Below are positions 1-64,000 of a stretch of DNA of 64,000 bases, piece after piece. This stretch comes from Candidatus Nanopelagicales bacterium (GTDB lineage: Bacteria > Actinomycetota > Actinomycetes > S36-B12 > UBA10799): contig JBAOHC010000021.1 of the NCBI GenBank assembly GCA_037046735.1, forward strand, positions 110,025 through 174,024, given 5' to 3'. The notes beneath the pieces are model-generated. The model made no database searches. It was not told where the DNA came from and worked only from the letters and a program-made list of their open reading frames with translations. The stretch's first letter is position 1; the number at the start of each line of letters is the position of its first letter. A program made the translations under genes and the position numbers.

Positions 1-813
1 GGCATAGACCACAAGCAGCGAAGTCACCTGGCTAACCACCCCGATGACGAACACCGACCCGAAGATCGTGCCGAGCACGCGGAAGACCGTCGGCCTGAGG
101 GTCTGGGCCGTGCCGATCGGGGCCATCACCAGGATCACTGCGATGAGGAACGCCCCGCCGATCATCTTCGGGTTGGCGAGCACATAGAACGTCGACACCG
201 TCACGAGCGTGGTGATCATCACCGTGTACGTCGTCGCCTCGCTCTGCGAGTGCGGGGTGAGTGTCGGCGCCGGGCGCTTGCGCATCATGAACATCACGAG
301 AAGTGCTGGGATGAGGCCACCGACGAAGAAGGTCAGTGCCATCCACAGCAGGTACTCGGTGTCCAAACGGTCAACCGTCGCCGCACCGTCCCAAGCCGGA
401 GGGTCGATGAGTGCCCACGCCAACATCACGGGCACCAACAGACCGGACTTCTGCAAGCCCGCCCGGGACAGACGTCCCACAGTCATGCACAGGATCGCCA
501 TCAGCGCCGCACCGGAGACGGGCGACAGACCCGCCACGATCGCCAGTGGGGCGAGGAACCCCATGACGATCGCGACGATCACCGCGTAGCGCCGCGCGCC
601 CGACATCGCCGCGGCCGCGCCCACGATGGCCGGTATCGACGCCCAGGTAGCGGCCCCTTGGGGTTTCCCGGTGCCCACCCAGGTGACGAGCAGCATCACG
701 ATCGCCGGCAACAGCACGAGCACGACGGCGATCGCCACCAGGATCAGGCGGCGCTTGACAGGCATCCGGGCCGCCTGGTTTGTAGCAACCTTGCCGGACT
801 CCCGAGCAGTCAT
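1..813 (-). CDS. FUSC/ArAE-like integral membrane protein, N-terminal 271 codons (ORF runs off left edge)
   Basis: Absent from the ORF track because there is no stop in the window. Manual translation of the minus strand from ATG 813..811 stays open to base 1: MTARESGKVATNQAARMPVKRRLILVAIAVVLVLLPAIVMLL... It is very hydrophobic and GC3-rich. It ends ...RPTVFRVLGTIFGSVFVIGV, paralogous to ...RHRAFQRVYGTIAGALTSAVV of the 5259..6257 protein. Confidence 0.55.
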   Translation of the reverse strand, partial: MTARESGKVATNQAARMPVKRRLILVAIAVVLVLLPAIVMLLVTWVGTGKPQGAATWASIPAIVGAAAAMSGARRYAVIVAIVMGFLAPLAIVAGLSPVSGAALMAILCMTVGRLSRAGLQKSGLLVPVMLAWALIDPPAWDGAATVDRLDTEYLLWMALTFFVGGLIPALLVMFMMRKRPAPTLTPHSQSEATTYTVMITTLVTVSTFYVLANPKMIGGAFLIAVILVMAPIGTAQTLRPTVFRVLGTIFGSVFVIGVVSQVTSLLVVYA

Positions 814-1034
814 GCCAGAAGCCTAGAGCCCGAGCGGATGGGATCGGCGACCCAAGAAACGGCCCCCACACCCGCTTCTTCGGCGTACTCAGCGCCAGCC
901 GCCGATGGCCGGAGAACGGCAACCGCCGGAGGCCAACGGTCATCACCAAATACGGAACCCGCGGCGCCACCAAGTGCCACAGTGCGCTCTCTGTACCGAC
1001 GGGACGGCACAGAGTGCCACTGGCGGCATGCAGT

Positions 1035-1775
1035 TCAGGGTCGGTAGGGCTCGCTGACGTCAGCGAGTCCAATCTGCGTGCGGCCGTCGTCGCCGTAAAC
1101 CGGCACCGGGGCCTGCGATGTTCCACCGGTGGTCAGGCGAGGCCGCCCCTGGTCCGTGAGCAAGCCGTAGTCGATCCAGCCCCAAGCACCGTTAGTGGCC
1201 ACGGCGGGCACAAGGTCCGGAAGGTTACTGTTGCCCGGGACGCCGAGGGACACTGTGGCGCTCACAGCAGCGTTGGCAGGGTCGAGCTTGTCGGTGATGG
1301 CCGCGTAGAGACGCCAGTGGGTCCCGTCAGCGACGTCGATGCGAAGCCCGTCGGCAGGTAGCGGTGCAAGGTGCTGGGGGTTGGCCGGGTCGAACTCATC
1401 CGTCAAAGGGATTGCGTCTCGCTGAACCGCCGGACCGGTGGAGCCTGCAACGCCGCCCCCGGGGGTGTTGCAGCGGGGGCCGTCGAAGCAGACCAACTCG
1501 ACCCGCAGGTACGTGGCGCCCGACGGCAGGTCCGTGAAGGGCACGCTGGCGGGCCCGACGCCGTTGATGATCAGGGGTGCGCGCAGGGGCTTGTCGGCTA
1601 GCTCCCCCGGCGGCCTCGGTCCTGCGGTAGCGGCCACACCTCCAACCGCCAACGAGGCCACTAATGCTGCGCCCATGACCGCCAGCCGCCGGCGCCGACG
1701 AGTCTGGGAGGTGGCCAATGTGACGAGCTCACGGCGCAGCTCGCTGGTGAACATGGGATCCATGGCGGCGTTCAT
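1035..1775 (-). CDS. single-pass membrane protein co-transcribed with ECF sigma factor (putative anti-sigma/sensor partner)
   Basis: Lies within ORF 1035..1856. The internal ATG at 1775 gives an ATGA overlap with the sigma gene stop (tcat at 1772-1775). The sequence MNAAMDPMFTSELRRELVTLATSQTRRRRRLAVMGAALVASLAVGGVAATA reads as a short cytoplasmic N-terminus plus one TM helix, followed by an external domain of about 190 aa. No HxxxCxxC zinc anti-sigma motif was seen. Confidence 0.55.
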   Translation of the reverse strand: MNAAMDPMFTSELRRELVTLATSQTRRRRRLAVMGAALVASLAVGGVAATAGPRPPGELADKPLRAPLIINGVGPASVPFTDLPSGATYLRVELVCFDGPRCNTPGGGVAGSTGPAVQRDAIPLTDEFDPANPQHLAPLPADGLRIDVADGTHWRLYAAITDKLDPANAAVSATVSLGVPGNSNLPDLVPAVATNGAWGWIDYGLLTDQGRPRLTTGGTSQAPVPVYGDDGRTQIGLADVSEPYRP

Positions 1776-2464
1776 CGTGTGCTCCTGAGCGGCTGCGAGG
1801 CGGAGGGGGTCGTGGCAGCTGGGGTCTGTGCCAGCCGCAGTCGGATGCGCTGCCATCTGGACCGGGCAGCAGCGTCGGTCAGACCGAGAGTCTGTGCGGC
1901 TGCACTGATGGGGAAGCCCTCGAGGGCGATAAGCGCCAGCAGTTGCTGATCGGCAGGCCCGAGCCTTCGGACTGCCGAAACGAGTGCCGGATCAAGGTCG
2001 AGGTCCGCCCGGCTGAGGGCGACTGTGTCGGCGGGGGCGCTTTGCTCCTCCTGTCTCGGGAGCCGTGAAATGAAGGCGCGATGGCGCCGCATCGCGCGGC
2101 CGCGGTTGAGGCACAGATTGTTCGCCACAACCAATAACCATGGGAGCACGGATCCGTCCACGACCGGGACGTCCTTTCGCCGGCGCCACAACTCAAGGAA
2201 CGCGGCCGCGACGACGTCCTCGGAGTCGTGGACGTCGCAGGTCAGGCGCAGCACGTGACGGAAGACGCGTTGGTGATGGAGATCAAAGATCAGCCCGAAG
2301 GCGACTCCATCACCGGCGAGGGAGGAGGCCCACGCCTGCTGCTCATCGATTGTGTCCACGCTTGTACATGTCCGCGGGGCCGGAACCTGCATCAACCCCT
2401 CCCGGCAGCTCTCGGGCTCCTGTGGCTTGCCATCCCTCGCCGCCCCGTTCATGGGAGTCAGCAT
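1772..2464 (-). CDS. ECF-type RNA polymerase sigma-70 family factor
   Basis: Region 2 motif: FDLHHQRVFRHVLRLTCDVHDSEDVVAAAFLELWRRR. Region 4 HTH: LGPADQQLLALIALEGFPISAAAQTLGLTDAAARSRWQRIRLRL. The start is uncertain; an alternative ATG lies at 2395. Confidence 0.85.
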   Translation of the reverse strand: MLTPMNGAARDGKPQEPESCREGLMQVPAPRTCTSVDTIDEQQAWASSLAGDGVAFGLIFDLHHQRVFRHVLRLTCDVHDSEDVVAAAFLELWRRRKDVPVVDGSVLPWLLVVANNLCLNRGRAMRRHRAFISRLPRQEEQSAPADTVALSRADLDLDPALVSAVRRLGPADQQLLALIALEGFPISAAAQTLGLTDAAARSRWQRIRLRLAQTPAATTPSASQPLRSTR

Positions 2465-3020
2465 GCCGGGTCACTCATGTCTCGCGTGAGTCGGACCGGA
2501 ACCTCCCGTCATTCCACCCGACGAGCGGGAGTAGACCCCAAACTGTCAGGTCGACCGATCCTGCTGTCAGGTATCCGATGCAAACGGACACACGAGGACA
2601 AACGGCAGGACATGCGGTCTTCAGTCGACTAACGGCGTCCCAAGCGCGCCTGTCCGTGCCCCTGTGTCTCGCTGTTTGTCTCATGGGTTCGCCTGCCTCT
2701 GAGTGAGTGGCAGGCACGGTTGTCGACGAGGCTGAAACCCCGAGTAGCGGCACCTGTCTCCTCGACCGACGTCGATTTCTACAGCCCGACAGAGTCGGCG
2801 CCGTATAGCGTCCGTTGTGAACAAGGGCGGGTCCGAGAACTGGATATGAGCGTTGGGCACGTTTCAGAGCCTGCGACCGCGGTGCCGGGGCTCACGAACA
2901 CGCCGAGTGCTCATCCATGGCCCAGGCAAGCGGCGCCCACTAGTCCTGCGGCACCGGTGCTGGCCAAACCGCGCACGTTCGCCATCACCTCACGTGAGTG
3001 GCTTGTTCACCGGTCGTCGA

Positions 3021-3156
3021 CCACATCTGGTTGACGCCCCACCAAGATCAACCAGATGTGGACAGACACGCCGCAGTTTCTGTCCGAAATGTCCTTTCCC
3101 ACGGCGCGTCGCTGGTTGGGAACGATCGTGAGCGTCGATCTCCCAACCAGATGTGG
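3021..3156. repeat. copy A of a 135-136 bp palindromic MITE-like intergenic element (inverted relative to copy B)
   Basis: Terminal 13-mers are ccacatctggttg (3021-3033) and caaccagatgtgg (3144-3156). An inner copy, caaccagatgtgg (3049-3061), gives a perfect 14-bp hairpin at the left end. The central inverted repeat is gacacgccg/cggcgcgtc (3065-3073 / 3102-3110). The reverse complement aligns along its whole length with 20487-20621. Confidence 0.8.
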
Positions 3157-3341
3157 ACACGAAACCGGGATCACCCCAAACTGGCGCGGAAGCACCGGAT
3201 GTGTTGTGGTCTCACACCCGAGCAAGACCCGCACGGGAGCCCCCTCCCTGCATGTCACACTCGCCCGTCTCCGAACGCACCCAGAGCAGCACACGCCTTG
3301 TGCCATACTCCAGTGCCGGACGCGTCAACCCAGGAGCAGCC

Positions 3342-5024
3342 ATGAGCGACACCACCAGCTCGGATCCGCTCGAGGCCCTTGGCCCCGACACCCTGCGGAG
3401 CGTTGCTGATTCGCTGTGGCAGTCCGAACTCGACCTGTCATCGCTACCGGACGGGATCCGCATTGCGCTCACCAGCGAGAAGAACAGCCCTGAGGCCTAC
3501 GGCGAGCGCATGCAGGCGTTCCTGCGCTACCTCAGCGAGCATCCCGTGGAGCACGCGCCGAGCTACGAGAAGACCTACGAACACTTGCTGCCCTTCTGCA
3601 CCCGGCTGTCCCCCCAGCAGGCCTATGCGATCTCGGTGAACCTCCTCGGACCACCGGCGTCCATCGGGTACGACATGGTGCCGACGAAGGCGAACTTCGA
3701 GTTCCCCCGTGACTTCGGGCCGAAGCCCCGAAGCGCCGTCGGATGGCACTTCTTCGTCGGGAGTTGCTGGGACGAGGACGGTGCGGAGTACGGCGTGGAG
3801 CTGATGTTCTTCCAGGCCGGGGTCTTCCCGCCACCCGTGGCCGCGGGCTTCGGGCTGACGGAGGACGAGAACCAGGTCGTCGAAGTCCAGTTGGCCGTCA
3901 GCAAAGCCGGCGAGGGTCACTGGCAGGCGGACCCCGTCTGCCTCGGGGGAACCAGTGGTCTGGTCTCGCACACAACGAACCCGTTCAGTTACACGGTCGG
4001 TCGCAACACGATGGCCTGCCACGACGCTGAGCAGTTCTTCCCGATCACGGTCAAGGCCTGGGGAGTGGATAGGGGCGAAACCCCATCCCGCGAGCTCGCG
4101 GTCGACATCACGTTCACCTCGGGAAAGCAGTACCTGTTCCAGGGAGCCGACGGCTGCATGCCCGCGGTCGACGGCGTGGGGTCGTTGTACTACTCGATTC
4201 CCAACATCAGTCTCGACCCGTCCTGCAGCACACTCACCCTCGATGGACGCACCATTCGGCTGGTGCGGGGCCAGTTCTGGTTCGACCGCCAGTGGGGCTA
4301 CATCTCCGGTGTCTCGCGCTCCAAAGTCATGCGCGCCGCCTCGTTCAGCAAGGACCCCAACCCCGCAGGCTGGGACTGGTTCATGGCCCAGTTCCTCGGT
4401 GACCGCCAGATCACCGTGTTCGCCCCGCACGCCAGCGAGCGCTCGCAGTACTACGAGCAGACGGGGCCGGAGCCGCCCGGGACGATGATCGTGCGCGTGG
4501 GCGGCACCTACATGGACGCCGACCGCGGTCAGGCCCTCACCTGGGGAACACTGCGGATCACCGACTGGATCAAGGCCGTCAACTCTCCCAACCCGCAGCG
4601 CTACGCGGTCACCAACACCTGGTACCCCAACCGGTGGGAGTTCGAGTTCGACGACGTCGTGCCCGAAGACATCAGACGCGTGACGATGACCCCGATCGTC
4701 CAGGTCGCGCAGGTGGGCTTCTTCGCCAACGGCGCCCAGTACGCCGAGGGCGCGGTGATCCTGACCGACCCCGATGGCAACGACATCGGGCGCGGCTTTG
4801 CGGAGTCGGTTGCCTATGCCGACACCCGCGACACCGTGCACCGGATTGCTGGGCTCCCGGACAGCCAGGCCCACATCGATTCGCTGTCCCATCGAACGAT
4901 CCCCAAGTCGCTGGCGGTGCTCAACACCGCCTACGTGCTCGCGCATCAGGCCGAACTCGCTGAGGTAGTCAGCCAATCGGTCGGGCTCGAGTTCTTCACC
5001 CAGCCGCAACCGAAACCTGAGTAG
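3342..5024 (+). CDS. AttH/CrtC-like lipocalin-fold protein (divergent, with about 125 aa N-terminal extension)
   Basis: Lies within ORF 3153..5024. The ATG at 3342 is preceded by AGGAG (3332-3336). The core FEFPRDFGPKPRSAVGWHFFVGSCWDEDGAEYGVELMFFQ resembles the AttH/hydroxyneurosporene-synthase-like signature (P.DHG.HP..EWWY.tG...G..fq.tfF). A later block reads LVRGQFWFDRQWGY. Confidence 0.65.
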   Translation: MSDTTSSDPLEALGPDTLRSVADSLWQSELDLSSLPDGIRIALTSEKNSPEAYGERMQAFLRYLSEHPVEHAPSYEKTYEHLLPFCTRLSPQQAYAISVNLLGPPASIGYDMVPTKANFEFPRDFGPKPRSAVGWHFFVGSCWDEDGAEYGVELMFFQAGVFPPPVAAGFGLTEDENQVVEVQLAVSKAGEGHWQADPVCLGGTSGLVSHTTNPFSYTVGRNTMACHDAEQFFPITVKAWGVDRGETPSRELAVDITFTSGKQYLFQGADGCMPAVDGVGSLYYSIPNISLDPSCSTLTLDGRTIRLVRGQFWFDRQWGYISGVSRSKVMRAASFSKDPNPAGWDWFMAQFLGDRQITVFAPHASERSQYYEQTGPEPPGTMIVRVGGTYMDADRGQALTWGTLRITDWIKAVNSPNPQRYAVTNTWYPNRWEFEFDDVVPEDIRRVTMTPIVQVAQVGFFANGAQYAEGAVILTDPDGNDIGRGFAESVAYADTRDTVHRIAGLPDSQAHIDSLSHRTIPKSLAVLNTAYVLAHQAELAEVVSQSVGLEFFTQPQPKPE

Positions 5025-5258
5025 TCCTCGACGCCTACTCGTCTGCCATGTGGCGATGGCTGGGTCGGACCCCAGGCGGGCTGCCACGGTCGCCGCTCAG
5101 TGTCGCCTGATAGTAGCCGGGCGGGGTGTCGCGGCGGTGGTGCACGGCAACCATGTGCGCACCAAGGCCTACCGTCGCCGCATCTGTGGCTGCGAACCGC
5201 ACTTCGCCCGCTCGCTTGCGCCATTCTGGGTGCTGCCAACCAGTCCACGGAGCCGACC

Positions 5259-6257
5259 ATGACCCAAAATTCGACCGGGGGTGCTCGCGCCCGCCAATTC
5301 GGAAGAATCGCGGTGGTAGCCACGGTGGGTTTGTGGCCACCGTTGATCGTCGGCCGACTCATCCTGGGGCCACCCGCGATCACGATGCTGCTCTTCGGCA
5401 CTCTGGTCGGCTTCTTGAACACCGCCGCCGCTGGGAGACGGCTGGGAACGGCCGCCACCATCGCCTTCGTCCTCGTCGCTCCCGTGGCCCTCGTGGCAGG
5501 GCAGGACCCGGTTGCCGGCACCTGCCTGATGGCGCTCGGGTGCCTGGCCGTCGGTACCAGCGCCTACTGGCAGCGGTTCAGCGCGTTCAATGTCGGACTG
5601 GCCGGGACTCTGTTCATCGTGGCCTCCCCCGCCGCCACGACCGACCTCCTGGATGGCGGCCCTGCGCAGTCGGAATACCTGCTGGCGGTCCTGTTTGGCA
5701 CCCTGCTCTGCGGGCTGTGGCCGGTGGCGATACTCCCGCTGCTGCACTTCGTAAAGGACATCCCTGCGCAGGCACACCATGAGAAGGCCGAGACGCTTCG
5801 CTACCTCGTGACGATGACGGTCCTCGTGTCTGCGACGACTTTCTACGCGCTGGCCTTCGCGAGGGACTCGAATGGCCTGTGGCTGCCGCTGACCCTGCTC
5901 ATGGTGTTGCAGATCGCGCCGGACACGACGCGGCACCGGGCTTTCCAGCGGGTCTACGGCACCATCGCCGGAGCGCTCACATCAGCCGTAGTGGCGACCG
6001 TGTTCCACGGCACTTGGGTGATCGCTCTGGTCGCCGTCATCGCCTTCCTGGGCGTACTCGCCACCGTGGGCCATCAGCCGTACAGCTACTACGCGTTCTT
6101 CCTGACCGTCCTGGTCCTTTTGGGTGTCTCGGCCACCGAACCGCCATTGGAGGCGAGCATGCAACGCATCATCTACACGGTGATCGGCTGCGCTCTCGCC
6201 TTGACCGCCTACCTGATTGAGCGACCGTTCATCGCCGATCACACGCCGCCGGAATAG
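5259..6257 (+). CDS. FUSC family membrane protein (aromatic-acid-exporter-like)
   Basis: Lies within ORF 5100..6257, with an internal ATG at 5259 (MTQNSTGGARARQFGRIAVVATVGLW...). It has multiple TM helices and the motif DTTRHRAFQRVYGTIAGAL. It is a paralogue of the partial gene at 1..813. Confidence 0.7.
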   Translation: MTQNSTGGARARQFGRIAVVATVGLWPPLIVGRLILGPPAITMLLFGTLVGFLNTAAAGRRLGTAATIAFVLVAPVALVAGQDPVAGTCLMALGCLAVGTSAYWQRFSAFNVGLAGTLFIVASPAATTDLLDGGPAQSEYLLAVLFGTLLCGLWPVAILPLLHFVKDIPAQAHHEKAETLRYLVTMTVLVSATTFYALAFARDSNGLWLPLTLLMVLQIAPDTTRHRAFQRVYGTIAGALTSAVVATVFHGTWVIALVAVIAFLGVLATVGHQPYSYYAFFLTVLVLLGVSATEPPLEASMQRIIYTVIGCALALTAYLIERPFIADHTPPE

Positions 6258-6713
6258 TCTGTCTCCCTCGACAGCTCTACTCCCCGGGGATGGGCAGCCG
6301 ACCTCACCGGTTCTGGCAGAACGGCCGGACCCGGGAACCGGTGGCCGACATGGGAGCAACAGTCGAAATCCGGTCGGGCTCGACATCATCCACGAGATGG
6401 CTTACGACCAGCCAGGACCGGCGCAAGGCCTCATGCAACGTCATCTGAGCACTCACTTTCAAACCACCCCTCATTTCGTCCCTCTACCAGAGTATCGGCA
6501 TCGGAAATCGTCGCCTGAAGAGGTCCTTCCCACTGATTCCGTCGCGCCTTCGACGTCAGCCATCTCCTGCCATGGCTGAGATGAGCCTGCTGCCTCGTCG
6601 ACGGACAGCCGTGCATTCCTCGCCCCGTTGTGGGCGAGCGCCGACGCGCCCGTCAGTCCGGGCACTTCCCCCGGTCGCTTCGTGCGTCTGTGAAACGGTG
6701 GTACTGTGAAACT

Positions 6714-6953
6714 GTGAAGAATCTGACCGTGGCCGTTCCCGATGAGGTGTACCGCTTGGCGCGTGTCCGGGCGGCTGAGTCAGGGACCTCAGTAAGCGCC
6801 CTGGTCACCGCCTACTTGAAATCCCTCGCAAGCGGTTCGGCCGAGTTCGATCGCAAAGCTCAACTCCAACGAGATGTCCTCGCGGACGTCACCGAGTTTC
6901 GCGCCGGTGATCGGCTGAGTCGAGAGGAGGTCCACGACCGTGCCGTTCGTTGA
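6714..6953 (+). CDS. ribbon-helix-helix type II antitoxin (VapB-like)
   Basis: GTG at 6714 within ORF 6630..6953: VKNLTVAVPDEVYRLARVRAAESGTSVSALVTAYLKSL, a typical RHH/CopG N-terminus. It overlaps the downstream PIN toxin start by 14 nt. Confidence 0.7.
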   Translation: MKNLTVAVPDEVYRLARVRAAESGTSVSALVTAYLKSLASGSAEFDRKAQLQRDVLADVTEFRAGDRLSREEVHDRAVR

Positions 6954-7347
6954 CACGAACGTTGTGTTGTACGCGGTCTCTACCCATCCATCCGAGGTGT
7001 CGAAGGCGCAGATCGCTCGCACACTCCTCGAGTCTGCGGACATCTGTTTATCCACTCAGGTGCTGCAAGAGTTCTACGTACAAGCCACCCGCCAATCTCG
7101 GCCCGATGCCCTCTCGCGTGATCAGGCCGCGGCGCTCGTCGAGGCCCTCACCAGGTTCTCCGTCCAAGACGTGACTGTCTCGATCGTGCGCGCAGCCATT
7201 CACACGATGAGCCGGTTCAACCTGTCGTACTGGGATGCCGCCATCATCGAGGCAGCCCGTGAGCTGGGCTGCGCGCAATTGCTCTCCGAGGACCTCTCGC
7301 ACGGACAGGACTACAACGGGGTCACGGTCGTGAATCCGTTCCTGTAG
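6940..7347 (+). CDS. vapC: PIN-domain ribonuclease toxin VapC
   Basis: VPFVDTNVVLYA... supplies the first acidic PIN residue. ...QVLQEFY... and ...SYWDAAIIEAARELGCAQLLSEDL match the conserved D/E/D pattern of the VapC family. About 135 aa. Confidence 0.85.
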   Translation: MPFVDTNVVLYAVSTHPSEVSKAQIARTLLESADICLSTQVLQEFYVQATRQSRPDALSRDQAAALVEALTRFSVQDVTVSIVRAAIHTMSRFNLSYWDAAIIEAARELGCAQLLSEDLSHGQDYNGVTVVNPFL

Positions 7348-7390
7348 GCGCAGCACCAACTCGAGTTCCAGCCTCGGCGTCAGCAGTCCA

Positions 7391-7912
7391 TTGGGATATC
7401 GACGCGGATTTACAATGCGTCAGTGCCGACTGCGAAGCCGAGCGTGCGGCATCTGGTGCGCGCGCGACCTCGCCGATCTTCGGTACACCGAGCCACTGAC
7501 CGTCGAGGATCTCGCGAAGGTCGAGCACATGTCTCGGGCCCACTTCTCCCGCGAGTACAAGAAGGCGTTCGGTGAGTCGCCGTACTCGTATCTGCTCACG
7601 CGCCGCCTGGAACGCGCGGCGACACTGCTGCGCAGCACCGACTGGTCGGTCGCAGACATTTGCATAACTCCTACCGGGTGGCTCAAGGCACAGCGATCGC
7701 CTGAGCCTTTGGACCGCGCGGCGAAGGTCTCGACATCGGCCGATGTGGTAGGCGCCCACGTGGCAGCATCAGTCGACCTTCGCCAGAAGAGCCCTAGTTC
7801 GCTCGTGGTCCGGGGCATCCGACACGGGCGATCCAGGAACACCAGCGCGTCGGCGGACGTGAATCATGGCAATCGTGATCTCCACAGCGCCGTCACGTGC
7901 GGTCCAGATTGA
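7391..7912 (+). pseudogene. AraC-family HTH regulator remnant (second HTH and effector domain lost)
   Basis: The first HTH is intact: LTVEDLAKVEHMSRAHFSREYKKAFGESPYSYLLTRRLERAATLLRSTDWSVADIC. The expected second HTH (..GF.S.S.F.R.F..) is missing, and the remaining 80 codons or so are not protein-like. No intact effector domain was found in any frame up to 7976. Confidence 0.4.
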
Positions 7913-7976
7913 ACCGATGTACGTCAAGCCGATTCCTGGAGCCACGCCGCGCAATGCCTCGCGGCCGATCCGCGGG

Positions 7977-9116
7977 TCAGAGCCAACGAGGTCGGCGCGC
8001 CTGCCGTACCCGCCTTCGGTCAGAACTCTGAAGCGGCAACCCCCCAGTCGTCGCATCGCTACCTGGGCCCTGCAAACCTTCCACGGCCCGACCCACGCTT
8101 CCCCAGGTCACCAACGCCAGCGCCAACTCCTCCTCCTCCATCTCGTTCACTGCGGCCAGCCCGCGATCCTCCAACTCGTCGCGCAGCCGCAATCGTGTCC
8201 GCCATTTGGGTGGTGTCGGCGGGTACGCCAGGTGCGCTAATCCCGGCCCGGTGAGCATCGCCACCGGTGGGGCAACTCCGGAGTCTGACCACTTCACCAG
8301 CTCGATCCCGGCCAGGACAGAACTGATCGCCCAGTGCGCGGCGAAAGCCTCGACGTCGGCGAGGTCGTAGGGGCTGGCGATGAGGCGCAGCGCGAGCGAG
8401 TCGTTGATCCCGGTGCGTAGCCACTGGGCGCGTAGCGTCGGGTCGGCGCGGTCGGACGTGCCGTAGGTCCAGGCCAGATAGGTGATGGAGTGAGGCTCCA
8501 GCGGCACCGAACGCATCGTGTCACGGATCCACTCCAGGCTCGGATTGCGGGCCATCACGCCGAGGTAGAACTTCGCCGGCAGCGGGTCGTCGGCGTCGAC
8601 CTCCAGGCTGATCCGGTCAACCTCGTCGGGGTGCATCCCGCAGTCCCACATAGTGCTCCACGGCTCGCCGGGCATCTCCGGGACCGGCTGCGGGGCGATC
8701 CCGCGGCACAGCGCCGACACCTGCCACGCGTTGGCGCCATGGGTCAGCGCCACGTGTTTGGGGTCCCGGGCGTGGGCCGCCGCGTCCTGCGGGGTTTGGT
8801 ACCCGCGCCGGGGACAACACTTAGCCTTCTTCACGGCGTGCCACGACGCCCGGGAGTGATTGGCTCTGATCGGACGACCCGCGAGGCGCTGCTCGAGGGT
8901 GTACCACTCGAGCACCGCCGGGGCGGCATCCGCCAACTCCAGACAGGACAGGTAGCCGCCCAGTGCGGCCAGAATCCGTTCCTGTTCCAGATCATGGCCG
9001 GTGTCGATGCGGCCGTCCGGGTATAGCGTGACCGGGTGCCGCTTCGAGCCCTTGGTGCTATTGCGGCTGGTCCGGCACGCCACGTTGACCGTCACTGGTC
9101 CGGGTAGGTCAGGCAT
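7977..9116 (-). CDS. orphan protein, third gene of the MoxR/VWA operon (Cys/His-rich N-terminal third)
   Basis: Lies within ORF 7977..9188. The ATG at 9116 overlaps the stop of the upstream VWA gene (ATGCCTGA, 9109-9116). GC3 is high throughout. There are 12 Cys/His in the first 140 aa (C14 H27 H41 C58 H87 H93 C100 C101 H115 H121 H126 C137). I recognised no family. The last 40 codons or so may be unreliable because another frame is also open at 7769..8056. Confidence 0.6.
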   Translation of the reverse strand: MPDLPGPVTVNVACRTSRNSTKGSKRHPVTLYPDGRIDTGHDLEQERILAALGGYLSCLELADAAPAVLEWYTLEQRLAGRPIRANHSRASWHAVKKAKCCPRRGYQTPQDAAAHARDPKHVALTHGANAWQVSALCRGIAPQPVPEMPGEPWSTMWDCGMHPDEVDRISLEVDADDPLPAKFYLGVMARNPSLEWIRDTMRSVPLEPHSITYLAWTYGTSDRADPTLRAQWLRTGINDSLALRLIASPYDLADVEAFAAHWAISSVLAGIELVKWSDSGVAPPVAMLTGPGLAHLAYPPTPPKWRTRLRLRDELEDRGLAAVNEMEEEELALALVTWGSVGRAVEGLQGPGSDATTGGLPLQSSDRRRVRQARRPRWL

Positions 9117-10323
9117 CGGGTACCACCTCCACCCGCTGCACCCACGCCGGCGTGACCGGCAGCAGGTCGCGCTGCCTGCCCAACACACCCACGATCACCG
9201 GCACCGGGGCGGGCACCGACGGCCATGGGGTGAACCCGTCCGTGAGCACGATCACTGTCTGCGGCGCCGGGCGGCAGGCCAGTGCCCCCGTGATACCTGC
9301 TCCCATGTCTGTGCCGCCACCACCGGCCAGTCGCACCTCGCGCACGTCGCGGACCGGCTGCACGGCGTGCACCGCAGCGTCCACCGCCAGCACTGTCACG
9401 CTGCTGTCCGGCACGGCCAACGACGCCAACACCGCCTTCACCTCCCCCAGCGCCTGCGCCAGCAGCCCGTCATCGATGCTGCCCGAGGTGTCGATCACCA
9501 CCGCCACCGCCGGCACTGGACGGCGCAACGCGGGCACGATGGCCTTGCCCACCGCGTGCTGACGGCGGGAGATCTTCGAATACGTGTAGTCGACCTGACC
9601 CTGACCCCAACCAACCCCGCGGCGGACGGCCGCGTGCAGCACCTGCTGCCAGGGCACCACCGGATCCAGGATGTGCCGGACCCACCGCCCCCACTCCCCG
9701 GCCACATTGCCGTACTCGCGGCAGTGCTCCCGGAACTCAATCGCCACCATCTTGCGGATCCCCTCAGCGCCCTGCGTCGACAGTCCGGGCATCTGCTCGT
9801 CAGCAGGCGGCAGGTCGTAATCGCGGGCCATCCCGTCACAGCCACTCCCACACGTCTGGTCCGGGTCCAGTCCCAATGGCGACTTCGTCACCGGCAAGGC
9901 CCGCAACAGCCGAAAGTACTCCTCCGCCGAACGGTTCGGATCCTGATACACCTGCCGCGGCTGGGGCAGGCCGACGTCGAAGGGCAACACCTCCGAGACC
10001 GTAAGATCCGTGGCCAGCTTCCACCGGTCCCGACCCGCCGCGTCCACACCGCAGTCCAGGGCCCTGCCCGCATGGTCGGCCAACAGGTGCCACACCTGAT
10101 GAGCGACCTCCCCGGCCAGCACCTGCACATCCGTGGCCACCGCCCACAACGGGTTCACATACAGCCGCCAATAGACATCAGCGGACATCCGCGCCACCCG
10201 CTCCGTCGGCACTGTCACCAGCGCGTAAACCGCGGTCGACAGGTAGGGCAAATCCCCGGCCGACTGCGAGACCAGCCACAACTTCGCCGCGGCCATCCGC
10301 TGCTCCACATCACGGTCGATCAC
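9109..10323 (-). CDS. VWA-like domain protein with N-terminal putative metallopeptidase module (DUF2201-type), HExxH degenerated to HQxxH
   Basis: Lies within ORF 9109..10491. The GTG at 10323 forms a GTGA overlap with the MoxR stop. N-terminal module: EVAHQVWHLLADHAGR...RDRWKLATDLTVSEVL. C-terminal module: PAVAVVIDTSGSIDD...AVDAAVH...GGGGTDMGAGI...VIVLTDGF, which is VWA/MIDAS-like. Confidence 0.8.
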   Translation of the reverse strand: MIDRDVEQRMAAAKLWLVSQSAGDLPYLSTAVYALVTVPTERVARMSADVYWRLYVNPLWAVATDVQVLAGEVAHQVWHLLADHAGRALDCGVDAAGRDRWKLATDLTVSEVLPFDVGLPQPRQVYQDPNRSAEEYFRLLRALPVTKSPLGLDPDQTCGSGCDGMARDYDLPPADEQMPGLSTQGAEGIRKMVAIEFREHCREYGNVAGEWGRWVRHILDPVVPWQQVLHAAVRRGVGWGQGQVDYTYSKISRRQHAVGKAIVPALRRPVPAVAVVIDTSGSIDDGLLAQALGEVKAVLASLAVPDSSVTVLAVDAAVHAVQPVRDVREVRLAGGGGTDMGAGITGALACRPAPQTVIVLTDGFTPWPSVPAPVPVIVGVLGRQRDLLPVTPAWVQRVEVVPDA

Positions 10324-11435
10324 AGCAGACCAGCCAGTTGCAGCGCCGGAGCGAACACCGTCAACCCCGCTGGTAGGTCCGCCCCCGCCGGCCGCCGCCC
10401 AGGACGCAACAACGCCCGCACCACCGGCACCGCCGAGTCCAGACTCGAATGCCCCGCTGCCCCGACACACACCCCCATGGCCGCGGTCCACCGTTGCGGA
10501 CTCGGATCAGACGTGTAAGCGGCCAACACCCCCTGCAGAGCCACATGCACCCGGTCGGGGCGCAAACCCTTCAGCCCATCTCCCATCGGGTCGGCGAGCA
10601 GCTCCTCCGGATCCGGAAGATCCAACGCCGACCGCCACGTCAGGAACTCATGCCCCACCGGCGCCCCCACCGCCCCGTACACAAGTAGCCGACGCACCTC
10701 CTCGCCCGCCCCGGCGTACCCGGCGATCGCCAGCAGTTGCGCCGCGTAGTCCCACGTCCGCGGCGTGGGGAAGGCCCGGCCCCGGCCAGCGGCATCCTTC
10801 GGAATCGAGGAGAGCTGCCCACCCCGGGTACGCAGGAAACCCGCAACAAGACCGCGTTCAGCCATCGCCAATCTGTCGAAGGTGGACGGTCGCTCCGGCA
10901 CCGGCAGCACCGGCCAATCCCCGGTCACGATCGACTCCGTGTACACATCCAGCGGCAACGACCACTCCAGATGCACAAACCGGTTCGCCGTCGGCGCGGC
11001 CAACTCCCACCCCGAAGCGGCCACATCCGCCGGGTTCGCCGCCGCTCCGAACGACACCCGCTGCGGCAACTGCAACGCCCCCACCTGAGCATGGGTCAAC
11101 GGCCGCAATGCCGCCGCCTGCACCGCGGGCGAAGCCGTCGTCCACTCATCAAAGAAGACAATCGACGGCTTCGGCTCCTCCGAAACCCGCACCGCCCACC
11201 CCGGCGGCGCCAACGTCACCCGATCCCCGTGCACCACCGGCAGCCCCGCAAAATCCGAGGGCTCATAGTGCGAACAGATCAACGTTTCCACATGCCAACC
11301 GCTGCCCGTCGCCGACTCAATCACCGCCGTCTTCCCCGCCCCCGGATCACCCCACAACAGGAACGGAATCCGCGCGGTGATGCACACCCCCACCGCCTGC
11401 AGCACTGCCTCATACGACTGCCGATCCCTGGCCAT
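10320..11435 (-). CDS. MoxR-like AAA+ ATPase (AAA_5 type)
   Basis: Lies within ORF 10320..11519. The ATG at 11435 follows a strong SD, GGAAGGGGAAG. Walker A is LWGDPGAGKT, Walker B is SIVFFDEW, and sensor 1 is FGAAANP. ANRF lies in the arginine-finger region. Confidence 0.85.
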   Translation of the reverse strand: MARDRQSYEAVLQAVGVCITARIPFLLWGDPGAGKTAVIESATGSGWHVETLICSHYEPSDFAGLPVVHGDRVTLAPPGWAVRVSEEPKPSIVFFDEWTTASPAVQAAALRPLTHAQVGALQLPQRVSFGAAANPADVAASGWELAAPTANRFVHLEWSLPLDVYTESIVTGDWPVLPVPERPSTFDRLAMAERGLVAGFLRTRGGQLSSIPKDAAGRGRAFPTPRTWDYAAQLLAIAGYAGAGEEVRRLLVYGAVGAPVGHEFLTWRSALDLPDPEELLADPMGDGLKGLRPDRVHVALQGVLAAYTSDPSPQRWTAAMGVCVGAAGHSSLDSAVPVVRALLRPGRRPAGADLPAGLTVFAPALQLAGLL

Positions 11436-11771
11436 AACTTCCCCTTCCGTCAAGTGCCGAGTGAAACACGCACCTACGACAAGTGGGGTTGGTCGTTGTC
11501 GACGATCGAAGCCGGGCACTGGCGATCATCTGGGGTCAGCTCTGAACAAGGGCACGACAAATCACACCGTGTCGCCTGCGCAACATCCCCCATGCTGACG
11601 CCCCCGCCGCCGACCTGAGGAAAAGGCGCCTGTTAACGCCCTGCCGTCGCCTGGGAGTTAACAAGGCGCAGCCAAACGATCCGTGGAGCTGACCTCCGCT
11701 GCCGGCTTCTTGTCATTTTCGCCGTAACCATCGGGCTGCCATTCGCTCCGCTCAGCCCAGCGCGGGCCTTA

Positions 11772-12109
11772 CCGCAGGACCTTGTGATCAGCCAGGTCTA
11801 CGCAGAAGGCGGTGAACCAGGCTCGTTCTTCCAGAGCGATTTCCCGGAACTGTTCAACCGAGGCCACTCCAGCGTCTGCCTCAACCATTGCGGTCTAGTG
11901 CGGGCATCGCCGTGACGTCCACTGTGACCGGCAAGGCCAAGAAGGGTAAGACCCGCTACTTCAGGCTGATCAAAGGCAGCCAGGCGGAGTTGTCCATCCG
12001 CACCTTCGGCCACAAAGGCTGGTGGTTGGTGATCACTCAGTCAGCGGCTGGCATCGGCTACATCCCATTCAGCCAGCGGATCTTCTACGTGGACGGCAGG
12101 CGGCTCTGA
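11772..12109 (+). pseudogene. decayed lamin-tail-domain (LTD) gene fragment
   Basis: The frame starting at about 11775 reads QDLVISQVYAEGGEPGSFFQSDFPELFNRGHSSVCLNHCGLVRASP*. This mirrors the LTD signature LvISEVYgGGGnsGatyknDFvELyN....v.L.GWsvqYaSa. Similarity continues weakly in another frame (ORF 11888..12109: ...GKTRYFRLIKG..). There is no start codon and no signal peptide, the frame is broken, and the local GC is lower. Confidence 0.3.
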
Positions 12110-12223
12110 ACGTCCTACGGGACCCATGTCACGCAACGTTCACTCGAACGTATTCCGGATTTGCGCCACACCCTGTCTCTCGCCAGCTCGCAGTGGGATA
12201 CTTGACAGCGAAGGTGAGGGTCA

Positions 12224-15200
12224 ATGAGCGAGATAGACATGACCACGCGGCACGAGGGCCACACCCCCGCGACCGCACCGGAGAGCCCACAGGCGGCCAG
12301 TGACATCGCGGCAGCGCCCGCCGACGCTCCCCCACCCACGCAGCGCCCGCCCTATCCGGGCCTCCCGGCGGTGATTCACGGCAACGGGGCGATCGCTCAT
12401 GTCATGCGGCATGTGTGCGGCGGCGTCATCGGCTACCCCATCACCCCGTCCACCGAGATCTCGGAACTGTTCGAGGCCGCCCGCTCCGAAGGCGGCGTCA
12501 ACGTGTGGGGCAAGCACCCCTTCTTCTTCGAACCCGAAGGGGAGCACTCCGCGCAGAGCGGTGCGCTCGGAGCAGCGCTCACCGGCGGGCAGTTCATCTC
12601 CAACGCCTCGTCGAGCCAGGGCATCCTCTACGCGATGGAGTCGCACTACGTGACCGTCGGTAAGAAGACGGGCGGCTTCGTGCTGCAGGTCGCGGCCCGC
12701 GTGGTGTCCAAGCACTCCCTCAACGTGATGGCCGGCCACGACGACGTCTACGCGCTGCTGTCGGCCGGCTACACGATCCTGTTCGGCTCGAACCCGCAGG
12801 AGGCCGCCGATCTCGCGGCGATTTCCTACCGGACCTCAGCACTGTCGCTCATCCCGGTCGCCAATGCCATGGATGGGTTTTCCACCAGCCACATGATCAG
12901 CGAGGCGTTGTTACCCGAACCCGAACTGCTGCGCGACTACCTCGGTGACCCCGCCGGGCGGATTGCGAGCCCCACTGTCGCCCAGGACATCCTGTTCGGT
13001 GCCAAAGGCCGAGTCGTCGCCTTGAACCAGTACCTCGACCGCCACCGCGATGACTTCCGACCGGCAGATCTCGCAGCTCTGAAAGCACACATCGACGACA
13101 TGGCCGCACAGGTGGAGGCCGACAATGACGGCGACCTGATCGAGACGACTCTGCGTTTTGTCCCTGACGAGCTGCACGGCCAGTGGCAGCGCCAATGGCG
13201 TAACGCTTTCCAGAAGGGGACCCGGCAACTCGTGCCTGCCCTGGTCGACGTGAACACTCCGGGGCTGACGGGCGCTGTCCAGAACCAGCCCGACTTCCAG
13301 GCCGGAGCGGTCGACCACCGCACTCACTTCGCCAGCGCAGTCCCAGCATTGACCCGCCGGGCCATGGCCGAGTACGCGACGCTGACCGGCCGGGCCTACT
13401 CCCCAGTCATGGCCTACGACTGCGACGACGCCGACTACATCATGATCGGGCTGGGCTCGATCACCGACGATGTCCGGGCGGTCCTACCCGTCTTGCGGGC
13501 ACGAGGGATGAAGGTCGGCGTCGTGAGCGTGAAGCTCCTGCAGCCGTTCCCCGAAGCGGAGCTCATCGAGGCGATCGCGGGCGCAAAGGCAATCACGGTG
13601 CTCGAGCGTTCCGACCAGACCGCCCTGACCGCTCTTGTGACCCAGGCGCTGTTCCGGGCCGGAGCCAACGCCGTTGAGCCGCGCCACGAGGGCATCCCCG
13701 CCCTCGCCACGCAGCCCCGCCTCACGACGGCGATCTTCGGGCTGGGCGGGCACGACGTCCAGCCCCGCCACATCATTGCCGCGTTCGAGCAGATGACCAC
13801 TGCTGACAGCGCCCCGCTGATCTACCTGGGCTCGCAGTTCTTCACGCAGACCTCATCCGCGCAGATGGCCGACGTACAGGCTCGCCTGCGGGTCGCCTAC
13901 CCGGAGACCGAACTCATGGCCTTGGAGACCGGCCCCAACCCCGTTCTCCTGCCCGAGTCCGCGATCCGGATCCGCTTCCATTCCGTGGGTGGGTACGGCA
14001 CCATCGCGACCGGCAAACTGCTGACCGACATCCTCGCCGGCGTCCTGCAGATGCACTCCAAATCCGCACCTAAATACGGCTCCGAAAAGAGCGGTGCGCC
14101 GACCAACTACTACATCACGCTGAGCCCGGAACCCGTGCTGATCACCAACGCCGAACTCGAAGACGTCGAGATCGTGGTGTCGCCTGACCATCGTGCGTTC
14201 ATCCACGCGAATCCGCTCAAGGGCCTGGTGGAAGGCGGCACCTTCATCCTGCAGTCCGACCTGTCGCCGGAGGACGTCTGGCGAGAGTTGCCACGGCACG
14301 CCCGGCGCACCATCCGCGACCGCCAGATCCGCTTCCTGGTCGTGGACGCATTCAAGGTGGCCAAGCGGCACGCCCCGACCGCGGAGCTCGAAACCCGCAT
14401 GATGGGCATCGCATTCATCGGAGCAGTCGTCGGTCACGTTGAGCAGATCGCCGGCGGCGCGTCCGAGGACGCCATCGCCGAGAAGGTCCGCGCGCAGATC
14501 CTCAAGAAGTTCGGCAGCAAGGGTGACGCCGTCGTCGAGGGCAACATGGAGGTCATCCGGGAGGGGATGGAAGCCACCGAGGTCGTCGACTACGACACCC
14601 CGCTGTTCCTGGCGATCGATGAGGCCCCGCCGGTGACTCTGCGGCGTCCCGGGACCGCCTCGACGCAGATGTGCGCCACAGCCGCGAGTACCGCCGGCCT
14701 GTTCGACCCGTCCTACTACGAGGATGCCACCGCCCGCCCGTTCCGGGAGGGCACGATCGGCGAGGCGCCAGTGCTGCCGGGGGCCGGGCTGTTCATGCCC
14801 GCGGGCACAGCAGCATCCAAGGACAAGGGGCTGTTCCGCCGGACGGTGCCCCACTTCGACTTCTCCACGTGCACCGGATGCATGGAGTGCGCCCTGGCGT
14901 GCCCCGACGCCGCGATCCCCAACACGATCCACGAGATCCACGATCTGATCCTGACCGGGATCAAGGAGATCGACGTCACCGAGGCGCAGCGGGATGCGCT
15001 GCGGGTCCACGTGTACACCCTCGCGGAGGGCGTGCGGGAGTCCTACCGGCAGGACAAGACCCCCCGCGCGTTCGCCGACATCGTCGCCGAGGTCGCGACT
15101 GGGATCGATGACGGGCAACCCACTCTGCGGCGCAACATCGAGCGACTGGTGGCGAAGCTGGCCACCTACCCGGTGGCCCGCACCCGGCCCTTCTTCGACG

Positions 15201-17308
15201 CGATGGAAAGCAGCGTCCCCGGCACCGGCGGGTTGTTCGCCGCCACGATCGACCCCTGGAAGTGCACAGGCTGTCTGGAGTGCATCGACGTCTGCGGGCC
15301 GGGTTCGTTGACCCCCACCGACGAGGACACCGACGTGCTCCTCGGGCTGCAGGACACGTTCGAGTTCATGACCGAACTGCCGAACACCCCTGCTCGCTTC
15401 CTCGAGGACTCAGCGACCCCGGGCGGAGACCTCAAACGCCTCATGCTGGACCGGGACAACTTCTACGCCACGACCGGGGGCCATGGCGCGTGCCGTGGCT
15501 GCGGTGAGGTCACGGCGATCCGGCTGGTGATGGCCGCGAGCCATGCACTGGCCGACGACCGGCGGCGTGCCCACCAGCGCGACCTCGACGACCTCGTGGA
15601 CCGCCTGCAGGCAAAGCTTGCGACTCTCACCGAGGAGCCCGCACGCCACCAGCGCGTGCAGGCGGCTCTGAACACTCTGCAGCGCAGGCTCTACCTCTAT
15701 GAGGGCGGTCCGACCGGTAACGGTCCCGCTCCGGTGGTGGTCGCCAACGCCACCGGGTGCAGCAGCGTCTACGCCTCGACCATGCCCTACAACTCCTACA
15801 GTGATCCGTGGGTGAACAGCCTGTTCCAGGACAGTTCCCCGCTGGCCAAGGGGATCTTCGAGGGCATCGCCGCGCAACTCACCGAGGATGTCCGCGCCTT
15901 GCGCATCGCAGCCCTCGAACTCGACGACGCCTACGACGAGGCCCGCGACGAGCGTGCCCTGCGGATCCTGTCCTGGGAGAAGTTCACCCCTGCTGAACTC
16001 GCGCTGCTGCCCACCATCATGAGCATCGGCGGCGACGGCGCGAGCTACGACATCGGCTTCGGTGCGATGTCGCGGGTACTGGCCAGCGACACTCCGCTGA
16101 AGATGCTGGTCCTGGACTCCGGGGCCTACTCCAACACCGGCGGCCAAGCCTCCACGTCGAGCTTCACCGGGCAGGACTCCGATCTCTCACGGTTCGGTGG
16201 TTCGCACACCGGCAAGCATGAGGCGCGCAAGGAACTGGCCCTCATCGCCTCCTTCCACCCGCATGTGTATGCGTGCTCGACGAGCACGGCGTTCCACGGC
16301 CACTTCCTCGAGACGACCCTTGAGTACCTGGGCTACGACAAGGCGCCGGCCGTCATGAACGTCTACACCCCCTGCGGGTCCGAGCACGGCATTCCCGAAT
16401 CGTCGTCCAACGCCCGGGCCCGGCTCGCCGTCGAGAGTCGCATGCATCCGCTGTTCGTGCATGACCCGCGCCGCGGCACCACCATGCACGACTGGTTCTC
16501 GATCGACGGCAACCCGGACGCGCAGTCGGCATGGACCACCAAGACGCTGGAGTACCTCGACGACTCCGGTGCCCTGCAGTTGCTGACCACACCCTTGACC
16601 CCGGCCGAGTTCGCACTCGGTGAGGTGCGGTTCAAGAAGCAGTTCCGTATCCTGCGGCCCGAGGAGCAGGCACTGGCCACCCCGATCGACGAGTACGTGG
16701 AACTGTCGGCGGAGCAACGCACCCAGCACGTGCCGTTCGTCTACGCGACCGATGACCAGCGGCACCTGATCAAGGTGGCCTGCTCGCACAAGATCGTCGC
16801 TCTGGTCGATGATCGGCGCCGGTACTGGCAGACATTGCAGTACCTGTCCGGGGTACACGAGGCGCAACTCACGGCATTGCACCGCGCGGACATCGAAGAC
16901 CTCCAGACGCGATTCGAAGAGGCCGCAGCGGCGCGCGAGACCTCCTTGGATGACATCGCGCGAGCCATGTCTGAGTTGGCGACTTCTAGCAGAGCACCAG
17001 CAGGAGCGGCTATGCCGGTCATGTCCTCTGCCGCCCCCAGGGCGGCCCCAACCGTCGCTGCGCCGGATGCGGCGGCGCACGGTCCGATCTGGCTCGACAC
17101 CGCCGACGAGGCGCTGTGCAACGACTGCGGCACGTGTTACCAGGAACTCCCCCAGTTCTTCGCGAAGACCACGGTGGTCATCGACGGCGAGGCCCGCGTG
17201 ATCGCGCGCATGATCCCGGGGGCAGCGCAGACGGTGGAAGTGACCCCCGACATCGCCAAACGGATCGATCGGGTGCGAGCCAACTGCGATGCGGAGATCA
17301 TCCGATGA
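12224..17308 (+). CDS. pyruvate:ferredoxin (2-oxoacid:acceptor) oxidoreductase-like enzyme, unusually long, with C-terminal ferredoxin-like domain
   Basis: SD AAGGTGAGGG lies before ATG 12224. Domain I: GNGAIAHVMRHVCGGVIGYPITPSTEI...EGEHSAQSGALGAALTGG. Two 4Fe-4S motifs: CTGCMECALACP and CTGCLECIDVCGP. TPP site: GHGACRGCGE...GGDGASYDIGFGAMSRV...LDSGAYSNTGGQ. The extra C-terminal module is CNDCGTCYQELPQFF...NCDAEI. Confidence 0.9.
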   Translation: MSEIDMTTRHEGHTPATAPESPQAASDIAAAPADAPPPTQRPPYPGLPAVIHGNGAIAHVMRHVCGGVIGYPITPSTEISELFEAARSEGGVNVWGKHPFFFEPEGEHSAQSGALGAALTGGQFISNASSSQGILYAMESHYVTVGKKTGGFVLQVAARVVSKHSLNVMAGHDDVYALLSAGYTILFGSNPQEAADLAAISYRTSALSLIPVANAMDGFSTSHMISEALLPEPELLRDYLGDPAGRIASPTVAQDILFGAKGRVVALNQYLDRHRDDFRPADLAALKAHIDDMAAQVEADNDGDLIETTLRFVPDELHGQWQRQWRNAFQKGTRQLVPALVDVNTPGLTGAVQNQPDFQAGAVDHRTHFASAVPALTRRAMAEYATLTGRAYSPVMAYDCDDADYIMIGLGSITDDVRAVLPVLRARGMKVGVVSVKLLQPFPEAELIEAIAGAKAITVLERSDQTALTALVTQALFRAGANAVEPRHEGIPALATQPRLTTAIFGLGGHDVQPRHIIAAFEQMTTADSAPLIYLGSQFFTQTSSAQMADVQARLRVAYPETELMALETGPNPVLLPESAIRIRFHSVGGYGTIATGKLLTDILAGVLQMHSKSAPKYGSEKSGAPTNYYITLSPEPVLITNAELEDVEIVVSPDHRAFIHANPLKGLVEGGTFILQSDLSPEDVWRELPRHARRTIRDRQIRFLVVDAFKVAKRHAPTAELETRMMGIAFIGAVVGHVEQIAGGASEDAIAEKVRAQILKKFGSKGDAVVEGNMEVIREGMEATEVVDYDTPLFLAIDEAPPVTLRRPGTASTQMCATAASTAGLFDPSYYEDATARPFREGTIGEAPVLPGAGLFMPAGTAASKDKGLFRRTVPHFDFSTCTGCMECALACPDAAIPNTIHEIHDLILTGIKEIDVTEAQRDALRVHVYTLAEGVRESYRQDKTPRAFADIVAEVATGIDDGQPTLRRNIERLVAKLATYPVARTRPFFDAMESSVPGTGGLFAATIDPWKCTGCLECIDVCGPGSLTPTDEDTDVLLGLQDTFEFMTELPNTPARFLEDSATPGGDLKRLMLDRDNFYATTGGHGACRGCGEVTAIRLVMAASHALADDRRRAHQRDLDDLVDRLQAKLATLTEEPARHQRVQAALNTLQRRLYLYEGGPTGNGPAPVVVANATGCSSVYASTMPYNSYSDPWVNSLFQDSSPLAKGIFEGIAAQLTEDVRALRIAALELDDAYDEARDERALRILSWEKFTPAELALLPTIMSIGGDGASYDIGFGAMSRVLASDTPLKMLVLDSGAYSNTGGQASTSSFTGQDSDLSRFGGSHTGKHEARKELALIASFHPHVYACSTSTAFHGHFLETTLEYLGYDKAPAVMNVYTPCGSEHGIPESSSNARARLAVESRMHPLFVHDPRRGTTMHDWFSIDGNPDAQSAWTTKTLEYLDDSGALQLLTTPLTPAEFALGEVRFKKQFRILRPEEQALATPIDEYVELSAEQRTQHVPFVYATDDQRHLIKVACSHKIVALVDDRRRYWQTLQYLSGVHEAQLTALHRADIEDLQTRFEEAAAARETSLDDIARAMSELATSSRAPAGAAMPVMSSAAPRAAPTVAAPDAAAHGPIWLDTADEALCNDCGTCYQELPQFFAKTTVVIDGEARVIARMIPGAAQTVEVTPDIAKRIDRVRANCDAEIIR

Positions 17309-20010
17309 CCGCCGAGCTCGACTATCAAGTTGAGTTGCTGCGCAGACGACTGGTCAGCGACCCGCGCGCCTTCCGTGAGGTGTTCATCTCCGAGGGGATG
17401 CAGGCCGTGGCCTGGGAGTTCCAGCAGCCCGAGTTGGGCGCGGAGTTCACCGATCGCATGTGGTCCATGCTGGTGCGCGGCGACGATGCGAGCACCCTGC
17501 TGATGCGGTTCGTGTGGAACCTTCCCCTGTCAGGCAAGCGCAAATTCATCCGCGCCCTGGACACACATCTGTCGCAGCGCTACCCGATGTTCGAGGGCCT
17601 GTCGCAAGGCTGGCCCGCGCACAGTTGCATCGAGCCGTACGTGCGCGACGCCGACCAGCGCGCTGAGGACTTCGGCCTGGTGAACCAGGGTTTCCTGGGA
17701 TACCTGGAGCTGGGATACACCCAGCAAGAGGTCGACTTGATCGTGTGGCTCGAGGTGCTGCGCGACAAGCAGTGCGAGGAGAAGCCCTGCGAGCTCGGGG
17801 TGTTCCTGGCCGAGTGCCGTGAACCCACCGGCGGCTGCCCGGTGGCCATCCACATTCCGCAGGTGATCGAGTTGATCGGCACGGGTCGGTTCCAGGAAGC
17901 GCTGGAGCTGCTGGAATCCAGCAATCCGCTGCCGGACGTGACGGGTCGGGTCTGCCCGCAGGAGCTGCAGTGTCAGGGGGTGTGTATCCAGAAGAAGCCG
18001 ATCGCAATCGGCCAGCTCGAGTGGTACCTGCCCGAACGCGAGAAACGGATCGATCCACAGGGCACCGCCCGACGTTTGGCACGGGTCCGCGATCCGTGGG
18101 AGCGGGCGACGCACCCGCCGGTGGCCATCATCGGGTCGGGTCCATCAGGCCTCATCAACGCCTATCTGCTGGCTGCCCAGGGCTTCCCGGTGACGGTCTT
18201 CGAGGCATTCCACGCCCTCGGCGGGGTGCTGCGGTACGGCATCCCCGAGTTCCGCCTGCCCAATGAGCTGATCGACGACGTCGTGGCGAAGATCCGGATG
18301 CTCGGCGGGCGGTTCGTGATGAACTTCGTGGTCGGCAAGACGGCGACCCTGCAGGACCTGCGCGATGCCGGCTTCGCCCGGATCTTCGTGGGCACCGGGG
18401 CAGGGCTGCCGCGGTTCATGAACGTTCCCGGCGAACACCTGCTCAACGTGATGTCGGCCAACGAATTCCTGACCCGGGTCAACCTCATGCAGGGGCTGCG
18501 GGCCGACTTCGAAACCCCGCTGCCCGAGACCGACGGCAAGGAGATCCTGGTCATCGGGGGCGGCAACACCGCGATGGATGCCGCCCGCACCGCGCGGCGA
18601 CTGGGCGGCCACGTGACGATCGTGTACCGACGCACCCAGGCGGAGATGCCCGCGCGGGTGGAGGAGCAGCACCACGCCCTGGAGGAGGGCATCGTGTTCG
18701 AGGAGTTGCGCTCACCGATCGAGTTCATCGGCAATGACCGCGGCTTCGTGGCTGCCGCGACCCTCGACCAGATGGAACTCGGCGAGCCTGATGACTCCGG
18801 GCGCCGTCGCCCTGTGTCCACCGGGCGCACGGAAACGAAGCGCGCGGATCTGGTCATCATGGCCCTGGGCAACGCATCGAATCCGATCATCAAGGATTCC
18901 GAGCCGCGGCTGGAGACCTCAAAGTGGGGCACGATCAATCTGGCGCATGAGGGCTCGCAGGAGACCACGCTGGACGGCGTCTACACCGGCGGCGACGCCG
19001 CACGCGGCGGCTCCACCGCAATTCTGGCGGCAGGCGACGGTCAGTCCGCCGCCCGCGAGATCCTGGCCATCGACGATCTGACACCCGAGGTGATCTCCGA
19101 TTCCGTGCAGCGAGCGCGCGACTACACCGACCTGGCCAACACAGAGGCCACCATCGTGGCCCGCACGGAACTCAGCGACGGCATCGTCGAGTTCACGGTG
19201 CGCGCGCCGTTGGTCGCCCGCTCGGCCCAAGCCGGGCAGTTCGTGCGGGTGCTGCCCGCCCCCGACGGTGAGCTCATTCCGCTCACCCTGGCGGACTGGG
19301 ATGGCGCCAAGGGCACGATCTGCCTCGTCGTGCAGGGGGTGGGAACCAGCAGCATTGAGATCAACCGGATGGGCGTCGGCGACGTCTTCACGGGAGTCGC
19401 AGGACCGCTGGGGCGGCCCAGCGAGATCACCCGCCATGACCAGGGAACGGTGGTCTTCACCGCTGGCGGCCTCGGCCTGCCGCCGGTGTACCCGATCATG
19501 CGAGCGCATCTGCTGGCCGGCAACCATGTGACGCTGATCAGCGGTTTCCGCAGTGCGGACCTGATGTTCTGGACCGGTCCGGGCGAGCGGATCGAGACGC
19601 TGCGCGCGGAGTTCAGCGATCAGCTCGACGTCGTGTACACGACCAACGATGGGTCGTTCGGCACTCCTGGCTTCGTGACGGGCCCCCTGGAGGAGTTGCT
19701 TCAGCAGAAGCGGGTTGCCGAGGTCGTCACCATCGGGCCGCCGATGATGATGCGTGCGGTCAGTGACCTCAGCCTGCGATACGAGACGCCCTGCGTGGCC
19801 AGCCTGAACTCGATCATGGTGGATGCCACCGGCATGTGCGGAGCGTGCATGGTGCCGGTCGTCATCGAGGGCAAAGCCGTGCGCAAGCACGCGTGCATCG
19901 ACGGACCCGAGATCAACTCCCACATCATCGAGTGGGACAAGTTCCTACCCCGCTTCAACCAGTTCAGCGCGCAGGAGAAGGCCAGCCGCGTCCGGCACGG
20001 GTTGGCCTGA
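17305..20010 (+). CDS. fused NfnB/GltD-like (Fe-S + FAD/NAD(P)) and NfnA/PyrK-like (FAD/2Fe-2S) oxidoreductase with unknown N-terminal domain
   Basis: Lies within ORF 17116..20010. ATG 17305 overlaps the PFOR stop as ATGA. Fe-S helical domain: GGCPVAIHIPQVIELI...GRVCPQELQCQGVC. Dinucleotide site: VAIIGSGPSGL. A second Rossmann motif is ILVIGGGNTAMDAA. The C-terminal PyrK/SudB-like part contains GQFVRVL...IPLTLAD...GMCGACMVPV...HACIDGPE. Confidence 0.85.
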   Translation: MTAELDYQVELLRRRLVSDPRAFREVFISEGMQAVAWEFQQPELGAEFTDRMWSMLVRGDDASTLLMRFVWNLPLSGKRKFIRALDTHLSQRYPMFEGLSQGWPAHSCIEPYVRDADQRAEDFGLVNQGFLGYLELGYTQQEVDLIVWLEVLRDKQCEEKPCELGVFLAECREPTGGCPVAIHIPQVIELIGTGRFQEALELLESSNPLPDVTGRVCPQELQCQGVCIQKKPIAIGQLEWYLPEREKRIDPQGTARRLARVRDPWERATHPPVAIIGSGPSGLINAYLLAAQGFPVTVFEAFHALGGVLRYGIPEFRLPNELIDDVVAKIRMLGGRFVMNFVVGKTATLQDLRDAGFARIFVGTGAGLPRFMNVPGEHLLNVMSANEFLTRVNLMQGLRADFETPLPETDGKEILVIGGGNTAMDAARTARRLGGHVTIVYRRTQAEMPARVEEQHHALEEGIVFEELRSPIEFIGNDRGFVAAATLDQMELGEPDDSGRRRPVSTGRTETKRADLVIMALGNASNPIIKDSEPRLETSKWGTINLAHEGSQETTLDGVYTGGDAARGGSTAILAAGDGQSAAREILAIDDLTPEVISDSVQRARDYTDLANTEATIVARTELSDGIVEFTVRAPLVARSAQAGQFVRVLPAPDGELIPLTLADWDGAKGTICLVVQGVGTSSIEINRMGVGDVFTGVAGPLGRPSEITRHDQGTVVFTAGGLGLPPVYPIMRAHLLAGNHVTLISGFRSADLMFWTGPGERIETLRAEFSDQLDVVYTTNDGSFGTPGFVTGPLEELLQQKRVAEVVTIGPPMMMRAVSDLSLRYETPCVASLNSIMVDATGMCGACMVPVVIEGKAVRKHACIDGPEINSHIIEWDKFLPRFNQFSAQEKASRVRHGLA

Positions 20011-20028
20011 AGTTCCTGCGCGTTTACG

Positions 20029-20474
20029 TTGTGGATCTTGATGTACCCCCTCTGCGCACTCGCCGCGGCCATCGTCGCCGTGGTGATGGCTTTGACGACG
20101 GTGCCCGCAGTCGCCACACCGATCCCGGCACCTCCACGAGTCCCGGATGCCGGCCACGCGCTCTCCGCCGTACATAAGAAGCGCTGCGCCAAGAGGCACC
20201 GCAAGAATCGCACATGCAAGGCGGCTGGTGGGACATCTCCTACTACGACGGCAACGCCGACGGCTGGTACGACGCGATGGGGTTCGACCTGAATCCCATC
20301 GACAACATCATGGACTCCTGGTACTCACTGCAGCAGCCAGTCACCGCGAGCGTCTCCCCGCTCGTCTCGGAGAACGTCGTCACCATGAACCTCATCAGGA
20401 CGCAGGACCCTTGGGCGCAGCGGGACCCATGGGGCACCTGGGCGGGGAATGCTGCCAACGATCCGCTCTACTGA
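20029..20474 (+). pseudogene. small secreted protein split over two frames (apparent frameshift near 20200-20225)
   Basis: ORF 20029..20292 begins with a signal peptide (ATG 20041: MYPLCALAAAIVAVVMALTTVPAVA/TP) and loses coding character after ...KNRTCKAA. ORF 20214..20474 (GGWWDISYYDGNADGWYDAMGFDLN...) is strongly GC3-biased but has no signal peptide or SD of its own. A 1-nt indel would join the two. Confidence 0.4.
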
Positions 20475-20486
20475 CGGGCTAGCCCT

Positions 20487-20621
20487 CCACATCTGGTTGG
20501 AGAACCGGCGAACGAGCGCAATTCCAACCACAGACACGCCGACATTCGGTCATATCGGACACGGAACGCGGCGTGTCCCTGCGCATTTGGTTGATCTTGG
20601 TCGGGTGCCAACCAGATGTGG
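20487..20621. repeat. copy B of the 135-136 bp palindromic MITE-like element
   Basis: Terminal 13-mers are ccacatctggttg (20487-20499) and caaccagatgtgg (20609-20621). The central inverted repeat gacacgccg/cggcgtgtc (20533-20541 / 20569-20577) is a perfect 9 bp. The inner 13-mer copies are degenerate (ttccaacca; gcatttggttg). Confidence 0.8.
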
Positions 20622-20655
20622 CGACAGAATGCGCTTACCCGGGTAGAGGACCCGC

Positions 20656-20775
20656 ATGAGTGAGACATCTCCCAGCTACAGCGCACCGATGCACGACGCC
20701 GACGACCTGCAGTCCGTCGAGGAGCAGTTCGACACCGAACCCGCTGGGACTGTCCCCGTCGACGACGAGGACTGA
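20656..20775 (+). CDS. 39-aa highly acidic small ORF upstream of the HipA-like kinase
   Basis: Below the ORF-track size cutoff. ATG 20656 is preceded by GGTAGAGGA. Sequence: MSETSPSYSAPMHDADDLQSVEEQFDTEPAGTVPVDDED*. Codons are GC3-rich, and it ends 35 nt before the kinase start. Confidence 0.3.
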   Translation: MSETSPSYSAPMHDADDLQSVEEQFDTEPAGTVPVDDED

Positions 20776-20810
20776 CCAGCGTTTCCGCTCCGGGCGGTAA
20801 CCTCAACGGT

Positions 20811-21635
20811 GTGCTCCCCCATGTGACCGCGACGCGTTACGTGACGCCGTTACGGGAGGGCGGGTCACTACCCGGGTTGATGGAGGCCGACGACCTCGGC
20901 ACCTACGTCGTCAAGTTCCACGCCGCCGGGCAGGGTCGCAAGGCGCTCGTGGCCGAGGTGATCGCTGGTCGCATTGCCCGTGGCTTGGGTTTGCGGGTGC
21001 CCGATCTTGTGACCGTTGAGGTCGACGCCGTGCTGGCCAATGGCGAGCCGGATCAGGAAGTGCAGGATCTCCTGCGACGAAGTGCGGGGCTCAACCTCGG
21101 GATCGACTTCCTGCCGGGCGCCCTCGACTTCGATCCGGTGGCCTTCCCTCTCGATGCGCAAGAGGCAGGCCGGGTCCTCTGGTTCGACGCGCTGGTCGCG
21201 AATATGGACAGGTCGAGACGAAACCCCAATCTGCTCCAGTGGCAGCAGCTGTGGCTGATCGACCACGGCGCCACCCTGACGTTCCATCATCGATGGGAGA
21301 CCGCCACGGCCAGCGACACCCGTCCGTACGACGCCACGGACCACGTCCTGCTGGGAAGTAATCCAGACGTGCTTGGTGCCAATGATGAATTCGCCGATGC
21401 AGTGACACGTGAGCTCGTGGACGATGCCGTGAGCGACGTGCCGGAGCTGTGGCTCGCAGAGGAACCGGGATTCCGGGACGTCGAAGCCGTCCGGGCCGCT
21501 TACGCTGAACGACTGCTGGCGCGCTTCGCCGCACGCGAACTGTGGTTGCCAGCCCTCCTGGAGGCCGTCGCCCGGCCACCGGCCCCGCGCCGTGTGCAGG
21601 GACGACCTGATTGGCTCGGTGGCAGCAGTGGCTGA
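20811..21635 (+). CDS. HipA-like / PI3-PI4-kinase-fold protein kinase family protein
   Basis: N-terminal block: TPLREGGSLPGLMEADDLGTYVVKFHAAGQG. Catalytic-loop-like block: FDALVANMDRSRRNPNLL. DFG-equivalent: LWLIDHGATL. Confidence 0.7.
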   Translation: MLPHVTATRYVTPLREGGSLPGLMEADDLGTYVVKFHAAGQGRKALVAEVIAGRIARGLGLRVPDLVTVEVDAVLANGEPDQEVQDLLRRSAGLNLGIDFLPGALDFDPVAFPLDAQEAGRVLWFDALVANMDRSRRNPNLLQWQQLWLIDHGATLTFHHRWETATASDTRPYDATDHVLLGSNPDVLGANDEFADAVTRELVDDAVSDVPELWLAEEPGFRDVEAVRAAYAERLLARFAARELWLPALLEAVARPPAPRRVQGRPDWLGGSSG

Positions 21636-22008
21636 GACCCGGGTCCCGTTCGAGTACGCGATCCTGCGGGTCGTGCCTCGCGTCGAGCGCGGTGAGTCGA
21701 TGAATGCCGGCGTGCTGCTGTACTGCCGCGCCTTGGACTTTCTCGGATCCCGCATCCTGCTGGATCGGCAACGCCTGGCCTCCCTGGATCCGGCCTCGGA
21801 CGCCGACCAGATCGAAAGGGCGCTGGCTGCAGCGGCCGACTGCACCCCACAGCAGGACGACGACATCGGCAAGCGATTCCGGTGGCTGACCGCGCCACGC
21901 AGCACGGTTGTCCAGCCAGGCCCCATCCACACCGGCCTGACTCACGACCCCGACGCCGACCTCGCTCGGTTGCTGGCAGTGTTGGTGGAGCCTCCCCACT
22001 CGCGCTGA
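21628..22008 (+). CDS. DUF3037 domain protein
   Basis: GTG 21628, in frame within ORF 21592..22008, overlaps the kinase stop (GTGGCTGA). FEYAILRVVPRVERGESMNAGVLLYC...RFRWLTAPRSTVVQPGPIH matches my memory of the DUF3037 family. Confidence 0.7.
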   Translation: MAETRVPFEYAILRVVPRVERGESMNAGVLLYCRALDFLGSRILLDRQRLASLDPASDADQIERALAAAADCTPQQDDDIGKRFRWLTAPRSTVVQPGPIHTGLTHDPDADLARLLAVLVEPPHSR

Positions 22009-22027
22009 GGGCCACCCCCGGACGTTT

Positions 22028-23191
22028 CTACAATTGAGGTTCTGGCGGAAGCTCCGCGCCTTTAGCCTGACGCTGGGCCACCCGGATCGCTGCCTGCCAA
22101 GCGTCATAGGCCTGGCCGTAGCGCAGCGTGATGCGGTCGGATTCGTCCTGGAACTGTTGCCACTGAGAGTTGAATTCGAAGTAGCACTCGCCGTAGAAAC
22201 ACTCGGCGTTGTCGAGCGCGCCCACCGCAGCGTCGATGGCATCCGCACCGTCACCCAGCACCGTGACGATCCGGCCATGCACACCTCGCAGGTCTGTCGG
22301 CGGTCGCAGGGCAGCCATACTGTTGGCGATCTCGCGTCGGTCCTCGGCGGCCTGGGAGAAGTAGTCCGTGACTTCGAACATGTACATCTGCTCGCTGTCC
22401 ATGCGGCCGACGAAAGTCCCCGTGTCGTTGCGCAGCGCGGTGTACCTATCAATCAACGGTTCCATCTGAGCGTGGTAAGACCGCACATCGGCGCGCTGCG
22501 CCTGCGCAGCCAGGCGGGCCTTCTTGACCTGCCGCTTGTACCGAGCCATCTCCTTGTCAACCCGGTCAGTCAGGTCATCGAGCGTGCGGACGGCGTCGTC
22601 ACCCTGGGCGCTCGCCTCCACGGTTGGGTCACCATAAGAGCTGAGCGTGTCGAGGTTCGACACCAGTACTTCGCGGTTATCGGTCCACACGACCGTGTTG
22701 TCCTGGGTGTATTCCGTGAGCGCAGCTAGCGCTCCCAGGGCGTCACGCAGCGTCGTGAGTCGATCGGCACCTTTTGCCGCGGGGTCACTGTCGAGGACAG
22801 CATCAATCGATGTCACCTGAGTAGCCGCCTGCTCGGCGACATCTCGCACCATCGTCGTGCTCTGAGCCGCTGACATATCGTCCAACGTCCCCATGAGCAC
22901 TGGGGTGGAGGCTTCGTATTCATCCTTCGCTGCACTGTTCTGACTGAGGCCCCACCAGGCGGCCCCGATCAGGATGATGCCGATCGCGGCAACGCCACCA
23001 AGGATGACCCAGAACCTGGGTTTGCGCCTCGCTGTCGCGACAACCGCTTTCGGTGGAGGCGCTTCGACGTCAATCTCAACGTCCTGGTTGGCGATTCGCT
23101 CGGGCGCGGGATGCCCACACTCCGCGCAGAACTTGTCCTCGGGATGCAACGGGTGCGAGCACTCGGAGCAGATCTGCGCGGCGTCGTCCAT
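22028..23191 (-). CDS. zinc-ribbon membrane-anchored protein, coiled-coil-rich ectodomain
   Basis: Zinc ribbon: MDDAAQICSECSHPLHPEDKFCAECGHP (CxxC...CxxC). TM helix: FWVILGGVAAIGIILIGAAWW. The external domain is long, helical and Ala/Asp-rich. Confidence 0.7.
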   Translation of the reverse strand: MDDAAQICSECSHPLHPEDKFCAECGHPAPERIANQDVEIDVEAPPPKAVVATARRKPRFWVILGGVAAIGIILIGAAWWGLSQNSAAKDEYEASTPVLMGTLDDMSAAQSTTMVRDVAEQAATQVTSIDAVLDSDPAAKGADRLTTLRDALGALAALTEYTQDNTVVWTDNREVLVSNLDTLSSYGDPTVEASAQGDDAVRTLDDLTDRVDKEMARYKRQVKKARLAAQAQRADVRSYHAQMEPLIDRYTALRNDTGTFVGRMDSEQMYMFEVTDYFSQAAEDRREIANSMAALRPPTDLRGVHGRIVTVLGDGADAIDAAVGALDNAECFYGECYFEFNSQWQQFQDESDRITLRYGQAYDAWQAAIRVAQRQAKGAELPPEPQL

Positions 23192-23225
23192 GATGTGCCT
23201 CCCCTTGGCGAACGCACCCTTCAGG

Positions 23226-23474
23226 CTACTCCGAGCAGTGGGTTGAATTCAGGGCCAGCAGACCACGCCGTCGATGCAGCATCATTGAGTCGGTGCCGGG
23301 TAAAGGGCCGGCATGACCTCCGATAGGCGTGAACGTGACGCCGCCGACCAAGCCCATAGCGAAGACACCATGACGAGCACCGCGGCCCAGGATCCTTTCG
23401 CGGGCGACGAGCCGAGCGCGACCCTGGGGGACAGTGGTGAAACGCGCCCGGTCTAAGAACAGGGCACGTTTCAC
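23226..23474 (-). CDS. hypothetical 82-aa ORF translationally coupled to the TPR gene
   Basis: The GTG at 23474 forms GTGA with the TPR gene stop (23471-23474). GC3 is moderate and I recognised no motif. It sits between the TPR and zinc-ribbon genes on the same strand. Confidence 0.25.
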   Translation of the reverse strand: MKRALFLDRARFTTVPQGRARLVARERILGRGARHGVFAMGLVGGVTFTPIGGHAGPLPGTDSMMLHRRRGLLALNSTHCSE

Positions 23475-24955
23475 CCGTGTTCGGGACTCACCGGAACCTC
23501 GTCGCCAGCATGCTTACGCAGGCTGTCGTTAGCCGGCAGGAAATACTGGCTGAGTTCGCGGGCCCGGTCGGTGTTCCCCTGCACCAGGTGCAGGGCGATG
23601 GCATGCGAGAAGTCCTGCCCGGCTCCCGGTTCGTCACTGTCGAGCCGCGACCGACCACGCACCTCATAGCAGTAGGCCGTACCGAGACTCGCTTCCCGAG
23701 CCGGGGTCTGAGCAATGACCTGGCTGGCGATCTCCGTGGCCCGGTCGACATGACCGGTCTGCTCCAGGGCAAGGGAGTACACGCCCAGGAACTCCCGGTA
23801 ACTCGCGTCCTCGGCCGTCGCATCGGGCGGCCACAGACTCGTATGCTCCTCCGCGATCCGGCGGCATTGTTCGAACTGCTGGTCCTGGCGCAGGTTGTCC
23901 AACCAGCGCACGACACTCCACCGCACGGCTGGCTGGTCGCCCGCCTGCCCGAACGCGTGGACCAAACGCTCGTTGGTCCGCGCCGCCTGTCGGTAGTCAC
24001 CGGCGTAGTGAAGGGCCACCGCCCGACGGGTGTCACAGCGCAAGCCCTCAGCGTCCCTGCCCGTCGCATCGAACAGCACCCACGCGTTGGCGAAGGCCTC
24101 GAGGGCGGCCGGCAGGTCCTCGCGTTCGAAGAACGCCTCGGCCCGCAGTTGCTCACACCGCGCCGCCCCCACGAAGTCGTCGGCCTGCCGATAGGCAGTA
24201 AGGGCCTGTTCGGCCTGGCCCAACGCCTGCTCGGCCTCCCCACGACGCAGAAAGACCTCGGCCAATCGATAGCGCGCGTACCGATCATCCGCCGTGGACG
24301 AGGACACATTCGCCAGCACCAAACATCCCCGGGCCAGTTCTAACGCCTCGTCGAGGTGACCGAGGAACAGGTGTACAGACACCGCGAAGTCGTCGACGAC
24401 CGCGACCAGATCCGGGCGCTCTGCCGTCCGGAAGTGGTCCCGACCGGCTCGGCAGACCACCAAGGCTTCCTCATCTCGGTTCAACAGGTACAGAGCCCGC
24501 GCCTGCAAGAAACAGGCGTCACCAGCGACGGTGCGCTCACCCTCGAACTCCGCGAGCTCCCGGCTTTGAACGGCCGCTGAAAGTTGCGCCTCTACATCCC
24601 CCAGGACCCGATAGCAGTCCGCCAAGCACCACAGAACGCTTGCGGCATCCCGGCTCATTGCAGCCTCACCGTAGGCTGCGGCTGCTCGCTGGTACGTCTG
24701 AACAGCCGCGTCGACGTCGCCTGCACTGAAGCAGGCAGCCCCCTGCAGCCGCATGGCGGTGGCCGCCTGACCGATATCGCCGAGCTGCGCAGCGGTGGAC
24801 TCGACCTCCTGCCACAGCGTCAGCGCCCGGTCGTAATCGCGGCGACTCGATGCCCGATTCGCCAGCTCGAACAGCACGTCGATACGCTCGCGGCCGGATG
24901 CCTGCGTCAGCGCTGTCCACAGATCCTCTTCGGCCATCTCCTGCAGATCACTCAT
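23471..24955 (-). CDS. tetratricopeptide-repeat protein
   Basis: There are repeated 34-40 aa A/L/Y-rich helical units along its 494 aa (..YDRALTLWQE.., ..AVQTYQRAAAAYGE.., ..YRLAEVFLRRGEAEQALGQAEQALTAY..). Confidence 0.8.
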   Translation of the reverse strand: MSDLQEMAEEDLWTALTQASGRERIDVLFELANRASSRRDYDRALTLWQEVESTAAQLGDIGQAATAMRLQGAACFSAGDVDAAVQTYQRAAAAYGEAAMSRDAASVLWCLADCYRVLGDVEAQLSAAVQSRELAEFEGERTVAGDACFLQARALYLLNRDEEALVVCRAGRDHFRTAERPDLVAVVDDFAVSVHLFLGHLDEALELARGCLVLANVSSSTADDRYARYRLAEVFLRRGEAEQALGQAEQALTAYRQADDFVGAARCEQLRAEAFFEREDLPAALEAFANAWVLFDATGRDAEGLRCDTRRAVALHYAGDYRQAARTNERLVHAFGQAGDQPAVRWSVVRWLDNLRQDQQFEQCRRIAEEHTSLWPPDATAEDASYREFLGVYSLALEQTGHVDRATEIASQVIAQTPAREASLGTAYCYEVRGRSRLDSDEPGAGQDFSHAIALHLVQGNTDRARELSQYFLPANDSLRKHAGDEVPVSPEHG

Positions 24956-25047
24956 CCGCTCCCCTGCCTATTCGGTCATTTCGACGGTAACGCGCACGTA
25001 CGACACGCGACCCTGACTACGCCCGCGGGTGACGGGTAGCAACCGGC

Positions 25048-25281
25048 ATGAGCGAATCCAATGACATGGCGAATCTCGAGACTCCGATCACCGGAGAGAT
25101 TCCGGACGACGCGTTGGCCGAGGCACAGGTGCCCGGTGACGGCGGTTCCGGACCGAGTACGGAGGCCCAGATCATCAGCGACGCCGACCTCACTGATGTC
25201 CCCGACGCTGACCTGACGGACATCCCCGAGGGCGACCCCGACGCCTTCGGCATGCATGAGGTCGACCCGGAGCAGGAGTAG
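25048..25281 (+). CDS. 77-aa acidic low-complexity protein
   Basis: MSESNDMANLETPITGEIPDDALAEAQVPGDGGSGP...DADLTDVPDADLTDIPEGDPDAF. It has GC3 bias but no clear SD. It is divergent from the TPR operon. Confidence 0.3.
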   Translation: MSESNDMANLETPITGEIPDDALAEAQVPGDGGSGPSTEAQIISDADLTDVPDADLTDIPEGDPDAFGMHEVDPEQE

Positions 25282-25295
25282 CGCCACCAGCCACG

Positions 25296-26165
25296 TCAGG
25301 CGGGATCGTGCTCGAAGTCGCGGGGAACTACGATCATCGGCACTGACAGCACTCGCATGATCTTGTTGGCGGTACGGCCGAGGAAGATCCGCTTCGGCTG
25401 GGCGAGCCGACTGGATCCGACGACAGCAACCTCACTGGCTGTGAACTCGAGTCTGCTCACGGCGTCTCCCATGGAAGTGCCGTGTCCAACGATGGTCGTC
25501 ACGGGGCACTCCGCAGGCAGCTTCTCGGCGGCCCTTGCCGCGACGCTCTCGACGTGAAGTCTGGCCAATTCGGTCCACTCCTGACGACGCTCCTCGGAGC
25601 CACCCTCGCCGACGGCGACCAACGACATGAGCCGCAACGGAACCTTCCAGCTGGCGGCCAGCCTGATGGCGTAGTCCAAGAGCACATCGTCGCCCTCACG
25701 CACACCGGTGGCGCAGGTGATGCGGCTGACGCCCGACTGAGGCTCGTAGCCGACGGGAGCAAGAGCGACCGGGACCGACGCGGCGTGGAGCAATGCGTCG
25801 GCGATACTGCCGAGTCGAACTCGGTGTGAGGTCCCGACCACGATCAGATCGTCAGAACTGCTCCGCTCGGAATTCTCCGCCTCTTCGATAAGCCCTTCAA
25901 TGATCGATTCGGCGGGCTGCAGCCGCCCCTCGACCTTCACCCCACTCGGCACGCGAGAGAGTCCGTCGGCCAGCCATTCCTCAGCTTGCGCCTGCAGTTC
26001 TTCGTTGAAAGCGCGGTCCGGCGAGTACATATGAAACGTCGGGCCGTCGTCCGGCAGCACTACCACCATGTCGATGACAGCCCCCGAAGATCTGGCCAAT
26101 GTGGCAGCCAGATTGATGCCGTCGATGCCGTGTTGTTCGGGTCCATATCCCACGATGTACCTCAT
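25296..26165 (-). CDS. universal stress protein (tandem Usp domains)
   Basis: MRYIVGYGPEQHG...VVGTSHR... and ...VAVVGSSRLAQPKRIFLGRTANKIMRVLSVPMIVVP, a typical Usp C-terminal ATP-binding motif. Confidence 0.85.
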   Translation of the reverse strand: MRYIVGYGPEQHGIDGINLAATLARSSGAVIDMVVVLPDDGPTFHMYSPDRAFNEELQAQAEEWLADGLSRVPSGVKVEGRLQPAESIIEGLIEEAENSERSSSDDLIVVGTSHRVRLGSIADALLHAASVPVALAPVGYEPQSGVSRITCATGVREGDDVLLDYAIRLAASWKVPLRLMSLVAVGEGGSEERRQEWTELARLHVESVAARAAEKLPAECPVTTIVGHGTSMGDAVSRLEFTASEVAVVGSSRLAQPKRIFLGRTANKIMRVLSVPMIVVPRDFEHDPA

Positions 26166-26242
26166 ACATCAGTAATCTAGCCCTCCGATCCCCTATGTTG
26201 AGCATCAGTTGCATGAACCCATGCGGAAGGGAGCTCGCCATC

Positions 26243-27637
26243 ATGGCCGATACCACGCAGGGAGCCGCCACAACCGGGACCGGTCATCTGGCGCGAACTC
26301 TCAGCATGTGGGCGATCGTGGGCCTGGGTCTGGGCTACATGACCCCGACCGTCGTCTTCGACACTTTCGGCATCGTGTCCGAGGAAACGGGCGGCGTGGT
26401 TCCGACGTCGTACCTGTTCGCCCTCGTGGTCATGATGTTCACGGCGATCAGTTACGGCCGCATGACACGAGTCTTCCCTTCGGCGGGCTCGGCATACACG
26501 TATACGTCAGAAACGATGAGCCCGAACCTTGGGTTCCTCATCGGCTGGGCAGCGCTGCTGGATTATCTGCTCCTACCGCTGGTCAACGCCCTCATCATCC
26601 GCAGTTACATGTTCTCGTTCTTCCCCAACGCCCCGGAGTGGATCTGGGTCGTGGTCTACGCAGCCCTGATCACCGCGATGTGTTTGGTGAGTATGACGAA
26701 TACTTCCCGCGTGAACATGGCGCTGGTGGTGTTCGAGGTGGTCCTGATCGGAGTCTTCCTGATCCTGGCCGCAAAGGCCCTCATGGACGGGATGGGCAAC
26801 GGCACCATCCTCTCCTTCGAGCCGGCATGGCATGAGGGTGTCAATCTGGGCCACGTCATTACGGGCGCGACAATCGTCGCCTTCTCCTTCATCGGCTTCG
26901 ACGCGATCACCATGTACACCGAGGAGGCCAAGGACGCCTCGACCGTGCCGCGGGCTATCCTGCTGGCACTGCTCATCGGTGGCACGATCTTCTTCGTCGC
27001 CGCGTGGTTCACCCAGTCTCTGTTCCCCGACACCTCGGGCTTCACCCAGGAATCGCTGGAGAACAGCGCACTGCCGCAGATCGCGTTCGAGGTCGGCGGG
27101 CAATTGTTCAAGATCCTGCTGACTGCTGCGGCGTTCGCTGCCACCGTGGCCTCCAGCCTGGCATCACAATCATCGGTGTCCCGCTTGCTCTACGTCATGG
27201 GCCGCAATGGCCGCGGGCCGATCTCACGCTTCTTCGGCTACATTCATCCGACCTTCCAGACCCCGGCATACGCGATCATCTTCACGGGGCTGGTCTCGAT
27301 GTTCGCGATCGGGCTGAACCTGGACTTCGTGGCGTCGCTGATCAACTTCGGTGCCCTGATCGCATTCACCTTCGTCAACCTGACGGTGATCGTCTACTTC
27401 GCATACCGCAAGCGCCAAGTGCACACTACGAAGGAGATCCTGCGCAACATCGTGCTGCCCGGGGTGGGCGTCATGCTCACCGTGCTCCTGTGGCTCTACC
27501 TGTCGGCGGAGTCGACCCGTTACGGCCTGATCTGGTTCGGCATCGGCATCCTTGTGCTGCTGTGGGTCACTCGATTCTTCAAGCGGCCCATGAACGTGAA
27601 CCTGGGCGAAGAGGGCCCGGTCACGCGCGAGGGCTGA
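26243..27637 (+). CDS. APC-family amino acid/polyamine permease
   Basis: ATG 26243 follows GGAAGGGAG. LSMWAIVGLGLGYMTP...FTAISYGRMTRVFPSAGSAYTYT..., about 12 TM helices. Confidence 0.85.
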   Translation: MADTTQGAATTGTGHLARTLSMWAIVGLGLGYMTPTVVFDTFGIVSEETGGVVPTSYLFALVVMMFTAISYGRMTRVFPSAGSAYTYTSETMSPNLGFLIGWAALLDYLLLPLVNALIIRSYMFSFFPNAPEWIWVVVYAALITAMCLVSMTNTSRVNMALVVFEVVLIGVFLILAAKALMDGMGNGTILSFEPAWHEGVNLGHVITGATIVAFSFIGFDAITMYTEEAKDASTVPRAILLALLIGGTIFFVAAWFTQSLFPDTSGFTQESLENSALPQIAFEVGGQLFKILLTAAAFAATVASSLASQSSVSRLLYVMGRNGRGPISRFFGYIHPTFQTPAYAIIFTGLVSMFAIGLNLDFVASLINFGALIAFTFVNLTVIVYFAYRKRQVHTTKEILRNIVLPGVGVMLTVLLWLYLSAESTRYGLIWFGIGILVLLWVTRFFKRPMNVNLGEEGPVTREG

Positions 27638-27656
27638 CCGCCGTGTGCCCGTCTGT

Positions 27657-28568
27657 CTACCGGCCGATCTGGATCGGATCGGAGTACGCCGTTGGGAAGC
27701 CCCGCTGACGGTGGACCGCGACGCGATAGCGACCCTTGTTCGGGACCCCAATATGCGCACGCTCCTGTGTGCCCTGCGTCCGATACCTCCGTGGTGAGGA
27801 AACCCACTCGCTGCCGCTTCGAGTCTGCAGTTGCACGGTCCAGGACCCGGGTAGCTCGGGCTTCACCGAAACGACGAGCCGACCCGAGGTCGGCTTCACA
27901 GATAGTCTCTGATTGGCCAACGGTCGCCGACCGGTGACCGCTCCGATGGGACCGAAGCCCGCGACATTCTCAGGTTGGACTGCCATCCGATAGACGCGCT
28001 TGGGGTCCAGCCCCCCGACCGTGACGCTGGTCGACGGTATGCCGGTGGCATCGGCTGGGATCACCGCATACACCTCATCGGTTGCAGTGTCCAAGACTCG
28101 ATAGACACCGGAGGCAGGACCCGCAGTGGGCGGATTGACAGTCAGTTTCAGGGACCGGTGCCTCGCTTTCACCGTCGGAGCCGGCGGGGCCTGCGGAACG
28201 CGGTCAGGGATCTCCCTCGGCCGTTCGTAGATAGTGACCTTGATCGTGCGTACCGCCGGGAGTCCGATGTCATTGGTGACCCGCACCCCGATGGTTCGAG
28301 TCCCCGGCGTATCGAAGATCCGGGTCACGACCGGCTTGCCGGACACCTCGTAGACGCCGTCGTTGTCGAAGTCCCATTCCGTGTTCGCTATGTACCCGAC
28401 GGGATCCCTGGACGGGTTGGAGGAGAACACCACGGGCAGGCCCGTGAAGGTGAGCGGACTCACAGCCACTTCCACAGTGGGGTAGGCATCCAGACCGCGG
28501 ATCACGTCATAGAGCGGGTCACCCGTCGGCTCAAATCCTCCCCGTCGCCATCGCTGCCGCGCGATCAT
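27657..28568 (-). CDS. PKD + fibronectin-III-like domain protein (no signal peptide; may be the frameshifted C-terminus of the upstream cutinase-VWA gene)
   Basis: Lies within ORF 27657..28802; the upstream part is Arg-rich and not protein-like. PKD-like block: PVVFSSNPSRDPVGYIANTEWDFDNDGVYEVSGKPVVTRIFDTPGTRTIGVRVTND. FN3-like block: PPAPTVKARHRSLKLTVNPP...VTVGGLDPKRVYRMAVQPENVAG. The first ATG (28568) overlaps the upstream gene by 38 nt. Confidence 0.55.
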   Translation of the reverse strand: MIARQRWRRGGFEPTGDPLYDVIRGLDAYPTVEVAVSPLTFTGLPVVFSSNPSRDPVGYIANTEWDFDNDGVYEVSGKPVVTRIFDTPGTRTIGVRVTNDIGLPAVRTIKVTIYERPREIPDRVPQAPPAPTVKARHRSLKLTVNPPTAGPASGVYRVLDTATDEVYAVIPADATGIPSTSVTVGGLDPKRVYRMAVQPENVAGFGPIGAVTGRRPLANQRLSVKPTSGRLVVSVKPELPGSWTVQLQTRSGSEWVSSPRRYRTQGTQERAHIGVPNKGRYRVAVHRQRGFPTAYSDPIQIGR

Positions 28569-30066
28569 CGTCACCGTCGTCCACGACATAGGCGTCCTCG
28601 GCGGGAACAGCACTCGCGATACCCATCGATCCGAAGGCCTCCATGATGTAGCCACCAGTCGCGGTGGCCAGGTCCGAGAAGATCTTGTTGGCGGCCCGGC
28701 TGAAGTTGACCGCAAGGAAGCGCGCACCCTTCTCCTGCGCCTTTTCGGCCAGCGACTCGGTCGTGAGCTGGATGGGATCCGGGTTCGCTCCGTCCTCGTC
28801 ACCCAACAGAACGACCGTCTTGCGCGCTTGCGGCCGGAAGGGCTGGTCCAGCCCGAGTGCGGCTCCTGCCAGGACCTGCTCCGTGCAACAACCGTTCGCC
28901 CGCAAGGAGACCATCCCGTCGATCAGCGCCGTCTTGTCCTCGGTCAGCCCGACAACAGTGCGAGCAGATGGCCGATCGTAATTGCCCTTGTACTCCACCA
29001 AGCCGAAGCGTGCCCGGTCGAACGTTGGGTTCTCGATGAACTCCTTTCTGACCGTCTTGACCGCATTGTCGATGTCGTTGCGCATGGAAGCCGTGGAATC
29101 CATCACTAGGACGACGTCCTGCTCCCCGGTGTATTCCTCCGTGGGGAGCCTGGCCAGGCCCAACCGCGACCCGATGTGCCGGGCACTGTCGACTGCCTCA
29201 CCCGTGAGGTCATAGGGGTTGTCTCCGGTGTCGTTGGGATTCGGGGACCAACCGATGGGCCTGGTGTAGTTGTGCGCCCGTGTATCAACAGCCTCCTTGG
29301 CACATGAGGGCGCCAGCAAGGGCACTGCCGACAGGGCACACAGACCGGTCCATGCCGGGATCCCCTGACACACCATGTCGTCGGGGTGACAGGTGGATAT
29401 GACTCGGCTGCCCGTGGCTCCTCGGAACTCCGGGCGTTGTCCGAGGCCGCCGTGCCGGTTCGAATCGAAGGAGCCCGGCCACCGCCCCGAACTGCCGTAG
29501 ATGCTGTCGCCGCGGAAGTACGGATCGCCGTAGAAGATCCCACCGGCGATCCGGTCGGGATGGGTCAGAAGGGCGTCTTGGTAGGTGTCCGCTGTCACCT
29601 GCGCCCCTTGCGAGTAGCCAACAAAGAGGGCCATGGTCTTCGCCGGACAGTCAGTGATCATCGCCTCGAAGCGGCGCGAAGCGGCCCCCTTAGCCAACGT
29701 CACGCTGTCTGAATACGACCCCGGCATCTTCAAGGCTGCCACCGCGAAATCCAATGTCGCCCCCGAAGCAGGGTAGTCCACATCAGACAACGGCATCTCC
29801 TTGATGACCGGCGGGGGACGATCCATCAGAGCGAACCTCTTGGCCACGTCCTTCTTGAAGGCATTGACCGCCCTGCCGACCGTGTCCGCGTACCAGCCCC
29901 ACGGTTCCATTGACTGCTGGCCGCTGCCGCGTGCACCGATCACCACGTAGTCCGCCTTCTCACACCACGTGTCAGCCCGGGCCGGTGGCGCAGCCGCTCC
30001 CAGCGGAATCAGTGCGAGCATGGCACCGAAAATGGGCATGGCGAAACGATGCGATAAACGCGTCAT
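28531..30066 (-). CDS. secreted cutinase-domain / VWA-domain fusion protein
   Basis: Signal peptide: MTRLSHRFAMPIFGAMLALIPLGAAAPPARA. Cutinase motifs: VIGARGSGQ and GYSQGAQV. VWA MIDAS motif: VVLVMDSTASM...VVLLGDEDG. Confidence 0.8.
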   Translation of the reverse strand: MTRLSHRFAMPIFGAMLALIPLGAAAPPARADTWCEKADYVVIGARGSGQQSMEPWGWYADTVGRAVNAFKKDVAKRFALMDRPPPVIKEMPLSDVDYPASGATLDFAVAALKMPGSYSDSVTLAKGAASRRFEAMITDCPAKTMALFVGYSQGAQVTADTYQDALLTHPDRIAGGIFYGDPYFRGDSIYGSSGRWPGSFDSNRHGGLGQRPEFRGATGSRVISTCHPDDMVCQGIPAWTGLCALSAVPLLAPSCAKEAVDTRAHNYTRPIGWSPNPNDTGDNPYDLTGEAVDSARHIGSRLGLARLPTEEYTGEQDVVLVMDSTASMRNDIDNAVKTVRKEFIENPTFDRARFGLVEYKGNYDRPSARTVVGLTEDKTALIDGMVSLRANGCCTEQVLAGAALGLDQPFRPQARKTVVLLGDEDGANPDPIQLTTESLAEKAQEKGARFLAVNFSRAANKIFSDLATATGGYIMEAFGSMGIASAVPAEDAYVVDDGDDDRAAAMATGRI

Positions 30067-30200
30067 GGCTGTTATCCCCTGGATTCTTCGCCATCCCCGA
30101 GTCGGGTTACTCCGTGCAACCCGCGGTCACGATGACGATCGCTGGCAGGCTAACAACACCGGGGGCAGGCACGCTGCGGCCTGTGGATGGCGGTCAGCCG

Positions 30201-31001
30201 TCAGCGGCTGGCGTTACGGTACTTCCGGATCGCCAGGGGAGCGAAGATCGCGATCAGGATGACCATCCAGGCCACCGTCACCAGGATCGGGTGCTGGGCG
30301 GGGATGCCCTCACCGACATACGGGTTCGGGTTTCCGAACAACTCCCGTGTGGAAGCGGTCAACGTGCTGACCGGGTTCCACTCCGCGATCGGCTGCAGGA
30401 TCCCTGGCAACGACGCCGGCGGAACGAACACGTTCGAGATGAAGGTCAGCGGGAAGATCGTCACGAACGTCAACTGCTGAGCGGCTTCCGTGTTCGGCAC
30501 CGAGAGCCCGATCCAGATCCCCAGCCAGGCCATCACGTGCGCAAAGGCCAGCAAGAGCAGGACGGCCAGCATGAACTCCCCGATGGAGGTGTGCACTCGC
30601 CACCCGACCGCGAGCCCGGCGAGCATGAGTACGACGAGAATGCCCGCCTGGTAGATCGTGTCGGCGACCGTCCGACCGGACAGCACCGCCGAGCGCGCCA
30701 TCGGCAGCGATCGGAACCGGTCGATCAGGCCCTTGCCCATATCGTCGGCCATCCCAATGGCAGTGGTGGCCGAGGCGAACACAATGGTCTGGGCGAAGAT
30801 CCCGGGCATCAGGAATTCGGTGTAGTCGCCACCTCCGGGCAGCGGGATCGCGCCACCGAACACGAACGCGAACAGCAGCACGAACATGATCGACTGCAGG
30901 ACCGCGAAGATCGCCAGTTCCGGGATCCGTGGAATGCGCTTGAGGTTGCGCCACATGATCACCAAAGAGTCGGACACCGGTCCACTTTCAAGCATGCTCA
31001 T
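30201..31001 (-). CDS. ABC-2 type exporter permease (DrrB-like)
   Basis: Six TM helices. WRNLKRIPRIPELAIFAVLQSIMFVLLFAFVFGG. ATGA overlap with the upstream ATPase gene. Confidence 0.85.
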   Translation of the reverse strand: MSMLESGPVSDSLVIMWRNLKRIPRIPELAIFAVLQSIMFVLLFAFVFGGAIPLPGGGDYTEFLMPGIFAQTIVFASATTAIGMADDMGKGLIDRFRSLPMARSAVLSGRTVADTIYQAGILVVLMLAGLAVGWRVHTSIGEFMLAVLLLLAFAHVMAWLGIWIGLSVPNTEAAQQLTFVTIFPLTFISNVFVPPASLPGILQPIAEWNPVSTLTASTRELFGNPNPYVGEGIPAQHPILVTVAWMVILIAIFAPLAIRKYRNASR

Positions 31002-31978
31002 GCGCTCTCCTCCTCCGACTGCTCGACACTGTGGTGGCCGGTGAGTGACAGGAAGACATCGTCCAGCGTGGGCCTTCGTAAAGCGAGATCGTCGATGGCG
31101 ATGTCGGCCTCTCCGAAATGCCGCACCACCTCCACCAGTTGCTGCGCACCACCCGTCGATGCAGCTGTCAGCCGACGCGTGTGCTCGTCGACTTCGACGC
31201 CGCCGGCCAGGGAAGCGAGCAGGGTGACGGCCGCCTGCACCGATGCCCGATCTCGCACCACAAGTTCCAACCGCTCCCCGCCGACCTGCGCCTTCAGGTC
31301 GTCCGCTGTCCCCTGCGCGATGATCTTGCCGGTGTCGACGACAGCGATGACGTCGGCGAGTTCGTCGGCCTCCTCCAGGTACTGCGTGGTCAGCAGCAGA
31401 GTCGTGCCCTGCCGGACGAGGTCACGGATCACATCCCACATCCCGAGCCTGCTGCGCGGATCAAGACCGGTGGTCGGCTCGTCGAGGAACAGCAGGTTCG
31501 GCTGGCCGATCAAGGCTCCGGCAAGGTCGAGCCGGCGCCGCATGCCTCCTGAGTAGGTCTTGATCGTGCGCCCACCGGCGTCGGTCAGGTTAAAGCGCTC
31601 CAAGAGATCCTCAGCGCGCTTCTTGGCCTCGGCCTTGGGCATCTCGTACAGCCGCCCGAACATGTACAGGTTCTCCCAGCCGGTGAGGTTCTCATCGACG
31701 GCCGCGTACTGCCCGGATAGCCCGATCGCGCGGCGTACCTCCTGGGACTGCGAGACCACGTCGTATCCGGCCACCTTGGCGCTGCCCCCATCCGGCCTCA
31801 GCAGTGTGGTGAGAATCCGCACGGTGGTGGTCTTGCCCGCGCCGTTGGGTCCGAGCAGTCCCAAGACAGTGCCTTGCGCGACATCGAGGTCGACGCCGTC
31901 CAGCGCCCTGACCTCCGCAGAACCCCGTCGTGCGCGGTAGATCTTCACCAGACCGCGGGCCTCGATGGCATTTGTCAT
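30998..31978 (-). CDS. ABC transporter ATP-binding protein (DrrA-like)
   Basis: Internal ATG 31978 (MTNAIEARGLVKIY). Walker A is GPNGAGKTT, the signature is YSGGMRRRL, and Walker B is LLFLDEPTTGLD. Confidence 0.9.
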   Translation of the reverse strand: MTNAIEARGLVKIYRARRGSAEVRALDGVDLDVAQGTVLGLLGPNGAGKTTTVRILTTLLRPDGGSAKVAGYDVVSQSQEVRRAIGLSGQYAAVDENLTGWENLYMFGRLYEMPKAEAKKRAEDLLERFNLTDAGGRTIKTYSGGMRRRLDLAGALIGQPNLLFLDEPTTGLDPRSRLGMWDVIRDLVRQGTTLLLTTQYLEEADELADVIAVVDTGKIIAQGTADDLKAQVGGERLELVVRDRASVQAAVTLLASLAGGVEVDEHTRRLTAASTGGAQQLVEVVRHFGEADIAIDDLALRRPTLDDVFLSLTGHHSVEQSEEESA

Positions 31979-32206
31979 GAGGACGATCCTATGTCGGATA
32001 TGTCCCGGCGCATGTTCTGTGATGCTGCTCACACCCACTGTGCGCTTGTTCACAATCGGTTGAAGTAACTGTTCGGGCTGTGTCAAGGTCGATGAAGCGT
32101 CGGACACCGTTTTCGACGCCTTGGAGGCCCAGACCTCCTACGACAGCCCCGGCGACCGCGGTGCAGTACCGGACCGCACGAGGGGACGATCGACCAAGGA
32201 ACAATC

Positions 32207-32647
32207 TTGCAAAAAGCACTTGCTATGCCCCTTGCTGCCCTCATGATCGCTGGCGTGAGCGCCACGACGATGGCACCTGCGATGGCCGCCAACAACGACC
32301 GTGACAACAAGTCATCACGCAACTATGCCCAGCGTTTCCCCGTTCAGTTGAAGTACGTGAACAAGTACAACCTGAAGAAGGGCGAACTGCGCGAGATCGC
32401 CGCGGCCAAGGTCTGGGCCAAGGGCTCCAAGCCCCGCGCCGTGCGCTCCTGCGAGTCCGGTGGCAACTACGGCATCAACACGGGCAACGGCTACTACGGC
32501 GCCTACCAGTTCGCGGCCGGCACCTGGCGCGGCGTGGGTGGCGGTCGCTACTCGTCCTACGCCCATCAGGCACCCAAGTTCGCACAGGATCACATGGCCT
32601 ACCGGCTGTGGAAGCGCAGCGGATGGGGCCCCTGGGGCTGCGCCTGA
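32207..32647 (+). CDS. secreted Rpf-like transglycosylase-domain protein
   Basis: Signal peptide: MQKALAMPLAALMIAGVSATTMAPAMA. The C-terminal CESGGNYGINTGNGYYGAYQFAAGTWRGVGG...GWGPWGCA matches the resuscitation-promoting-factor-type transglycosylase-like domain. Confidence 0.8.
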   Translation: MQKALAMPLAALMIAGVSATTMAPAMAANNDRDNKSSRNYAQRFPVQLKYVNKYNLKKGELREIAAAKVWAKGSKPRAVRSCESGGNYGINTGNGYYGAYQFAAGTWRGVGGGRYSSYAHQAPKFAQDHMAYRLWKRSGWGPWGCA

Positions 32648-32655
32648 TCTACGAA

Positions 32656-32697
32656 CGAGGCCCCCGATTCTCCACGAGCGTGGGATCGGGGGCCTCG
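32656..32697. terminator. bidirectional stem-loop between convergent rpf-like and ggt genes
   Basis: cgaggcccccgat (32656-32668) and atcgggggcctcg (32685-32697) form a perfect 13-bp GC-rich stem with a 16-nt loop. It starts 9 nt after the rpf-like stop and ends 18 nt from the ggt stop. Confidence 0.6.
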
Positions 32698-32714
32698 CTA
32701 TGTCCAGGCGCGCC

Positions 32715-34118
32715 TCAGACGATGCGCCAGGCGCCGCCGCGGCGTGGATCGGCGTGTGCGCGCAGTGCGCCGGACCCGGTCACTTGCACCGCGTTGACAC
32801 CCCCGAAGAAGAAGTGCCGTTCATCCCAGATGTTGACGGGCGCGAACTTGCGCAGAGCGTCGACTTGAGCGGGGGACAAACCGGGTTCGGCCTGCACAAC
32901 TCCGGCCCCGTCCACATGCAGGCGGGGGGCCTCGATGGCCTCAGCCAGATCGGCGTCCCCGTCGGTCATCAGCGTGATCACGCGGGTGAGGGCACTGCGG
33001 ATGCGTTCACTACCCCCCGAGCCAAGAACGATCAGGCCGTCGTCGAACTTCACGACACTCGGTGCCATCATCGACCGGATGCGAGTCCCCCCGACTGCCG
33101 CATGAGGACCCGCCGGGTGCAGGTCGTCTTCACCCATCATGTTGTTCAAGTGGATGCCCGTGTCCGGCAGAACGATTCCGCTGCCCAGACCGTTCGACAC
33201 CGTCAAGGAGGCACACATTCCATTCGCGTCCACGGTGCTGATGTGTGTCGTGCCTGTTGTGGAGACGGGCCCCGAGACCTGCGACTTCAGCCAGGCCGTG
33301 GTCTCCGTGAGAGCCTCTGCGATAGCGACCGGCTGCGGGTGACTCTGCTCGGCCAGGTCGCTGAGGACGTGCGCGACGATGGACCCGCCCAGCGATGGCA
33401 GCGGGTTTGTTGTCAGGACAGCGTTGTGGACCGTTGAGACCAGAGGTTCTCGAAGCGTTACTGCATAGTCGCGCAAATCGCCCTGCGTGACGGGGGTCAA
33501 CCCCTCGAAGTGCGAGTTGAGGTCAGCGACGCTCTTCACCTCGCCATCGGCAACGCGCTGCAGGAAGTCCCCCAACTCGGGTGTCACGAGCGTTTCACCG
33601 GCACGCAGCAAGGTCCCGTGTGGCGCCATCCGCGCCCGCACCTGCGGGGTGAACATGAGCACCGGTTCGATGAGGAACATGGCATGGGCGACACCGGGCT
33701 CCAGCACCACACCGTCTCGCGCTAGCGCGATGGACGGCGATACGAGATCTGCCAGCGGCAGGGACCCCCAGCGCTGGTGCCCGGCCAGGAAACCGTCCAG
33801 ACATCCGGGAACTGCCACGGTCTGCGTGCCGACGTGGAAGTCCTGGGTCGTCCCGGAGTAGACCACGGTGACCGTATCGACGTCACCCATCGTCCCGGAG
33901 GGCACGGTGGTGAAGAAGTCGACCAGCGTGCTGGTGCCGTCGGGCTCGCGAACCAGCAGGAAGCCGCCGCCACCCATGCTGGACACCCCAGGTTCCGTGA
34001 CGGTCGAGGCGAAGGCTGCCGCGATGGCCGCATCGACGGCGTTCCCACCCTCGGCAAGTACGCGGGCGCCAACATCTGCTGTGGGACCTGACCCACAACT
34101 GATCGCACCAGCAGACAC
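32715..34118 (-). CDS. ggt: gamma-glutamyltransferase
   Basis: GGNAVDAAIAAAF..., SSMGGGGFLLV, and the autoprocessing/catalytic Thr block GTTHISTVDANGMCASLTVSNG...LNNMMGE. Confidence 0.9.
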   Translation of the reverse strand: MSAGAISCGSGPTADVGARVLAEGGNAVDAAIAAAFASTVTEPGVSSMGGGGFLLVREPDGTSTLVDFFTTVPSGTMGDVDTVTVVYSGTTQDFHVGTQTVAVPGCLDGFLAGHQRWGSLPLADLVSPSIALARDGVVLEPGVAHAMFLIEPVLMFTPQVRARMAPHGTLLRAGETLVTPELGDFLQRVADGEVKSVADLNSHFEGLTPVTQGDLRDYAVTLREPLVSTVHNAVLTTNPLPSLGGSIVAHVLSDLAEQSHPQPVAIAEALTETTAWLKSQVSGPVSTTGTTHISTVDANGMCASLTVSNGLGSGIVLPDTGIHLNNMMGEDDLHPAGPHAAVGGTRIRSMMAPSVVKFDDGLIVLGSGGSERIRSALTRVITLMTDGDADLAEAIEAPRLHVDGAGVVQAEPGLSPAQVDALRKFAPVNIWDERHFFFGGVNAVQVTGSGALRAHADPRRGGAWRIV

Positions 34119-34208
34119 GGGTCTCAGGGTAACGGTGACCGCTTGTGGGCCATCGTCTCGGTGCGAACGTCCGGGAATCCTGGCCTGACCCGCGGCGTTG
34201 CACCTGAC

Positions 34209-34550
34209 ATGGCCACTACCGAACTCACCGACGCCACGTTCACCGATTCCACCGCAGGCAAGACCGTCGTCATCGACTTCTGGGCCGCCTGGTGCGGCCC
34301 GTGTAAGCAGTTCGCTCCGGTGTTCGCCAAGGTCTCCGCCGACTACGACGATGTGGTGTTCGCGAAAGTGGATGTGGACGCCAACCCGGGGCTAGCGCAG
34401 TCGTTCGGCGTCACCGCGATCCCGACGCTGGTGGTGATTCGCAACAATCAGGTGCTGCACAGCAAGGCCGGTGCCATGAACGAGAAGGCTTTGCGAGCGA
34501 CCATCGACAAGGCGATCGAAGGCCCGAAGCGGATGACGTTCCAGTTCTGA
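34209..34550 (+). CDS. trxA: thioredoxin
   Basis: Internal ATG 34209. VVIDFWAAWCGPCKQFAPVF...GVTAIPTLVV (WCGPC active site). Confidence 0.9.
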   Translation: MATTELTDATFTDSTAGKTVVIDFWAAWCGPCKQFAPVFAKVSADYDDVVFAKVDVDANPGLAQSFGVTAIPTLVVIRNNQVLHSKAGAMNEKALRATIDKAIEGPKRMTFQF

Positions 34551-34572
34551 GCGGAGGCTGCGCCAACGGTCG

Positions 34573-34794
34573 TCAGAAGATGCTGACGCGCGCGTCCGGG
34601 GAATAGTGCAACTCATACCGTCGCGCGGAGACTGAGCTGACCGCGTCGATCACGATCTCGCCGTACTCCTGGCAGAAGTGGAACACCACGAGGTGATCGC
34701 CTTCCACGTCGATGGTGTCCCCGGACTTCAACTGCTGCGCTGTACGAACCACGTTTATAGAATCGGCTACTGAATTCAAGTATTGATGCCTCAC
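34573..34794 (-). CDS. small hypothetical protein (start uncertain)
   Basis: Only the C-terminal 60-73 codons of ORF 34573..34992 look coding by GC3 bias (LKSGDTIDVEGDHLVVFHFCQEYGEIVIDAVSSVSARRYELHYSPDARVSIF). Candidate GTG starts lie at 34794 or 34752. There is no SD and no family I recognised, and the context is locally AT-richer. Confidence 0.3.
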   Translation of the reverse strand: MRHQYLNSVADSINVVRTAQQLKSGDTIDVEGDHLVVFHFCQEYGEIVIDAVSSVSARRYELHYSPDARVSIF

Positions 34795-35034
34795 ACGACA
34801 AGATTCGGTAACGGTCCGGTCACGAAGTCCGGGCTTCAGGGGTAGCAATGCCACGTAGCGGGGCCATCTCGCGGACCTGTGGGGGTCTGGGCGATCCCGT
34901 GACAACCCGAAACAATCGCGGGGAGAATGTGCGGTCGCGAGGGCAATGGGCATTGAAGATCGCTGCCCCTTACATGTGGTTATCCACCACAAAGCACCTG
35001 GTCAGGATAGTTTGTCGTAGCCCTCTCGTACGGT

Positions 35035-36150
35035 GTGGGCATGAACGAATCGGTTGCCGACGCGTGGGAGGCACTGCGCTCCCGGGAAGATCCGCTGGAG
35101 CGGGCGAAAGCGGCGGAGGCGGTGATCGGGTACTGCCACGCCCAACAACTGCGGGCTTTCCATCAGGTGTTCGTGGAGTCCGAACTGGGTGCGGATCCGG
35201 ACGGGGTGGTGGTCGACCCGACCCCGCCGGAGATCGCCTGCGCGATGCTCTGGTCCCCGGGTGCCGCCTCATCGATGGTGGATGTGGCGGTGGACGTCGT
35301 CGAGGACCTGCCAGTGCTGCTGACCGCACTGTCCGACGGCCGGATCGATTTGGCGAAAGTGCGGGAGATCACCCGCGCCACCCTCGGACTTGAACCGGGT
35401 GATCGGCGGGCCCTCGTGGAGCGGGCGATCGACTACGCGGCGACCCGGACCCGGTCGCAGGTGCGGCCGTGGCTGACCCGGCAGGTCGACCGGATCGACG
35501 CCGACGCCGCCGAACGCAGGCGCAGGAAGGCCCGCAAACAGCGGGAGGTGAAACTGATCCCGGAGCCGGATGGCATGGGGACCCTGTCGGCGTACCTGAC
35601 CGCTGAGGAAGCCACTGCCTGTATGAACGCGATCCGGGCGAAGGCGACCAGGATTGCCGGGTCGCGGGATGCCAGCCAGGCCGATGTCTTCATCCACCTG
35701 CTGACCGGGATCGGCGCGGCCGAGCAGGTCCCGATCGCGGTGATCATGACCGACGACGGCGCCGAGATCGAAGGGTACGGGCCGATCGCCGACGGTCACG
35801 CTGATGATCTGCTGCGCCGCCTGGAGTCCCCGTCGGCGATCATCCGGCTGACACCACCGCAGTGTCGGATCGGCTACGCCCCGACGGTCACGATGCGCCG
35901 GTACGTCCAGACCCGCGATCGGCACTGCCGATTCCCCGGCTGCCGCCGGCCCGCCCGCTCCTGCGACCTCGACCACATCGTGCCCTACCCAACCGGCGCG
36001 ACCGACGTGGCCAATCTGCAGGCGTTATGCCGCTACCACCACCGGATCAAAACCCACACCGGCTGGCGGGTGGAACGCGGACCGAACAACACCACCATCT
36101 GGATCAGCCCACGCGGCAAGCGATACACCAGCCGACCCGACGACCCCTAG
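35035..36150 (+). CDS. DUF222-type HNH endonuclease (13E12-repeat-like family)
   Basis: C-terminal block: RDRHCRFPGCRRPARSCDLDHIVPYPTGATDVANLQALCRYHHRIKTHTGW. The N-terminal helical region resembles DUF222. Confidence 0.85.
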   Translation: MGMNESVADAWEALRSREDPLERAKAAEAVIGYCHAQQLRAFHQVFVESELGADPDGVVVDPTPPEIACAMLWSPGAASSMVDVAVDVVEDLPVLLTALSDGRIDLAKVREITRATLGLEPGDRRALVERAIDYAATRTRSQVRPWLTRQVDRIDADAAERRRRKARKQREVKLIPEPDGMGTLSAYLTAEEATACMNAIRAKATRIAGSRDASQADVFIHLLTGIGAAEQVPIAVIMTDDGAEIEGYGPIADGHADDLLRRLESPSAIIRLTPPQCRIGYAPTVTMRRYVQTRDRHCRFPGCRRPARSCDLDHIVPYPTGATDVANLQALCRYHHRIKTHTGWRVERGPNNTTIWISPRGKRYTSRPDDP

Positions 36151-36328
36151 AGATCGAGAATCCCCGCGCACGCGGGCAGCGCCAACACTTAGGAGCCCGA
36201 CAGGCCGTGCCGGTCAGTGCACCGCGCGGCAACATGTCATGAGACGCGGAGGACAACGGGGCCAACCAGCTAGTGACAATCACTCGCCGCGCGGACAGCC
36301 ACCATCACGGGTGGAGTCGCACTAAGGC

Positions 36329-36538
36329 TCAACGGCCGTCTTCTTCGTCCTCATCATCGATGTATTTGCTGTACGGGTCATAATCATCGTCGTCGTCGAA
36401 TTCTTCGTCGACGTCATGATGCATCGACTTTTGTCCGCTCAACTCGGCTTGCAGTGCCTCAAGGTCTGTTCGTGGCGCATTGTACTTCAGTTCGCGCGCT
36501 ACCTTGGTCTGCTTGGCCTTTGCACGGCCGCGCCCCAT
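36329..36538 (-). CDS. DUF3073 domain protein
   Basis: Internal ATG 36538 follows GAGGGGG. MGRGRAKAKQTKVARELKY... with an acidic C-terminal tail. It is the conserved actinobacterial neighbour of purM (as Rv0810c). Confidence 0.85.
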   Translation of the reverse strand: MGRGRAKAKQTKVARELKYNAPRTDLEALQAELSGQKSMHHDVDEEFDDDDDYDPYSKYIDDEDEEDGR

Positions 36539-36743
36539 ATGGCTCGACCCCCTCGCCCGGGATTGTTGCCCGAAGTGGTCCGTTGACAATTACGTGCAGG
36601 GCTTCTTGCCCACCCCAGAAGCGTACCCCGTCCTCTCGCATGAGCGCACCTCACCCGCCCGGATTCAACTATCGAGTTGCCGCTCCTGATGTTCGATGCG
36701 AGACTGCGAGAGACGCCCGTATCGGACATTTGGGAGCAAGTTG

Positions 36744-36953
36744 ATGAGCGCCAACGTGAGCAATCCAGAGGAGCTACTGACACCTTCCGAAGTGGCTGCG
36801 CTCTTCCGCGTCGACCCCAAGACAGTCACTCGCTGGGCCAAGGCCGGCAAATTGTCGTGTGTAAAGACTCTCGGCGGTCACCGGCGTTACCTTGCCAGCG
36901 AGGTCAACGCTCTGCTGGAGGGCCTGCCCGTTCAGCGTGGCCCGCAGCACTGA
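36744..36953 (+). CDS. bldC: BldC-like MerR/excisionase-family small DNA-binding protein
   Basis: ATG 36744 follows GGGAG. LLTPSEVAALFRVDPKTVTRWAKAGKLSCVKTLGGHRRYLASEVNALL is near-identical in pattern to Streptomyces BldC. Confidence 0.85.
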   Translation: MSANVSNPEELLTPSEVAALFRVDPKTVTRWAKAGKLSCVKTLGGHRRYLASEVNALLEGLPVQRGPQH

Positions 36954-36959
36954 TCCTCC

Positions 36960-37661
36960 TCAGAAGAGTCTCAAAGGCCCCGGCCGGTCCTGCGGCGCAG
37001 TCACCTCGGTCAGATCTATCCGATATCCGCTGTACATCGGGTCATTCAGCTCGCAGGCGCCTGCTGAGGAGAAGCTGTATGTGGGCGCGGCGATGATTGA
37101 ACCCGTGGTACCGGCCAGCTTGAACGCCCGGGCGGGGCCCAACACCGGGACGGTCGAGCGATACGTGATGCGGATCAGCGAGGAGGATCCCCACACGGCG
37201 ACGTCCTGCAGATCGTCAGCCGGCAGGAACGGCGCTTCGGCACATGTTGCGTCCAGGTAGACCGGGCTGCCCAGCGGCAACAACTGACCGTTGGCCAGAT
37301 AGGCGTACGAGCCCCCGTCGATGAGTACCTGCATCACGAGTACCGACGGCGCGATGGCGATACCGCTCATGGCCTTACCCACAACAGCGCCCGCACCATC
37401 GACGACGACACCAAGGTAGGAAGCACTGCCGGCTGTCCCCTGGGCGCCGGGCGCACCGGAGTTACCAGTGGGACCCGCCTTACTCCAGGTCAACTTCTTC
37501 CAGCCTTTTTTGCACTTAGTCATCCCTTTGGTCATCATCCGCATCTCGCCGGTGCTCTTCTTGACACACGCTCGGTATGAGGTGGCCGCCGTGCCGGACT
37601 GCGCTGCGATGCCGGTAGTGGCCAGAGCGAGCGCGCTGGCCACAGCAAGTGAACGTTTCAC
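36960..37661 (-). CDS. secreted protein, tandem paralogue 2 (basic Cys motif + short collagen-like triplets)
   Basis: Signal peptide: MKRSLAVASALALATTGIAAQS. CVKKSTGEMRMMTKGMTKCKKGWKKLTW, then GPTGNSGAPGAQGTAG. It ends VTAPQDRPGPLRLF. It is collinear with the 37671..38360 protein. Confidence 0.7.
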   Translation of the reverse strand: MKRSLAVASALALATTGIAAQSGTAATSYRACVKKSTGEMRMMTKGMTKCKKGWKKLTWSKAGPTGNSGAPGAQGTAGSASYLGVVVDGAGAVVGKAMSGIAIAPSVLVMQVLIDGGSYAYLANGQLLPLGSPVYLDATCAEAPFLPADDLQDVAVWGSSSLIRITYRSTVPVLGPARAFKLAGTTGSIIAAPTYSFSSAGACELNDPMYSGYRIDLTEVTAPQDRPGPLRLF

Positions 37662-37670
37662 AGATCTGCC

Positions 37671-38360
37671 CTACCCGATACTCAAAGGGCCGGTGGCGTC
37701 CTGCGGCGCGGTCACCGGCTCCAGGAACACGATCTTGCCGTTATGGGAGCCATTCGAAACACAGTCGCCGGTCTCGTTGAGTTCGTAGACCGGCTGGTTG
37801 ATGACCTGTGTCGCCGAGGTCAGTGCCCAGGCCCGGGTCGGGCCGAGGGCCGGTATCATCTTGCGCCACACAACTCGGGTCGGACCACCGACCGATCCTG
37901 TCAACAGCGATGCGCTCAGCTCTGAACTCGCGGTGAGAAATGCCTGACCGGTGCAGTCAGCTGCCAGCCAGTTCGGGCTGTCACCGCCCAGGGACATCAC
38001 CCTCCCGTCACCGGTGTAGACGAACATCCCGTTGTCCACAAGGACGAACATGACCAGAATGCCGGTGGGGTAGATCCCCATGAACCTGCCCACGACTCGG
38101 CCGGTAGCATCCTTGACCACGGTCATGGGACCCTCAGCGCCGGCGGGACCTGTCTGTCCCTGGGGTCCAACTGCCCCCCGCTGATTCCAGGAGACCTTCT
38201 TCCACCCCTTCTTGCACTTCTTCTTCGGGATTCGCATCTCGCCGGACTTCTTGTTGACGCAGACCGTGATCGTAGCGCCCTGTGCGGGTACCGCAGACGT
38301 GCCTGCCGCCAGCAGACACAACGAGATAGCAGCGATTATCGCCCTTCGCACCACACCCAC
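37671..38360 (-). CDS. secreted protein, tandem paralogue 1
   Basis: Signal peptide, then CVNKKSGEMRIPKKKCKKGWKKVSW, then GPQGQTGPAGAEGP. It ends VTAPQDATGPLSIG. Confidence 0.7.
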   Translation of the reverse strand: MGVVRRAIIAAISLCLLAAGTSAVPAQGATITVCVNKKSGEMRIPKKKCKKGWKKVSWNQRGAVGPQGQTGPAGAEGPMTVVKDATGRVVGRFMGIYPTGILVMFVLVDNGMFVYTGDGRVMSLGGDSPNWLAADCTGQAFLTASSELSASLLTGSVGGPTRVVWRKMIPALGPTRAWALTSATQVINQPVYELNETGDCVSNGSHNGKIVFLEPVTAPQDATGPLSIG

Positions 38361-38424
38361 CTCCCAGTGATTGTGCGTAAGGCTAGTGTCTGCCGACTCG
38401 CGTGGCAGTCCCCCAAACGAATGA

Positions 38425-39480
38425 TCAGATTCCGGTTAGGGAAACCGATCCTCCCTGACCACCCTTTGCCTGGGCGTCACTGCGATCTGTGGAAACGCGG
38501 GGTCGAACCTCACCGCAGACCCACGCGGGGACACCCCGCTCAGTGAGAGATGCGAGCACCGGCTGCGGTTCGGGGACGACAGCCAGCATGCCGATTCCCA
38601 TGTTGAAAGTGCGTTCGGCATCCTGACGCTCAACGCCCAGATCGAGCAACGCCTGAAAGACAGGAGGCACCGTCCACGTCCCCCGGTCGATGTCAGCGTG
38701 CAGACTGGACGGCAGGACGCGCGCCAGATTGGCGGCCAGCCCGCCGCCGGTGACATGGGAGAAGGCGTGCACATCGGACGCCACGGCCAAGCAGTCGAGA
38801 GCGTAGATCCGGGTCGGCTCCAGCAGCTCCTCCCCGAGCGTGCGGCCAAAGTCGGCGACCTCGTCGGCCAGGGCCCACTGGTTGAGGAAGACCTTGCGTG
38901 CCAGCGAGTAGCCGTTCGAATGTAGGCCGGAGGACGCCATCGCGATCACGGTGTCCCCGGCCTGTACCCGCTCCGGCCCCAGCAGCGCATCCGCTTCAAC
39001 GACTGCCGTCCCTGCACCGGCCACGTCGTACTCGTCGGGGGCCATCAGACCGGGATGCTCAGCCGTCTCCCCGCCAAGGAGTGCACACCCTGCTTGCTGG
39101 CACCCAGCTGCGATCCCGCTGACTATGGCGGCGATCCGCTCCGGAACCACTTTGCCGGTGGCGATGTAGTCGGTCATGAAAAGCGGCTCAGCGCCGCACA
39201 CGACGAGGTCATCGACGACCATGGCGACCAGGTCGATGCCGATCGTGTCGTGGATGTCCATGCGCCGGGCCACGTCGATCTTGGTGCCCACGCCGTCGGT
39301 GGCCGTGGCGAGCAACGGTCGCTTGTAGCGGGCCAGGGCGGAGGCGTCGAAGAGACCAGCGAAACCACCGAGACCGCCCACCACCTCGGGGCGCATGGTG
39401 GCCGCCACGCGGTGACGCATCAACTCGACTGCCCGCTCGCCAGCTTCGACGTCGACGCCGGCGTCCGCGTAACTACTCAT
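38425..39480 (-). CDS. purM: phosphoribosylformylglycinamidine cyclo-ligase (AIR synthetase)
   Basis: Internal ATG 39480 forms ATGA with the purF stop. MSSYADAGVDVEAGERAV...ATDGVGTKIDVA...GGETAEHPG... Confidence 0.95.
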   Translation of the reverse strand: MSSYADAGVDVEAGERAVELMRHRVAATMRPEVVGGLGGFAGLFDASALARYKRPLLATATDGVGTKIDVARRMDIHDTIGIDLVAMVVDDLVVCGAEPLFMTDYIATGKVVPERIAAIVSGIAAGCQQAGCALLGGETAEHPGLMAPDEYDVAGAGTAVVEADALLGPERVQAGDTVIAMASSGLHSNGYSLARKVFLNQWALADEVADFGRTLGEELLEPTRIYALDCLAVASDVHAFSHVTGGGLAANLARVLPSSLHADIDRGTWTVPPVFQALLDLGVERQDAERTFNMGIGMLAVVPEPQPVLASLTERGVPAWVCGEVRPRVSTDRSDAQAKGGQGGSVSLTGI

Positions 39481-40943
39481 CCCGTCACCTCGAGGATGTG
39501 TTTGCTGCGCAGTTCGGGATCGGCGAGCTCCACGGGATACACACCGTCGAAGCAGGCCCGACACAACTGACCTTTGGGCACCTGGGTCGCTTCGATGAGG
39601 CCGTCCAGCGACACGTAGGACAACGAGTCGGCCTTGATAGAGGTGCGAATTTCCTCCACGCTCAGGCCGGGCGCGATGAGCTCGGCCCGGGACGCGAAGT
39701 CGATCCCGTAATAGCAGGGCCACAAGACCGGTGGTGATGAGATGCGGACGTGGACTTCGGTGGCGCCGGCCTCCCGCAGCATCCGCAGCAGTGCCCGTTG
39801 GGTGTTGCCGCGCACGATGGAATCGTCGACCACGACCAGGCGTTTGCCGGCGATGACCTCGGCGAGCGGATTGAGCTTGAGACGCAGTCCCAGTTGCCGA
39901 ATGGTCTGAGTGGGCTGGATGAATGTCCGGCCAACGTAGGCGTTCTTGACCAGACCCTGCGCGAACGGGATCCCCGACTCCTGCGCGTAACCGATCGCTG
40001 CGGGGGTGCCGCTCTCGGGCACTGGGATCACCAGGTCCGCCTCGATCGGAGCCTCTCGGGCGAGCTGCCTACCCACCTCGACCCGGACCGCGTTGACACT
40101 GCGGCCGGTCAGGATCGAGTCGGGTCGGGCCAGGTAGACGTACTCGAACAGGCACCCTTTGGGATCCGGCATCGCGAACTTACGTGACCGCACCCCGTTC
40201 TCGTCGATGGCAACAAACTCGCCCGGTTCGATGTCACGTACGAAGGAGGCCCCCACGATGTCCAGCGCCGCGGTCTCGCTGGCCACCACCCACCCGCGCT
40301 CAAGCCGGCCCAAGCACAGCGGCCGGATTCCTTGTGGGTCGCGGGCGGCGTACAGGGTGTTCTCGTCGAGGAACACCAAGCTGAAGGCACCACGCAGCAA
40401 GGGCAGTTCAGTCATCGCCGCCTGCTCGATCGTCTCCCCCGGGTGTGCCGCAAGCAGCGCCGTGAGCAGGTCGGTATCGGAACTGGCGACCATGCTGGCG
40501 TCAAGCGGCAACTCCCCCGTGTCGAGGGTCGCCAAGCGCTCGGCAAGTTCATGCGTGTTCGTCAGGTTACCGTTGTGGCCGAGCGCGAGGTGGCCGGTGG
40601 CAGTGGTCCGGAACGTCGGCTGGGCGTTCTCCCAGACGCTGGAACCGGTCGTCGAGTAGCGGGCGTGGCCAATCGCGATGTAACCGTGCAGTGAATCCAG
40701 CAATGAGTCGCTGAAGACCTGCGATACCAAGCCCATGTCCTTGTAGACCAGTATCTGACTGCCGTCGCTGGTCGCGATTCCGGCCGACTCCTGGCCGCGG
40801 TGCTGCAGCGCGTACAGCCCGAAGTAGGTCAGCTTTGCGACCTCATCGCCAGGAGCCCAGACCCCGAAAACGCCACAAGCGTCCTGAGGTCCTTTTTCAC
40901 CGGGGAGAAGATCGTGGTTCAATCGCCCATCGCCGCGCGCCAC
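39477..40943 (-). CDS. purF: amidophosphoribosyltransferase
   Basis: N-terminal nucleophile CGVFGVWAP. LYALQHRGQESAGIA. PRTase motif VVVDDSIVRGNT. Confidence 0.95.
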   Translation of the reverse strand: MARGDGRLNHDLLPGEKGPQDACGVFGVWAPGDEVAKLTYFGLYALQHRGQESAGIATSDGSQILVYKDMGLVSQVFSDSLLDSLHGYIAIGHARYSTTGSSVWENAQPTFRTTATGHLALGHNGNLTNTHELAERLATLDTGELPLDASMVASSDTDLLTALLAAHPGETIEQAAMTELPLLRGAFSLVFLDENTLYAARDPQGIRPLCLGRLERGWVVASETAALDIVGASFVRDIEPGEFVAIDENGVRSRKFAMPDPKGCLFEYVYLARPDSILTGRSVNAVRVEVGRQLAREAPIEADLVIPVPESGTPAAIGYAQESGIPFAQGLVKNAYVGRTFIQPTQTIRQLGLRLKLNPLAEVIAGKRLVVVDDSIVRGNTQRALLRMLREAGATEVHVRISSPPVLWPCYYGIDFASRAELIAPGLSVEEIRTSIKADSLSYVSLDGLIEATQVPKGQLCRACFDGVYPVELADPELRSKHILEVTG

Positions 40944-40997
40944 TGCTCAAGTGTTGCACAGGCGGCGTTGGGTCCAAGCCCGTGATTGCCAGATCGG

Positions 40998-42728
40998 CTA
41001 TATGCCGACAACCGGCCGGTACCTGGGTTTCCACATCGAGTCCAGGACCGCTTGCAGTGCGTTGTCCGGAGTCGCCCTCGCCACACCCTCCCGAACGGCC
41101 TCCTCAACCACTGCCACCGCCACGGCCGCGGAGGTCGCCCGGATGTCGGCGATCTCAGGCAGCAGGGGACTGCCTGGCCCATGGATCTCGACCAGTTGGG
41201 CGACCGCTTTGGCCGCCGCGTTGAGCATCCCGTCGGTGATCTTGGTGGCCCTGGCCACGATGGCGCCAAGGCCCAGCCCGGGATACAACAGGGCATTGTT
41301 GGCCTGCCCGATGTGGTGACTGACACCGTCGATGGTCACCGGATCGAACGGGCTGCCGGTCACGATCAAGGCCTGGCCGTCAGTCCAGGCCAGCAGGTCC
41401 GCCGGCACAGCCTCGGCCAACGGAGTGGGGTTGCTCATGGGCAGGATGAACGGCCGCGCCACATGCGAGTGCATCTCACGGACCACCTGCTCGGTGAACG
41501 CACCGTGGACCGTGGACGTGCCCACCAGGATGGTGGGCTGGACCCGCCGGACCGTCTCCAGCAGGGAGATCGCACCTAGCTCGTCGCGCTCGTAGTCGCG
41601 GACCTCAGCGGCGGGCCGGGCGTAGCCACGGTGGTAGTCGCGAAGCTCGGGGAGCTGATCGTGCAGCAGCCCGGGGCGGTCGATCAGCCAGATCCGGCGC
41701 GAAGCCTCCTCGCGGCTGTATCCCGATTCCACGATGGCGTCGCGGATCTGGTCGGCGATCCCCACACCGGCTGTGCCGGCACCAAACACGACCACCCGGT
41801 GATCGGACAGCGGCATGGCGGTGACCTTGACCCCGGACAGGATCGCGGCGAAGGCGATCGCCCCCGTGCCCTGCATATCGTCGTTGAAGGTACACACCTG
41901 GTCGCGGTATCGATCCAGGATCCGGCGGGCATTCGTCTCCCCGAAATCCTCCCAGTGCAGAAGCGCATTGGGGAACATCTTGCTGGCGGTGCTGACGTAG
42001 GTCTCGATGAGTTCGTCGTACTTCTCGCCGCGCAGCCGGGCGTGCTTCTCACCCAGGTACCCGGGGTCGGTCAGCAGCCCAGTACGGTCGGTGCCGACAT
42101 CGATGACGACGGGAATCGCCCGTTCTGGATCGACCCCCGCGGCCGCCACGTAGACGCTGATCTTGCCGATCGCGATGTCGATGCCGCCGACCCCCCAGTC
42201 GCCGATGCCGAGGATCGCCTCGGAGTCGGTGGCCACCAGCAGGTCCACATCATCGGGGCCGAGCCCGAGGTTCGTGAAGGCCTTCGGCACATCCTGCGGC
42301 CAGCGGGACTGCAGATACACCCCCCGCGGACGGCGGAAGGCGTGGCTGTACTCACGGATCGATTCGCCCACGGTCGGCGTGTAAACGATCGGCATAAGGT
42401 CGGGCAGGTCGTCGATCAGCAACCTGTAGAACAGCGTCTCGTTACGGTCGTGCAACTCGCGCAGATAGACGTTCTTGGCCAACGGGCCCGGCTGCTCAGC
42501 CAACTGTCGACGCACCCGCAACAACTGTTGGTCGATGGTCTCGACACGCTGCGGCAACAGACCGACCAGGCCAAGCGCCTCCCGTTCGGCGTCGGAGAAG
42601 GCGGACTGCTTGTTCAACCGCGGATCGGCCAGCAGAGCCTGCCCGCGCAGGGTCGTTCGGCGCGCTGGGAGTTCGTTCACACTGTCGGTTCTACCGTCCG
42701 AGGCAATCGTTTGCGCATCGACGCGCAC
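40998..42728 (-). CDS. NAD(P)-dependent malic enzyme
   Basis: LNKQSAFSDAEREALGLVGLLP, ETLFYRLL, VYTPTVG, FNDDMQGTGAI, VVFGAGTAGVGIA. Confidence 0.9.
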   Translation of the reverse strand: MRVDAQTIASDGRTDSVNELPARRTTLRGQALLADPRLNKQSAFSDAEREALGLVGLLPQRVETIDQQLLRVRRQLAEQPGPLAKNVYLRELHDRNETLFYRLLIDDLPDLMPIVYTPTVGESIREYSHAFRRPRGVYLQSRWPQDVPKAFTNLGLGPDDVDLLVATDSEAILGIGDWGVGGIDIAIGKISVYVAAAGVDPERAIPVVIDVGTDRTGLLTDPGYLGEKHARLRGEKYDELIETYVSTASKMFPNALLHWEDFGETNARRILDRYRDQVCTFNDDMQGTGAIAFAAILSGVKVTAMPLSDHRVVVFGAGTAGVGIADQIRDAIVESGYSREEASRRIWLIDRPGLLHDQLPELRDYHRGYARPAAEVRDYERDELGAISLLETVRRVQPTILVGTSTVHGAFTEQVVREMHSHVARPFILPMSNPTPLAEAVPADLLAWTDGQALIVTGSPFDPVTIDGVSHHIGQANNALLYPGLGLGAIVARATKITDGMLNAAAKAVAQLVEIHGPGSPLLPEIADIRATSAAVAVAVVEEAVREGVARATPDNALQAVLDSMWKPRYRPVVGI

Positions 42729-42761
42729 CGGGCGGTTCGCCCTACCGGCGCGAGACGCGTT

Positions 42762-43421
42762 TCAGTCCAGCCGCGCGAAAGCGGTCACATCGGCCGGTTT
42801 ACCCATCACCAGGATCTCGTCGCCGTAGCTGAGTTGAGTCTGTAGATCAGCATGGGTGAACTGATCCTGGCCGCTCGGACGTACCGCGATGACGGTGACC
42901 CTGTGTTTGTCCCGCAACTTGGAGGATCCCAGCGGCTCCCCGACCAGGAAGCGCGGCGGCTTCGTCTTCGCGATGACCCAGTTGGTGGCAATGCGCATGT
43001 AGTCGAGCACCTCGCCACTGACCAAGTGCGCGATCCGCTGGCCCATGTCGTGCTCCGGCTGCACGACATGGTGGGCGCCCACCCGTTGCAGGATCAGCGC
43101 GTGCTGTGAACTCAGCGCTTTGCCCCAGATGCGCTCCACACCCAACTGCGACAGGTTCGACACCGCGAGGATGCTGTCCTCCATCGCCCCGATCGCCACC
43201 ACCGCCGTGTGGAACTCCTCGGCGCCGATCTCTTCGAGTGCTTTCAGATCGGTCGCGTCCGCGCGAACGATGTTGCTCAGCATCCCGGCGTAGCGCTGAA
43301 CCCGCTCCTCGCTGTCGTCAACAGCCAACACCTCCACTCCGCTGCGGGCGAGCTCGCGGGCCAGCGCGATCCCGAATCGGCCCATGCCCAATACCAGAAC
43401 AGGGCCCTGTGACTTAGCCAA
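42762..43421 (-). CDS. TrkA/KtrA-family K+ uptake regulatory subunit (RCK)
   Basis: VLVLGMGRFGIALAREL (Rossmann GxGxxG) plus a C-terminal TrkA_C-like part. 8-nt overlap with the upstream TrkH gene. Confidence 0.9.
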   Translation of the reverse strand: MAKSQGPVLVLGMGRFGIALARELARSGVEVLAVDDSEERVQRYAGMLSNIVRADATDLKALEEIGAEEFHTAVVAIGAMEDSILAVSNLSQLGVERIWGKALSSQHALILQRVGAHHVVQPEHDMGQRIAHLVSGEVLDYMRIATNWVIAKTKPPRFLVGEPLGSSKLRDKHRVTVIAVRPSGQDQFTHADLQTQLSYGDEILVMGKPADVTAFARLD

Positions 43422-44745
43422 CGATCATCCTCTCCTCGGGTCGTTCGAACCGTTGTTTACGCTCGCGTAGTGCCAGCGCCGACGCGACCGTCAGTGGGCC
43501 GACCCGGCCGATGAACATCAATGCCACGATGACCAATTGCGCATTGATGGGAAGCGAAGCGGTGATGCCGACCGACAGCCCCACCGTGGCCAAGGCGGAG
43601 ATGGCTTCGAAGAGCACGGCTTCGAACGGGAACTGCGTCATCGACAAAAGAGTGAAGGTCGCAACCCCGACCATTCCGATACTGAGCAGCGTCAGCGTCA
43701 TGGCACGGCGCTGGGTGTCGGTCGGGATCCGCCGACGGCCCACGTTGACGTGCTGATCGCCTCGGCCCTGCGACCACAGCACGTACAGCAGCACACCGAA
43801 CGTTGTGACCTTGATCCCCCCGGCGGTACTCGCGCTACCTCCACCGATGAACATCAGCGCGCTGGTGAAAAGTAACGTCTCAGGACGCAATTGACCCATG
43901 TCGACCGCGTTGAACCCGGCGGTACGAGGCATCACGGCTGTGAAGAAGGCCAACGTCCCGCCTTGGGCCGGACTGTATTCGGCCAGTGTGCCAGGATTCG
44001 TCACCTCCGAGATCCAGATCACGACCGTACCCGTGGCCAGCAGTCCCGCCGTGACGATGACCGTAATGCGGGTGAGTACCGACCACTGCGCCGGGCTGTG
44101 CCACATCCGCGCCAGCTCGAAGATGACGGGGAATCCCAGACCACCGACGATCACCGCCACCGAGATCGTGATCAGGAACAACCCGTCCCCGGCAAACGGG
44201 ATCAAGTTGCCCGGATAGGTCGAGAAGCCGGCGTTGTTGAAGGCCGAAACGGAGTGGAACAAGCCGTGGTACGCAGCCTGCGGCAACGGTTCGTCGTAGC
44301 GGATGAGCAACTGCGCGGTCAGCAACAGCGCGAAGATCACTTCGGTGACGAGGACGAACCCGACGATGCGCCGAATGATGTGGCGCACAGAGCCAGGCGT
44401 CAGCGCGCGCGACTCTGCCTGCACGATCAGACGACTGCGTAGACCCAGCCGCTTGGACAGAACGAGGGCGGCCAGGGTGGCCAGGGTCATGATCCCCAAG
44501 CCGCCCACCTGAATGAGGAGCATGATCACCACTTGCCCGAACGTCGACCAGTAGGTGGCCGTGTCGACGGTGGTCAAACCGGTCACGCATACGGCCGAGG
44601 TGGCCGTGAAGAGGGCGTCGTGCAGCGGCGCAACTTCGCCGGCCACTGTCGCCCACGGCAGGCTCAGCAGACCGGTCCCAACAGCGATGCCCCCCGCGAA
44701 CGCCACTGCGACCACCTGCCCCGGGTGCAGGTCGGAGAGGGCCAC
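43414..44745 (-). CDS. TrkH/KtrB-family K+ transporter membrane subunit
   Basis: 443 aa and polytopic, with repeated selectivity-filter-like segments (TAVCVTGL, SAFNNAGF, PRTAGFN, STAGGIKV). Confidence 0.9.
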   Translation of the reverse strand: MALSDLHPGQVVAVAFAGGIAVGTGLLSLPWATVAGEVAPLHDALFTATSAVCVTGLTTVDTATYWSTFGQVVIMLLIQVGGLGIMTLATLAALVLSKRLGLRSRLIVQAESRALTPGSVRHIIRRIVGFVLVTEVIFALLLTAQLLIRYDEPLPQAAYHGLFHSVSAFNNAGFSTYPGNLIPFAGDGLFLITISVAVIVGGLGFPVIFELARMWHSPAQWSVLTRITVIVTAGLLATGTVVIWISEVTNPGTLAEYSPAQGGTLAFFTAVMPRTAGFNAVDMGQLRPETLLFTSALMFIGGGSASTAGGIKVTTFGVLLYVLWSQGRGDQHVNVGRRRIPTDTQRRAMTLTLLSIGMVGVATFTLLSMTQFPFEAVLFEAISALATVGLSVGITASLPINAQLVIVALMFIGRVGPLTVASALALRERKQRFERPEERMIVG

Positions 44746-44987
44746 GTTTCCCGATTATGGTCTGGTCGAGGCCTGATCGCCCTGCCAGTGCGGACTGTGC
44801 CGGTCGCCGCCGATTTTGGAACCGTTGTCGCCGGACTTGAGGTCAGTGGGCCCGTGTGGGCGATGCAAATTGATCCCAAGCCTGCCGACGTGCGTCGGGC
44901 GGCACCCGGCAGCAACACCGGCAAGCCCTTTCCGGATCTGGATCTTCGTGCCTACACTTAGCGACCACCAATCCTGAGGAGACACCG

Positions 44988-46562
44988 GTGCGGATTTCCT
45001 TGACCACTGCCCTCGTGATCGCCGCACTGCCCATGGCCTTGGTTGTGCCAGTCCCCGTGGCGTCGGCGGACCCCGTGGGGTTCATCACCGAATTCCCGAC
45101 CCCGTCCGGCGATAGCCAGGGCATGGCACAAGGGTCAGACGGGAACTTCTGGTTTGTGCAACTGGGAACCAGCAAGGTCGTGCGCATGACCCCGGCCGGC
45201 ACCGTCACGGAGTTCCCCACCCCGACGCCTAGCAGTCGGCCCAATGACATCACCGCGGGCCCAGACGGCAACCTGTGGTTCACACAGCAGGACGCGGCCG
45301 CGAATCGCATCGGCCGGATCACGCCTGGTGGAGTCATCACGGAGTTCCCGCTGACGTCGACGGGCAGCCCGAGCTTCATCACCGCCGGACCTGACGGCAA
45401 CCTGTGGTTCACGAAGACCAACAACAACAACATCTTCCGGATGACGACAGCCGGTGCTGTCACCGGCACATTCGCGATCCCAACTCCGGGTAGCTCCCCG
45501 GCCGGGATCACCACCGGACCGGACGGCAACCTTTGGTTCACCGAATTCTTCGCAAACAAGATCGGTAGGGTCACGCCGTCCGGCACGATCACCGAGTTCC
45601 CGATCCCGACCGCGAGCAGTTCACCGCGCGACATCGCCGCCGGCCCCGACGGCAACGTGTGGTTCACCCAAACCGCGAACGCTGTGAACAAGATCGGCCG
45701 GATCACCCCCTCGGGGGCCGTCACCGAGTTCCCGATCCCCACTGCGAACGCGGGCCTCGACAGCATCACAACCGGCCCCGACGGGAACCTCTGGTTCACC
45801 CAGGGTGCCGGGAACAGAGTCGCCCGGATCACCCCGAACGGCACTGTCACAGAGTACCCGTTGCCCAATGCGAGCAGCAGCCCCCGCGCCATCACGTCGG
45901 GCACGGACGGCGCGCTGTGGTTCATCGAGAACTTCGGTAACAGGGTCGGACGGATCACCTCTGGCATCTCGCCGAGCGACCGGAAGCCGGCGTTGAACGG
46001 CACCGGGCAAGTGGGTCTGCCGCTGGTGTGTGGGGCTGATGTCTGGGGGATAGCCTCGACTGTGGCTGTGGGGTGGCGACGCAACGCCGCCACGATCCCT
46101 GGACTGACCGGCCTGACATACGTGCCCACCGACGCTGACCTGGGTTCAACCATCAACTGCGTCAGTACAGCGACCCTCCCAGGGGTTTCTGCTCGGCTCA
46201 GCGCCACGAGCAATGGCATCGCCGTGGTGGCACAGGTGACGGGACCGGTCGGCCCGCCAGGACCCACGGGTGCCACAGGGCCGACTGGCCCCGGCGGACA
46301 ACTCACGGCGGTTTTCGCGCCTGGCGGCAAGCGGATCAAGGCTGGCAAGACTCTGCGTGTTCAGTTCGGTGTCACCAATGCCGCTCCGCTGACTGCCCAA
46401 CTGGCAGGGAAGAAGACCGCGACCAAACCAGTTCAAGCTGGGTCCGGGACCAACACCTTGCGGTGGAAACTGCCGAAGAGCCTGACTCCCGGCAAGTACT
46501 CGCTGCGGTTGCTGTTCGAGGGCAAGATCAAGGCCCAGACAGCGGTGCGGATCACGAAGTAG
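44988..46562 (+). CDS. secreted Vgb (virginiamycin B lyase)-like 7-bladed beta-propeller repeat protein with collagen-like/Ig-like C-terminal region
   Basis: Signal peptide: MRISLTTALVIAALPMALVVPVPVASA. Seven repeats of about 42 aa: ITEFP.PT..S.P..IT.GPDGNLWFT....N.IGRITP.G. The C-terminus carries GPVGPPGPTGATGPTGPGG. Confidence 0.8.
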   Translation: MRISLTTALVIAALPMALVVPVPVASADPVGFITEFPTPSGDSQGMAQGSDGNFWFVQLGTSKVVRMTPAGTVTEFPTPTPSSRPNDITAGPDGNLWFTQQDAAANRIGRITPGGVITEFPLTSTGSPSFITAGPDGNLWFTKTNNNNIFRMTTAGAVTGTFAIPTPGSSPAGITTGPDGNLWFTEFFANKIGRVTPSGTITEFPIPTASSSPRDIAAGPDGNVWFTQTANAVNKIGRITPSGAVTEFPIPTANAGLDSITTGPDGNLWFTQGAGNRVARITPNGTVTEYPLPNASSSPRAITSGTDGALWFIENFGNRVGRITSGISPSDRKPALNGTGQVGLPLVCGADVWGIASTVAVGWRRNAATIPGLTGLTYVPTDADLGSTINCVSTATLPGVSARLSATSNGIAVVAQVTGPVGPPGPTGATGPTGPGGQLTAVFAPGGKRIKAGKTLRVQFGVTNAAPLTAQLAGKKTATKPVQAGSGTNTLRWKLPKSLTPGKYSLRLLFEGKIKAQTAVRITK

Positions 46563-46567
46563 GAGGC

Positions 46568-46867
46568 CTAGCTCTCATTGGTGGAGGCGCGGGTCAGCGG
46601 CAGCCATTGTGAAAGGTCACTGCGCTCGCCCGAGGCGTCGATGCGGCCCTCCGCCAGGGCCTGCTCCCAGGTGAGCTCTCCGCGGGTCAACGCCAGCCAG
46701 GTAGGCCCGTCGCACTCCACGACCGCTCGTGGGGTTCCCCGCCGGTGCGGGCCACCCGAGATCGCCTGGATGGCACCGTACGGGGGGATGCGGATCTCGA
46801 CTGAGCGGCCGGGGGCCTTCTCCGCGAATGCGGCCAACGCGGCTTTGACCTCCGCCCGCGTGCCCAT
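46568..46867 (-). CDS. sterol-carrier (SCP2-like) family small protein
   Basis: 99 aa, sequence ...VECDGPTWLALTRGELTWEQALAEGRIDASGERSDLSQWLPL. It holds the conserved position near purL seen in actinobacteria (as Rv0807). Confidence 0.65.
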   Translation of the reverse strand: MGTRAEVKAALAAFAEKAPGRSVEIRIPPYGAIQAISGGPHRRGTPRAVVECDGPTWLALTRGELTWEQALAEGRIDASGERSDLSQWLPLTRASTNES

Positions 46868-46917
46868 GGACCCAGGCTAACTCGTGTTCGAAGGTGCTCT
46901 GGGCGGCGATGGGTCTA

Positions 46918-47052
46918 CACATCTGGTTGAGAAGACTGCCCCAAAGACCGTTTGCAACCAGATGTGTAGGACAAATGTCCGTTAAGCCCTGTTTGTACCC
47001 CGCAATTTCTACACATCTGGTTGGCGGTTCCACCCGCTCAACCAGATGTGTA
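46918..47052. repeat. copy C (best preserved) of the 135-136 bp palindromic MITE-like element
   Basis: There are four perfect copies of the 13-mer: acacatctggttg at 46918 and 47012, and caaccagatgtgt at 46956 and 47040. They form two perfect 15-16 bp hairpins and, together, 13-17 bp terminal inverted repeats. The right arm supplies the last codons and stop of the GNAT gene (..GVYTSG*). Confidence 0.85.
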
Positions 47053-47610
47053 GACGCCGCCGCCCAACCGGGTCCGCTGCCGACCATCGGGGTCGAAATT
47101 CGCCGGGTCGAGCCACGCGAGAACCTGCCGGCGCCGGTTGGGCCACTCATGATCAAGCAGGGAGAACCAGGCCGTGTCACGATTGCGGCCATTGACGACC
47201 ATGTGTTGGCGAAACACCCCCTCGAAGGTGAAACCGAAGCGCAGCGCGGCGGCCTTGCTCGCCTCGTTGCGGTTGTCACACTTCCACTCGACCCGACGCG
47301 CACCCCAGTCGAAGAGATGGTCAGCCATCAGCAACACCGCCTCGGTCGATGCCGGGGTTCGGCGCATCTGCGGCCCCCACAGGACATGCCCGATCTCGGC
47401 CACGCGGTTGGGCTCGTCGATCCGCATGATTGCCGCGCGTCCGACCGGCTGGCCGTCGATCAACGCCGCGAAGAACAACGGGTCGTCACTGGTCAGCCCA
47501 TCGTCGAACCAGTCCGGTGAGGCGAACTCGTGCTGGAGGTCGGCCAGCGGCCGGTGTGACTCCTCGATCGGCTCGAGGGTCACGTAACGGCCCCGCAGGA
47601 CTGCCCGCAT
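47038..47610 (-). CDS. GNAT-family N-acetyltransferase
   Basis: Internal ATG 47610 overlaps the purL stop (TGATG). ...IGHVLWGPQMRRTPASTEAVLLMADHLFDWGARRVEWKCDNRNEASKAAALRFGFTFEG. Equivalent position to Rv0802c. Confidence 0.85.
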   Translation of the reverse strand: MRAVLRGRYVTLEPIEESHRPLADLQHEFASPDWFDDGLTSDDPLFFAALIDGQPVGRAAIMRIDEPNRVAEIGHVLWGPQMRRTPASTEAVLLMADHLFDWGARRVEWKCDNRNEASKAAALRFGFTFEGVFRQHMVVNGRNRDTAWFSLLDHEWPNRRRQVLAWLDPANFDPDGRQRTRLGGGVYTSG

Positions 47611-49838
47611 CAGAAGAACGCGGGCAATACCCCGGCGCTGACGGTCGTCATCTCGGCGATGCCCCACTCCAGCTCACCGACCTGCAGGACGTCACCCAGC
47701 CCAGAATCCACCACGCCGATCCGCGTGCAGGCGAACCGCCGGGCACCACACATCTCGGTGAACCGCAACTCCTCCGAGCGCGGCACCACGACGATGGCCC
47801 GGGTGGCCGACTCGCTGAACAACCACGTGAACAGGTCCTCCCCGTCGGGCACCCAGGTGCGCGCACCGATGCCGGACCGCATGGCCATCTCAGCCAGGGC
47901 CAATCCGATCCCGCCGTCGGACACATCGTGGGCGGCGGTCAACATCCCGTCCCGGGAGCCGGCCACCAGGATTTGGGACAGCACCCGCTCGGCATCGAGG
48001 TCGACCTCCGGGGGCATGCCCGTCAGCAGGCCCTGCGACGTCGCCACCGCAGAACCGCCGAACTCGGACCTGGTCACACCGAGGACATAGATGAGTTCCC
48101 CGTCCGGCCCCCAGGCCATCGGCGTCCTGCGGGCCACATCGTCGAAGACGCCCAGCACGCCGACCACGGGTGTGGGATGGATGGGTGCCGAGCCGGTCTG
48201 GTTGTAGAAGCTCACATTGCCCCCGGTGACCGGGATACCCAGCTGCAGGCAGCCATCGGCCAGGCCAGTCACGGCCTGCTCGAACTGCCACATCACCTCG
48301 GGGTCTTCCGGTGATCCGAAGTTGAGACAGTTGGTCACAGCCAGCGGCACGGCACCGGTGGCCGAGACGTTGCGATAGGCCTCGGCAAGTGCGAGTTGCG
48401 TGCCACGGTATGGGTCGAGCTCGACGAACCGGGCGTTGCAGTCCGTGGCGATCGCCACGCCGCGCCCCGTCTGCTCATCGATGCGCAGCACCCCGGAATC
48501 CTCGGGCTGGGCCAGCACGGTGTTACCCCGCACGTAGCGGTCGTACTGGTCGGTGACCCACGCCTTGGACCCGTGGTTGGGATTGCCCAGCAGGTCCAGC
48601 AACGTCGTGCGCGGATCGGTCTGCCGCGGTTCGGTGGTCACTGCCTGCCGCGTCCGGATCGTGGCCGGCTCGGCGATGGGACGCTCGTAGATAGGGCCAT
48701 CATGGGCCACCGTGCGGGGTGGGACATCCACGACCACCTCGTCGTGCCACTCGATGACCAGCCGGTCACCTTGCGTCACCTCGCCGATAACGGTCGCTGT
48801 GACCGCCCACTTCTCGCAGATGGCCATGAACGCGTCAAGGTTGCCCGGTGTGACGACCGCACACATCCGCTCCTGTGACTCGCTCATCAGGATCTCTTCG
48901 GGGCTCAGACTCTGATCCCGCAGCGGCACCCGATCCAACCACACGTGCATGCCGCCGTCGCCGTTGCTGGCCATCTCGGACGTGGCGCAACTGAGCCCCG
49001 CTCCGCCGAGATCCTGAATGCCGTCGATCAGGTCGGCCGCCAGCAGCTCCAGAGTGCATTCGATCAGCAGCTTCTCGGTGAAGGGATCCCCGACCTGCAC
49101 CGCGGGACGTTTGCTGGGACCGGTCTCGTCGAAACTCTCGCTGGCCAGCACGCTCACCCCGCCAATGCCGTCGCCGCCGGTCAGCGCGCCGTAGAGAATC
49201 ACGAGATTGCCCGCGCCCCTCGCACTGCTGACGTGGATGTCCTCGTGGCGCATCGCGCCCACGCACAGGGCGTTGACCAGCGGATTGGTCTGGTAGCACG
49301 GGTCGAAGACGGTTTCACCGCCGATGTTGGGCAGCCCAAGGCAGTTGCCGTACCCCCCGACGCCGGCAACCACACCGTGCACGACCCGGGCTGTATCAGG
49401 GTCATCGACACTGCCAAATCGCAACTGGTCCATCACGGCCAATGGTCGCGCTCCCATGCTCAGGATGTCGCGCACAATGCCGCCCACCCCGGTGGCGGCG
49501 CCCTGGTAAGGCTCGATGTAACTCGGGTGGTTGTGGCTCTCGACCTTGAACGTGACAGCCCACCCGTCGCCGATATCGACAACGCCCGCGTTCTCCCCGA
49601 TGCCAACGAGCAGCGCCTCGGACTCCGGAGCCTTGCGGCCGAACTGCCGCAGGTGAACCTTGCTGGACTTGTAGGAGCAGTGCTCACTCCACATCACCGA
49701 GTACATGGCCAGTTCGGAACTGGTGGGGCGCCGGTGGAGAATGTCGCGGATGCGCTGGTACTCGTCGGGCTTCAGACCGAGTTCGGCGTACGGCTGCGGG
49801 TGGTCAGGGGTCTGCGCGGCGTGCGCCACCGAATCCAT
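47610..49838 (-). CDS. purL: phosphoribosylformylglycinamidine synthase subunit PurL
   Basis: 742 aa. [37 protein letters not shown]. Confidence 0.95.
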
Positions 49839-49901
49839 GGGTACGAGTTTAGGTTGGCAGCCAGCACGCCGGTAACCGCGGGCGATCTCCAGAGCTGGTC
49901 T

Positions 49902-50570
49902 TCAGCCCACCAGGGCGGTCAGCACCGAGGCGAACAGGCCCAGTCCGTCGACGCCGGGGCCCGTCAGGTCATCGATCGCATGCTCCGGGTGCGGCATCAG
50001 GCCCACCACGTTGCCCTGGGCATTGCTGATGCCCGCGATGTCGCGCCGCGATCCGTTCGGGTTACCGCCCAGGTAGCGGAACACCACGCGGCCGTCGGCT
50101 TCGAGCATGTCCAGCGTGCGCTCGTCGGCGATGTAGGACCCCTCACCGTTCTTCACGGGCACGACAATCTCCTGACCGGGTTCGAACGCCCCAGTCCAAG
50201 CACTGTTCGTGCTCTCCACCCGCAGCGTCTGATCACGGCACACGAAGTGCAGGCTGTCGTTGCGCACCAACGCGCCGGGCAGCAGGTGGGCCTCGCACAA
50301 GACCTGAAAGCCGTTGCAGATGCCCAGCACCGGCATGCCCTGCTCTGCGGCGTCCACGATCTCGCTCATTACCGGCGCAAATCGGGCGATCGCGCCACAG
50401 CGCAAGTAATCCCCGTAGGAGAAGCCACCGGGCAGCACGACGGCCGCCACCCCGCGCAGATCGTGGTCGCCGTGCCACAGTGCTACTGGTTCTGCCCCTG
50501 CGTACGTCACCGCCCGCGCGGCATCGATGTCATCGAGGGTTCCGGGGAAAGTGACTACGCCGACTCGCAC
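49902..50570 (-). CDS. purQ: phosphoribosylformylglycinamidine synthase glutaminase subunit PurQ
   Basis: GTG 50570 gives [21 protein letters not shown]. The catalytic block is [13 protein letters not shown], followed by ...MPHPEHA. A GAGGG SD overlaps the stop of the upstream USP gene. Confidence 0.9.
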
Positions 50571-50574
50571 ACCC

Positions 50575-51441
50575 TCACGGTACGACAGCGACTGGGCAAG
50601 CGGCCTTGTGCACCACCGCATGGCTGACCGAACCCAGCAGCAGACCACGGAACCCGCCCAGGCCGCGTGACCCTACGACCACGAGTTGGGCGTGTTCGCT
50701 GGCCTTGACCAACGCCTTGACCGGGGAACCCTTCATGACCTCCTGGCGCACCTTCACGTCGGGGAAGTCGCCACGGAACCCTGCCATCGCTTCGGAGGTG
50801 TCGCGCAACTCGGCGTTGCCGTAATCGCGGATCAGCACCTCGGGCTCATAACTGGGGACCTCGACCATGGACCAGGTCGGCGGGATCTCCCAGGAGTGCA
50901 GGACGTGCAAGGACAGGCCCGTGAAGCTGGCCTGCTCGAACGCCCAGCGCAGCGCCTTGAGCGAATGTGCGGAGCCATCCACGCCGACGACCATGTCGAC
51001 TGCGTCCGCGGCGACAGGGCGCACCACGACGGTCGGGCAGGACGCGTGTGTGGCGATCTGGCGTGAAACGCTGCCGAGCAGGAAGCCGGTCAGCCCACCG
51101 GAACCATGGCTGCCGACGACGGCCATCTCGGCGTCTTCAGACAGGTGCACCATGACCGACGCCGGCCGGCCGGCGATGACCTCACCCACGGCGTTGGCGC
51201 CCAGTTGCGCGGCCGCGACCAGCCCCTCGTCGTTGGCCGCCTGCGCCTCTTTGCGCAATTCATCGACGAGGTCCTGCTGGACCAGCGCTGAGGCACCCAT
51301 ACCCAGGTCCGCCGGCGGCATGGACCATGTGGTCACCACCTCCAGCGTGCGCCCACGTTGTGCAGCAGTGGTAGCCGCCCATTGCAGTGCCAGTGCCGAA
51401 CCTTCGGAACCGTCGTAACCCACAATCACCGAACCGGACAT
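50575..51441 (-). CDS. universal stress protein (tandem Usp domains)
   Basis: Internal ATG 51441. [15 protein letters not shown]...[33 protein letters not shown] and ...[33 protein letters not shown]. Confidence 0.85.
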
Positions 51442-51563
51442 CACAACCCCTCCGTCCACACGTGGCCGGTGGTCGCCAGGCGCAATCGTGCGCCTGACCG
51501 ACGCATCGAACCTGTTGTCCGCTGACTCTGATTCTACTCCTGCCCACCCGCTTCCCGGCAGGG

Positions 51564-52019
51564 CTATTTGAGCGCAATCCGTCCGGAATCGATCTTGAAG
51601 ACGATCCAGTGGTGGGGTCCGATACCGGCTTTGTCCCATTGTGGTCCCACGATCGTCCAGCCGGCGCGCTGGTACAGGCCCAATGCCGCCACTCTGGCAT
51701 TCGCCCAGAGGCTGGCCGCACCACCGCGCTCAGCCCGCCGCACAGCCGCCTCGAGCAGGGCCGTGCCCGTACCACCGCGGTAGTGCGGCAGGACGGCCAT
51801 CGACCGCAACTGCCACTGCGGCGCCGGCAATTCCATGAGCTCTGGATGTGACCACTGTGCGGGGCCCACTGAGCACGCACCCACCACCCGGCCGGCCACG
51901 ACAGCGGCCACATGCAGACAGTCCGCCGGTGGGTCGGCGTCACCCGGCAATGGGCCATGCGGACGCAGTACTTCGAGCTGCACGTCGCGGACTTCGGACT
52001 GCGTCGCATCGCGGATCAC
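51564..52019 (-). CDS. GNAT-family N-acetyltransferase
   Basis: QLRSMAVLPHYRGGTGTALLEAAVRRAERGGAASLWANARVAALGLYQRAGW (acetyl-CoA motif A). The ORF-track start 52049 would overlap the divergent gene start by 7 nt, so GTG 52019 (VIRDATQSEV..) is preferred. Confidence 0.8.
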   Translation of the reverse strand: MIRDATQSEVRDVQLEVLRPHGPLPGDADPPADCLHVAAVVAGRVVGACSVGPAQWSHPELMELPAPQWQLRSMAVLPHYRGGTGTALLEAAVRRAERGGAASLWANARVAALGLYQRAGWTIVGPQWDKAGIGPHHWIVFKIDSGRIALK

Positions 52020-52042
52020 GGGTTCACAGTAGTTTGGCGTGC

Positions 52043-52510
52043 ATGGCATATCGCGACGTCATGCGCTGGCTCGGACACAAGGAATGGTTCGCCTGGACCG
52101 CGGCCCGGCTCGCGCCGTTGGACGCGAAGGTGGTCAAGAAGACCGGCGGGAAGTTCGGGCTACTGGGCAATTACGGTCTGCCGCAGTGTCTGCTCACAAC
52201 GACGGGGCGCAAATCCGGCCAACAGCGCACCGTGACGCTGCTCTACGGCACGCGCGGCGACGACGTGGTGCTCATCGGTTCCAACTTCGGCCAACAGCAC
52301 CACCCGGCTTGGGCGCTGAACCTCGAGGCCAATCCGCAGTGCGTCTTCAGCACAGATGACCGGACCCAGGACATGGTGGCGCGGATGGTCACCGAGGAGT
52401 CCGAGCGTGAGGAACTGTGGCAGCTGATGTACGACATCTGGCCGGCCTACGCGGCATATCGCGGGCGGGCGGGCCGTGACATCAAGGTCTTCGTTCTGAC
52501 GCCTGTCTGA
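52043..52510 (+). CDS. deazaflavin(F420)-dependent nitroreductase-family (DDN-like) oxidoreductase
   Basis: Internal ATG 52043. LLTTTGRKSGQQRTVTLLYGTRGDDVVLIGSNFGQQHHPAWALNLEANP...EREELWQLMYDIWPAYAAYRGRAGRDIKVFVLTP. Confidence 0.8.
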   Translation: MAYRDVMRWLGHKEWFAWTAARLAPLDAKVVKKTGGKFGLLGNYGLPQCLLTTTGRKSGQQRTVTLLYGTRGDDVVLIGSNFGQQHHPAWALNLEANPQCVFSTDDRTQDMVARMVTEESEREELWQLMYDIWPAYAAYRGRAGRDIKVFVLTPV

Positions 52511-52518
52511 GGCAAGGA

Positions 52519-52546
52519 GCCCGGCTCCCCCCTCGTTGAGCCGGGC
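52519..52546. terminator. stem-loop between convergent DDN-like gene and purS
   Basis: gcccggctc (52519-52527) and gagccgggc (52538-52546) form a perfect 9-bp stem, 9 nt after the DDN stop. Confidence 0.45.
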
Positions 52547-52592
52547 AACAAGAGGATCCCCCGCGGCGCCCGTTACCGAAACGTGACCTCAG

Positions 52593-52835
52593 TCACCGGA
52601 CCTCGAGGCTGTACTCCTCGATCACGGGATTGGCCAGCAGCGTCTCAGCCAAATGCTCGAGTTCGGCCAGACGCTCCTCGGTGAGTTGACCGTCGATCTC
52701 GATCTCGAAGCGCTTACCCTGGCGCACAGCCCTGACCCCCGAGAGCCCCAGCCTGCCCATCGCCTTCTGGACGGCCTGCCCTTGCGGGTCCAGCAACTCG
52801 GGTTTGGGCATGACTTCAACGATGATCCGCGGCAC
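52593..52835 (-). CDS. purS: phosphoribosylformylglycinamidine synthase subunit PurS
   Basis: GTG 52835 gives VPRIIVEVMPKPELLDPQGQAVQKAMGRLGLSGVRAVRQGKRFEIEIDG. 80 aa. Confidence 0.9.
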   Translation of the reverse strand: MPRIIVEVMPKPELLDPQGQAVQKAMGRLGLSGVRAVRQGKRFEIEIDGQLTEERLAELEHLAETLLANPVIEEYSLEVR

Positions 52836-52864
52836 GTCTGAAACTGTATCCCGTGCCGTTGGGA

Positions 52865-54202
52865 TCAGTGTGTCTCGGACTCCGCGACATACTTCGCGAA
52901 CTGCGCGTGGTCGGCGTCCACCACGTCGGCGTAGCGCAAGGCGAAGCGGGAGACCGCCTTGACGAAGGAATCGGAATCCCCGAGGTAGGCGTCGATGGCG
53001 ATCCGGTCGCCGGTGACGGCGTGCGCCCGGGCGAGCGTGAAACCGCACAGTCGCGCAAAACGAGGCAGACTGGCAGCCGGGGTGCGGGCGTACGCGGTAA
53101 CAACTGGGCGCAGTTGGCTGATGATGTAGTCGCGGTCCTGCCAGCGGCTGAATCCCAGCAACGGGTCCGGCTCGAACTGGATCAGTGCCTGTCCCAATGC
53201 GATCCGCCGGGCCTGATTGCCGCGGTGGCGGTATTCGGGCAGCACGAACGGCTGCAGCACCGACGGCCTCGCCTCCTTGACCTCAAGGGCCACCAACTCG
53301 TGTCGGCGGGTGCCTTGCAACAGCACGATGAAGCACCGCAGACCGACGTCCGAGACACCCCGCACGAGCATCGCGATGTCCGCGATCCGGTACTCGGTGA
53401 GCATCTGCTGCACCTCCGGACTCACAGAGGTCGCATATCCGCTCATGATCGCGATCATCCCGTCATGCAACGTCGCGGCATCCTGTTCGCTGAGCCACTG
53501 GGTGAGCGGCTGGATCGGGCCGCCGAAACGCAGTTGGGTCTCGTCCTCGAACATGTCGGAATAGAGCATGGGTTCGTCGGGGAAGGCGAGGTCTTTGGTG
53601 CGGCGATCGCCCTTGGCGACCGCTCTGGCCACCTCCCCCTCCGGGACTCCGGCGAACCAGAGGTCGAGCCGGTCCTGGTCAGCCGCCCAGGCGATACCGC
53701 GCCGGTAGCCCTCCACGGATGCCCGTGCGACCGCTCGCTGATCCTTAGCCGCAGCACCGGCCGCGCGTGCGGCCAGCACCAGGCCGGTACTCATCCGCTT
53801 GACGTCCCACTCCCAGGGCGCCCGCAGAGTCTCGTAGAAGGAGCCCACCTCGAAGACGGGTTCGCCGTGCGGAGGCCGGAAGTAGCCGAACGTGAACGCG
53901 TCGACGTCTCCGCAGGCCTGCACGTTGATCTCCGAGACGGGCGTCACAGAGAGGTCGGCGGCCATGACCACATCCGCGCCCCGGAAGTAGGAATGGGCGT
54001 CGGTTGCCATCCGCTCATGGCGCAGTGGGATCAATGAGGCAAGCCGGTCCTGGTCCTGTTCGAGCACGAGCCGCAGGGGGTCCGGGCGCACTTGCGACCG
54101 GTAAAGGTCAGCGTGAGCGTCGTGGGGAACACGGTTGCGCGCATCCAACCCGCGCTGGATCCGCTCGTCGAGGGAGCCGGCGGTCTTCAGCGCTTGCCAC
54201 AT
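52865..54202 (-). CDS. DUF2252 domain protein
   Basis: Internal ATG 54202. LIPLRHERMATDAHSYFRGADVVMAADL...NVQACGDVDAFTFGYF... About 445 aa, typical for the family. Confidence 0.8.
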   Translation of the reverse strand: MWQALKTAGSLDERIQRGLDARNRVPHDAHADLYRSQVRPDPLRLVLEQDQDRLASLIPLRHERMATDAHSYFRGADVVMAADLSVTPVSEINVQACGDVDAFTFGYFRPPHGEPVFEVGSFYETLRAPWEWDVKRMSTGLVLAARAAGAAAKDQRAVARASVEGYRRGIAWAADQDRLDLWFAGVPEGEVARAVAKGDRRTKDLAFPDEPMLYSDMFEDETQLRFGGPIQPLTQWLSEQDAATLHDGMIAIMSGYATSVSPEVQQMLTEYRIADIAMLVRGVSDVGLRCFIVLLQGTRRHELVALEVKEARPSVLQPFVLPEYRHRGNQARRIALGQALIQFEPDPLLGFSRWQDRDYIISQLRPVVTAYARTPAASLPRFARLCGFTLARAHAVTGDRIAIDAYLGDSDSFVKAVSRFALRYADVVDADHAQFAKYVAESETH

Positions 54203-54218
54203 GGCACGAGTGTACGGA

Positions 54219-55178
54219 TTACTCGTAGTTCCAGGCTTCCCAGGCGCTGGCCACCATATCGTGCAGGTCCTTGCTGGCCGTCCAGCCGAGCTCGTCCTGA
54301 ATCTTGTCCACCAGGGCCACCAGTTGGGCAGGATCACCGGGGCGGCGCGCGGCGATCTGCGCCTCCGCGTCACGGCCGAGCACGGCACTGACCGCATCGA
54401 TCACTTCGATGACCGAGACCCCCTGTCCGCGACCGACGTTGTACACGGTGCCCACCGTTTCACCCTCGCAACGAGCCGCCGCGGCGACGTGGGCGTCGGC
54501 CAGGTCGCTGACGTGGATGTAGTCGCGGATGCAGGACCCGTCCGGGGTGGGGTAGTCGTCGCCGAACACCTGCGGGCGCTGACCGGTGGTCAACGCCCGG
54601 TAGACCATGGGAATCAAATTGAAGACGCTGGTGTCGCCCAGATCGGGGGATCCGGCTCCCGCCACGTTGAAGTACCGCAGAGAGATCCAGGACAGGTCAC
54701 GGTTGACCGCGGCGTTGGACGTGATCCATTCGCCCACGACCTTGGTCTGGCCGTAAGGGGACTCGGGATTGCGCGAAGCATCTTCGGCGACGAACTGCGC
54801 GGCTGGCGTCCCATAGACAGCTGCGGACGACGAGTAGACGAAACAGCGTGTGCCGACCTCGGCCATGGCCTCTAGCAGCGACAGCATGCCGTCGACGTTC
54901 TCGCGGTAGTAGTACTCGGGTCGCTCCACCGACTCCCCGACAGCCTTCTTGGCGGCCAGATGCACCACGCCGGTGACGTCGTATTCGCGCAGAGCCGCTG
55001 CCACGACGGCGCGATCAGCCACGTTGGCCTGCACGAGCGGCACCCCCTTCGGCACCTTTCGCGCGAGTCCTGTGGACAGGTCGTCCAGGACCACCACATC
55101 GCGGCCGCTGGCCTGCAGGGCGCGCAGCACGTGGGCGCCGATGTAGCCGGCACCTCCAGTGAGTAGCCAGGTCGTCAT
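54219..55178 (-). CDS. galE: UDP-glucose 4-epimerase
   Basis: LLTGGAGYIGAHV, SSSAAVYG, YGQTK. ATGA overlap with the purC stop. Confidence 0.9.
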   Translation of the reverse strand: MTTWLLTGGAGYIGAHVLRALQASGRDVVVLDDLSTGLARKVPKGVPLVQANVADRAVVAAALREYDVTGVVHLAAKKAVGESVERPEYYYRENVDGMLSLLEAMAEVGTRCFVYSSSAAVYGTPAAQFVAEDASRNPESPYGQTKVVGEWITSNAAVNRDLSWISLRYFNVAGAGSPDLGDTSVFNLIPMVYRALTTGQRPQVFGDDYPTPDGSCIRDYIHVSDLADAHVAAAARCEGETVGTVYNVGRGQGVSVIEVIDAVSAVLGRDAEAQIAARRPGDPAQLVALVDKIQDELGWTASKDLHDMVASAWEAWNYE

Positions 55179-56038
55179 GCGAACTCCCTTCCCGTCAGAG
55201 TCTCGTAGGCCGCGATGTACTTGGCGCGGGTGTGCGCCACCACGTCTTGCGGCAGCGCTGGCGGGGGCTCGTCGCCCGCTGGGTCCCAGCCGGATTCGTT
55301 TCGCAGCCAGTCACGCACGAACTGCTTGTCGAAACTCGGCGGCGCTGACCCCTCGACCCACGTCGTCGCCTCCCAGAACCGCGACGAGTCGGGGGTCAGC
55401 ACCTCATCGCCCAGCACGATGGAGCCGTCGGCGCGCACGCCGAACTCGAACTTGGTGTCGGCCACGATGATCCCGCGCTCCGCGGCGATCGAGCGTGCCC
55501 GATCGTAGATTGCCAGGGACATATCCCGGATCCGTTCGGCCCGTTGCTTGCCGACCCGCTCAACGGCCCCGGTGAAGTCAATGTTCTCGTCGTGATCCCC
55601 GATGGCGGCCTTCGTGGCTGGGGTGAAGACCGGCTCGGGCAGGCGCTGCGATTCCCGCAAGCCGGGCGGCAGGTCGATGCCGCATACAGCACCGGTCCTC
55701 TGGTAGTCGTTCCAGCCCGAACCGCTGAGGTACCCTCGTACAACACACTCGACAGCGAGCATGTCAAGGCGTTCGCAGATGACTGCGCGGCCAGCGACGG
55801 CATCGGGCACATCCGTGCTGATGATGTGATTGGGCACGAGGTCGTGCAGTTGGTCGAACCACCACAGCGACAGCTGGGTCAGTACGCGACCCTTGTCAGG
55901 AATCGGAGTGGGCAGAATCGCGTCGAAGGCGCTGATCCGGTCGGAGGCGACGAACAACAGCCGGTCGCCGTCGGTGTAGAGGTCGCGCACCTTGCCGGAA
56001 TAGACGTGCGTCCACCCGGGGATCGGATCAGTGCTCAC
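55175..56038 (-). CDS. purC: phosphoribosylaminoimidazole-succinocarboxamide synthase
   Basis: GTG start. YSGKVRDLY..., ASDRISAFD, ADTKFEFG, LTPDSSRFW. Confidence 0.95.
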   Translation of the reverse strand: MSTDPIPGWTHVYSGKVRDLYTDGDRLLFVASDRISAFDAILPTPIPDKGRVLTQLSLWWFDQLHDLVPNHIISTDVPDAVAGRAVICERLDMLAVECVVRGYLSGSGWNDYQRTGAVCGIDLPPGLRESQRLPEPVFTPATKAAIGDHDENIDFTGAVERVGKQRAERIRDMSLAIYDRARSIAAERGIIVADTKFEFGVRADGSIVLGDEVLTPDSSRFWEATTWVEGSAPPSFDKQFVRDWLRNESGWDPAGDEPPPALPQDVVAHTRAKYIAAYETLTGREFA

Positions 56039-56145
56039 TCGTTCACGCTAACGGGTCTGCTGTGCCCACGATCAGGCGTGTCCTGCGGCTGGGACGAAGA
56101 CACCCGACTTCGGCGCCGGATCCGGCTCTTTGGGGCACAGTGGTG

Positions 56146-56841
56146 ATGATGACCGCCAACCGTTTCGCCGCACTGGCCTGTGCTTTGTGGCTGGCCGCCG
56201 GTGCCCTCACCTTCTACATCGCGACCATTTCCGGCATCCCTGCTGTGGATCTCGCCTTGGCCCAACCGGCGCACGACCTGGCCGTGGCGAATCCCTGGCT
56301 GGTCTGGGTGGCACGGTTCTTCGCAGCGATGGGTTCGGGCTTCGTCCTCGCGCCTCTGACCGTGGGCGTTGTGGTCGCCTTGTGGCTGCGCGGACAGCGG
56401 TGGTGGGCGGTGTGGCTGGCAGCGGACGGGATCACCGGAATCGTCGTATCCCAGACGGTCAAACGTGTCGTCGACCGACAACGTCCCGCCTGGGACAACC
56501 CGCTGAACGAGTTGACCAGCCCGTCGTTCCCCAGCGGGCACAGCATGGCGGGGATCTACGGGTACCTGGCTTTCGGTGTCGTCGCGTGGTTCCTGGTCAA
56601 TCGCGCGTTCGGGACTGTGCTCATGGTCTTCGGTGTTCTGATGGGGCCCAGCCGGGTGTTCTTCGGGGTGCACTGGCCCACTGATGTCCTGGCGGGGTGG
56701 CTGTTCGCGGGTGCCTGCCTGTGCACCGTGACCGCCGTCTTGTGGTGGCGCTGGGGACCGCCTCCGACCGGGACGTCAGAGGTGCCCGTCGTGGGCGATA
56801 CGGCACCGCCTCTGGCAGCGAGCGGCGGGGCGCCCGACTGA
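56146..56841 (+). CDS. PAP2-family phosphatase (membrane)
   Basis: KRVVDRQRP, PSGHS, SRVFFGVHWPTDV (the three PAP2 motifs). The start could also be GTG 56143. Confidence 0.8.
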   Translation: MMTANRFAALACALWLAAGALTFYIATISGIPAVDLALAQPAHDLAVANPWLVWVARFFAAMGSGFVLAPLTVGVVVALWLRGQRWWAVWLAADGITGIVVSQTVKRVVDRQRPAWDNPLNELTSPSFPSGHSMAGIYGYLAFGVVAWFLVNRAFGTVLMVFGVLMGPSRVFFGVHWPTDVLAGWLFAGACLCTVTAVLWWRWGPPPTGTSEVPVVGDTAPPLAASGGAPD

Positions 56842-57084
56842 CCAATCGGTGACGGTGCTCGCTGACGATCCGACTCGAGGCAACCTCGCTGGTCGTGCAT
56901 CCGCTCGCCTGTGGGCGCGTCACCGCCTGCCCTCAACACCATGTTCACGTCCTTCCTGGGCGGATTGACGTTCTTCACATTGGTGGTGGCACACGCGACC
57001 TTCTGCATCGTGGTGGTGTTTGCGGCCAGCGTCACCTGGTTCCTCCCGGCGGTCGTCTGGGACGAACCCGGCCAACGGCTCAGG

Positions 57085-58498
57085 TCAGAGGATGGCCCCG
57101 GGACTGTAGTCGGCCGCTCGCGGATGCTCGGCAGCAAGAAGAGCCACCCGCTCAACCACCACACCCACCTGCGCCCGTGCCGCACCCGTGAACTCCAGCG
57201 GCTGCGCCATCAAGGCCTCCAAGTCGCCTAGATCAAGGGGCAAGCGGTCATCGGCGGCGAGGCGCTGCAGGAGTCCCGGATCCTTACCCGTGGTACGCAT
57301 GTCCAAGGCTGCGGCGACCGCGTTGTCCTTGATCACCTCGTGCGCGGTCTCTCGGCCCACCCCGCTGCGCACGGCGGCCATCAAGATCTTCGTGGTCGCC
57401 AGGAACGGCAGGTACTTGTGCAACTCGCGCTCCACGACGGCCTCGAAAACACCGAACTCATCGAGGACGGTGAGCATGGTCTCGAGCATCCCGTCGATCG
57501 CGAAGAACGCGTCGGGAAGCATGACCCGGCGCACCACCGAGCAGTACACGTCCCCCTCGTTCCACTGCGAGCCCGCGAGGTCTGAGGCCATCGTCTGGTA
57601 CCCGCGCAGGAGCACCATGAAGCCGTTGACCCGCTCGCACGAGCGCGTGTTCATCTTGTGCGGCATCGCGCTCGATCCCACTTGGCCCTGCTGGAAACCC
57701 TCTGTGACCAGGTCATGACCGGCCATCAGCCGGATCGTTGTGGCCAGACTCGACGGTCCGGCTGCCACCTGTAGCAACGCCGAGAGCACCTCATAGTCAA
57801 AACTGCGCGGGTAGATCTGCCCGACACTGGTGAGAACCCGTTCAAAGCCCAGATGCCCGGCCACGCGCCGCTCCAGCTGCGCCAGCGCCTCGGGCGACCC
57901 CAACAGATCGAGCATGTCCTGAGCAGTGCCCACTGGCCCCTTGATCCCGCGAAGCGGGTAGTCCTCCAGCAGGTGCTGCAACCGCTCGTAGGCGATCAGA
58001 ACCTCATCGGCGGCCGTGGCGAACCGCTTGCCCAGCGTCGTGGTCTGAGCGGCGACATTGTGCGATCGGCCGGTCAGTGCGACCTCGTTGTACTGCGCCG
58101 GCGAGATGCCCGAGTCGTGCCAGCAGGGCAACGGTCTTGTCACGCACCAGCAGCAGGGACTGCCGGATCTGCATCTGCTCCACGTTCTCGGTGAGGTCGC
58201 GGCTGGTCATGCCCTTGTGGATCTGTTCGTGGCCGGCCAACGCGCTGAACTCGTCGATGCGCGCCTTGACGTCGTGGCGGCTGATGCGCTCGCGCGCAGC
58301 GATGGAATCCAGGTCCACCTGATCGATGACCGCCCGGTAGTCGGCCAGCGCATCTGCGGGAACCTCCACCCCGAGGTCCGCCTGAGCCTGCAGCACGGCC
58401 AGCCACAGTTCCCGCTCAGCCACGATCTTGTTCTGCGCTGACCAGATGTGCTGCATCTGCGGGGACGCGTAGCGGTTCGCCAGGACGTTGGGGATCAT
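57085..58498 (-). pseudogene. purB: adenylosuccinate lyase PurB interrupted by a single-base frameshift (or assembly error)
   Basis: ORF 58004..58498 carries the N-terminus (MIPNVLANRYASPQMQHIW...LVRDKTVALLARLG). ORF 57085..58143 carries the rest (ISPAQYNEVALTGRSHNVAAQTTTLGKRFA...SSAMPHKMNTRSCERV...YSPGAIL). The frames differ by 1 and the total span is 1414 nt (3n+1). They join at a GGG run (plus-strand ccc 58109-58111). Confidence 0.85.
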
Positions 58499-59751
58499 CG
58501 ATCGGCCTTCCGGTGAGGGTGCTGGCTTGGCACGTTCTGCGCGATGTCGGTGCGGTAGTGCCCACCGGGCAGGTCGATGGTGCTCAGCACCGCGTACGCC
58601 TGCTCCCGCGCTTGGCTCAGGGTCTGCCCCGTGGCCACCACGTTGAGCACCCGGCCACCCGCGGACACGATCTGAGCGTCTCGCAGGGCCGTTCCGGCAT
58701 GCAGCACCCCCGGGTGGTCGGCGCCCGTGATCACATCACCGGTACGCGGCGACTGCGGGTATCCGTGGGCAGCCAGCACAACTGTCACAGCGGCCCCCTC
58801 CCGCCACTGCAGGGCTGGGTGCTCACCGAGGCGACCCGTGGCCGCGGCCAGCAGGAGACCGGCCAGCGGCGTCTCCAACAGCGCGAGCACCGCTTGCGTC
58901 TCAGGATCGCCGAAGCGCGCGTTGAACTCGACCACCTTGGGTCCTGAGCCGGTCAGCGCCAGCCCTACGTAGAGCACCCCCACGTAGGGGGTTCCGCGGC
59001 GGGCCATTTCAGCTATCGCTGGCCTGGCCACATGGTCCACGGTCCACTGCGCCAGATCGGGATCGGCCCACGGCAGCGGGCAGTAGGCGCCCATGCCGCC
59101 TGTATTGGGCCCGGTGTCGCCCTCGCCGACGCGTTTGAAGTCCTGGGCGGGCAACAACGCCACCACATCTGTGCCGTCACAGATGCAGAACACGCTGGCC
59201 TCCGGGCCGTCCAGGTACTCCTCGATCACCACCTGGCCGCCCTTGCCGAAGATCGCGTCGGCGTGCGCCATCGCGAGATCACGGTTCTCGGTGACCACGA
59301 CCCCCTTGCCCGCCGCGAGACCGTCGTCCTTGACCACATACGGAGGTCCGAAGCCGTCCAGCGCTGCTGCCAACTCGTGGGGGCTGCGCAGAGTCCGCGC
59401 GGCCGCCGTTGGGATCCCGGCCGCCAGCATCACCTGCTTGGCGAAGTCCTTGCTGCCTTCCAGCTGGGCGGCCGCGGCGGAAGGGCCGAACACCGGAACT
59501 CGCAACGGCGCGATCGCGTCCGCGGCCCCAGCGACCAGCGGCGCCTCCGGACCAATCACGACCAGGTCGAAGCCTGCGGCCAGACCGGCCACCGCTGCAG
59601 CGTCACCGACGTCGACCGGAACAGTGGTCACGACCCGTCCAATGCCAGCGTTGCCGGGGGCGGCCACCACCTCGCTCACGGCCGGGTCGGCCAACAGGGA
59701 AAGGACCAGAGCATGCTCCCGAGCACCGGAGCCGATCACCAATACGCGCAC
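58495..59751 (-). CDS. purD: phosphoribosylamine--glycine ligase
   Basis: MRVLVIGSGAREHAL..., ATP-grasp core, ...GPNTGGMGAY. ATGA overlap with the purB start. Confidence 0.95.
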   Translation of the reverse strand: MRVLVIGSGAREHALVLSLLADPAVSEVVAAPGNAGIGRVVTTVPVDVGDAAAVAGLAAGFDLVVIGPEAPLVAGAADAIAPLRVPVFGPSAAAAQLEGSKDFAKQVMLAAGIPTAAARTLRSPHELAAALDGFGPPYVVKDDGLAAGKGVVVTENRDLAMAHADAIFGKGGQVVIEEYLDGPEASVFCICDGTDVVALLPAQDFKRVGEGDTGPNTGGMGAYCPLPWADPDLAQWTVDHVARPAIAEMARRGTPYVGVLYVGLALTGSGPKVVEFNARFGDPETQAVLALLETPLAGLLLAAATGRLGEHPALQWREGAAVTVVLAAHGYPQSPRTGDVITGADHPGVLHAGTALRDAQIVSAGGRVLNVVATGQTLSQAREQAYAVLSTIDLPGGHYRTDIAQNVPSQHPHRKADR

Positions 59752-59796
59752 GCCTCCCAGGGTAGGCGCAGGCTCCTGTCCCCGGCGCCGCGCGGC

Positions 59797-61095
<1,299 letters not shown>

Positions 61096-61156
61096 CTATT
61101 GCCTGACCAGATTGCCTGACCAGAGCAACCTACCGCACGAACCGTCGCCGGGGACG

Positions 61157-62830
61157 TCAGCCGTGGGCGTCCTGCTGGTAGGCGGCCACCACCTCGTCGA
61201 AGTCCGCGAAGATCCGGTCCTGGGTGAAGTCCGCGGTGAGGCCCAGAGTCTTCATGCTGTGCAGCAGGGAGGGATCGGCGCCCATGATGCCGAAGTGCGC
61301 GGAATGGGCGTGGACATAGTCGATCAGACCCTTGACACTGATGGCCGCCGAATAGTCGATGTCGGTGACGCTCGAGCAGTCCAACACCAGCCATCGCACC
61401 GGGTCCGGCGCCGAGGAGAAGACCGCCTCGACGGCGTCGACGAAGCGGTTGGCGTTGGCGTAGAAGAGTTCGCTGTCGTACCTGAACACGATCAGCCCGG
61501 GCATCGTCTGGGCGCCTGGTTTGGCGCTGCCGAAGACTGGTGCGTCGGCGGCCTCTTTGATCACGAAGGACTTGGGGGTGTACTGGCGCTGGACCAGCCA
61601 GATGACACTCATCACGATCGCCAGAATGATGCCCTCCTCCACGCCGATCGCGCAGACCACCGCGGCCGTGACGATCGCGATGACTGCCTCACCACGGCGC
61701 TCCTGCCAGATCCGGCGCAGGCCCACGATGTCGACGAGGTCGATGCCGATGAGGAAGACGATGGCGCCCAGAACGGCCTTCGGCATGTCCGCGAGCAAGC
61801 TGGTCAGGAACAGCACCACGATGAGGACGACAGCGGACATGGTGATGTTGGCGACCTGCGTGCGGCCCTTGAGTTCGTCGAGAATCTGGGTCTTCGTGGG
61901 GCTGCCGTTGACCACGAACGTGCCGGACATCCCAGCCGCGAGGTTGGCGCCCGACAAACCGACGATGTCGCGGTTGACATCGACCTTCTGCCCATGGCGC
62001 ATGGCGAAGGACCGTGACGTGGCCGCTGACTGGGCGATGATGAGGATGAAACACGAGAAGGCCACCCCGACGCAGTCACCGAGGGCGGACATCTCGATGC
62101 CCTGCGGCCAGCCGAGGGGCGGGAAACCACCTTGTACCTCGCCCACCACGGCAACACCCTTGGCCGAGGCGTTGATGGCTGCCGAGACGATGATGGACAG
62201 TACGACCGCGACGATGGCCCCTGGAACGACTGGCAGGAACTTCTTGAAACCGAGGATGATGATCAGCGTTCCTGCCGCGAAGGCCGCTGTGAGCCAGTCG
62301 ATGGATCCCAGATTGGTGAGCAGGCTCCACTGCTGCTCCAGCCAGGAGCCGGTGCCCTTCGGGATCCCGAGCATGTCCGGCAGCTGACCGGTGAAGACCT
62401 GCACCCCGACACCGGTGAGGAAGCCGATGAGCACCGAGGCGCTGAGGAAGTCACCCAGGAATCCCAGCCGTGCGACCCGGGCTATCAGCAGCATCGCAGC
62501 ACAGAGGATCGCGATGAAGGAGGTGTACGCCAGCCACAGATCTGAGTAGGGGGTGAGCCCGGAGACCGTCATGCCGGCCAGCCCCGCCGCCAGGATGGCC
62601 GCGGTGGCGGAGTCGGCACCCACCACCAGCAGCCGCGACGATCCGAGCAACGCGAACAGCAGTGTCGGGAAGATGACGGTGTACAGGCCGGTGACGATGG
62701 GGGTCTGCGCGATGCTGGTGTAACCCATGGTCTCCGGAATGGCGACCGCTGCCAAGGTCAAGCCGGCGACGATATCGGCCCGCAGCCATGGTTTCTGATA
62801 CCCGCGCAGGGTGATCGGGACGAGGTTCAC
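61157..62830 (-). CDS. SulP-family anion transporter with C-terminal STAS domain
   Basis: GTG 62830 within ORF 61157..63013. LRADIVAGLTLAAVAIPETMGYTSIAQ... The STAS tail reads LIVFRYDSELFYANANRFVD...LVLDCSSVTDIDYSA. Confidence 0.85.
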   Translation of the reverse strand: MNLVPITLRGYQKPWLRADIVAGLTLAAVAIPETMGYTSIAQTPIVTGLYTVIFPTLLFALLGSSRLLVVGADSATAAILAAGLAGMTVSGLTPYSDLWLAYTSFIAILCAAMLLIARVARLGFLGDFLSASVLIGFLTGVGVQVFTGQLPDMLGIPKGTGSWLEQQWSLLTNLGSIDWLTAAFAAGTLIIILGFKKFLPVVPGAIVAVVLSIIVSAAINASAKGVAVVGEVQGGFPPLGWPQGIEMSALGDCVGVAFSCFILIIAQSAATSRSFAMRHGQKVDVNRDIVGLSGANLAAGMSGTFVVNGSPTKTQILDELKGRTQVANITMSAVVLIVVLFLTSLLADMPKAVLGAIVFLIGIDLVDIVGLRRIWQERRGEAVIAIVTAAVVCAIGVEEGIILAIVMSVIWLVQRQYTPKSFVIKEAADAPVFGSAKPGAQTMPGLIVFRYDSELFYANANRFVDAVEAVFSSAPDPVRWLVLDCSSVTDIDYSAAISVKGLIDYVHAHSAHFGIMGADPSLLHSMKTLGLTADFTQDRIFADFDEVVAAYQQDAHG

Positions 62831-62888
62831 GGGTGCGATTGAACCAGGGTGAGAAGGGCGAAGCCTCCCCCAGAGCGGAGGAAGATCG

Positions 62889-63287
62889 TCAGTGACGGCC
62901 TTCGGCGATGAACCGCCGGCCGCTGAGTTCTGTGGGTTCGATGACCACGTACCGATTCTTGGGTGCCGTGTTCCAGGGGAACAGCGGCAGTCCCTCCGCA
63001 GAGTCCATCTCATCGTCGTGGGTCAGCACGCGCCCCAGACCTGCCATGACCACCGACCAGGCTTCGTTGGAGTCCTCGTTGTACCCATCGATCTCGAACG
63101 CCACTTCGTGGTGGGCCATGACGGAGGCCAGCTTGCTGCCCTCCGCCGTCTTGAAGTAGATCTCGCCCTCATGGACCACGTAGTTGATGGGGAAGATGTC
63201 AACCCGCCCCCCTACGACCGTCGCGAGCCGGCCGATCTGATTGGCCGCCAGCAATTCCCAGCACTGCTCATCGGAGAGAACATCCAT
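62889..63287 (-). CDS. pyridoxamine 5'-phosphate oxidase-family (FMN/F420-binding split-barrel) protein
   Basis: Internal ATG 63287. MDVLSDEQCWELLAANQIGRLATVVGGRVDIFPINYVVHEGEIYFKTAEGSKL. Confidence 0.8.
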   Translation of the reverse strand: MDVLSDEQCWELLAANQIGRLATVVGGRVDIFPINYVVHEGEIYFKTAEGSKLASVMAHHEVAFEIDGYNEDSNEAWSVVMAGLGRVLTHDDEMDSAEGLPLFPWNTAPKNRYVVIEPTELSGRRFIAEGRH

Positions 63288-63450
63288 ACCCGCATCCTTC
63301 CACGACCCGGTCCTGCCGGGCAGGTTGATCGTCGGGTTTGCGCCGATGGGAAGAATTTTCAGGCGTGGTGGATAGCGCCTTCTGGTGGCACTGCTGTTCT
63401 TCGTGGCAATCATTGCTGCGAAGTGACGGCAGCGGTTGGAGACCGAACTG

Positions 63451-63923
63451 CGGACTATTCCGGGGTTGTTACCCCGAAACACGGACTATTCCGGGGTTGT
63501 TGCCCCGAGAGACCGCAGAAACGGCCAACGACGTCGGAAAAGTGGCCCGCCGAAGTCGGTCGGGAGGGTCCGTTTACCCAGCGACGCAGGACACGACGAG
63601 CCTCAGCCCCACCACGGACTATTCCCGGGTTGTTGCCCCGAACCACGAACTATTCCGGGGTTGTTACCCCGAAACACCGCGAGAACGGCCAACAACATCG
63701 GAAAAGTAACGGCCGAAGTCGGCCGAGGAGCGTCCGTTCACACCCGCGACGCAGCGAACCCCCAGGACACGACGAACCTCACACCCACCACGGACTATTC
63801 CCGGGTTGTTGCCCCGAAACACCGCAAGAAAGGCAAACGACCCGGGAAAAGTGGCCCCGAGGGCTGCGGCAAAGGACCGCGGTCAAGCGGTCCTCTCGTC
63901 CGGCCGTCGCCGCGGACACGACA
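63451..63923. repeat. three-unit tandem array (about 165-175 bp units) built around a 30-nt hairpin motif present 5 times
   Basis: The motif CGGACTATTCCGGGGTTGTT(A/G)CCCCGAAAC starts at 63451, 63482, 63615, 63646 and 63791. Each unit continues ..accgc.aga.acggccaac.ac.tcggaaaagt..ggacacgac..cccacca. The sequence between motifs is homologous between units. Confidence 0.85.
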
Positions 63924-63953
63924 GATCCCCGGCCCCACCAGGGACCGGGGATC
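63924..63953 (-). terminator. GC-rich stem-loop, probable terminator of a minus-strand gene entering from the right edge
   Basis: gatccccggcccc / acca / gggaccggggatc forms a 13-bp stem with one C.A mismatch and a tetraloop. One minus-strand frame has a TAA at 63966..63964, just upstream in that orientation. No convincing U-tract. Confidence 0.4.
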
Positions 63954-64000
63954 CGACGAGTCCTTAGGCCCTCGTCCCAGCGCTGCGCAGGTCGTTGCAC

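Follow-up and report, generated by a model that had tools for sequence, protein, structure and literature searches.

The repeat array near the right-hand end of the DNA analysed here (a stretch of 64,000 nt, the window) is real. Repeats of this kind are ordinary in bacterial intergenic DNA, and we found no function specific to the array. We consider it probable, though well short of certain, that the array results from an old tandem triplication, now degenerate, of a 150-175-bp segment of the spacer between fba and the PNPOx-like/SulP operon, that it carries a REPIN/BIME-like palindrome, and that it most probably has no dedicated function. Protection of mRNA 3' ends is a role of REPs. By analogy, the hairpins added to the fba 3' region could at most serve as a read-through barrier or protect the 3' end of the mRNA.

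The local genes all lie on the minus strand, in the order fba, terminator hairpin, array, 163-nt leader, PNPOx-like gene, SulP, purA and purD. Genes beyond the window were read from contigs returned by an exact-protein look-up of the 132-aa PNPOx-like protein. The contigs with this locus came from wastewater and activated-sludge metagenomes (the organism is present, for example, in samples of PRJEB27054). Among named relatives, MAGs labelled Candidatus Nanopelagicales are nearest, with 80% protein identity. According to the gene calls on contigs L001-L006, the fba stop codon sits 676 nt upstream of the ATG of the PNPOx-like gene, which is immediately preceded by the ribosome-binding site GGAAGGA. 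The array follows the terminator of fba and precedes the leader of the co-directional PNPOx-like/SulP operon, and no regulator gene adjoins it. The initial annotation, which was made from the letters of the window alone, had placed the array upstream of the PNPOx-like start. This position is correct, but the relevant context is the 3' end of the co-directional fba gene. The features are as follows.

62889..63287, minus strand: PNPOx-like gene (Pyridox_ox_2, PF12900), 132 aa, ATG at 63287; followed by SulP
63288..63450, minus strand: leader/promoter region of the PNPOx-like/SulP operon, 163 nt, outside the repeat
63451..63614, minus strand: unit A, 164 nt, built like unit B; adjoins the leader of the PNPOx-like gene
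63451-63480: extra arm copy of unit A
63479..63547, minus strand: palindromic element of unit A; partner arm 63523-63543 and 30-mer arm 63482-63511; covariance model score 86.1 bits
63615..63790, minus strand: unit B, 176 nt; orphan terminator 3' arm, spacer, palindrome and extra 31-nt arm copy
63615-63644: extra arm copy of unit B
63643..63711, minus strand: palindromic element of unit B; partner arm 63687-63707 and 30-mer arm 63646-63675; covariance model score 87 bits
63710-63725: small GC hairpin CGGCCGACTTCGGCCG within the spacer of unit B
63791..63940, minus strand: unit C, 150 nt; terminator 3' arm, spacer and palindromic element; the putative ancestral unit
63788..63856, minus strand: palindromic element of unit C; partner arm 63832-63852 and 30-mer arm 63791-63820; covariance model score 88.4 bits
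63874-63893: spacer hairpin of unit C, GGACCGC-GGTCAA-GCGGTCC
63914..63963, minus strand: fba terminator-type hairpin, 23-nt arms, 4-nt loop, no U-tract
63964..64000, minus strand: 3' end of fba (class II fructose-bisphosphate aldolase, PF01116), stop codon TAA at 63966-63964

The 30-mer CGGACTATTCCGGGGTTGTTRCCCCGAAAC was found at 63451, 63482, 63615, 63646 and 63791, with zero to two mismatches in each of the five copies, and was never found in 100 dinucleotide shuffles (0 expected vs 5 observed). Tandem Repeats Finder detected 2.2 copies of a 164-nt period at 63451-63822 (82% matches, score 483) and, nested within it, a 31-nt duplication at 63611-63677. Alignment resolved three homologous units of 164, 176 and 150 nt, with pairwise identities of 80% (A-B), 72% (A-C) and 70% (B-C). 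On the plus strand, the common 3' end of the three units is GGACACGAC..CCCACCA, and this end of unit C is the left arm of a stem-loop with 23-nt arms (63914-63936/63941-63963), that is, of the fba terminator-type hairpin. In the minus-strand fold, this hairpin has a perfect 15-bp core stem. The hairpin is conserved in contigs L007 and L075, and its 3' arm (63914-63940) doubles as the start of unit C.

In the minus-strand sense, the first part of every unit is an orphan copy of the fba terminator 3' arm, TGGTGGGG...GTCGTGTCC; a spacer that contains a small GC hairpin comes next, and then an imperfect palindrome of ~60 nt. Units A and B have an extra 31-nt copy of the distal palindrome arm after the palindrome. 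The orphan terminator arms have no 5' partner, which indicates that the duplicated segment started in the terminator loop. The five copies, the three units, their common end with its overlap with the terminal stem-loop, and amplification from the sequence next to a terminator had all been described in the initial annotation, and our analysis bore out each of them. The small CGGGG-loop-CCCCG hairpin that was also ascribed to every copy of the 30-mer is exact in three of the five, but the copies at 63615 and 63791 have CCCGGG instead and keep 4 bp of it.

The 30-mer is not the free-standing seed for which it had been taken. Each 30-mer is one arm of the ~60-nt imperfect palindrome, which is an inverted doublet of a motif of ~25-30 nt. 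In the minus-strand sense the palindrome reads ACTTTTCCG..GTTGG, ~22 nt and GGGGCAACAACCCCGGAATAGT. The arms are inverted with linkers of 22-25 nt, and the extra direct copies of an arm are spaced 31 nt. As an example of inverted arms, ACTATTCCCGGGTTGTT pairs with AACGACCCGGGAAAAGT over 17 nt with 88% complementarity at a distance of 25 nt. One strand of the motif has CGGACTATTC-CGGGG... and the other has ...CCCCG-GAATAGTCCG, and neither GTAG nor GTGG stands 5' of the stem.

The 30-mer alone folds as a small hairpin with a stem of 5-10 bp and a YAACAA loop (CGGGG-YAACAA-CCCCG). For the whole element, a long hairpin is the MFE fold in unit C, in contig L008 and at a second locus in contig L051 (-27 to -29 kcal/mol); the element of unit C forms a single long hairpin with an MFE of -29 kcal/mol. 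Units A and B and the element of L007 have degraded versions of the long stem. The covariance model of the element was trained on six elements. Over both loci, conservation within the family is highest in the core TTCCGGGGTTGTTG/CAACAACCCCGGAA, which has invariant columns.

The identical 676-nt spacer is present in six other contigs from separate samples, one of which is 901 kb long. In all, seven assemblies (NCBI and ENA) share the array without change, and L001 shows 0 mismatches over >4 kb around it. Assemblies that contain the locus include GCA_964268605.1 (contig CAXXYN010000036.1), GCA_029779995.1 and GCA_029780475.1. The initial annotation had raised the possibility of an assembly artefact. 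Short-read assemblies are often broken or inflated by repeats, and contig L008 starts exactly at an element, but the seven assemblies with the same spacer are independent, and the units differ from each other by 20-30% and are hence uniquely assemblable, so that no collapse is expected. An artefact or a chimeric join is hardly credible on these data. The identical spacer in six further assemblies shows that the array is real and stable in this population.

Gene calls are absent from the spacer on all of the contigs with the 676-nt spacer. A composite of the repeat translations was searched against 5.8 billion protein clusters, a search aimed at dispersed copies miscalled as ORFs, and gave no match at E<=10. 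The array is non-coding, in agreement with the initial view that it has no plausible coding frame. On the plus strand, two frames run without stops through the entire array.

We compared the same spacer in relatives. In sister lineages (89-95% nucleotide identity, 98-100% identity of the PNPOx-like protein), the spacer is 322 nt long and consists of the terminator, one unit and the leader; this arrangement was found in at least 10 contigs. In L007, this unit shares 85% identity with unit C vs 69% with units A and B. The single unit of the sister lineages is orthologous to unit C, and its closeness to C points to C as the ancestral copy. Units A and B share the doubled arm and the spacer type, which indicates that both come from one earlier duplicate. 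Outgroups with 72-84% identity of the PNPOx-like protein keep the fba->PNPOx synteny with spacers of 105-170 nt and a plain terminator, and the element is absent from these spacers.

The divergence between units (20-30%) is as large as that of the leader between lineages (20%); the leader of the PNPOx-like gene is 80% identical to that of L007 and of the same length class. This suggests that the duplications are old and that the array is not a fast-changing VNTR. Unit number, which had been proposed as a test of VNTR behaviour, does differ between lineages, with three units in the seven assemblies of one population and one unit in the lineages at 89-95% nucleotide identity, but no variation was seen within the population. 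A two-unit allele was not seen among the compared assemblies; L008 (98.4% gene identity, but a different leader) is cut at an element, and its homology begins ~52 nt upstream of the ATG of the PNPOx-like gene. The retention of units at 20-30% divergence is compatible with neutrality and also with selection.

Other lineages have different palindromic repeats at this position. A lineage at 92-93% protein identity has a CCCACGAATGRAGGC-type inverted-repeat block in the fba spacer (L077-L080 and L095). In a lineage at 85% (L096), the fba spacer contains two direct and two inverted copies of CGAGGGTCGCACCGTTGCCC/GGGCAACAACGCGACCCTCG, repeats that have GGGCAACAAC in common with the 30-mer motif. In all the DNA compared, the L096- and L077-type palindromes were found at their own locus only. 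The presence of different palindromic repeats in other lineages suggests that the fba spacer is a hot spot for such repeats.

The array may have grown in three steps, the order of which we infer from the unit comparison. The ancestral unit C would have been duplicated to give the ancestor of A and B, a 31-nt duplication of one arm would have followed in this ancestor, and the ancestor would then have been duplicated to give units A and B. The duplicated piece would have begun in the loop of the fba terminator hairpin and extended through the whole ~60-nt palindrome. Replication slippage or unequal recombination at hairpin-forming repeats is the likely mechanism, with putative GTCC microhomology at the junctions. 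The array sits in a neutral zone between the terminator and the leader of the next operon.

The palindrome is not confined to this spacer. Contig L051 has a complete element (78.7 bits, ~80% similar to the fba-spacer elements) at a second locus, between the pnp-pepM16-dapB operon and a convergent gene for a SpaA-like surface protein. In the same dapB/SpaA spacer, a complete element is also present in L082-87 and a variant with a 1-nt insertion (70.4 bits) in L089-91, which makes nine further contigs, with DapB 92-97% identical to that of L051. Several of the dapB-site contigs derive from wastewater samples that also yielded the sister-lineage fba contigs. The dapB-site element is absent in a group with 84% DapB identity. 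The elements of L051 and L082 are identical though their DapB proteins are only 92% identical, and this identity could mean that there is constraint on the element.

Further copies were sought in several ways. Elsewhere in the window, in the adjoining 10 kb, in related loci, in L001, L066 and L082 and in ~20 kb around dapB, no extra copies were detected with the covariance model, and ~100 kb of additional DNA yielded no further member of the family. None of the other ~55 gene spacers of the window contains the motif. Exact scans gave 0 matches, both for a 23-mer in species-representative genomes and for a 22-mer in JGI metagenomes and viral contigs. A looser 20-mer scan of metagenomes gave 35 matches, one true (L051) and 34 by chance without a partner arm, and the same scan of viral contigs gave 0 matches. 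The array had no blastn match among plasmids and phages. Nothing suggests a high copy number, and any dispersal or mobility of the family rests on two loci; the comparisons yielded no pair of empty and filled sites that shows clean boundaries or target duplications. As far as sequence comparison goes, the palindrome is a small, lineage-restricted extragenic family with at least two chromosomal loci, each in a narrow clade. The initial annotation had considered that the 30-mer might belong to a dispersed REP/MIRU-like family; a second locus does exist, but nothing points to many copies and the family is not a described one.

The architecture of the array appears REPIN/BIME-like and resembles the ordered REPIN clusters of Pseudomonas, whereas membership of the REP family proper is not established. 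The ordered clusters of Pseudomonas fluorescens SBW25 are tandem repeats of REPINs plus flanking sequence (Bertels & Rainey 2011, PMC3116915), and the largest of them contains four REPINs and one REP in >700 bp (PMC3116915). As in those clusters, two inverted, short, REP-like palindromic motifs and a spacer are predicted to form one long hairpin, and the extragenic doublet is tandemly repeated together with flanking sequence. In contrast, the SBW25 clusters consist of nearly identical copies from a family that has hundreds of members and is RAYT-linked. The units of the present array are 70-80% identical, its palindrome has two known loci and no GT[AG]G head, and its host is an uncultured actinobacterium and not a proteobacterium.

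Enterobacterial REP/BIME elements (Nunvar 2010, PMC2817692; Ton-Hoang 2012, PMC3333891) are similar in that short imperfect extragenic palindromes alternate in orientation within clusters, are separated by linkers, follow genes and terminators, and differ in cluster copy number between lineages. They are unlike the array in that its repeat unit (150-176 nt) contains a duplicated half-terminator of the host gene. REPs usually have >100 copies per genome and start with GTAG/GTGG (PMC2817692). The present family lacks the GT[AG]G head, and its copies at the two loci are ~80% alike.

Mycobacterial MIRU units are ~40-100 bp long, occupy ~40 dispersed loci and are variable between strains. MIRUs often carry small ORFs that overlap the stop and start codons of the flanking genes. 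Like MIRU/VNTR loci, the array is an actinobacterial intergenic tandem repeat within a gene cluster, is oriented with the genes and has a lineage-dependent unit number; unlike MIRUs, its units are 150-176 nt long, non-coding and palindrome-bearing, and they are invariant in seven assemblies. The element also resembles a MITE, in that it is small and non-coding, has terminal inverted repeats and occurs at more than one locus, but it is only ~60 nt long. An IS-derived MITE was rejected, because the DDE transposase region beside the dapB locus (L087) has no similarity to the arms.

These comparisons bear on whether the palindrome is a bona fide high-copy mobile element, that is, a RAYT-mobilised REPIN or an IS-mobilised MITE, that was actively inserted rather than passively duplicated. 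The inverted-doublet architecture, the extragenic position, the two loci in related genomes and the different palindromic families held by sister lineages in the same spacer would fit such an element, and tandem REPIN clusters are known (PMC3116915). However, the GT[AG]G head is missing, no target-site duplication is visible at either locus, no more copies occur in ~100 kb of non-ascertained DNA, a single one of the 35 metagenome matches was true, and the element and the IS beside the dapB locus have no termini in common. Moreover, host flanking sequence is included in the units, which argues for duplication and not for repeated insertion. We regard active mobilisation as very improbable. A wider reading, which we put forward tentatively and with more doubt than confidence, is that the array represents one locus of an undescribed REPIN/BIME-like system of uncultured Nanopelagicales-related wastewater Actinomycetota. 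CAACAA-loop inverted doublets would colonise post-terminator spacers, would be swapped for other palindromic families in sister lineages, and would capture terminator halves in tandem clusters.

The main rival to a neutral by-product is an array of RNA hairpins that insulates or stabilises the fba transcript, which we consider unlikely. The hairpins would be transcribed with the fba 3' UTR or with the 5' UTR of the PNPOx-like/SulP operon, and they would act as a multi-hairpin terminator, an insulator or a barrier to 3'->5' exonucleases that is strengthened by the extra units. The whole spacer has an MFE of -299 kcal/mol on the minus (sense) strand vs -245 kcal/mol on the plus strand (z -6.6 vs -4.3), so that the minus-strand RNA folds better than the plus-strand RNA and much better than shuffles. 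At both loci, the elements come after a terminator and in the same orientation relative to the upstream gene. One terminator-like site was detected, the small spacer hairpin at 63725-63710 with a T-rich run, against 0.8 expected by chance. REP elements reportedly bind proteins and have several roles in host-cell physiology (PMC2817692, PMC3686654). On the other side, the individual elements have no consistent strand preference in folding, so the difference in the whole-spacer fold is not good evidence for an RNA role; strand-specific RNA selection was rejected because the whole-region difference fails at the element level. A, B and L007 have degraded long stems, covariation is limited to one compensated pair among 14 stem pairs, and the palindromes have no U-tract. 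One unit suffices in the sister lineages, and none is present in the outgroups. The search of 62000-64000 against Rfam 15 at a permissive E value gave best matches of 18-21 bits vs gathering thresholds of 36-93 (E 0.5-2, best 0.54), so that no family is matched at its gathering threshold. Neither a tRNA nor a tmRNA was found, and the region contains no sigma-70-like promoter.

An array of protein-binding sites was also weighed. The 30-mers, spaced 31 bp as direct repeats and recurring every 164-176 bp, would serve as operators or nucleoid-protein sites. They would either control the PNPOx-like/SulP operon through its divergently placed promoter region or organise the local DNA. The core TTCCGGGGTTGTTG/CAACAACCCCGGAA, best conserved across both loci, and the 31-bp spacing of about three helical turns would fit this proposal, and BIMEs are known to bind several proteins (PMC2817692). 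However, the second locus lies between two convergent genes with no promoter to regulate, the array has no regulator gene beside it, and the other gene spacers of the window lack the motif. Sister lineages in which this operon and leader are found have one palindrome, and outgroups have none. We judge this proposal to be quite improbable. The initial annotation had offered a satellite-like repeat, an array of regulator sites or repeated small-RNA units. The first comes closest, but the other two found no support, because there is no Rfam match, almost no covariation, no consistent strand asymmetry and no sigma-70-like promoter.

Several known types of element were also tried and rejected. A riboswitch or leader of the PNPOx-like/SulP operon was dismissed because relatives with the same operon lack the element. 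The two tandem hairpins with 6-nt loops prompted comparison with ANTAR-type dual hexaloop targets. ANTAR targets have loops with an A1/G4 pattern; the loops here are YAACAA, and Rfam gave no match. The palindrome is not an intrinsic terminator, since its T/A runs lie inside the stem and no U-tract follows; only one small spacer hairpin (63725-63710) fits the terminator consensus. A CRISPR array was rejected because successive 30-mers are separated by 1 nt or by ~103-115 nt and the sequences between them are mutually homologous.

Taken as an old tandem triplication, the array matters little alone, but it shows how a spacer grows by stepwise tandem duplication of a half-terminator and a palindromic element. 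Uncultured activated-sludge actinobacteria are also shown to have lineage-specific REP-like palindromes with quick turnover at the same spacer. The unit number (one vs three) can be used as a strain or lineage marker for this wastewater organism, and the two stop-free plus-strand frames call for caution in annotation pipelines. The finding would have greater weight only if the palindromes formed a large family that has its own transposase, or if the hairpins acted as an insulator between fba and the PNPOx-like/SulP operon. REPIN-type biology would be extended to a phylum in which it is hardly documented if there is a cognate transposase or a host function such as transcript insulation.

The initial annotation had dismissed the open reading frames across the array as repeat-derived and without plausible coding capacity, and this assessment holds. 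Two of the three forward-strand frames carry no stop codon over the whole array (window 63430-63965), which accounts for such frames as the following:

63338-63709, + strand, repeat-derived open reading frame of 123 aa

A protein search with the repeat-derived frames of the array found no homologues, and they were called as genes on none of the contigs.

Comparison with other contigs revealed several discontinuities in the spacer between fba and the PNPOx-like gene and farther away. In contig L008, identity to the window is 98.4% downstream of a point 52 nt before the PNPOx-like ATG; upstream of that point the leader is very unlike that of the window and the element has diverged (L008:1-206 compared with window 63288-63560). 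The L008 contig also starts at the element, and this combination suggests either recombination with a breakpoint inside the leader or a contig broken off at the repeat during assembly. In contig L075 (positions 160-520), an fba end and terminator of the window type are joined to a single unit and leader of the type found in the sister lineages. Because its coverage is low (0.8x), L075 could be a recombinant that exists in nature or a chimera produced by assembly. Farther from the array, at window ~52900-58300, mosaic divergence was found between the window and the otherwise identical contig L001, together with matching parts of L002, L005, and L006, all assemblies with the same spacer. L001 shows 0 mismatches per 250 nt up to 4.5 kb away from the array, 5-18 in blocks beginning near window 58300, and 9-45 in blocks from ~56000 to ~52900, near which the comparison ends. 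This pattern points to recombination among strains or to chimerism of the MAG contigs.

The surroundings of the second family locus, the dapB/SpaA spacer, contained the following features:

L082:11200-11240 and L051:3483-3520, AT-richer, near-perfect palindrome adjoining the second family member
L087:9847-11196, DDE transposase (DDE_Tnp_1_4/DDE_Tnp_1), ~6 kb from the dapB-site element

The palindrome reads TGTG(C/G)AATATGGACA-N8-TGTCCATATTCCACA and looks like a candidate operator-type protein-binding site. The L087 transposase and the element arms were not similar in sequence.

Other palindromic blocks occupy the fba/PNPOx spacer in further lineages:

L077:386-528, also in L078, L079, L080, and L095, different inverted-repeat block (92-93% PNPOx-like protein identity)
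L096:182-304, nested palindromic block (85% PNPOx-like protein identity)

The L077-type block contains CACTCGTGGTCC.. and CCCACGAATGRAGGCGACACGCCG.. with its complement, in a lineage that lacks SulP and has purA directly after the PNPOx-like gene. The L096 block contains CGAGGGTCGCACCGTTGCCC twice in direct orientation and then twice in inverted form, as GGGCAACAACGCGACYCTCG, and the predicted folding energy of its spacer is -145 kcal/mol. The GGGCAACAAC core is common to the L096 block and the motif of the window, so this block may represent a sister family.
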